Below are positions 1-27,292 of a stretch of DNA of 27,292 nucleotides, one piece after another. Under the pieces are notes generated by a model. The model had not been told where the DNA came from, did no database searches, and saw only the letters and a list, made by a program, of their open reading frames with translations. The first letter of the stretch is position 1. Every line of letters starts with the position of its first letter. Both the position numbers and the translations under genes were made by a program. This stretch comes from a virus (taxonomy: Duplodnaviria; Heunggongvirae; Uroviricota; Caudoviricetes): positions 1 to 27,292 of IMG/VR virus record IMGVR_UViG_3300031867_000016; one strand, written 5' to 3'.

Positions 1-453
1 TGCCAGTCTGCGGAAGAGACCGCAGAAATAATGAAATGTCTCGACAGACATTTTGTTGGTAATAATAATTGATCTTTTGATTGTCGGATTGATGAATACC
101 CGACATATGAGGAAATCCTCAATTTTATGATTAATATCAGGCTGTTCGATCCAGCCTTCGGGAATTTCGAAATTCAGTGTAATGGTGCCATGCCGCTGCA
201 TGTTGATAATAAAGAGAATGTTTTCTTCGTCATCGCTGACGAATGCATCGCGTATTGTGCTGCTGGTGCAGTTGCTGTTGGGCCAGCTGCCAATTGAAAA
301 CCGTTCCGAATTATCCAATCTGTCAACAAGAAGCAATCTTGCGGCAATAAGCATTGCTTTATCTGGCAAAATTGTACTCTGTGAAATGTGAAAAAGTGTA
401 TGTTCTGCCCAGGAATCGAGCAGACTATGATAATTAATTTCTGAACTAAGCAT
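1..453 (-). CDS. Hypothetical protein downstream of the Ubl gene, 5' part only (MLSSEINYHSLLDSW...; runs off the window edge)
   Basis: Not in the ORF track. AAGGAG RBS then ATG at 453; the frame is open for 151 codons to position 1 (manual translation). Confidence 0.75.
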   Translation of the reverse strand, partial: MLSSEINYHSLLDSWAEHTLFHISQSTILPDKAMLIAARLLLVDRLDNSERFSIGSWPNSNCTSSTIRDAFVSDDEENILFIINMQRHGTITLNFEIPEGWIEQPDINHKIEDFLICRVFINPTIKRSIIITNKMSVETFHYFCGLFRRLA

Positions 454-485
454 TGTTCTTCTCCTTCCGTGAGCAGAATTGATAG

Positions 486-522
486 AAAAAAATAGGCCAA
501 CGACTTTTCTGTCGTTGGCCTA
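486..522 (-). terminator. Intrinsic terminator after the Ubl gene
   Basis: Perfect 12-bp stem TAGGCCAACGAC/GTCGTTGGCCTA followed by T7 on the minus strand. Confidence 0.8.
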
Positions 523-530
523 TGTATTAC

Positions 531-1142
531 TTACTCAACAGAGATCGCACCGCGAATCTCGTCAAGCAGTCCGCCAACTTCACTGAGTGCTTCAGTGATA
601 GCATGCTCAACCTTGTTGAGCTTGTAAAGGCCAATGCCATATGCCTCTTCGACATACTTAGCAGGATCCTTGCCTTCATAAGGCAGAGTGATGGTTGCGA
701 GACCATCAGCAGTCGTGTCATCAGAGAATGCTGCGCTCCAGGTGCTCAGATTGCCGCAGGAATCGGTTTCAGTGGTCACGATAAAGGACGGATCACCGTT
801 TTCATCAAGCAGCTTCAGCGCTTCAGGAGCGTACTTTTCAATCTTCTGGATGTCTTCCAGCTTGTGAGCACTGGTAACAACGACAACGGAGCCAGTCACC
901 TTTGCTGTTGCTGCGTTCTCGCTCTTTACGGTAGACATTGCCTGAATCTGAATATTGGGATTCAGTCCCAGGTCATCCAGAGTCGTATCGAGATCTGTGA
1001 CAAACCGACCTCCAACGGAAACCTTGCCGTTGCCCACCGGAATGCCGGCGTGTTCGAACAGTTCATAAACAGTCATGTCACCATCAACGATGACGGTCTT
1101 GCGATTGAGGGAATTGGATACTGTGATATTGTACTGTGCCAT
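531..1142 (-). CDS. Protein with an N-terminal ubiquitin-like (beta-grasp) domain and an uncharacterised C-terminal domain, 203 aa
   Basis: Start moved to MAQYNITV (AAGGTGG RBS). The first ~75 aa show a Ubl pattern: beta-beta-alpha (TVYELFEHAGI), beta (VSVGG), DTTLDDLGL, final beta strand. Confidence 0.65.
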   Translation of the reverse strand: MAQYNITVSNSLNRKTVIVDGDMTVYELFEHAGIPVGNGKVSVGGRFVTDLDTTLDDLGLNPNIQIQAMSTVKSENAATAKVTGSVVVVTSAHKLEDIQKIEKYAPEALKLLDENGDPSFIVTTETDSCGNLSTWSAAFSDDTTADGLATITLPYEGKDPAKYVEEAYGIGLYKLNKVEHAITEALSEVGGLLDEIRGAISVE

Positions 1143-1265
1143 AGTGTTTTTCCACCTTTTCAAAATTTTATTATTATAGGAATCGTAATAGAGAAACAGA
1201 GAACAGGAAAATTACGTGGGGCTTCTTGCTCGTTTCATATGCTCCTCCTTTTAGCATTCGGGTCC

Positions 1266-1341
1266 TGGTACTCGCAGCTGGATTCGAACCAGCGACCAGC
1301 GGTTTATAAGACCGCCACTCTCACCACTGAGTTATGCGAGC
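1266..1341 (-). tRNA. trnI: tRNA-Ile(UAU), CCA encoded
   Basis: Full 76-nt cloverleaf: acceptor GCUCGCA/UGCGAGU, D stem ACUC/GAGU, anticodon stem GCGGU/ACCGC with loop CUUAUAA, T loop UUCGAAU, ACCA end. Confidence 0.92.
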
Positions 1342-1414
1342 AAAAGACCGTTCATTGCGAACGGTCTTCAAGAAAGAAGAGTAAAAATACATATTGCTGG
1401 TGCTTTACCAGCAG

Positions 1415-1487
1415 TCTGAGTGCCGGGACTTGAACCCGGAGCCTCATGCTCCCAGGGCATGCGCTCTGCCAATTGCGCTACACCCAG
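1415..1487 (-). tRNA. trnP: tRNA-Pro(UGG), no encoded CCA, C at position 33
   Basis: Acceptor CUGGGUG/CACUCAG with A73, anticodon stem CAUGC/GCAUG with loop CCUGGGA, T arm CCGGG-UUCAAGU-CCCGG. Confidence 0.88.
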
Positions 1488-1491
1488 TCAG

Positions 1492-1803
1492 TCACATGAT
1501 GTCCTCGTATGTATTTTTGTCTTCTACATATTTCCAGACATATTTAATCATCTCTGGATGGATGATGTAATGACACTCATCAACACCATATACTGTTTCG
1601 GCGTTTGAGTTGTTGTGTGTCATTGCTGTAATGGTTGTTGAAATTCCATTCAGCTTTTCATATGATTCTTTGTATCCTGAATCTTCCGTACAGAATGTAA
1701 AGAATTTTTTTCCAGCTTCCCAGACATCATCAACCATTATAATTTTGTCGCCTTTTCTCAGGTTGTACTTGTCTTCACCTTGAAGTTGCACCATCTTCTG
1801 CAT
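1492..1803 (-). CDS. Hypothetical protein, 103 aa
   Basis: ORF track. Start moved to MQKMVQ behind a GAGGAG RBS. Confidence 0.75.
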   Translation of the reverse strand: MQKMVQLQGEDKYNLRKGDKIIMVDDVWEAGKKFFTFCTEDSGYKESYEKLNGISTTITAMTHNNSNAETVYGVDECHYIIHPEMIKYVWKYVEDKNTYEDIM

Positions 1804-1901
1804 ATGGTTGTTTCTCCTCTGTCCATTGTTCAGCTTCGTGCAAGATTGCGCTATATTCGGCATCAATGTTCATCTTTGTTCACCTCAAATAAAATAAAGG
1901 T

Positions 1902-1931
1902 TGCCACTTTGCCCAGAAAGGCAAAGTGGCA
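1902..1931 (-). terminator. Terminator-like hairpin downstream of ssb
   Basis: 12-bp stem TGCCACTTTGCC/GGCAAAGTGGCA flanked by A/T tracts. Confidence 0.65.
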
Positions 1932-1974
1932 GAAAAAAAGACTCTGTGTTTTACCACAGAGTCTATAAATCGTA

Positions 1975-2421
1975 TTAGAATGGCAGTTCATCTGCAGGAA
2001 TGGAGATGCGCTGGCGGCGAACCGGCTGGCGCACAGGAGCAGCGGGAGCTTCTTCTACAGGTTCTGCTTCTTCCTCAATCTCCTCAGCTGGAGCTTCAGT
2101 CGTCGGCTTCGGAGAGAGGAATTCGACCGTGCGAGCATTCAGCTGCAGGTTCTTGTAGATGGTGCCATCCTTGGCAACAGGGTTGCAATCAAGAATGCCC
2201 TCTACATAGACCTTGCGGCCCTTGCTCAGGTACTTGCGACAGGAGTCTGCTGCACCACGCCAGGTGGTTACTTCGATAAAACGGGCTTCACGATCCTTGT
2301 TGTAAGGATCATTCACGGCGATTCTGAACTTGCAGTTGTGGACGATTTCTCCGCCCTTCAGCTGCACTTCCTTGAAAACGGGATCATTACAAAGATTTCC
2401 GATCATCATTGTGCTGTACAT
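1975..2421 (-). CDS. ssb: Single-stranded DNA-binding protein, 148 aa
   Basis: OB-fold motifs (MIGNLCNDP, FRIAVN, FIEVTTW, YLSKGRKVYVEG) and an acidic tail ending DELPF. AAGGAG RBS before MYSTMM. Confidence 0.95.
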   Translation of the reverse strand: MYSTMMIGNLCNDPVFKEVQLKGGEIVHNCKFRIAVNDPYNKDREARFIEVTTWRGAADSCRKYLSKGRKVYVEGILDCNPVAKDGTIYKNLQLNARTVEFLSPKPTTEAPAEEIEEEAEPVEEAPAAPVRQPVRRQRISIPADELPF

Positions 2422-2624
2422 AGTTTTACTCTCCTTCTTCTTTTTCGGCATGCCTCTAAACATGCTGCATTTTTTTGTCTTGACAGATAATGCTGCCTGC
2501 ATTTCACTGTTAGACGGTCAGTGTCCGCGCAAAAGGAGGTGCACTCTCCAATTGCAGATATTGCTCACTTTGTGAGCATATTTGTGTAGGAAGCTCTTTT
2601 GAGAAATTCTCTCAATTGAACTTT

Positions 2625-2666
2625 CTTCATCAACTGAAAGCAGCCGCCCCGCGGCGGTATAAAAAG
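2625..2666. repeat. 42-bp element, copy 1 (copy 2 at 6107-6148)
   Basis: 35/42 identity by manual alignment; contains a GCCGC-CCC-GCGGC hairpin. Confidence 0.8.
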
Positions 2667-2785
2667 CTCAAGCAGGAAGAAACGCACAAGAAGGAAAACC
2701 TTGAAAAATATAGTTTTCAAAGTTTCATTTCTCGGTGTTTTTCCTGATTTCGCAATTTTTCACAACCAGTCGCGGCTGTTCCCCG

Positions 2786-2859
2786 TGTCCATACTGAGAT
2801 TCGAACTCAGACTGTACGCATTTTAAGTGCGTTGCCTCTGCCGATTGGGCTATATGGAC
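2786..2859 (-). tRNA. trnL: tRNA-Leu(UAA), short variable loop, no encoded CCA
   Basis: Acceptor GUCCAUA/UAUGGAC with A73, anticodon stem ACGCA/UGCGU with loop CUUAAAA, T arm CUGAG-UUCGAAU-CUCAG, 5-nt variable region. Confidence 0.9.
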
Positions 2860-2971
2860 ATAAAAAGAGAGGCATGTGCTAGCCGTACATATGCCTCAAT
2901 TATTAAAGGAGGTTTCAGAATGGAGTAATGCACCATGAAATACATTACTCCAGGACAGTGGTCAAAAATAG

Positions 2972-3050
2972 TCGGGGTTCTCGGATTTGCACCGAACGCG
3001 CCACTAAGGTCAAAGCTGGAATTGCACCAGTCTCACACTTCGTAACCCCG
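2972..3050 (-). ncRNA. tRNA-like RNA candidate with acceptor stem and two T-loop arms but no anticodon arm
   Basis: CGGGGUU/AACCCCG + A; UUCGG-UGCAAAU-CCGAG directly 5' of the acceptor 3' strand; second arm CUGG-UGCAAUU-CCAG. Confidence 0.55.
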
Positions 3051-3268
3051 AAGCGTATACGCGGTTAGGTCACATAACTGCGTATACTGTCATGAGAGGA
3101 GGTTTGTTGCGATCTGCATCCTATTTTCCAGTCCATCCATCTCCGGTATCACAAAAATGCCAGTCAGATGACGATTTCCACAATGTAAATTCAGAGAAAA
3201 ATATCACCGGCTTCTTTGTAAATATCAGTCATGAAAAATTAGCATAACCAGTTCGCACTACCTATAGA

Positions 3269-3686
3269 CCTTCGCCCCGCGAAGGAAATTTAACGTTTAC
3301 ATAAGAATTTAATTTACCTCCCCGGCTATATACTAATAATATAAATCTCGCAGATCGTATTGAAACAGCGGATAACTGCACAATACTCTAAATCTGCGAG
3401 AATGCGTGTGCTCCCCCGTTTGGAGGAGGGGGAGCACACGCTAATATTACAGGAGTCTCTTTCTGCCTTTCGTTCGAACGAAAGACAGAGAGAGACTCTA
3501 TATATAGTAGGGAAGAACATCAAATTTCCTATCATAGAATTATTGTGGAACTGAGTGGGAAATTATGGAAGAGGAAAAGAAAGAAAAAGAGCAGAAAAGT
3601 TCAAAAATAGGGAAAAATAGGGAAAAGAACTGTTCTTTTCTTTTTCTTCTTTTTCTTTTCTTCCATTCCCTCATAAATTTTCTCAC
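3269..3686. repeat. Cluster of inverted repeats and palindromes
   Basis: Stems at 3269-3285, 3346-3401, 3404-3441 (14 bp perfect), 3453-3498 (46-nt near-perfect palindrome) and about 3555-3686 (purine tract vs pyrimidine tract). Confidence 0.75.
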
Positions 3687-3728
3687 ATTAACTTATCTTA
3701 TGTTATTATGCGAAAATTTAAGTTAATA

Positions 3729-4025
3729 TAAAACTGCTATATAATATTATGGGCCCAAAAAAATTGTCTGCATGGGCAGGAGGAAGGCCCATGCAGACAT
3801 AGTGGCTGTGTTCCGCTTCTGGAGTTGAACCAGACTATGATGACCACATAGCGGACATAAAATTAGCATATAATAATATGGGCCCAAAAAATTTTACTGC
3901 GTGAAATAAAACTCCACTATTATATTATGGGCCCAAAAAATTTAGCCACCAAGAAAAAGTGAGCCCATAATATAGATATACTAGTAATATAAAATTAGTA
4001 TATTATATTATGGGCCCAAAAAATT
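3729..4025. repeat. Four ~36-bp direct repeats TAAAA-N17-GGGCCC-A6-7-TT (iteron-like or promoter-like)
   Basis: Copies start at 3729, 3858, 3907 and 3990; GGGCCC is exactly 22 bp downstream in each. Partial inverted copy GAGCCCATAATATA at 3961. Confidence 0.9.
3810..3856 (-). ncRNA. Minimal tRNA-like element (acceptor stem plus T arm)
   Basis: UCCGCU/AGCGGA stem stacked on UCUGG-UUCAACU-CCAGA; only a 15-nt linker replaces the D and anticodon arms. Confidence 0.4.
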
Positions 4026-4074
4026 TACGGCATCTGTTTCTCATATATATTATTAAAAACCGATGCCGTATATT

Positions 4075-4587
4075 TTATCCTGCCTGATACCATTCATCGA
4101 TATCAGCAGTAGCTTCTTCTGTCCCATTCCATATATCATCATCGAATGTCAATGGGATGTTGTAGAACTCGCTGATCCATTCCATCAAGGCGAGATCGTT
4201 ATCTTTACTTTTTTCAGCTTCTTTCTTTGGTAAGTAAATATTGCCTATAGAATATAACTTTCTTTTCGGTATTTCATTTTCCGGTATTGATGCGAGAGCT
4301 CGTAGCTGAAACCAGTCTATCTGGATCTCATTGTCTTCTTTATTGAAACCGATGAAGCCATTATCTACGAGCCATTGTCTTGCTCGCAGAATGTGGTTCT
4401 TTGTCACCCCGGTTTTGTTCTGAATGTATTGTTTCGATGGGCGAAAGCCGCCCTGACACAAACAATAAAGCGAGAATACTTTCGCATTCTCGCTCTTTAT
4501 CTTGAACTTGTGGATGATGTCATTGACTAGATCTTTGTGCGATTCACCTTCCTTGTATGAATAATGTTTGATGTAGGCCGGTATCAT
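4075..4587 (-). CDS. Putative winged-HTH DNA-binding or replication initiator-like protein, 170 aa
   Basis: FRPSKQYIQNKTGVTKNHILRARQWLVDNGFI resembles the wHTH of phage initiators; adjacent to the AT-rich repeats. Confidence 0.55.
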   Translation of the reverse strand: MIPAYIKHYSYKEGESHKDLVNDIIHKFKIKSENAKVFSLYCLCQGGFRPSKQYIQNKTGVTKNHILRARQWLVDNGFIGFNKEDNEIQIDWFQLRALASIPENEIPKRKLYSIGNIYLPKKEAEKSKDNDLALMEWISEFYNIPLTFDDDIWNGTEEATADIDEWYQAG

Positions 4588-4591
4588 GATA

Positions 4592-5059
4592 TCACTTCTT
4601 CTTTTCCAGGATGTGATACTTCCTGTACTTGATATTCTTTGAGTTCATGTAGTCATTCATCTTATTGTAGTCGCGGCTTTCAACAACCATGACATTCTCA
4701 AAGATATTGAACAATTTCTTACCAACTCCGTACGGCGAAGGATCGCAGTGATCCATGATCAGCATATAGTTATTCTTGCGAATATACTTCTTTGCTGTCA
4801 TTGAAAACTGTGCTCCTTTGAAGAAACTTGGACCAGCGACAATGCTGATATTATTCTTGAAGAAGTCTTTGACGGCGTTGTTATTGCCACGGAAAACAAC
4901 CTTCTCTGCATTAGTTACGTTCGACACTGCATCATGGATGCTGGACATATGAGTCTTACTGATGATGATGAATTTGTACTTCGGATGTTTCTGTACAAAT
5001 TCTGCGATGAATTCATGCGGGTTATATGATGCGTTATTGATAGAAACGATGTTAGACAT
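4592..5059 (-). CDS. Hypothetical protein, 155 aa (possible degenerate helicase C-terminal-like fold)
   Basis: ORF track, AAGAAAGGAAAG RBS, tightly coupled to the next gene. The fold call is weak. Confidence 0.7.
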   Translation of the reverse strand: MSNIVSINNASYNPHEFIAEFVQKHPKYKFIIISKTHMSSIHDAVSNVTNAEKVVFRGNNNAVKDFFKNNISIVAGPSFFKGAQFSMTAKKYIRKNNYMLIMDHCDPSPYGVGKKLFNIFENVMVVESRDYNKMNDYMNSKNIKYRKYHILEKKK

Positions 5060-5116
5060 ATTTTTACTTTCCTTTCTTTAATGAGGGGCCATCATCTGCA
5101 GATGGCCCCGAATGTT

Positions 5117-5377
5117 TTAAAACGGATATTCGGTAGCTGCGATGTGGAGAATAACTTTCCACTTGCCACAGATGTAATCAATGGAACACATTTCCTGTGT
5201 CGACATAATGTCTATGCTTTCATCGTATACAGGAAATTCAAAAACATCAATACCTTCATGCCCAACCAGTTGTTCGTCTTGTTTGTGGGCATAAGCGATA
5301 GCTGTGTCTTTGTTGGTAAAATACCTTTCCTTCTTTGACGCCATTGCTGGTTTTAAAGATACTCTGTAGATAAACAT
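5117..5377 (-). CDS. Hypothetical protein, 86 aa
   Basis: ORF track; AGGAGG RBS at 5383-5388. Confidence 0.8.
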   Translation of the reverse strand: MFIYRVSLKPAMASKKERYFTNKDTAIAYAHKQDEQLVGHEGIDVFEFPVYDESIDIMSTQEMCSIDYICGKWKVILHIAATEYPF

Positions 5378-5395
5378 ACTAGTCCTCCTAAGGGA

Positions 5396-5426
5396 GTAGA
5401 GGGCTGCTCATCAGGCAGCCCTCTAC
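5396..5426. terminator. Terminator-like hairpin
   Basis: 12-bp stem GTAGAGGGCTGC/GCAGCCCTCTAC. Confidence 0.55.
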
Positions 5427-5430
5427 GTGG

Positions 5431-5619
5431 TTATTTGGCTGTGACTTCTGAATCGATCCAACCAGGAAGATTGCGAGCAGTTGTCTTGAGAGCCCACAGA
5501 TCACGATGACGTTCCGCAGTTGCGCGGAATTTATCTGCTGATTCTTTGTTATCGAAGCGAGCTGTAAGGATAACGGGACGCTGCATGAATGCGATTGCTG
5601 GAACGGTGACGATTGCCAT
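5431..5619 (-). CDS. Hypothetical protein, 62 aa
   Basis: Start moved to MAIVTVP behind AAGGAGG. Confidence 0.75.
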   Translation of the reverse strand: MAIVTVPAIAFMQRPVILTARFDNKESADKFRATAERHRDLWALKTTARNLPGWIDSEVTAK

Positions 5620-5641
5620 AATAATAAACCTCCTTAAAATA

Positions 5642-5878
5642 TTAGTTATCGCTATAGAACCAGTTGTATTCCTGCAACTCGCCATCAATTTCCATGATGA
5701 TGGTTTCGTAGCGAGGATGATGCTCTACCTTGTATATATAGGTGGAGCCGACAGCTTGCAGATATCCGCACTTGAAAGAAGTGCATACAACTGCAATAGT
5801 GATTACTGCGATAAGAAAGAGCTGACCGATATGATCTCCAAACCAGCTTTCTCTCCATGCTTTTTGCAAATCAGACAT
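5642..5878 (-). CDS. Small membrane protein, 78 aa
   Basis: One hydrophobic segment (LFLIAVITIAVVC); GAGG RBS. Confidence 0.7.
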   Translation of the reverse strand: MSDLQKAWRESWFGDHIGQLFLIAVITIAVVCTSFKCGYLQAVGSTYIYKVEHHPRYETIIMEIDGELQEYNWFYSDN

Positions 5879-6095
5879 TGTAAGACCTCCTCAAATAATT
5901 GCTTGCTGCAAGAACACGTGCATACTTTTGTTTATCAAATTTCTTTGACAGGTTTTCATAGCGCAGGTCCGTAACTTTGTCGATAAAGGCTTTCTTGCTG
6001 CTTGCTTCGACAAGAATTACTTCGCCTTCGTAGAAGCGGTATTTACCGTTTACGATTGCGAATGAGTAATAGGTTCCATAAATTAGCTGTGTCAT
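5871..6095 (-). CDS. Hypothetical protein, 74 aa
   Basis: Start moved to MTQLIYG behind AAGGAGG; overlaps the next gene by 8 bp. Confidence 0.75.
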   Translation of the reverse strand: MTQLIYGTYYSFAIVNGKYRFYEGEVILVEASSKKAFIDKVTDLRYENLSKKFDKQKYARVLAASNYLRRSYNV

Positions 6096-6106
6096 ATTGT
6101 TGCCTC

Positions 6107-6148
6107 CTTCATCACCATAACGCAGCCACCCCGTGGCGGTGTAAAAAG
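6107..6148. repeat. 42-bp element, copy 2
   Basis: Matches 2625-2666, with a compensatory stem change (GCCAC-CCC-GTGGC). Confidence 0.8.
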
Positions 6149-6712
6149 AATTGTGGAAATTCATGAACAAAACTAAACGCACCGAATCGGTGCACTTAGT
6201 TAGATTCATGAGTAATGCCCATGAGCCGAAATGGAGAACAGCGCATGGGCATTAAACAAAGTAGCAATAACTGTACCTGCAAGTACAATTACTGTTCTTC
6301 TGCATGTTGCAGCATGCAGGCTTGCGAGATTTCTCTCATTACCTGATATGCCTCGCCCCGCGAGGCATGCATAGAGCAAGCTCGCACGTGCGATACGCCC
6401 ACGGGGTGGACGGTTATCAGTCAATGAGGGATGAACCTCACGTGCTGAACCGCCTCGCCCTGCGAGGCGGCATATAACAGTCAAATACAGCAAGGCAGAG
6501 TCTGCCTTAGCACTGTAGTATTCTGCAATGTGTCCTGGTTGCGCCGCACGAGGAGCTGGAATAAGGACAAGAAACTGCGGCGCAAAATTGCCCCGCCTGA
6601 AAGTTGAAAAAGGGAATGGTGGAGGCACCTGTGCCATGATAGGAAAGGAGGCCAAATGTTCAGGCGCTAATCTTGATACACACAATGTATGTATCGAGAT
6701 TAATGTCCAAAC
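6121..6712. ncRNA. Large structured non-coding region (candidate ncRNA, strand uncertain)
   Basis: About 590 bp with no credible RBS-headed ORF and more than 10 consecutive stems. Confidence 0.45.
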
Positions 6713-6729
6713 AATATTGATAAAAAGAA

Positions 6730-6757
6730 GGCTCCGTGCTACAATAAGCACGGAGCC
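6730..6757 (-). terminator. Terminator after the RNase H gene
   Basis: 11-bp stem GGCTCCGTGCT/AGCACGGAGCC followed by TTCTTTTT on the minus strand. Confidence 0.75.
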
Positions 6758-6765
6758 GTTCTGTG

Positions 6766-7572
6766 TTATTTTGCGGCTGCGATTGCGGCTCTTGCCAGAG
6801 AGTCGCATTTTTCATTGAGTTCAATGCCGGCATGACCTTCAACTTTTACGATTGTTACGTCGTGCTTTGTCATCAGTTCTGCCAGCTTTTCAAGCAGATC
6901 TTTATTTGCAGCTTCTTTGTTGTCAGCTGTCCTGTAGCCGTGCTTAATGATCTGCGGAGCTCTTGTCACAACCTGAGAGTCAGTGTGAACAAGTACGACA
7001 CTATGTTTCTTAATTGCGGCAAGACCATTGATAACAGCAGCAAGTTCGCCACGGTTGTTCGTCTGCTTGCCGTCAACAAGGCCATTGAGTTCTTTGTGGT
7101 GTTCACCAAAGATCAGAATGCAGCCCCAGCCAGCCTTGGCATTTGCGTTACCGTTGTTGCTGCAGGCACCATCTACCCAGAGATCAATAGTTGGGATGGA
7201 AGCAGTACTGTCTTTTGCGATCTGCTTTGTTTCTTCAGTCTTATTGATTGCAACGCCATTAGTACGGTATGTCCTGTCAATATAAAATGCCGGGACATTC
7301 TTGCTCTTAGCACGAGCAAGCAATGCTTCAGCTTCATCAATAGAATTGACTTTTGTGTTCTTCTTGATACCGTCATAAAGATAGAATACAGAGATACTGG
7401 TGTTCATAGTTGCTTCCTCTTTAATTTCCTCAACTGTTTCGTTTTTGTTGTTTTTGAAAGATGCTTCGGATACGTTGCATTTGATCTTATCAAACCAGAG
7501 TTTTGCTAACGCATCATCAGCAAAAGATCTTGATACTTTGATTCCTTCTTTAGTCCAGTTAACAATAGCCAT
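6766..7572 (-). CDS. rnhA: Ribonuclease HI with a ~120-aa N-terminal extension, 268 aa
   Basis: WVDGACSNNG, TNNRGELAA, HTDSQ, VKVEGHAG and NEKCDSLA supply the D-E-D-D catalytic set. Start moved to MAIVNW behind GGAGG. Confidence 0.93.
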   Translation of the reverse strand: MAIVNWTKEGIKVSRSFADDALAKLWFDKIKCNVSEASFKNNKNETVEEIKEEATMNTSISVFYLYDGIKKNTKVNSIDEAEALLARAKSKNVPAFYIDRTYRTNGVAINKTEETKQIAKDSTASIPTIDLWVDGACSNNGNANAKAGWGCILIFGEHHKELNGLVDGKQTNNRGELAAVINGLAAIKKHSVVLVHTDSQVVTRAPQIIKHGYRTADNKEAANKDLLEKLAELMTKHDVTIVKVEGHAGIELNEKCDSLARAAIAAAK

Positions 7573-7618
7573 GATGCTACCTCCTAAAAAAAATATTATT
7601 ATGAAAGGTTGTGAACTT

Positions 7619-7861
7619 ATGTCATTTGAGTTCAAGAGTCCAAAGGTTGAACGAGAGTTTGAAATCTTCTGTATGATGATGACACCTGGTCCCAACTATA
7701 TGTGGGACCAGGAAGAATGGGACTTTTATCGACTTCCAAGAGATCAGAAGATTACCAAATTCTTCGAATACAAAAGAAAAGGTTTTACGTTCGAAGAACC
7801 AGAAGAACCACTAGCCGGCTTTGGTAATACGGATGAAGACTGGTTCGTAGATGAACAATAA
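7619..7861 (+). CDS. Hypothetical acidic protein, 80 aa; lone rightward gene
   Basis: GAAAGG RBS then MSFEFKSP; protein-like composition; ends at a shared terminator. Confidence 0.6.
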   Translation: MSFEFKSPKVEREFEIFCMMMTPGPNYMWDQEEWDFYRLPRDQKITKFFEYKRKGFTFEEPEEPLAGFGNTDEDWFVDEQ

Positions 7862-7889
7862 GAGAGGGAGGCTTTACGCCTCCCTCTCT
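7861..7889. terminator. Bidirectional terminator-like hairpin between convergent genes
   Basis: 12-bp stem AGAGAGGGAGGC/GCCTCCCTCTCT. Confidence 0.7.
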
Positions 7890-7896
7890 GTTTTAT

Positions 7897-10434
7897 TTAT
7901 TCATCAATTGAGAAGAGTCCATCTTCATCGTCTTCAGGCGGGCAATCAAAGCAGTCTTCATACCCTTCGATAACGACTTCATCTTCGGCTTCGTCGAGTT
8001 CAGAAGCAACAAAGTTTCCGCTTGCGACAGCGTCTTTGATATTCTGAAGCAGTTCTTCGCCGAATGCCAGCCAAAGAAGGCGGAACCTTCCAAGACGAGC
8101 TTTCTCAGTATTGTCAGTACGCTTGTAACAATCTTTTACAAGAGCTGTTACAGCCTCGGCTTTGTTATAGCCATGCTCGGCAGCATACTCGAAAACAGCT
8201 TTGCGAGTTTCGGAAATATTCCATTCAGACCATGATGTAAGATTGATAACTGAAGCATTGTTAGTCTTCAGCATTTCCATGTACTGCTGTCTGCGTTCGC
8301 TTGCTTTCGCAGCAAATACACCGCCAAGACCAGCAAGCATTCTGGCATTAGTTGTTCCACAAAGTGCAGTCCATTTGAATTCGCCAATGCCATCGACATC
8401 GAGATCGAGTTCGTCATTGGTTCCAGCCAATACATACTGACTGTATTTATCCATGGAGCAATTGTACATAAAGTCACATTTCTCAGATAGAGATGCAAAG
8501 CTCTTTTCGCCAGTACTTGACGGAGAGGACTTGGCATAGGCTACAGCCAACGGGCGCTTGAGCTTCTTGACTCTGTCGGAGATAGCTTTTGCAATATCAG
8601 ATACAACACCTTTACCTTTCGCCTCGTCAACAGCATTGGTCACTGCTGCTTCCATATGAGCATTGGAAATAATGTCATATTTCTGCACGAGAGTGCCGTC
8701 TTCTGTTTCCACGAGAGACGCATTGGCTTTCATCTTTGTTCCAGCCATCGCATAAATGCCGATGGGAGCAGGAACAATTGTACGGATAAGATCTTTAAAG
8801 TTCTCATCGCTTTCAGGCTTCTTCTTTGCACCCTGTGCCTTCCAGCGAACAAGTTTGTATCCACTGTTTTTGATTGCTTTTACCGCAGCATCAATGATCC
8901 AATCGATGACAATAAGCAATACTTTATCGCCATCAAAGTCTTTCTGCTGTAGCGCCATTTCGCAGCCATGCATTGAGCATGCTTCTGCATCAGTAGGAAA
9001 CAACCCAAGCAATTCTGCAGGAATCGCTTTAGACTGCTTGATAGAGAAATTCTTTCCAGGGAAAGGATTTCTTGCAGTCATCATACGGTTGCCAGGCTTT
9101 ACGAGACGGCAGACAGCTTCATTCGCATTGATCCAGCCTAAATCCGTTATATCGGTATAGCAACCGCCAATGTAATCAACAACTGCTACGATATCAGGGA
9201 CGCAGAAGACATAGCATCCCACTTTAAACATGCGACCGCCGGCTGCACGCCAGCGCTTTGACTTATATGAATCCTTTACAAGATTCATAATATAGTCGTC
9301 CTGAATAAGTTCAGGGTATGTCTTAATAGCTTCTCCAACAGCAGGAGATACAAGCTTAACTGCGTTTTCGATCTTCTTGTAAGAGTCAAGGAGTTCGATT
9401 GTGCGGTTAACTGCAAGATCGAGATCTTCTTCATCGAGATCGAGAGCTTGCATCATCTGGTAGGGAAGCTCAGCCATACGATGATGACTAAAAATGCAGA
9501 CATCAAACTGATGTCCGTATTTCTTGAATCCTTCCTGATACTCAGAGAAGTGATTCAATCTCTTCTCAGGATCCTGAGCCTTCTTTGCCTTGGCCCACTT
9601 GAAACTTGATTCGAAAGCAATGACCTGAACAGAGTGCAAGTCTACTTCATCTCCGAAGTAGTCTTTACGAATGAGACTGCCGCCATTAGCCTTGATGCGG
9701 CGCTCAAAAGCAGAACGCAGGATCGGCTGAAAGCAACCTTTGAATGCAGGAGCATCGGGACCGCAAGTCCAGTTTGGAAACTTGTGGTCAAGCACGGCCT
9801 GCCAGCAACGTTTGCGCTGCTCTTCATCCATTGACAGATCATCAATGATGTAAAGAAGCAGCCCGTCTGTTTCGGTTTCCTCCCAAGACTCCTTATGATT
9901 AACATCGATATCGTTTCCATCAATCCAAATGTAGCTATTGACACTATGCTTCGGACCTTCAAGATCAGGCAGAACGCAGACCTTGTCAATGTCGATTGGC
10001 GGGAGGAATTCCTTGACATCTTCAAAATTATCAAGAAACTCGTCCCAAAGAATGGAACGTGTAAACATGCGTGCATCCTTTTCTACCGCTGTGAATATAT
10101 CAAGGGACAGATTGAGTCCACAGCGGTACCAGGTCTTGATCTGAGCTGCGTATTTTTCGTCAGCCCAGATAGAGCTGGCTTCACGTGCATTTCCAGAGCC
10201 CATGCAGAAAGGGATATATTTCTTTCCTGCAAGCTCGATGCCATTTTCGAGATACTGTTCCAGATCTGCACGGGCATCGAGATCATCGGTGGCGTGATCA
10301 ACCACGATCACACTGTTGGAGGGAAGCCAGGAAAGGCGAGCCGCAGGGCCAGCGCCATGCAGCGTCTCTTTCGGATTGGTTTCGCTGATAGGCAGTGCAA
10401 TATCGAATTTGGGCATAGAAAACACTTTAGACAT
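7897..10434 (-). CDS. Phage single-subunit RNA polymerase, YonO-like (two-barrel/RdRP-related), 845 aa
   Basis: Catalytic DFDGD (QQKDFDGDKV), upstream ARNP, FKGCF and FESSFK motifs, size close to SPbeta YonO, and SPbeta-like virion genes nearby. Start moved to MSKVFS behind GGAGG. Confidence 0.85.
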   Translation of the reverse strand: MSKVFSMPKFDIALPISETNPKETLHGAGPAARLSWLPSNSVIVVDHATDDLDARADLEQYLENGIELAGKKYIPFCMGSGNAREASSIWADEKYAAQIKTWYRCGLNLSLDIFTAVEKDARMFTRSILWDEFLDNFEDVKEFLPPIDIDKVCVLPDLEGPKHSVNSYIWIDGNDIDVNHKESWEETETDGLLLYIIDDLSMDEEQRKRCWQAVLDHKFPNWTCGPDAPAFKGCFQPILRSAFERRIKANGGSLIRKDYFGDEVDLHSVQVIAFESSFKWAKAKKAQDPEKRLNHFSEYQEGFKKYGHQFDVCIFSHHRMAELPYQMMQALDLDEEDLDLAVNRTIELLDSYKKIENAVKLVSPAVGEAIKTYPELIQDDYIMNLVKDSYKSKRWRAAGGRMFKVGCYVFCVPDIVAVVDYIGGCYTDITDLGWINANEAVCRLVKPGNRMMTARNPFPGKNFSIKQSKAIPAELLGLFPTDAEACSMHGCEMALQQKDFDGDKVLLIVIDWIIDAAVKAIKNSGYKLVRWKAQGAKKKPESDENFKDLIRTIVPAPIGIYAMAGTKMKANASLVETEDGTLVQKYDIISNAHMEAAVTNAVDEAKGKGVVSDIAKAISDRVKKLKRPLAVAYAKSSPSSTGEKSFASLSEKCDFMYNCSMDKYSQYVLAGTNDELDLDVDGIGEFKWTALCGTTNARMLAGLGGVFAAKASERRQQYMEMLKTNNASVINLTSWSEWNISETRKAVFEYAAEHGYNKAEAVTALVKDCYKRTDNTEKARLGRFRLLWLAFGEELLQNIKDAVASGNFVASELDEAEDEVVIEGYEDCFDCPPEDDEDGLFSIDE

Positions 10435-10755
10435 TTTTAGACCTCCATTTTGTTTGCTTTCATACTTGCTATTTGACAACAGCAAGTGCTATAATGAAAC
10501 ATGCAATCGTCTCGCTATCAACGATTGATGTTAGCTCTTTTGGCGAGCCAAACCAAAAAGCACCAACGTAACCGAGATTGCGTTGGTGCGCATGCAGAGA
10601 CTGCTGCATCAGGGTTGGCAGGTTCCTCTTCCTGTTATAGTATGAACCAGCAGGAAGTAAGCCTGCTGGGGCACTCAGTTATTCTTCCTCTCAAGTACGA
10701 ACTCATGCTTTTCAGCATCCCAGGTGAGAACGTACTGATTGGTAGACAAGTGCCT

Positions 10756-10833
10756 TCATAGATCGTTACGTTTCGATGATTTCTGGGTCATCAGCCACGT
10801 AAATTGATCTATGTTCAACTTCACTTGGTTCAC
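10756..10833 (-). CDS. Possible 25-aa peptide (MNQVKLNIDQFTWLMTQKSSKRNDL)
   Basis: Strong AAAGGAGGTGA RBS before a GTG; very short. Confidence 0.35.
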   Translation of the reverse strand: MNQVKLNIDQFTWLMTQKSSKRNDL

Positions 10834-10863
10834 TGGAATCACCTCCTTTCGAACCAAGGCGAA

Positions 10864-10899
10864 CTCCAGATATGCTGCAACATATCTGGAGTCTTTTTT
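10864..10899 (+). terminator. Rightward-facing terminator-like hairpin
   Basis: 11-bp stem CTCCAGATATG/CATATCTGGAG followed by TCTTTTTT. Confidence 0.5.
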
Positions 10900-11010
10900 G
10901 TTCTGCTTTCTTAAAGCTTGACGCTTATCGGTTGCGACCCCACTATTCTTTTCCTGGGCTTGTGACCAGCACCTTACGGTGGCGCATTAAGGCTTCCGCC
11001 TCACTCTGTA

Positions 11011-11039
11011 TTGCAAAAGAACAACCTCGCTGTTATAAT
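11011..11039 (+). promoter_or_regulatory. SigA-type promoter facing right (antisense to the early arm)
   Basis: TTGCAA-17 bp-TATAAT with an extended -10 TG. The -10 box is the loop of a 16-bp inverted repeat (11018-11056). Confidence 0.7.
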
Positions 11040-11061
11040 TACAGCGAGGTTGTTCTGCTCG

Positions 11062-11193
11062 TCACTCCGCTAGACGAATGGCGAGCATGATAAAAATGGT
11101 AACCCAAAGGATGCCGACGAGTATACCACCAAGAATATTTTTGACATACTCGTCCTGCTCCCAGGGCTGCATGTCGCGATAACGCTTACGCAT
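11062..11193 (-). CDS. 43-aa single-transmembrane peptide, candidate type I toxin (MRKRYRDMQPWEQDEYVKNILGGILVGILWVTIFIMLAIRLAE)
   Basis: Not in the ORF track. GAAAGGAGG RBS and ATG at 11193; one long hydrophobic helix; hairpin plus U tract right after the stop codon. Confidence 0.75.
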   Translation of the reverse strand: MRKRYRDMQPWEQDEYVKNILGGILVGILWVTIFIMLAIRLAE

Positions 11194-11210
11194 ACCGCAA
11201 CCTCCTTTCT

Positions 11211-11238
11211 AGCTCGTGTTGCCGCACGAGCTTTTTTT
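11211..11238 (+). terminator. Rightward intrinsic terminator (end of the putative antisense RNA)
   Basis: AGCTCGTG/CACGAGCT stem followed by a T tract. Confidence 0.65.
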
Positions 11239-11323
11239 ATTTCAGGCATAACCTGAAAAGAACACCAGCGATGCTGATGCTCTTTTCAAGTGAGCGGTTT
11301 ACGTGACGCTCAGCACGATTGAA

Positions 11324-11641
11324 TTAGATCTGTTTTGATACCCAGAAGTCGAGTTCAGGATAGCCCTCAATAGCTTCGAAGGCTTCCTCTTCGGTGTCGT
11401 AATCACCGAACACTTCAATAGTGTCGGTATAATTGTTATAAAACGTGACGATATATTTCTTCATGATAGGCACCTCCTGTTCGCCCATATAAAAATCGTA
11501 TTCAAGATGATCGTCAATTAATTTTCCGATTGCTTCGGACGCTTCCTCTTCAGTGTCATAATCACCCAGAAACTTTTTCTCATCAGTAAAATTGTCGTAA
11601 AAAGTAACCCTGATCTTCTTCATAAACCTGATCTTCTTCAT
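11324..11641 (-). CDS. Hypothetical protein of two ~50-aa repeats, 105 aa
   Basis: Repeats share VTFY.N.TD and GDYDTEEEA.EAI. Start behind AAGGAGG; internal RBS plus ATG at 11464. Confidence 0.8.
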   Translation of the reverse strand: MKKIRFMKKIRVTFYDNFTDEKKFLGDYDTEEEASEAIGKLIDDHLEYDFYMGEQEVPIMKKYIVTFYNNYTDTIEVFGDYDTEEEAFEAIEGYPELDFWVSKQI

Positions 11642-11733
11642 AAAAGTCCTCCTTTTATTGTTGCCAATGGCAATAAAATAATATAAAATAGAAATGGACA
11701 GGAGCCCAGCGCCTCTTACACTGGGCTCGAGTA

Positions 11734-11916
11734 TCATCGAGCTACCGCTTCGATGATGGCTTGGATTTCAGCGCCGTAACATTGCAGCACTTCTGCAACA
11801 GCCGCAATGTCATCTTCAGTTACGTTGTCATTTGCAATGACTGCACGTAGCTTAGAGACAAAGGGCGTGTTATTCAGAAGGAATGAAACGGTGCTGGTAC
11901 AGAGGGTACGCTCCAT
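11734..11916 (-). CDS. Hypothetical protein, 60 aa
   Basis: GAAAGGAG RBS. Confidence 0.7.
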   Translation of the reverse strand: MERTLCTSTVSFLLNNTPFVSKLRAVIANDNVTEDDIAAVAEVLQCYGAEIQAIIEAVAR

Positions 11917-11980
11917 ACCGTTACTCCTTTCTGTCCATATGGTGCGCTGTACGCACCTTGTGATTGAGGCTTGATTGCCT

Positions 11981-12020
11981 CAATAAAAGAGCAGTAGTTT
12001 TTGCTACTGCTCTTTTATTG
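11981..12020. terminator. Long palindrome, bidirectional terminator-like
   Basis: 17-bp perfect stem CAATAAAAGAGCAGTAG/CTACTGCTCTTTTATTG. Confidence 0.65.
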
Positions 12021-12067
12021 AAGAAACCAAAGGAGCAGTTTAGCGTCATGCTTAGGACGGAAGAATA

Positions 12068-12385
12068 TTAGGAGATATGATCTTCAGGATATTCTTCATT
12101 ATAGTAGTGGTAGAAGTCTACCACTACTTCCATGATACGTTTCGTTGCATCATTTTTCTTCGTTAGCATATTGTCAATGCTCACGAAAGCAGATGCAATG
12201 GCCGAGTCTCGGCCATACTTGTTTTTACACAAGAATGGATAAGACTTTTCCTGTAGTACAATATTATCTTTGTAAGTGGTTATTTTCCAATAGCCACTTA
12301 TTGTGTCTGCTGCTGCACCAGCAAACACTTCGATGTAAACGTTTTTGTCGTTGACGATGATGTCAACGTCATAGATCTTCTTCAT
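12068..12385 (-). CDS. Hypothetical protein, 105 aa (first gene of the leftward arm)
   Basis: AAAGAGG RBS; ORF track. Confidence 0.75.
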   Translation of the reverse strand: MKKIYDVDIIVNDKNVYIEVFAGAAADTISGYWKITTYKDNIVLQEKSYPFLCKNKYGRDSAIASAFVSIDNMLTKKNDATKRIMEVVVDFYHYYNEEYPEDHIS

Positions 12386-12593
12386 AAGGATACCTCTTTC
12401 TGTCGCTGTGCGACGTATTATTTTTTACAAAACCCCGGGACTTTCCGTTGAAAAGTTTTTTCTGGGTTTTGTATCTTCATATCTACTCCATTCCAACTCT
12501 CTCGTCTCCCTCTAAAAATGTAGACATTCGAAAAAAACGATAATGGGGAGAGAATAATGCTCAGCTTAGGCTGGGCTATATTTTTTTTGGGAG

Positions 12594-12848
12594 ATGATTA
12601 TCTTGAGATTAACGCCTGAACATCAACAGCATTTGCAAGATCTTATTGATCTCTGCGACGGCAACGTCTTCATGAACGACTATGCCCATGGGGAAATATG
12701 TATCACAGAACCTGGTGGCTTGCAGAAAGCTCTTGACTTTATTAAAGACAACCCAAACATCCCATATGAATTAACCTATGATGAATTGTGCGATGAAAAC
12801 TATGTTTATCATCTTGGCAATGATCTTAGGGATACAACATTCGACTGA
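12594..12848 (+). CDS. Hypothetical protein, ~84 aa (start may be TTG at 12603)
   Basis: ORF track; GGAG lies directly before the ATG, so a downstream start is possible. Confidence 0.65.
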   Translation: MIILRLTPEHQQHLQDLIDLCDGNVFMNDYAHGEICITEPGGLQKALDFIKDNPNIPYELTYDELCDENYVYHLGNDLRDTTFD

Positions 12849-13056
12849 AACAGATCCACATACGCATAACACTTCCGTTTGTAGCGCACCACATGTGGAC
12901 TTTTTGAGAGATTAAAAACCCTGTCTCGTAAGAGTGAGACTGCACATCTTGATCTATGTGTTGTACGCTTTAAGCTAGAGGTTAATACGGAAGGCACCCA
13001 ACGCTTTACCCGATCAGTAAAGCGAGGGTGCCACCCCTCCTGAGAAGGTGATTTGA

Positions 13057-13314
13057 ATGAGAACTGAAAACTGGCATAGAAGACACGACTATCTCAAAGG
13101 CAAAAGAAAAAAGCGTATTGCAAAATATGCAAAGTACACTTCTAACTTTTACTACGATGAAGATAAAGATCTTATCAGAGAGATTGATTGGCAGGATGCA
13201 AAGAAGTTTGCAAAGACTCATGCCAACAGGGTATTCAGACACAAGAACAGTGAAGAATTTATGCACGGCAACCAGCATAAGAAATTCTATTCAGTGAGCT
13301 GTGCAATAGCATAA
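13057..13314 (+). CDS. Hypothetical basic protein, 85 aa
   Basis: AAGGTGA RBS; first gene of the late operon. Confidence 0.75.
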   Translation: MRTENWHRRHDYLKGKRKKRIAKYAKYTSNFYYDEDKDLIREIDWQDAKKFAKTHANRVFRHKNSEEFMHGNQHKKFYSVSCAIA

Positions 13315-13330
13315 TAAGGACGTGAGGAAC

Positions 13331-13642
13331 ATGAGTAACCATCTTGACATTAAACATGCGTTTGACATGGAATATTCCACACAGTTACGCATGGAAAAAT
13401 ATTGGCTTGATGATCATGGTTTTAAATGTTCCTTTACTAGACATGAAGAGACAAACGATATATTCGTAAAGACCTACAAATATACGAAGACGCCAGAACT
13501 ATTTGCAGAGCTGGCTAATTTCTACAGTCTTAAAAAGGAATACGATGCACAAAAGAAAGCTGGCAAGAAAATAGAAGGCCCTTGCAGAGTTCTGCTGCAG
13601 TATGAGAAACCACGCAACCGGAGTGATGGTAATGAACATTGA
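13331..13642 (+). CDS. Conserved-looking phage protein upstream of the terminase, 103 aa
   Basis: EYSTQ and TYKYTKTPELF motifs recall a family seen before terminase genes; GAGG RBS. Confidence 0.7.
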   Translation: MSNHLDIKHAFDMEYSTQLRMEKYWLDDHGFKCSFTRHEETNDIFVKTYKYTKTPELFAELANFYSLKKEYDAQKKAGKKIEGPCRVLLQYEKPRNRSDGNEH

Positions 13643-14534
13643 TGTTACTACTCCGCAGAGTCAGAAACCAACACCCAAAGCAAAGAGAGTCTGCATTAAA
13701 TGCGGACAGTCAAAACCTATAGAAGAGTTTTATTCAAACAGAGGCTGGAAAGAACAGCTTAACCGAGATGTGTGGTGCACTTCTTGTGTTGGGAAGTGCA
13801 CCACCAAAGAAGAAATAAAAGAATACTTCTGGGAGAACCACAGAGAATACAACGAGAAGATGTGGGAAGTTGCAGTTAAACGTGCTGAGAAACTTCTCAA
13901 TAACAACCCGCTGTATGAAAAGTCTGGGGAAGATCGCAGAAGAATGATGTTGGAAAAAATAACCGCAGGCCAGGTGCCTGCGGTTATGAATATGAAAGCC
14001 TATTACAAATATATAGACACTGAAAAGAATGGCAGCACTTCTTATGCAGAAGCAAAAGCCAACGGCGAAATAACTGAAGCTGTCGATCCAGAAGAAAAGA
14101 AGTTTGACGAATTCTTTTTTGGCTATTTTAATGACAAGGAAATTAAATACCTTAACGACTACTACCACCAGATGGAAGAGGATGGTTTTGTTTTCGATAA
14201 TGAAAACCTCAGAGACTATGCCAAAGAGGTATGCCTCTCAAGTCTGGAAGTAAAGAAGCTGCGTATGGCATATAACGCAGGAAGATGTACACTGACAGAT
14301 CTCAAGGATGCTGTAACAACATTCGATACTCTGTCAAAGTCTTCCAACCTTGCGGCATGCAAACGTAAAGCCGGGGAGACAAGCGGGCTTACTTCGTGGG
14401 CTGAAACAACCATGATGCTTGAGTCAACAGGTCATACCATGCAGCGAAAAATAGAATGGGAAAAAGATGATGTTGATCGTGTAATTGACAACTACCGTCA
14501 TGTTGTAGAAGCGCTCGGCCTTGATTCCATTTAA
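13632..14534 (+). CDS. Putative terminase small subunit-like protein with an N-terminal Zn ribbon, 300 aa
   Basis: CIKC...WCTSC motif; position immediately upstream of TerL as in SPbeta-like modules. Confidence 0.6.
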   Translation: MNIDVTTPQSQKPTPKAKRVCIKCGQSKPIEEFYSNRGWKEQLNRDVWCTSCVGKCTTKEEIKEYFWENHREYNEKMWEVAVKRAEKLLNNNPLYEKSGEDRRRMMLEKITAGQVPAVMNMKAYYKYIDTEKNGSTSYAEAKANGEITEAVDPEEKKFDEFFFGYFNDKEIKYLNDYYHQMEEDGFVFDNENLRDYAKEVCLSSLEVKKLRMAYNAGRCTLTDLKDAVTTFDTLSKSSNLAACKRKAGETSGLTSWAETTMMLESTGHTMQRKIEWEKDDVDRVIDNYRHVVEALGLDSI

Positions 14535-14546
14535 GGCGGTGCTTAT

Positions 14547-16196
14547 ATGAACTTACGGACTAAACCAGGAGTAATAACGAACTGGGACCTGATGGAACTT
14601 CAGGTTCAGTTTTATCGCGATCATCTAGATATCTTTATCGAGGATCAGTTTCCACCAATAAAGCTGACACCGACACAGCACATTATTGCAAGAGAATTTG
14701 GCAGATGCAGTGACTCAAAAGATGTATGCTCCAGAGGCTACGGCAAGACATACCTCATAGCATTATGTGCTTTTGCAATGTGTTCTCTTTATCCAGGCAC
14801 AATTGTATATGTATGCTCTGGTACTGCACAGCAGGCTACTCTTGTTTTCGGCAAACTGAAAGAAATGGTTGACATGAATCCAAACATGGCTGCAGAGCTC
14901 AAGTCCAACGGGGCTCGCTCTCTGATTCAGCTTAGCAAAGACAAAGGATCATGTTACTTCAAGAACGGTTCTTACATGACAAGCTCCAGCCTTGAGTCTG
15001 CTCGCGGACTTCGTGCGAAGATTGTTATTATCGATGAAGCATTGATGCTTTCACAGGAAGACATTGATGCTATCGTTAAACCGCTTGCAAACTTCAGGCG
15101 CAGTATCAGCAGAACCTACGGCTTCAAAGACTACGATTCAAAGTTCGTAGCTATCACTTCCGCATGTGAGAAAACAAACACGTTCTACGAAGACTTCAAA
15201 CGAGTTGTTAGAGAGATGGCAAAAGGAAATAAAGAAGCTTTTGCCTGTGCTCTTGATTACCATGCTGCTATTGATGACGGCATTACAGAAGAGAAATTCT
15301 TCCTTGCGGAAAAAGCCAGAATGGCAAGCCAGATATTTGACATGGAATATGGCTCCATATTTGCCGGTTCCACAGAGAACTCGGCTTTCCCATATTCATT
15401 AAGCGAACCATGTAGAACACTTGAACATGTAGAACTTACACAGCCGAAGAACAGCAAGAGCCGGTATGTTATCGGTGTCGATATAGCAACCTCTGCGGCT
15501 AAAGGCTCAGATAACACAATTCTTTCGGTCATTAAATTTTCTGAACGATCAGACGGCTCGTTCATGAAGAAGCTTGTTTATATGCGATCCATGAACGGCG
15601 AAGGTCTCGATGTTCTCGCAAACGAAGTCAGAAAAATATATCACAAACGTTTTCCCAATACAGAACGCATCGTCTATGACGCCAGAGGCGTCGGCGATGC
15701 TTTTTCTAAATTCTTTGTAGATCCATGGCTCGATATAGAAACAGGTAAAGAATATCCTCCGCTTGTCCACGACGATGAGCTAATGTCTATTCCAAATGCA
15801 GAACCCAAGCTGCATGCGATACGTGCAGTGCAGACAATTAACCAGCACATGGCTACAACAATGCGTGTCTTTATGGAGAAGCAGACTCTGCAGATTCCAA
15901 AGAACAGCAGACTCATGCAGGTCAAAGCTCAGAACCCTGAAGAAAAATTCAAAATGAACGAAGAGGAATACGCAGTATTTCTTGAGGCCGATGCTCTTCA
16001 GTTTGAGATGGGCAATGTTATTTGCAAGGTCGGCGCATCAGGTAATGCTATTTACGATACGCCCAGAGCCGGCATGCACAAGGACCGCTATTCATCTGTA
16101 GCTATGGCATGCGATTACATCGGCATTATGGAAGAAGAAAACATAAAGAAGCATAAGCGTGGCCCGATATGCTGGGGCATTGCTTCTAAATTTTAA
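14547..16196 (+). CDS. terL: Terminase large subunit, 549 aa
   Basis: Walker A SRGYGKT, Walker B IVIIDEA, nuclease motifs IGVDIA and HKDRYSS. Confidence 0.95.
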   Translation: MNLRTKPGVITNWDLMELQVQFYRDHLDIFIEDQFPPIKLTPTQHIIAREFGRCSDSKDVCSRGYGKTYLIALCAFAMCSLYPGTIVYVCSGTAQQATLVFGKLKEMVDMNPNMAAELKSNGARSLIQLSKDKGSCYFKNGSYMTSSSLESARGLRAKIVIIDEALMLSQEDIDAIVKPLANFRRSISRTYGFKDYDSKFVAITSACEKTNTFYEDFKRVVREMAKGNKEAFACALDYHAAIDDGITEEKFFLAEKARMASQIFDMEYGSIFAGSTENSAFPYSLSEPCRTLEHVELTQPKNSKSRYVIGVDIATSAAKGSDNTILSVIKFSERSDGSFMKKLVYMRSMNGEGLDVLANEVRKIYHKRFPNTERIVYDARGVGDAFSKFFVDPWLDIETGKEYPPLVHDDELMSIPNAEPKLHAIRAVQTINQHMATTMRVFMEKQTLQIPKNSRLMQVKAQNPEEKFKMNEEEYAVFLEADALQFEMGNVICKVGASGNAIYDTPRAGMHKDRYSSVAMACDYIGIMEEENIKKHKRGPICWGIASKF

Positions 16197-16207
16197 GGAG
16201 GTGCAGC

Positions 16208-17767
16208 ATGGCTAGATTTAGTTTTAGAAACCTTTTCAGCAGAAGGCAGACTGCCAATGCCGTGCCTCAGGAAAGGCACATCATCTGGAGTATGCCTGAC
16301 CACAACGATCCAGCACTGACAGCATTTGAAAACTCAAACATAACATACAGTGCTGACCTTTCATCTGTAAACTACGATACGATTCTCAGAAACAAACAGG
16401 ACAATATTGTTCAGCTGTATCAGCTTGCTGATTACTACACTGATGCAGATGCTATTGTTCACGGCATTATCAAACATGTATACGTTCCTTTTTCGGTTGG
16501 TGAGTGGTATCTCACGTGCGATAACGAAAAGACAATAAAGATCTTTGAGGAACAGTACAAAAAGATGAGACTGCGTGAAAGCATCTCGGATATTTTTACA
16601 CAGTATTACAAATACAACAACGTGTACTGCTACATCTGGAACGGTCACATTATTACACTTGCTCCTCATAAATGCAGAATAGGAAACATTACATGGAACG
16701 GTACTCCTATAGTTGACTACGATGTACAGAGCATTGCCACCGAATTCAGACAGAGAATGTATTCGATCAACAAAGCAAAAGGTGTTGAAGATGAAACAGT
16801 AGAAGATGTTCTCAAGGCTTATCCTCCTGAAATTCTTCAGGCTATTAAAGCCAAGAAGCAGTACGCTACTTTGAATCCAGATAATACCTATGTGTTCCAG
16901 GGTTCCAAAGAAGGCTGGATGCGTTACGCAATCCCATGGATTGCCAGCGCTCTCCCGGCGCTGGCAAAGAAAGAACTCATTCAGAAGTATGAAGCTGCAC
17001 AGCTTAACATCGGCGCAAGATCCTTTGTCGAGGTTCGCTACGGCGATGACAAGATGCAGTATGAAATGCTTCCTGACAAAGCGCAGATTACAGAAATTAA
17101 AAACAATTATAAACAGGGCATGAGCGGTTACCCGCTTGTTGTTGTGCCTTATCTCTGTCAGTCAAAGGTAACACAGGCTGACATGAGTGATCTGTATCAG
17201 TGGCCTTTATATGAACAGGTTAACTCTGACATTCTCTCTGCTGGCGGTGTCGCTGGCATTATTGTTTCTGGTACCGGCAACGAAGGTTCTACCTTTGCTA
17301 GCGCACAGGTATCGGTACAGTCTGCGGCTTCACGTATTGAAGCAGCACGCAGAGAGTTTGAAGAGTTTATGTGCAAGGTAAACATTCGACTTATCGAAGA
17401 CATAAAACTTATACACACCAATAACCTTAAAGATGTTCCTACATTCCATTTCAAGCCTCTCAGCATGAGCGGTATGAAGGAACTCAGGGATGCCTGTGAA
17501 AAGCTCTGGCAGAGCGGCCTTGTATCTTCGCGTACATATCTTGAGATGCAGGGATATAGTCTTGCCAAAGAAAAGAAACAGCGCGAACTTGAAGCTTCAG
17601 ATGGAACCGATGAGACGATGACAAGTCACATTAATGTACCTACTGAAGAGTCAACAACAGGCAGACCAACAAAGACAGACGAAGAACGAAACTCCGATCC
17701 AGATAATTCAACTACAAGCAAGCAAACCAAGGACGCTAAAAATGGTGAACCTGTCGATACGGAATGA
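16208..17767 (+). CDS. Portal protein, 519 aa
   Basis: Size, position between TerL and the protease, AAGGAGG RBS, helical character. Confidence 0.85.
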   Translation: MARFSFRNLFSRRQTANAVPQERHIIWSMPDHNDPALTAFENSNITYSADLSSVNYDTILRNKQDNIVQLYQLADYYTDADAIVHGIIKHVYVPFSVGEWYLTCDNEKTIKIFEEQYKKMRLRESISDIFTQYYKYNNVYCYIWNGHIITLAPHKCRIGNITWNGTPIVDYDVQSIATEFRQRMYSINKAKGVEDETVEDVLKAYPPEILQAIKAKKQYATLNPDNTYVFQGSKEGWMRYAIPWIASALPALAKKELIQKYEAAQLNIGARSFVEVRYGDDKMQYEMLPDKAQITEIKNNYKQGMSGYPLVVVPYLCQSKVTQADMSDLYQWPLYEQVNSDILSAGGVAGIIVSGTGNEGSTFASAQVSVQSAASRIEAARREFEEFMCKVNIRLIEDIKLIHTNNLKDVPTFHFKPLSMSGMKELRDACEKLWQSGLVSSRTYLEMQGYSLAKEKKQRELEASDGTDETMTSHINVPTEESTTGRPTKTDEERNSDPDNSTTSKQTKDAKNGEPVDTE

Positions 17768-17985
17768 TAAGTCTTTCAACCTGGCAGACGTTAAAGAACA
17801 GGTTTGTGGCTCGGTGAAGATCTCACACCTAAAACGTGATCGATATCCGATATGTGATCGAGAAAGAGATGCCAAGACAATAAGGGCCGCGTAAATGGAA
17901 CAAGCGGAAACGCACCGCATTATCAAGTTGCTGTAAATCCATGGCGGAATCGCTGGACTGAAACTGCCAGCCATATCGAATTAAC

Positions 17986-18023
17986 GCGACTGCCCTCCCC
18001 TCCGGGCAGTCGCTTCTCTATTT
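17986..18023 (+). terminator. Intrinsic terminator between portal and protease
   Basis: 10-bp stem GCGACTGCCC/GGGCAGTCGC followed by TTCTCTATTT. Confidence 0.6.
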
Positions 18024-18082
18024 AATTGACAACATACTGACTCCTACCAGTATGAATCAATATACATAAGGAGAAATGCATC

Positions 18083-19300
18083 ATGCAAAAACGAATAGTT
18101 GCTAATGCTGTCATCTCCGAATTGAAGAAAACTAATGCCTGCCTTTACGTAAAAGGTGTCCTTTTCAATTTGAAAACGAACCTGAACGGTGTCCGTGTAA
18201 CAGAAGCTTTCATGGACGAAATCGTTGAGAATAAAGAGAAGTACCTTGGTATTCCTTTATGTGCAGACGTTAAAGGATTAATCAGCGGCAAAGCAATAGG
18301 TCATATGTATGACGCAAAGAAGGACGAATTTAAAAGCCAGATCATCGGCTCCATGATTGACTTTGAAAAAGTTGATTCAGAAGATGGGCCGCAATGTGTC
18401 ATTACCTACAAAGTAATGAAACGCTACAGAGCTGTGTGTGAAGCTCTGGGAAGTTTATTTGCATCTGGAGATCTTAAATTCAGTTTCGAACTTCTTGCCG
18501 GCGAATACACCGAAGAAGAAGACGGAACAATTGTTATTGACGCCAGCGAAAGCAACTATCTTGAAGGTGCTGCTGTCGTTACATTCCCGGCCTGTGAAGA
18601 AGCTGTAGCTATGCAGCTTGTTGCCGAATGTTTAAACCAAGGAGATGAGAACATGGAGAATGAAAATAAAGTGGTTGCTGAAGTCGAAGAGGAAGAAGTA
18701 AAGACTGAAGTTGCTGAAGCTGAAGAAGTTACAGCAGAGACTGAAGAAGTTGTCGCTGAAACCGAGGAAGCTGCTGTCGAAGAAGTCGTTGCCGAGACTG
18801 AGACCACTGAAACTGCAGAGGCAGAAAAAGATCCGAAGGAAGAAGAACCTGAGGAAGACAAAGAAGAGGAAAAGAAAGAAGAAGCTGAGTGCAAGGACGA
18901 AAAGAAAGAAACGGCTGAATCTCAGGAAAATGCTGAAGTCTTGACCCGTACCACACATACCGAGATAGACGAAGAGCATGCTTATGATACAGAGACAGGT
19001 GATGAGATTCATCATGAAGTAGTTGAAACTACGACTCTGTATACGACTGCTGAAGCTGACATTAAGAAGCTGACCGAATCTGTCGAGCAGCTGATTGCCG
19101 AACTCGCTGCTGTGAAGCAGGAGATCGCTGAAATGAAAGCTGAACCAGAAGAACCTCTTCATACCGTAGCAGAAGCTGCTCATGTTGAGTACGATCTGCT
19201 GAATCCTTTTGTTGAGAATATTACATCCCCAAAGAAGTATACGCTTCTTGAATCTGAAAAATCTGAAAGACAGTATAGTCTTCTCGACCCGGTAGATTGA
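18083..19300 (+). CDS. Prohead protease fused to an acidic scaffold domain, 405 aa
   Basis: N-terminal HK97-type protease pattern (GHMY, KFSFEL, GAAVVTFPA) and an E-rich low-complexity C-terminus. Confidence 0.8.
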   Translation: MQKRIVANAVISELKKTNACLYVKGVLFNLKTNLNGVRVTEAFMDEIVENKEKYLGIPLCADVKGLISGKAIGHMYDAKKDEFKSQIIGSMIDFEKVDSEDGPQCVITYKVMKRYRAVCEALGSLFASGDLKFSFELLAGEYTEEEDGTIVIDASESNYLEGAAVVTFPACEEAVAMQLVAECLNQGDENMENENKVVAEVEEEEVKTEVAEAEEVTAETEEVVAETEEAAVEEVVAETETTETAEAEKDPKEEEPEEDKEEEKKEEAECKDEKKETAESQENAEVLTRTTHTEIDEEHAYDTETGDEIHHEVVETTTLYTTAEADIKKLTESVEQLIAELAAVKQEIAEMKAEPEEPLHTVAEAAHVEYDLLNPFVENITSPKKYTLLESEKSERQYSLLDPVD

Positions 19301-19311
19301 GGTGAGTAACG

Positions 19312-20418
19312 ATGGGCCTTAAATCTTATGGCTACATGACGTTGCTCAACGACAATATATGGTACGGAAGTCAGATTCATGATACCGATATCGCTCAGGC
19401 CACAATTGTTGAACGTGTCGGCTATGACGATAAGTTTGCTATTGTAAAGAACTCAGAAGATACGACAAGTCAGTTTCTTGTTGTAGATGAGATCAATATT
19501 TTTGATGGTCTCCCTGCACTGGTTCTTGAAGTCGTCAAGCTTGATTCGCCGCTGATGTTCGTACAGAACCAGTGGGATTACAATGATGATCTCGAATATG
19601 CGATTGATATGATCGATACCGGAAACTTTATTCGCTCTCATCCGCTTACTGTTGGAGAAAAGTTTGTGATGGGACCTTACGCCAATCAGTCTGAAGGTGG
19701 CCCGCTTGTGGGCACTATGTTTACTGTTGCCGACATTAACAACCATGTCTTTGTGTCTGAATCCAATAACGATCAGGTTATTGAAGATATTGAGACTGGC
19801 AATACAGACGAACATAAGGTTGGCGACACGCTGACCTTCAACCTTGGTGATGAAGGTTTCATTACAATGACACTCGTTAAGAAAGATGCCGACATTCTTT
19901 CCGATGGTTCTGGCAAGGCAAAGACGACATGGATCGCCAATGTCATGCTGAAGAATTGGGAGAGAATGAATCCGGCTTTTTCTAATGGAGCTGATGGATA
20001 CGGAGCGATGGGCGGCTATGCTGCTTCTGAACTTGCGTACACTGTTTCAGCCCTGGAAGCATATCTTCCTGAGAATATAAAGAACTCAATTAAAGCCGTC
20101 GATAAATATCAGATGGCTTTTCTTGATGGCAATACAGAAAACGCTGTTGAGCAAAAGACTTCTCTCAGAATCTGGATTCCCAGTGCGAGAGAAATGTTTG
20201 GTGACGGATACGAAACTCAGGGACCAACGTATACCGATTACTTTAAAAATAGTGCGTCCCGTATAAAACCAAACGCAGAAACAGGTACGGCTTCACGCCC
20301 GTACTGGCTGCGTACAGCAAACAGCAAAAACAATTTCTACATCGTGCTTACAAACGGAAACATCAGCGGCGATACGCCGACTTCCAATTACGGTGTAGTG
20401 ATTGGTTTTTGCATTTAA
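19312..20418 (+). CDS. Decoration-protein paralog fused to a DUF6273/C-type-lectin-like domain, 368 aa
   Basis: The N-terminus aligns by eye with 20442-20897 (GYxT, WxG, DGxPA, DYND, HPLxVGE). The C-terminus has IWIPSAREMFG, YWLRT and GVVIGFCI. Confidence 0.7.
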   Translation: MGLKSYGYMTLLNDNIWYGSQIHDTDIAQATIVERVGYDDKFAIVKNSEDTTSQFLVVDEINIFDGLPALVLEVVKLDSPLMFVQNQWDYNDDLEYAIDMIDTGNFIRSHPLTVGEKFVMGPYANQSEGGPLVGTMFTVADINNHVFVSESNNDQVIEDIETGNTDEHKVGDTLTFNLGDEGFITMTLVKKDADILSDGSGKAKTTWIANVMLKNWERMNPAFSNGADGYGAMGGYAASELAYTVSALEAYLPENIKNSIKAVDKYQMAFLDGNTENAVEQKTSLRIWIPSAREMFGDGYETQGPTYTDYFKNSASRIKPNAETGTASRPYWLRTANSKNNFYIVLTNGNISGDTPTSNYGVVIGFCI

Positions 20419-20441
20419 ATAATTCGAGAAGGTGACAAACC

Positions 20442-20897
20442 ATGTTTGATACAGTTGCAAAGTGCGGTTATCTCACCATCGGTCTTAGTACTGTTTGGGA
20501 TGGTAAGGCAATCAATAGTACTGAAGAAATCTTCACCGATGGCATGATTGCTTATCCTGATGGTGTAGATGAGAACGGCAATATTAAACTGATCCTTAAG
20601 GATTCTGCTGCGGACCTCTTTACTGTCCGCGAAGTATGCGAGATTTATGATGGCATTCCTGCCTATGATCTGGTTGTTAAGGCTGTCGAAGGACCTGTGT
20701 ATTTCATCAAGTCCCAGCATGATTATAACGACAGCGAAGCTTATGACACTACAAAGTATGGCGCCGCTCCGGGTGCTCTCGTTGAAGCTCACCCGCTTCA
20801 GGTTGGCGAGACCATTCGTGTTTCTGCTGCTTACTTCGACGCTGAAGTTGCAGCCGGCGCAGACGTGCATCCTGCTTCTGGCAAGCTTGCCGCCTGA
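20442..20897 (+). CDS. Putative capsid decoration protein, 151 aa
   Basis: Small gene directly before the major capsid gene. Confidence 0.65.
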   Translation: MFDTVAKCGYLTIGLSTVWDGKAINSTEEIFTDGMIAYPDGVDENGNIKLILKDSAADLFTVREVCEIYDGIPAYDLVVKAVEGPVYFIKSQHDYNDSEAYDTTKYGAAPGALVEAHPLQVGETIRVSAAYFDAEVAAGADVHPASGKLAA

Positions 20898-20928
20898 TGT
20901 GCACGAATTTTTAACGAGGTGAATAGAT

Positions 20929-21927
20929 ATGTCTGAATTACATGTAAACGCAGATGCGAAAATTATAAAGGTTCTCGCAGATCAGGTTCGTGGCAAGCGT
21001 GTTGATTCCAACGCTGTCAAGGAAGCCAATGAGATCTGCCAGCAGCTTGCCATGGGTGGCAAGAGCGGGATGGAAGAAATCGCCCAAACCGTTGCATATA
21101 CAGTGAATGATCTTCAGATGGGTGCTCTCGATTTCGTAGAGACCATCGCCGATAGCCGTACTTGCAATTATAACGAGAAGGTAGCTTTCAATATGCCTAC
21201 TGGCGGCATCAAGGCCGTTATCCAGGCTAAGGGCGCTACCACGCCTCGTAGCGAAGTCGGCAGCCGTCAGCTCTTCATTGAAACGATGGAAGTGTCTGCT
21301 CGTCCTGCCATCAATATCATGGAACTCCGCTGCGGTCGTATCAATATGGCTGACCTGATCCGTCAGGCTAACGAGCAGATGACTCTCGTGAAGACCGGTC
21401 ATATTGAAAAGGTTCTGCATCAGGCTGTGCAGAATTTTGCTACTCCTTTCTATGGCTCTGGCAATGGCATTGATACCACTGTTCTGGATGAACAGATCAT
21501 GTATCTCCGCCGTCTTGGCCCGGTAGCTATTATTGGTGATATTGCTGCTGTGTCTCAGCTGGTTGGCGTTCAGGGTATGGTTGGTGCTTATGGCACTGGC
21601 ACAATCAAGTACTCTGACAACCAGGTTGACTACTTTATGGACAATGGCTATCTCGGACGTTATAAGGGCTGCGATGTTATCGCTATGCCTAACGCTTACG
21701 AGGTTGGCAAGACCACGCCTGTGCTCCAGACCAACTGGCTGTATCTCATGAACACCAACCTGTCCAAGGATCTCCGTAACCTCAAGGTTCTTACCGAAGG
21801 TTCTGTGCAGTCCTTTGAATCTCAGGACATCAATGATCTGGTGTATGAAGTACGTCTTGATCAGTGGTTCGGTGCTGCGTTCGTTACGAACAAGATTCCG
21901 ACCATTGCTGCGTATAATATCAACTAA
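20929..21927 (+). CDS. Major capsid protein, 332 aa
   Basis: Size, position, strong codon bias and a following terminator. Confidence 0.85.
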   Translation: MSELHVNADAKIIKVLADQVRGKRVDSNAVKEANEICQQLAMGGKSGMEEIAQTVAYTVNDLQMGALDFVETIADSRTCNYNEKVAFNMPTGGIKAVIQAKGATTPRSEVGSRQLFIETMEVSARPAINIMELRCGRINMADLIRQANEQMTLVKTGHIEKVLHQAVQNFATPFYGSGNGIDTTVLDEQIMYLRRLGPVAIIGDIAAVSQLVGVQGMVGAYGTGTIKYSDNQVDYFMDNGYLGRYKGCDVIAMPNAYEVGKTTPVLQTNWLYLMNTNLSKDLRNLKVLTEGSVQSFESQDINDLVYEVRLDQWFGAAFVTNKIPTIAAYNIN

Positions 21928-21935
21928 CGTGTTAC

Positions 21936-21965
21936 GCCCAGCCTGCCTCTATCGGCAGGCTGGGC
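21936..21965 (+). terminator. Terminator after the major capsid gene
   Basis: 12-bp stem GCCCAGCCTGCC/GGCAGGCTGGGC. Confidence 0.75.
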
Positions 21966-21999
21966 TTACATTTAAGGTTTAATAGGGGAGAATAAGGTT

Positions 22000-22452
22000 A
22001 TGGATAATACACGTTATCAGGTTAAAAATAAAACACACCATGATATTGGTGTTCTTCTTTCTACTGGCAATCGAGTCAGATTCAAGGCTGGCGGACATCA
22101 GTTCCTGACGCTTGATGAAATCATGTACATTGAAAGCATCTGTGCACACACAAAGTATTTCTCCAAGAAGATGCTTGTGCCGATTGACGCAAGAGGCAAC
22201 GAACTCTCCATGGAAGAACTTGATTGCTATATCAATACGGATGAAAACCCGTACTACGACGATGCTGAGATTGAAGCAAGACTCAAGCAGAGTGCTGCAA
22301 AGATCAAGGCATGGCTTGCCGATATTGAAGACCCGGCAGCTCTTGACGCAATTTATCGCGTAGCTATCAAGATGGATCTCGCAACCAGCAAGATCAAAGT
22401 TCTCAAGGAAAAGATGCCAGACAGGGACTTCCTTGAAGACGAAGAAGTTTGA
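22000..22452 (+). CDS. Phage protein (head module), 150 aa
   Basis: ORF track; position after the capsid gene. Confidence 0.75.
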   Translation: MDNTRYQVKNKTHHDIGVLLSTGNRVRFKAGGHQFLTLDEIMYIESICAHTKYFSKKMLVPIDARGNELSMEELDCYINTDENPYYDDAEIEARLKQSAAKIKAWLADIEDPAALDAIYRVAIKMDLATSKIKVLKEKMPDRDFLEDEEV

Positions 22453-22474
22453 AAATAATCTGGAGGCGATGTTG

Positions 22475-22897
22475 ATGGCGACGTCGGTTACACAGCTTGT
22501 TAATAGACTCAAGTCAGAAACGGAATGGCAGAGAACGCCGACTGTGCTTAGTGATGATGCTTATCTGGCAATGGTTAAGCACGGCATTGTTATGCTATAC
22601 GTCGACAACAACAAAGCCGCCGTTTACGATACTATTAAATACTATACAGACGAAGAGACTGGTGAGTACATGTTTGACGCGAAGCTGCTCCAGGATGAAA
22701 TAGAATACATCATGATAGTAGCTCAGATGGACTTTTTGAATAAAGTAGCAAAGAGCGTCAATGATATTGTCGGCTATACAACAGATGCTATTACTGTTAC
22801 GAACGCTGACAAACCTTATGCAAACATAGACGGTACTATCACCAGACTGGAAAAGGAACGGCGAAAGCTTTACTGGAAACTGTATCCAAGGCAGTAA
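22475..22897 (+). CDS. Putative head-tail adaptor, 140 aa
   Basis: GGAGG RBS then MATSVTQ; helical; position in the module. Confidence 0.6.
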   Translation: MATSVTQLVNRLKSETEWQRTPTVLSDDAYLAMVKHGIVMLYVDNNKAAVYDTIKYYTDEETGEYMFDAKLLQDEIEYIMIVAQMDFLNKVAKSVNDIVGYTTDAITVTNADKPYANIDGTITRLEKERRKLYWKLYPRQ

Positions 22898-22914
22898 AGC
22901 TTTGTGGAACAGGG

Positions 22915-23259
22915 ATGATAATTATGATGCATGATTACAGTGTGAATGTTGCATACAGAAACAGAGAGACTGGTGCAATTGAAGCTAGGAGATATCCATT
23001 CGAGGAGTACTGCCTTGATATCGGATATTCTTTGAAGAGAACCTTACGGCTTGTTGAAGATGCCTTTCAGGATATTCAGAATGACAAAGCAAAGGAAGAC
23101 TGGTCGGAAGATGTTCTCAAGTCTTTTCAGAGAATACGTGGTGCATTGCTTGACAATGCTAACAATATAGAAAGACTGCCGCAGACTCTATTCTATAAGG
23201 GCAGGAGTATTAATTCTCTGTCTGGCAGTGAACATGTGGCACAGCTTATAGGTGAATGA
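22915..23259 (+). CDS. Hypothetical protein, ~114 aa
   Basis: ORF track; exact start uncertain. Confidence 0.7.
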   Translation: MIIMMHDYSVNVAYRNRETGAIEARRYPFEEYCLDIGYSLKRTLRLVEDAFQDIQNDKAKEDWSEDVLKSFQRIRGALLDNANNIERLPQTLFYKGRSINSLSGSEHVAQLIGE

Positions 23260-23269
23260 GGTGGTTCCG

Positions 23270-23983
23270 ATGGGCTATAACTATAGCACAGCAGAATCCC
23301 AGAGGCAGTTCTATGTGCCTCCGACTCTTGTTGGTGACTTTGATAATTTTCTTGCAACTGATATACCGGGTGCAGTAATGTCCTTTGATGTTTTTCACAA
23401 CTGGTATGAGAAGGATGAATGCATCGTTATTCGCGGCGAAATATATCCAGATGCTACCAAGAGCCGATATGCAAATACAGACAACAACTTAAACTTTAGA
23501 ACATCAGTTAAATCTGATATTCGTAAAGGAGATTACATTGTCGATCCAGCAGATGAGATATATCTGCTTGACTGGGATATACCGCCTCAGCCAAACAATA
23601 AAATGTCGCGAGCGCTCAGGTGCAATACGATGCTGAAGTTTACCCGTACATCCAAAGAAATGTACGATGAAAACGGCTATCGTATTAAAGATGCGGATCG
23701 AAAGGTAACAATAGCAGAAAGCATTCCATGCAATGCTTACCGCTATGATGGCAGACCAGACTTCTCTGCAATATCGCATACGCCAGGTATTGTACCAAAT
23801 GCACTGACAATTATTTCTGTTCAATACAATGACGAAACAAAAAACTTAAAAGTTGATGATGAGTTTACGTGGGAGCAGGATGAATACATCATTATTGATG
23901 TCGGTTATGTTGGTGTACGTCTTCGCAAAGATGGCGGTGTAATAACGCTGCAGGCAAAGAAGAAAGCCGGTGGAGACTATTGA
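23270..23983 (+). CDS. Putative head-closure or neck protein, 237 aa
   Basis: GAGGTGG RBS then MGYNYS; beta-rich (IRKGDYIV...YLLDW, ALRCN); position. Confidence 0.6.
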   Translation: MGYNYSTAESQRQFYVPPTLVGDFDNFLATDIPGAVMSFDVFHNWYEKDECIVIRGEIYPDATKSRYANTDNNLNFRTSVKSDIRKGDYIVDPADEIYLLDWDIPPQPNNKMSRALRCNTMLKFTRTSKEMYDENGYRIKDADRKVTIAESIPCNAYRYDGRPDFSAISHTPGIVPNALTIISVQYNDETKNLKVDDEFTWEQDEYIIIDVGYVGVRLRKDGGVITLQAKKKAGGDY

Positions 23984-24332
23984 TATCGAAGCAATGAAAC
24001 AGTCAGTCAAACAATATATTTCAGAAAACGCATATGCTTTAATGCAGGAGCAGATGCAGGCTTATATATCTTTGTTCAAAGTTGAAGTTGAAACTTTGAA
24101 TTCAGAACTCATGGCAAATACAAGAAAGCGTGGATACGATTTTGAAACAATACCAGAGCAGCTTATCAACAGTATTAAAATAGAACCTGTAATACAGGAT
24201 GGAGACAAGCTGACTATACGCGCTACGTTTGATCAGAAGCTTGTTGATCAATGCTCCGATACTTTGATTGACTTTATTAACGACTACGCAATAGGCAACA
24301 CAAATCTGCGGTATTTAAGATACGGAGGATGA
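23970..24332 (+). CDS. Putative neck or tail-completion protein, ~120 aa
   Basis: ORF track; position. Confidence 0.55.
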   Translation: METIDIEAMKQSVKQYISENAYALMQEQMQAYISLFKVEVETLNSELMANTRKRGYDFETIPEQLINSIKIEPVIQDGDKLTIRATFDQKLVDQCSDTLIDFINDYAIGNTNLRYLRYGG

Positions 24333-24336
24333 TGTT

Positions 24337-24810
24337 ATGAGTCTTACAATGCAGCCAGACGCATGGATATCTGACTGGAATGATATATTGCGAAACATCA
24401 TCTTCAAAGATGATGATCTTAAGGAACTGATGATGATACCTAAAGGTACGAATATTGTTACTTTTATCGACAGATATTTTATTCGTGCCGGCACTTCATC
24501 AGTTGTTCTTAAAGACGAAGAAGTAAGAATCATATACTCTGCAACATCGGTTGGAACTCAGACCGACAAGGTGTCTTCAAACATTATAAGTTTTGATATC
24601 TATGTAAAGAATGACCATCTGCACGACTGCTGTGATGATGGTCTTGTATTCAGAACTCAGATGATATCTCAGCGGCTTTGTCAACTGCTGACGCAAAAAA
24701 GATACAATGGAGTATACAGGTTTTATGATCCGAATGATGGCGATATGAATACAAGCACTATTGGCTATTCAAGATACAACTTAACGCTGTCATTCACTAA
24801 AGTTTTTTGA
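24337..24810 (+). CDS. Putative tail terminator, 157 aa
   Basis: Position immediately before the tail tube gene; beta-rich C-terminal half. Confidence 0.6.
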   Translation: MSLTMQPDAWISDWNDILRNIIFKDDDLKELMMIPKGTNIVTFIDRYFIRAGTSSVVLKDEEVRIIYSATSVGTQTDKVSSNIISFDIYVKNDHLHDCCDDGLVFRTQMISQRLCQLLTQKRYNGVYRFYDPNDGDMNTSTIGYSRYNLTLSFTKVF

Positions 24811-24885
24811 TTACATACTACACCAGCGTAGGAGTAATGGCGTAGGTTTGTAATATAATTTTTTATCCAGAAAGAGATGATATGC

Positions 24886-25979
24886 ATGGCACTTACTTAT
24901 ATGCCTAAGTATCAGGGTTACATTACTGACGTACCTAAGGTGTGGTTTAAGCGCAAGGCTGATAAGAAGCTTTTCCACTTTGACCAGCTGAGTGAATTCT
25001 CGTCTACGCCAAACGTTCAGTACAATGAAGTTAACGCTAAGTAACACTGGCGCTTTATGTGGTGACGCATATCGAATAAACTGCCTAAACGGAGAAACTC
25101 CTGTATAGTAAAGGGATGTGCAGGACAACTTACCGTGCTAAATTAATGCAAGGCAAGGCAAAGGTTATATCAAGGAATTGGAACAGGCGAATTATAAAAG
25201 CCTAACGACTAAGTGCATCAAGCGATGTGAATGGTAGTAGTCTCTCATGAGACTGTGATATAGTCTGATCTGCATGGTAACATGCAGCAGCACATTATGT
25301 GCGGGTATGGTCCAGCGAACCATGCTGAACATTTATGGGTTGGTCCCTTTTCCCTGTGGCTTACCTCCCGGGTCAGTCCACTTTCGAAGTCTCTATGACT
25401 TCTCTGCAGTTTGATGCCTCTCTGTTTGAACTGTCCAACGGTGCGAACTTTGAGAAGGAAACCATCACTCTGCCTACAACTGGTTTCTATGAAGTTACCG
25501 ATGGCGCTGTTGTTCTGAAGACCAATGCTTCTATCAAGGATACCATCGAGATCGATGGCCTGCAGCCTGGCGAGGAAGATGGTCCTGGTGTGTTCACCGT
25601 GACCGAGACTGAGCCTGCTGAGGAAGGCGGTCAGTACACGACCACTATCAAGATTACCGATAATGCTTCTTCTGTTCAGGTTACGTACTATGAGGAAAAG
25701 GAAGTTACCGGTGCTGGCATCGATAACCGTACAACCGCTATCGGTGAAATGACCATGATCTGGCCTATCTACGGTTCTGGCGACGAAGAGAACGCTGTCC
25801 GTGGTGCTGACGTTAAGGGTTACGTTGTTGAGATCATCTATCGTGCTCGTATTACTCAGGGCGCTGGCTTCAACACGAACTACAAGAATGTTTCCGGTAA
25901 CCAGATTACTGTGAGCGCAATGGATCCTCATCGTGCTGATGAACGCATCTATTATGTCGCTTACTTTGACAAGACCTGA
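24886..25979 (+). CDS. Major tail (tube) protein, split gene: join(24886..25038,25338..25979), 264 aa
   Basis: Exon 1 (51 codons, MALTYMPKYQGY...NEVNA) joins in frame to GWSLFPVAYL...; followed by a terminator and the chaperone gene. Confidence 0.85.
25039..25337 (+). ncRNA. Group I self-splicing intron (IA-like), 299 nt, no homing endonuclease
   Basis: U at the 5' splice site and terminal G. IGS ACUGGCG pairs the ligated exons CGCU/GGU. P3 ACUGCC(25080)/GGUAGU(25233), P7 GACUA(25207)/UAGUC(25261), P7.1, P8, and P9 CUGCAUG-GUAA-CAUGCAG. Confidence 0.93.
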
Positions 25980-26035
25980 TCTTGTTAGAATTACGAATAA
26001 GGTAGAATAAAGGTTGTAGCGTAATAAAATTATTT

Positions 26036-26070
26036 AGGGGTAGTTGCAACCGCGCAACTACCCCTTTTTT
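26036..26070 (+). terminator. Terminator after the tail tube gene
   Basis: 12-bp stem AGGGGTAGTTGC/GCAACTACCCCT followed by a T tract. Confidence 0.85.
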
Positions 26071-26102
26071 ATTTTACGCTATAAGGAATAAAGGTGATAA
26101 AT

Positions 26103-26594
26103 ATGCCAAGAAAAAAAGTACCAGAATATACTGAGCCTCAGAATGCTCAGCTTGAATCGACACAGCCAAACAATAAACAGCTGGATGTAACAGAGCCAAA
26201 TAACCCAATGCTTGAACCCACGGCTCCAGACACACCTGTGCCTAAGCCAGGCAATCCAGAGAATGTTGTGATGATTGGCGATAGAGAAGTAGAAATTTTT
26301 CCCACAAAGGTTAAGTATCAGAGAGACAAGTCCGCTGCCTTCTATTTAATTCTTCGGCAGATTCCACTGCCAGAAATACTTTCGCTGTCAGATGGTGTAC
26401 TTAGCAAGACACGATCCAGTGACAAGATGCTGTTTGATTGGTTAATTGCTGTTACAGATAATCCAAAGCTTATCACTCAGCAGTATGACAACATGGACAG
26501 CGAGCAGATCTACAAGATACTTGAAGTTTTTTGTCGGGTTAATCATATAGACGATGTTGAAAAAAAAGCACGAGCTCAGATGGAGACAGCTTAA
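26103..26594 (+). CDS. Tail assembly chaperone (G-like), 163 aa
   Basis: Follows the tail tube gene; A8 slippery run near the 3' end. Confidence 0.75.
   Translation: MPRKKVPEYTEPQNAQLESTQPNNKQLDVTEPNNPMLEPTAPDTPVPKPGNPENVVMIGDREVEIFPTKVKYQRDKSAAFYLILRQIPLPEILSLSDGVLSKTRSSDKMLFDWLIAVTDNPKLITQQYDNMDSEQIYKILEVFCRVNHIDDVEKKARAQMETA
26560..26567 (+). other. -1 programmed ribosomal frameshift site (A AAA AAA)
   Basis: Zero frame GAA AAA AAA GCA; the -1 frame is open from 26567 to 26968. Confidence 0.8.
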
Positions 26595-26968
26595 CTCTTG
26601 ACGAAGCTGTTGCCGCGATCGCAGCGCATCTGGGCATAGTGGATGAAGATGCGATAAATAATATGAGTATGGACTTCTTCTCACAGGTGCTTCAGGCACT
26701 TGGTAAGAAGTTGAACTACGAAAGCATATCGAATCTTTACGGCAATAGCTTTGCTGTTAAAGATGCGCAGAAATATATTTATGAAGCATACCCGCTTACA
26801 AAGAAGGCAAAGATCGATAAAGGCACCATGTCCGTATTTGATAATGCTAAGGTTATTAAACTTAACAATAACAACAACGCAAAGGCTCTTACGAAGACTC
26901 TTGAGACTGGTGCCGGCGACGACTTCTCATATCTTGAAGATATGTTTGCGGAAATGGTTGGAGGATAA
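26567..26968 (+). CDS. Tail assembly chaperone T-like extension, reached by -1 frameshift (G-T fusion ~288 aa)
   Basis: Contains track ORF 26639..26968, which lacks its own RBS; no stop codon between the slip site and that ORF. Confidence 0.75.
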   Translation, partial: STSSDGDSLTLDEAVAAIAAHLGIVDEDAINNMSMDFFSQVLQALGKKLNYESISNLYGNSFAVKDAQKYIYEAYPLTKKAKIDKGTMSVFDNAKVIKLNNNNNAKALTKTLETGAGDDFSYLEDMFAEMVGG

Positions 26969-26969
26969 T

Positions 26970-27209
26970 ATGGATAAGATAATTATGGGACTTCTGAAAT
27001 GTGCTGAGATGAGATATTACTGGCTGAAGATAATGGATGCAGGATACGAAGATGAGCACTTTGACGAATACGTCAACGGTTTTCTTCTTTCTGCTGCAGC
27101 TCTTGCAGACTGTGATCTTGTCAAAAACATGTTGGAAGCAAAGCCTGGTACGGTAGACGTTATTCTTGAAGGAATTAAAGCAACAGAAGGTGATAGCAGT
27201 GCTGTATAA
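26970..27209 (+). CDS. Hypothetical protein, 79 aa
   Basis: GGAGG RBS then MDKIIMG; the longer track ORF start is an overlap artefact. Confidence 0.75.
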   Translation: MDKIIMGLLKCAEMRYYWLKIMDAGYEDEHFDEYVNGFLLSAAALADCDLVKNMLEAKPGTVDVILEGIKATEGDSSAV

Positions 27210-27292
27210 TGAGTATATGAATTACGCGAGCGGTAATTGTATTGATTTCAGCCCGGTAACAAATTTAGCTTATGTGCTTCCTGATTATAGAT
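27199..27292 (+). CDS. Start of a gene running off the window
   Basis: AAGGTGA RBS, GTG at 27199 (or ATG at 27217), frame open to the edge. Confidence 0.4.
   Translation, partial: MLYNEYMNYASGNCIDFSPVTNLAYVLPDYR

Follow-up and report, generated by a model that had tools for sequence, protein, structure and literature searches.

The locus considered here raises the question of whether a small membrane-peptide gene in the early region of a phage genome is gated by an RNA read from its opposite strand, or whether it is an ordinary small early gene beside which the signals for such an RNA are fortuitous. The gene lies on the minus strand at 11062–11193 of the window, the 27.3-kb stretch of DNA (27,292 nt) that was analyzed as a whole and that forms the first part of a 113,010-bp IMG/VR viral contig with a GC content of 41.9% and an estimated completeness of 95% (CheckV). 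Genes are encoded on the minus strand from ~12385 to position 1, and the structural genes run rightward from 12594; the peptide locus is found ~1.2 kb into the leftward early block. The contig also carries a tyrosine integrase gene at 51712–52266, and the phage is therefore probably temperate; for the same reason, lysogeny maintained with host RNA polymerase alone is plausible.

The locus is flanked on one side by small DUF7336-like genes (11324–11737) and on the other by a gene encoding a YonO-like protein of 845–862 residues (7897–10434/10485). The former region is annotated as a 137-residue ORF on the minus strand that resembles two or three tandem small genes, each with its own Shine-Dalgarno sequence (SD), with the common motif TFY(D/N)N(F/Y)TD...FGDYDTEEEA.EAI (DUF7336, E = 2e-6). 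The YonO-like protein matches PHROG 8308 (E = 4e-41) and, by tblastn, shows ~23% identity, across 54% of its length, with the YonO region of SPbeta and likewise ~23% identity with the "RdRP" of Psychrobacillus phage Perkons; searches of IMG/VR, of GTDB genomes, and of the protein collection gave no relatives of it. [quoted passage not shown] The preliminary description of the locus had pointed to SPbeta and its type I systems as a precedent, an analogy that is weak for the phage as such, since the YonO-like RNA polymerase at ~23% identity is the only link between the two. A nucleotide search of phage records gave no DNA match to any of them, and there is no close gene or DNA similarity to SPbeta that would place the phage among the SPbeta-like phages (Spbetavirus); judged by this comparison, it appears SPbeta-like remotely at most. 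Synteny with SPbeta yonT near yonO was also considered and rejected, as phage BUCT083 has only unrelated small genes next to its yonO.

The minus-strand ORF, with its TGA stop codon included in the span given above, encodes the 43-residue peptide MRKRYRDMQPWEQDEYVKNILGGILVGILWVTIFIMLAIRLAE and is preceded by the SD AAAGGAGG at 11201–11208, 7 nt 5′ of the ATG. The peptide is composed of a charged segment (residues 1–19, five K/R and four D/E), a transmembrane (TM) helix spanning residues 20–39 with a Kyte-Doolittle mean of 2.62 over 19 residues, and the C-terminal residues RLAE. The perfect ribosome-binding site, charged N terminus, and single TM helix that had been described for this ORF are thus all in place. 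Because five of the six K/R residues precede the TM helix, an N-in topology is predicted. The codon-usage log-odds score of the ORF is coding-like, falling between the 23rd and 32nd percentiles of true in-frame 43-codon windows, and is reached by 3.4% of stop-free off-frame windows of the same length. SD-led small ORFs (20–75 residues) with a TM segment occur only twice in the 113-kb genome, the peptide ORF being one of the two, and the genome contains no paralogous copies of the peptide. Plus-strand ORFs at 11078–11182, 10872–11090, and 10501–10761 were rejected as genes, having noncoding codon use and no SD, and alternative-frame ORFs that overlap the peptide gene score as noncoding as well. 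Judged by its SD, codon use, and TM helix, the peptide gene looks real, and the cassette is a real small-gene unit; the operon to which it belongs is early and leftward, and the phage is temperate, uncultured, and of Firmicute type. The ORF had been put forward as one missed by gene calling, which does not hold generally, as it is already called as a 43-residue protein in a public collection (P0001).

The sequence also admits a reading in which the 43 codons are untranslated, the SD is fortuitous, and the locus is a structured noncoding leader or sRNA gene. The minus-strand RNA at 11005–11260 is very strongly structured (z = −9), the peptide ATG is buried inside a local 12-bp hairpin with a GUAA loop, and the peptide has no homologue, all of which would suit a noncoding RNA. 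However, the SD is perfect, ideally spaced, and unpaired in the predicted fold, the codon use is coding-like, chance would be unlikely to produce a hydrophobic helix of 20 residues with charges on both sides, and a gene caller also predicted the ORF. We regard an untranslated locus as very improbable. No convincing sigma-A promoter for a peptide mRNA is found on the minus strand in 11194–12600, and because a promoter of its own is not visible, the peptide is probably encoded on a polycistronic transcript.

Relatives of the peptide were sought in several collections. A tblastn search against 50,697 phage records gave no homologue, a word-indexed search of 5.8e9 proteins gave the peptide itself alone, and a full HMMER scan of 1.84e9 representatives gave the peptide itself plus repetitive junk matches. 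Likewise, degenerate DNA patterns located no homologue in IMG/VR and JGI metagenomes, and no toxin or other protein family in Pfam, NCBIfam, PHROGs, or PADLOC is matched. The peptide has no homology to the described toxin families (Fst/Ldr, TxpA/BsrG, YonT, Hok, Ibs, and others). In the ESM Atlas, the only look-alikes are below threshold (0.86), with YqzM no stronger than a lead. By these searches, the peptide appears to be an orphan.

Opposite the peptide gene, the plus strand carries a sigma-A-type promoter, TTGCAA-17-TGtTATAAT, at 11011–11039. Its elements are TTGCAA at 11011–11016, a spacing of 17 nt, TG at 11031–11032, and TATAAT at 11034–11039, and transcription antisense to the peptide gene is predicted to start near 11046. 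An intrinsic terminator follows at 11211–11238, in which a 9-bp stem with a 4-nt loop (11211–11232; −13.7 kcal/mol) leads into seven consecutive T residues at 11232–11238, the first of which closes the stem. On the minus-strand RNA, the same element is a hairpin preceded by A7 and located 2 nt upstream of the SD; it appears to have no obvious role in that orientation and has the form of a canonical terminator on the plus strand. The preliminary description had proposed a near-consensus SigA promoter directed across the ORF and its ribosome-binding site, a terminator, and a fully complementary RNA of ~190 nt; the promoter and terminator signals are in place, and together they predict an RNA of this length. 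The predicted cis-antisense RNA (~11046–11238, plus strand), as defined by promoter and terminator signals only, spans the peptide ORF and its SD and nothing else. Such exact bracketing of an ORF and its SD corresponds to the geometry of a small membrane protein under cis-antisense control. No known RNA family is recognized over the antisense unit, where an Rfam scan returned chance-level miRNA, ctRNA, and sRNA matches over the hairpins only.

The promoter match by itself occurs at chance frequency genome-wide: matches to the extended −10 promoter at 10/12 positions or better number three in the 113-kb genome, compared with 2.6 ± 1.4 in Markov sequences. In addition, promoter-like matches in the early block lean to the plus strand by composition (26 of 35). 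Both observations favor an alternative in which the locus is an ordinary early cassette punctuated by ribozymes and hairpins and has no functional antisense RNA. In such a cassette, the promoter match would be a by-product of an AT-rich hairpin loop beside a U-tract, and the terminator would insulate the operon from stray antisense transcription. Left unexplained by this alternative is the context in which the matches occur. All three are plus-strand matches confined to a 4.3-kb part of the early block (at 6717, 10466, and 11011), and each is followed by a terminator on the same strand, at distances of 39, 368, and 172 nt, respectively. The probability of this 3/3 coupling, obtained by arithmetic from 22 terminators in 226 kb of strand, is ~7e-5 under a genome-wide null and ~1–5% under a local null; terminator-like sites in the region number 40, compared with 11.6 ± 3.2 in shuffled sequences. 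A −10 box positioned exactly in a hairpin loop, with a matching −35 element at the right spacing and TG, is found for two of the 92 long hairpins in the genome, both in these units, and is likewise left unexplained. The same is true of the plus-strand terminators that abut the perfect SD of a small minus-strand ORF, which occur twice (11211 and 10863); in both, an A-run precedes the SD on the minus strand, where it has no role. Furthermore, Firmicute promoters that combine an extended −10 element with a perfect TATAAT are as a rule active, which sits poorly with a fortuitous match. The promoter-terminator context is nonrandom, and these signals make a real plus-strand transcription unit likely.

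The two sister units differ in their arrangement. The unit at 6717–6815 (plus strand) has the promoter TTGATA-17-TGcTACAAT, the −10 element of which is located in the loop of the terminator hairpin (6730–6757) that ends the RNase H gene. Its own terminator (6784–6807, followed by a T-run) falls within the 3′ end of the RNase H gene, and the unit predicts an antisense RNA of ~60 nt. The unit at 10466–10900 (plus strand) has the promoter TTGCTA-18-TGcTATAAT at 10466–10495 and a strong terminator at 10863–10892 that is followed by a T-run and ends 12 nt from the perfect SD AAAGGAGGTG. This SD serves a 25-codon, nonhydrophobic ORF on the minus strand (10756–10833, with a GTG start at 10833), whose codon use is not convincingly coding.

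The placement of the units with respect to the YonO-like gene allows the peptide to be viewed as an incidental passenger. The units at 11011–11238 and 10466–10900 would then constitute a host-driven convergent lock on the RNA polymerase gene (7897–10434), with the halting of leaky leftward transcription in lysogens as their main job. Both units are located within 0.9 kb directly upstream, in the minus sense, of the polymerase gene, the phage is temperate, and YonO-type polymerases drive the late genes of SPbeta (PMC5467207). A further minus-strand terminator-like hairpin of 8–12 bp at 10563–10590, followed by the U-run sequence CUUUUUGGUUU and situated ~120 nt upstream of the start of the YonO-like gene, also fits a lock; transcripts running on into that gene may be attenuated by it. 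However, neither plus-strand RNA overlaps the translation start of the polymerase, the third unit (6717–6815) is downstream of the polymerase gene, and the terminators sit precisely at the SDs of small ORFs, an arrangement that suggests the ORFs as the targets. A lock directed at the polymerase gene is accordingly held to be improbable.

On the minus-strand RNA, the peptide cistron is bracketed by two long hairpins. The first, I1 (11018–11056), is a perfect 16-bp hairpin with arms at 11018–11033 and 11041–11056 that begins 5 nt after the peptide stop codon, and it has a predicted stability of −29.2 kcal/mol (z = −10). Its 7-nt loop, TATAATT, holds the −10 box of the plus-strand promoter. The second, I2 (11251–11291), is a 19-bp hairpin of −28.4 kcal/mol located upstream of the cistron, and its 3′ arm ends in GUUCUUUU, similar to the 3′ arm of I1. 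The inverted repeat downstream of the ORF had been described as carrying the antisense −10 box in its loop and as terminating the peptide mRNA; the first statement is correct, and the second is doubtful, as I1 is followed on the minus-strand RNA by UUUUG, a tail of only four U residues, and is scored as a minus-strand terminator by none of the scans. Long perfect stems are typical substrates of RNase III in phage early mRNAs. By their form, I1 and I2 may serve as processing sites of the RNase III type or as weak terminators. Since a twister-like element is located 24 nt downstream of I1, this hairpin may be a 3′-protective or stabilizing hairpin, or a processing hairpin, of a read-through message.

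The element downstream of I1, which the preliminary description does not mention, is a Twister-P1-like match (RF03160) at 10937–10993 on the minus strand, with a predicted cut between U10989 and A10988. In a permissive Rfam scan, it scores 35.4 bits (E = 2e-7 to 1e-5) against a gathering score of 67.2; the canonical phage copies score 50–68 bits (n = 10), and nine of these ten likewise fall under the gathering threshold. The L4 loop (consensus GUCNCAAGCC), P4, and the UAA cleavage-site motif are present, GGUCACAAGCCCAGG and CCUUAAUGC align to the model, and GCC, P3 with its GUAA loop, and the CAAGCC core are retained. Among the 58 IMG/VR loci that carry the twister core, which served as the comparison set, the variable base of L4 covaries perfectly with the N of GAGNG (A:U, U:A, C:G, and G:C). 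This covariation is that of the T1 pseudoknot, in which L4 pairs with the 3′ strand of L1. The copy in the window conforms to T1, with A paired to U, and the T2 pairing is present too. The main departures are found in P2, whose 3 bp are not intact (U-A, G.A, C-G, with the G.A mismatch at the center), and in the invariant GAG, which is replaced by UAG, unlike in all canonical copies. The element in the window is therefore best described as a divergent, possibly impaired twister, and from these features self-cleavage is judged slightly the less probable outcome.

In other phages, the order of elements is a GC-hairpin, the twister, and then an SD-led gene. In 8 of 29 nonredundant phage loci, a small membrane protein of 59–139 residues is encoded directly upstream of the hairpin and twister, by a gene whose end lies within a few nucleotides of them (IMG/VR contigs L009, L017, L034, L036, L041, L042, L043, and L046). 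The upstream proteins of L034, L042, and L036 have the motif GGE.LILPL in common. The resemblance bears directly on the alternative without a functional antisense RNA, in that the presence of small membrane genes upstream of twisters elsewhere could explain the cassette with no antisense unit at all. The peptide would then be one cistron of a polycistronic early message that is processed and stabilized by I2, I1, and the twister-like element, a role to which the long perfect hairpins on both sides of the cistron and the lack of a visible promoter for the peptide are well suited. Weighed together with the unexplained promoter-terminator context described above, such a cassette is somewhat unlikely to be the whole account of the locus. 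Similar to the present locus, the published phage and prophage cassettes punctuated by twister and hammerhead ribozymes comprise a small, often membrane-protein gene, a hairpin, a twister, and the next SD (PMC6765202; RF03160); the lower score, the P2 mismatch, and the U in place of the invariant G set the present copy apart, and the comparison is one of layout.

The antisense-gated reading invites comparison with systems in which an RNA silences the gene opposite to it. In the ibs/Sib loci of Escherichia coli, the cis-antisense RNA lies directly opposite the toxin gene and covers the whole ORF and its translation start. These loci are the closest in geometry to the arrangement predicted here, in which a small hydrophobic peptide gene lies under a fully overlapping cis-antisense RNA. 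The main differences are that the Ibs peptides are 18–19 residues long, proteobacterial, and encoded on the chromosome in tandem repeats, whereas the phage carries a single copy with no sequence similarity to them. Short antisense RNAs made by host polymerase from their own promoter and terminator are also known from phage lambda (OOP, opposite cII) and P22 (sar, opposite ant), in which they lower the expression of one early gene. Similar to OOP and sar, the unit at 11011–11238 has a predicted promoter and terminator of its own and is located in a phage early region, which provides a nontoxin alternative for the cassette; the 6717–6815 unit is OOP-like as well, overlapping only the 3′ end of a gene. 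In contrast to the present locus, OOP and sar target regulators rather than membrane peptides and belong to proteobacterial phages, and there is no sequence relation. The ibs/Sib loci (Fozo et al. 2008) are named in PMC2887945.

Type I toxins are small (<70 residues) and have a predicted TM region (PMC2887945), features that are shared by the 43-residue peptide with its helix at 20–39. The described Firmicute toxins have a polar or charged C-terminal region after the TM segment (PMC2887945, PMC6563280), whereas only RLAE follows the helix here and the charge is N-terminal. Firmicute prophages commonly carry type I modules (PMC6563280, PMC5848175), and the location of the present locus on a viral contig with a tyrosine integrase agrees with a prophage or mobile-element setting, which is common for type I systems and not obligatory. 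In the yonT/SR6 and bsrG/SR4 modules of Bacillus subtilis SPbeta, as predicted here, a prophage-borne small TM peptide is opposed by a convergent antisense RNA transcribed with host sigma-A (PMC5848175, PMC6562991). As is probable for the peptide, yonT is transcribed on a polycistronic mRNA (PMC5848175). In the SPbeta modules, overlap of the antisense RNA with the toxin mRNA is restricted to the 3′ end of the latter, whereas the predicted RNA covers the whole ORF. In addition, the SPbeta toxins have an N-terminal TM segment and a charged C-terminal tail, the reverse of the peptide described here, and no homology to it. The Clostridioides difficile prophage modules, such as CD0956.2/RCd10, pair orphan-like TM peptides of 34–59 residues with convergent antisense RNAs in prophages of gut Firmicutes and have been proposed to stabilize the prophage (PMC6563280, PMC5961336). 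They differ in that their toxins are experimentally validated and have a conserved hydrophobic N terminus and a lysine-rich C terminus; the present peptide is reversed in this respect and lacks homology to them. By analogy, the biology of the cassette would be closest to that of the type I modules carried by B. subtilis and C. difficile prophages.

The antisense-gated cassette may operate as follows. Host sigma-A RNA polymerase would initiate at 11011–11039 and stop at 11211–11238 to give the ~190-nt RNA, which would pair with the peptide mRNA, blocking ribosome binding and presenting a long duplex to RNase III. The peptide mRNA itself would probably be cut from the polycistronic transcript; the hairpins at both of its ends would stabilize it, and the ribozyme, if active, may determine its 3′ terminus. 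Convergent transcription would also hinder leftward read-through to the ribozyme and the gene for the YonO-like RNA polymerase. Synthesis of the peptide would be limited to times at which leftward phage transcription prevails over the antisense RNA, for instance after induction or infection, and any toxicity that it had would presumably be exerted at the membrane.

The cassette is plausible as an antisense-gated membrane-peptide unit, and a type I toxin-antitoxin-like mode of operation is given an even chance from the signals at hand. Speaking against antisense gating are the chance-level promoter count, the compositional bias toward the plus strand, the reversed charge of the peptide, and its want of an own promoter or paralogues. 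A true toxin-antitoxin function, which is a subset of the antisense-gated reading, is rather unlikely. The preliminary description had proposed a new type I toxin-antitoxin family or an antisense-gated peptide, of which the antisense bracket, the coding-like ORF, and the temperate nature of the phage speak in favor; the orphan status of the peptide and the N-terminal position of its charge do not. An extension to the whole early arm, in which the three host-sigma-A antisense units and the twister form a modular lock at the RNA level that silences the peptide and the approach to the RNA polymerase in lysogens, is decidedly improbable. In this extension, two of the units would have their promoters within loops of the very hairpins at which the opposing messages terminate, and induction would bring release. 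If such a lock were real, a new toxin family, ribozyme-defined mRNA ends, and a reusable "promoter-in-terminator-loop" design would be found together.

Should the antisense RNA and the peptide prove to be true partners, an unrelated peptide family of reverse topology would join the type I toxin-antitoxin-like modules, and such a module would be placed in an uncultured gut or rumen phage with a YonO-type RNA polymerase. The design would be compact, with the antisense promoter placed inside the loop of the hairpin with which the sense message ends; a promoter in a hairpin loop occurs two or more times in the genome, and other genomes could readily be searched for it. Fortuitous signals would leave the locus as a small early gene of the ordinary kind. 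The twister-like neighbor joins two poorly understood questions, namely what accounts for self-cleaving ribozymes next to small membrane-protein genes in phages and by what means these genes are silenced.

Structured RNA elements are also found elsewhere. In the L036 segment, two twister-P1 and four type II hammerhead matches occur within ~6 kb, forming a dense array of ribozyme-punctuated cassettes. In the window itself, a group I intron match is observed at 25029–25287 on the plus strand (50.5 bits, at threshold), and three tRNA genes are located at 1269–2859 on the minus strand.
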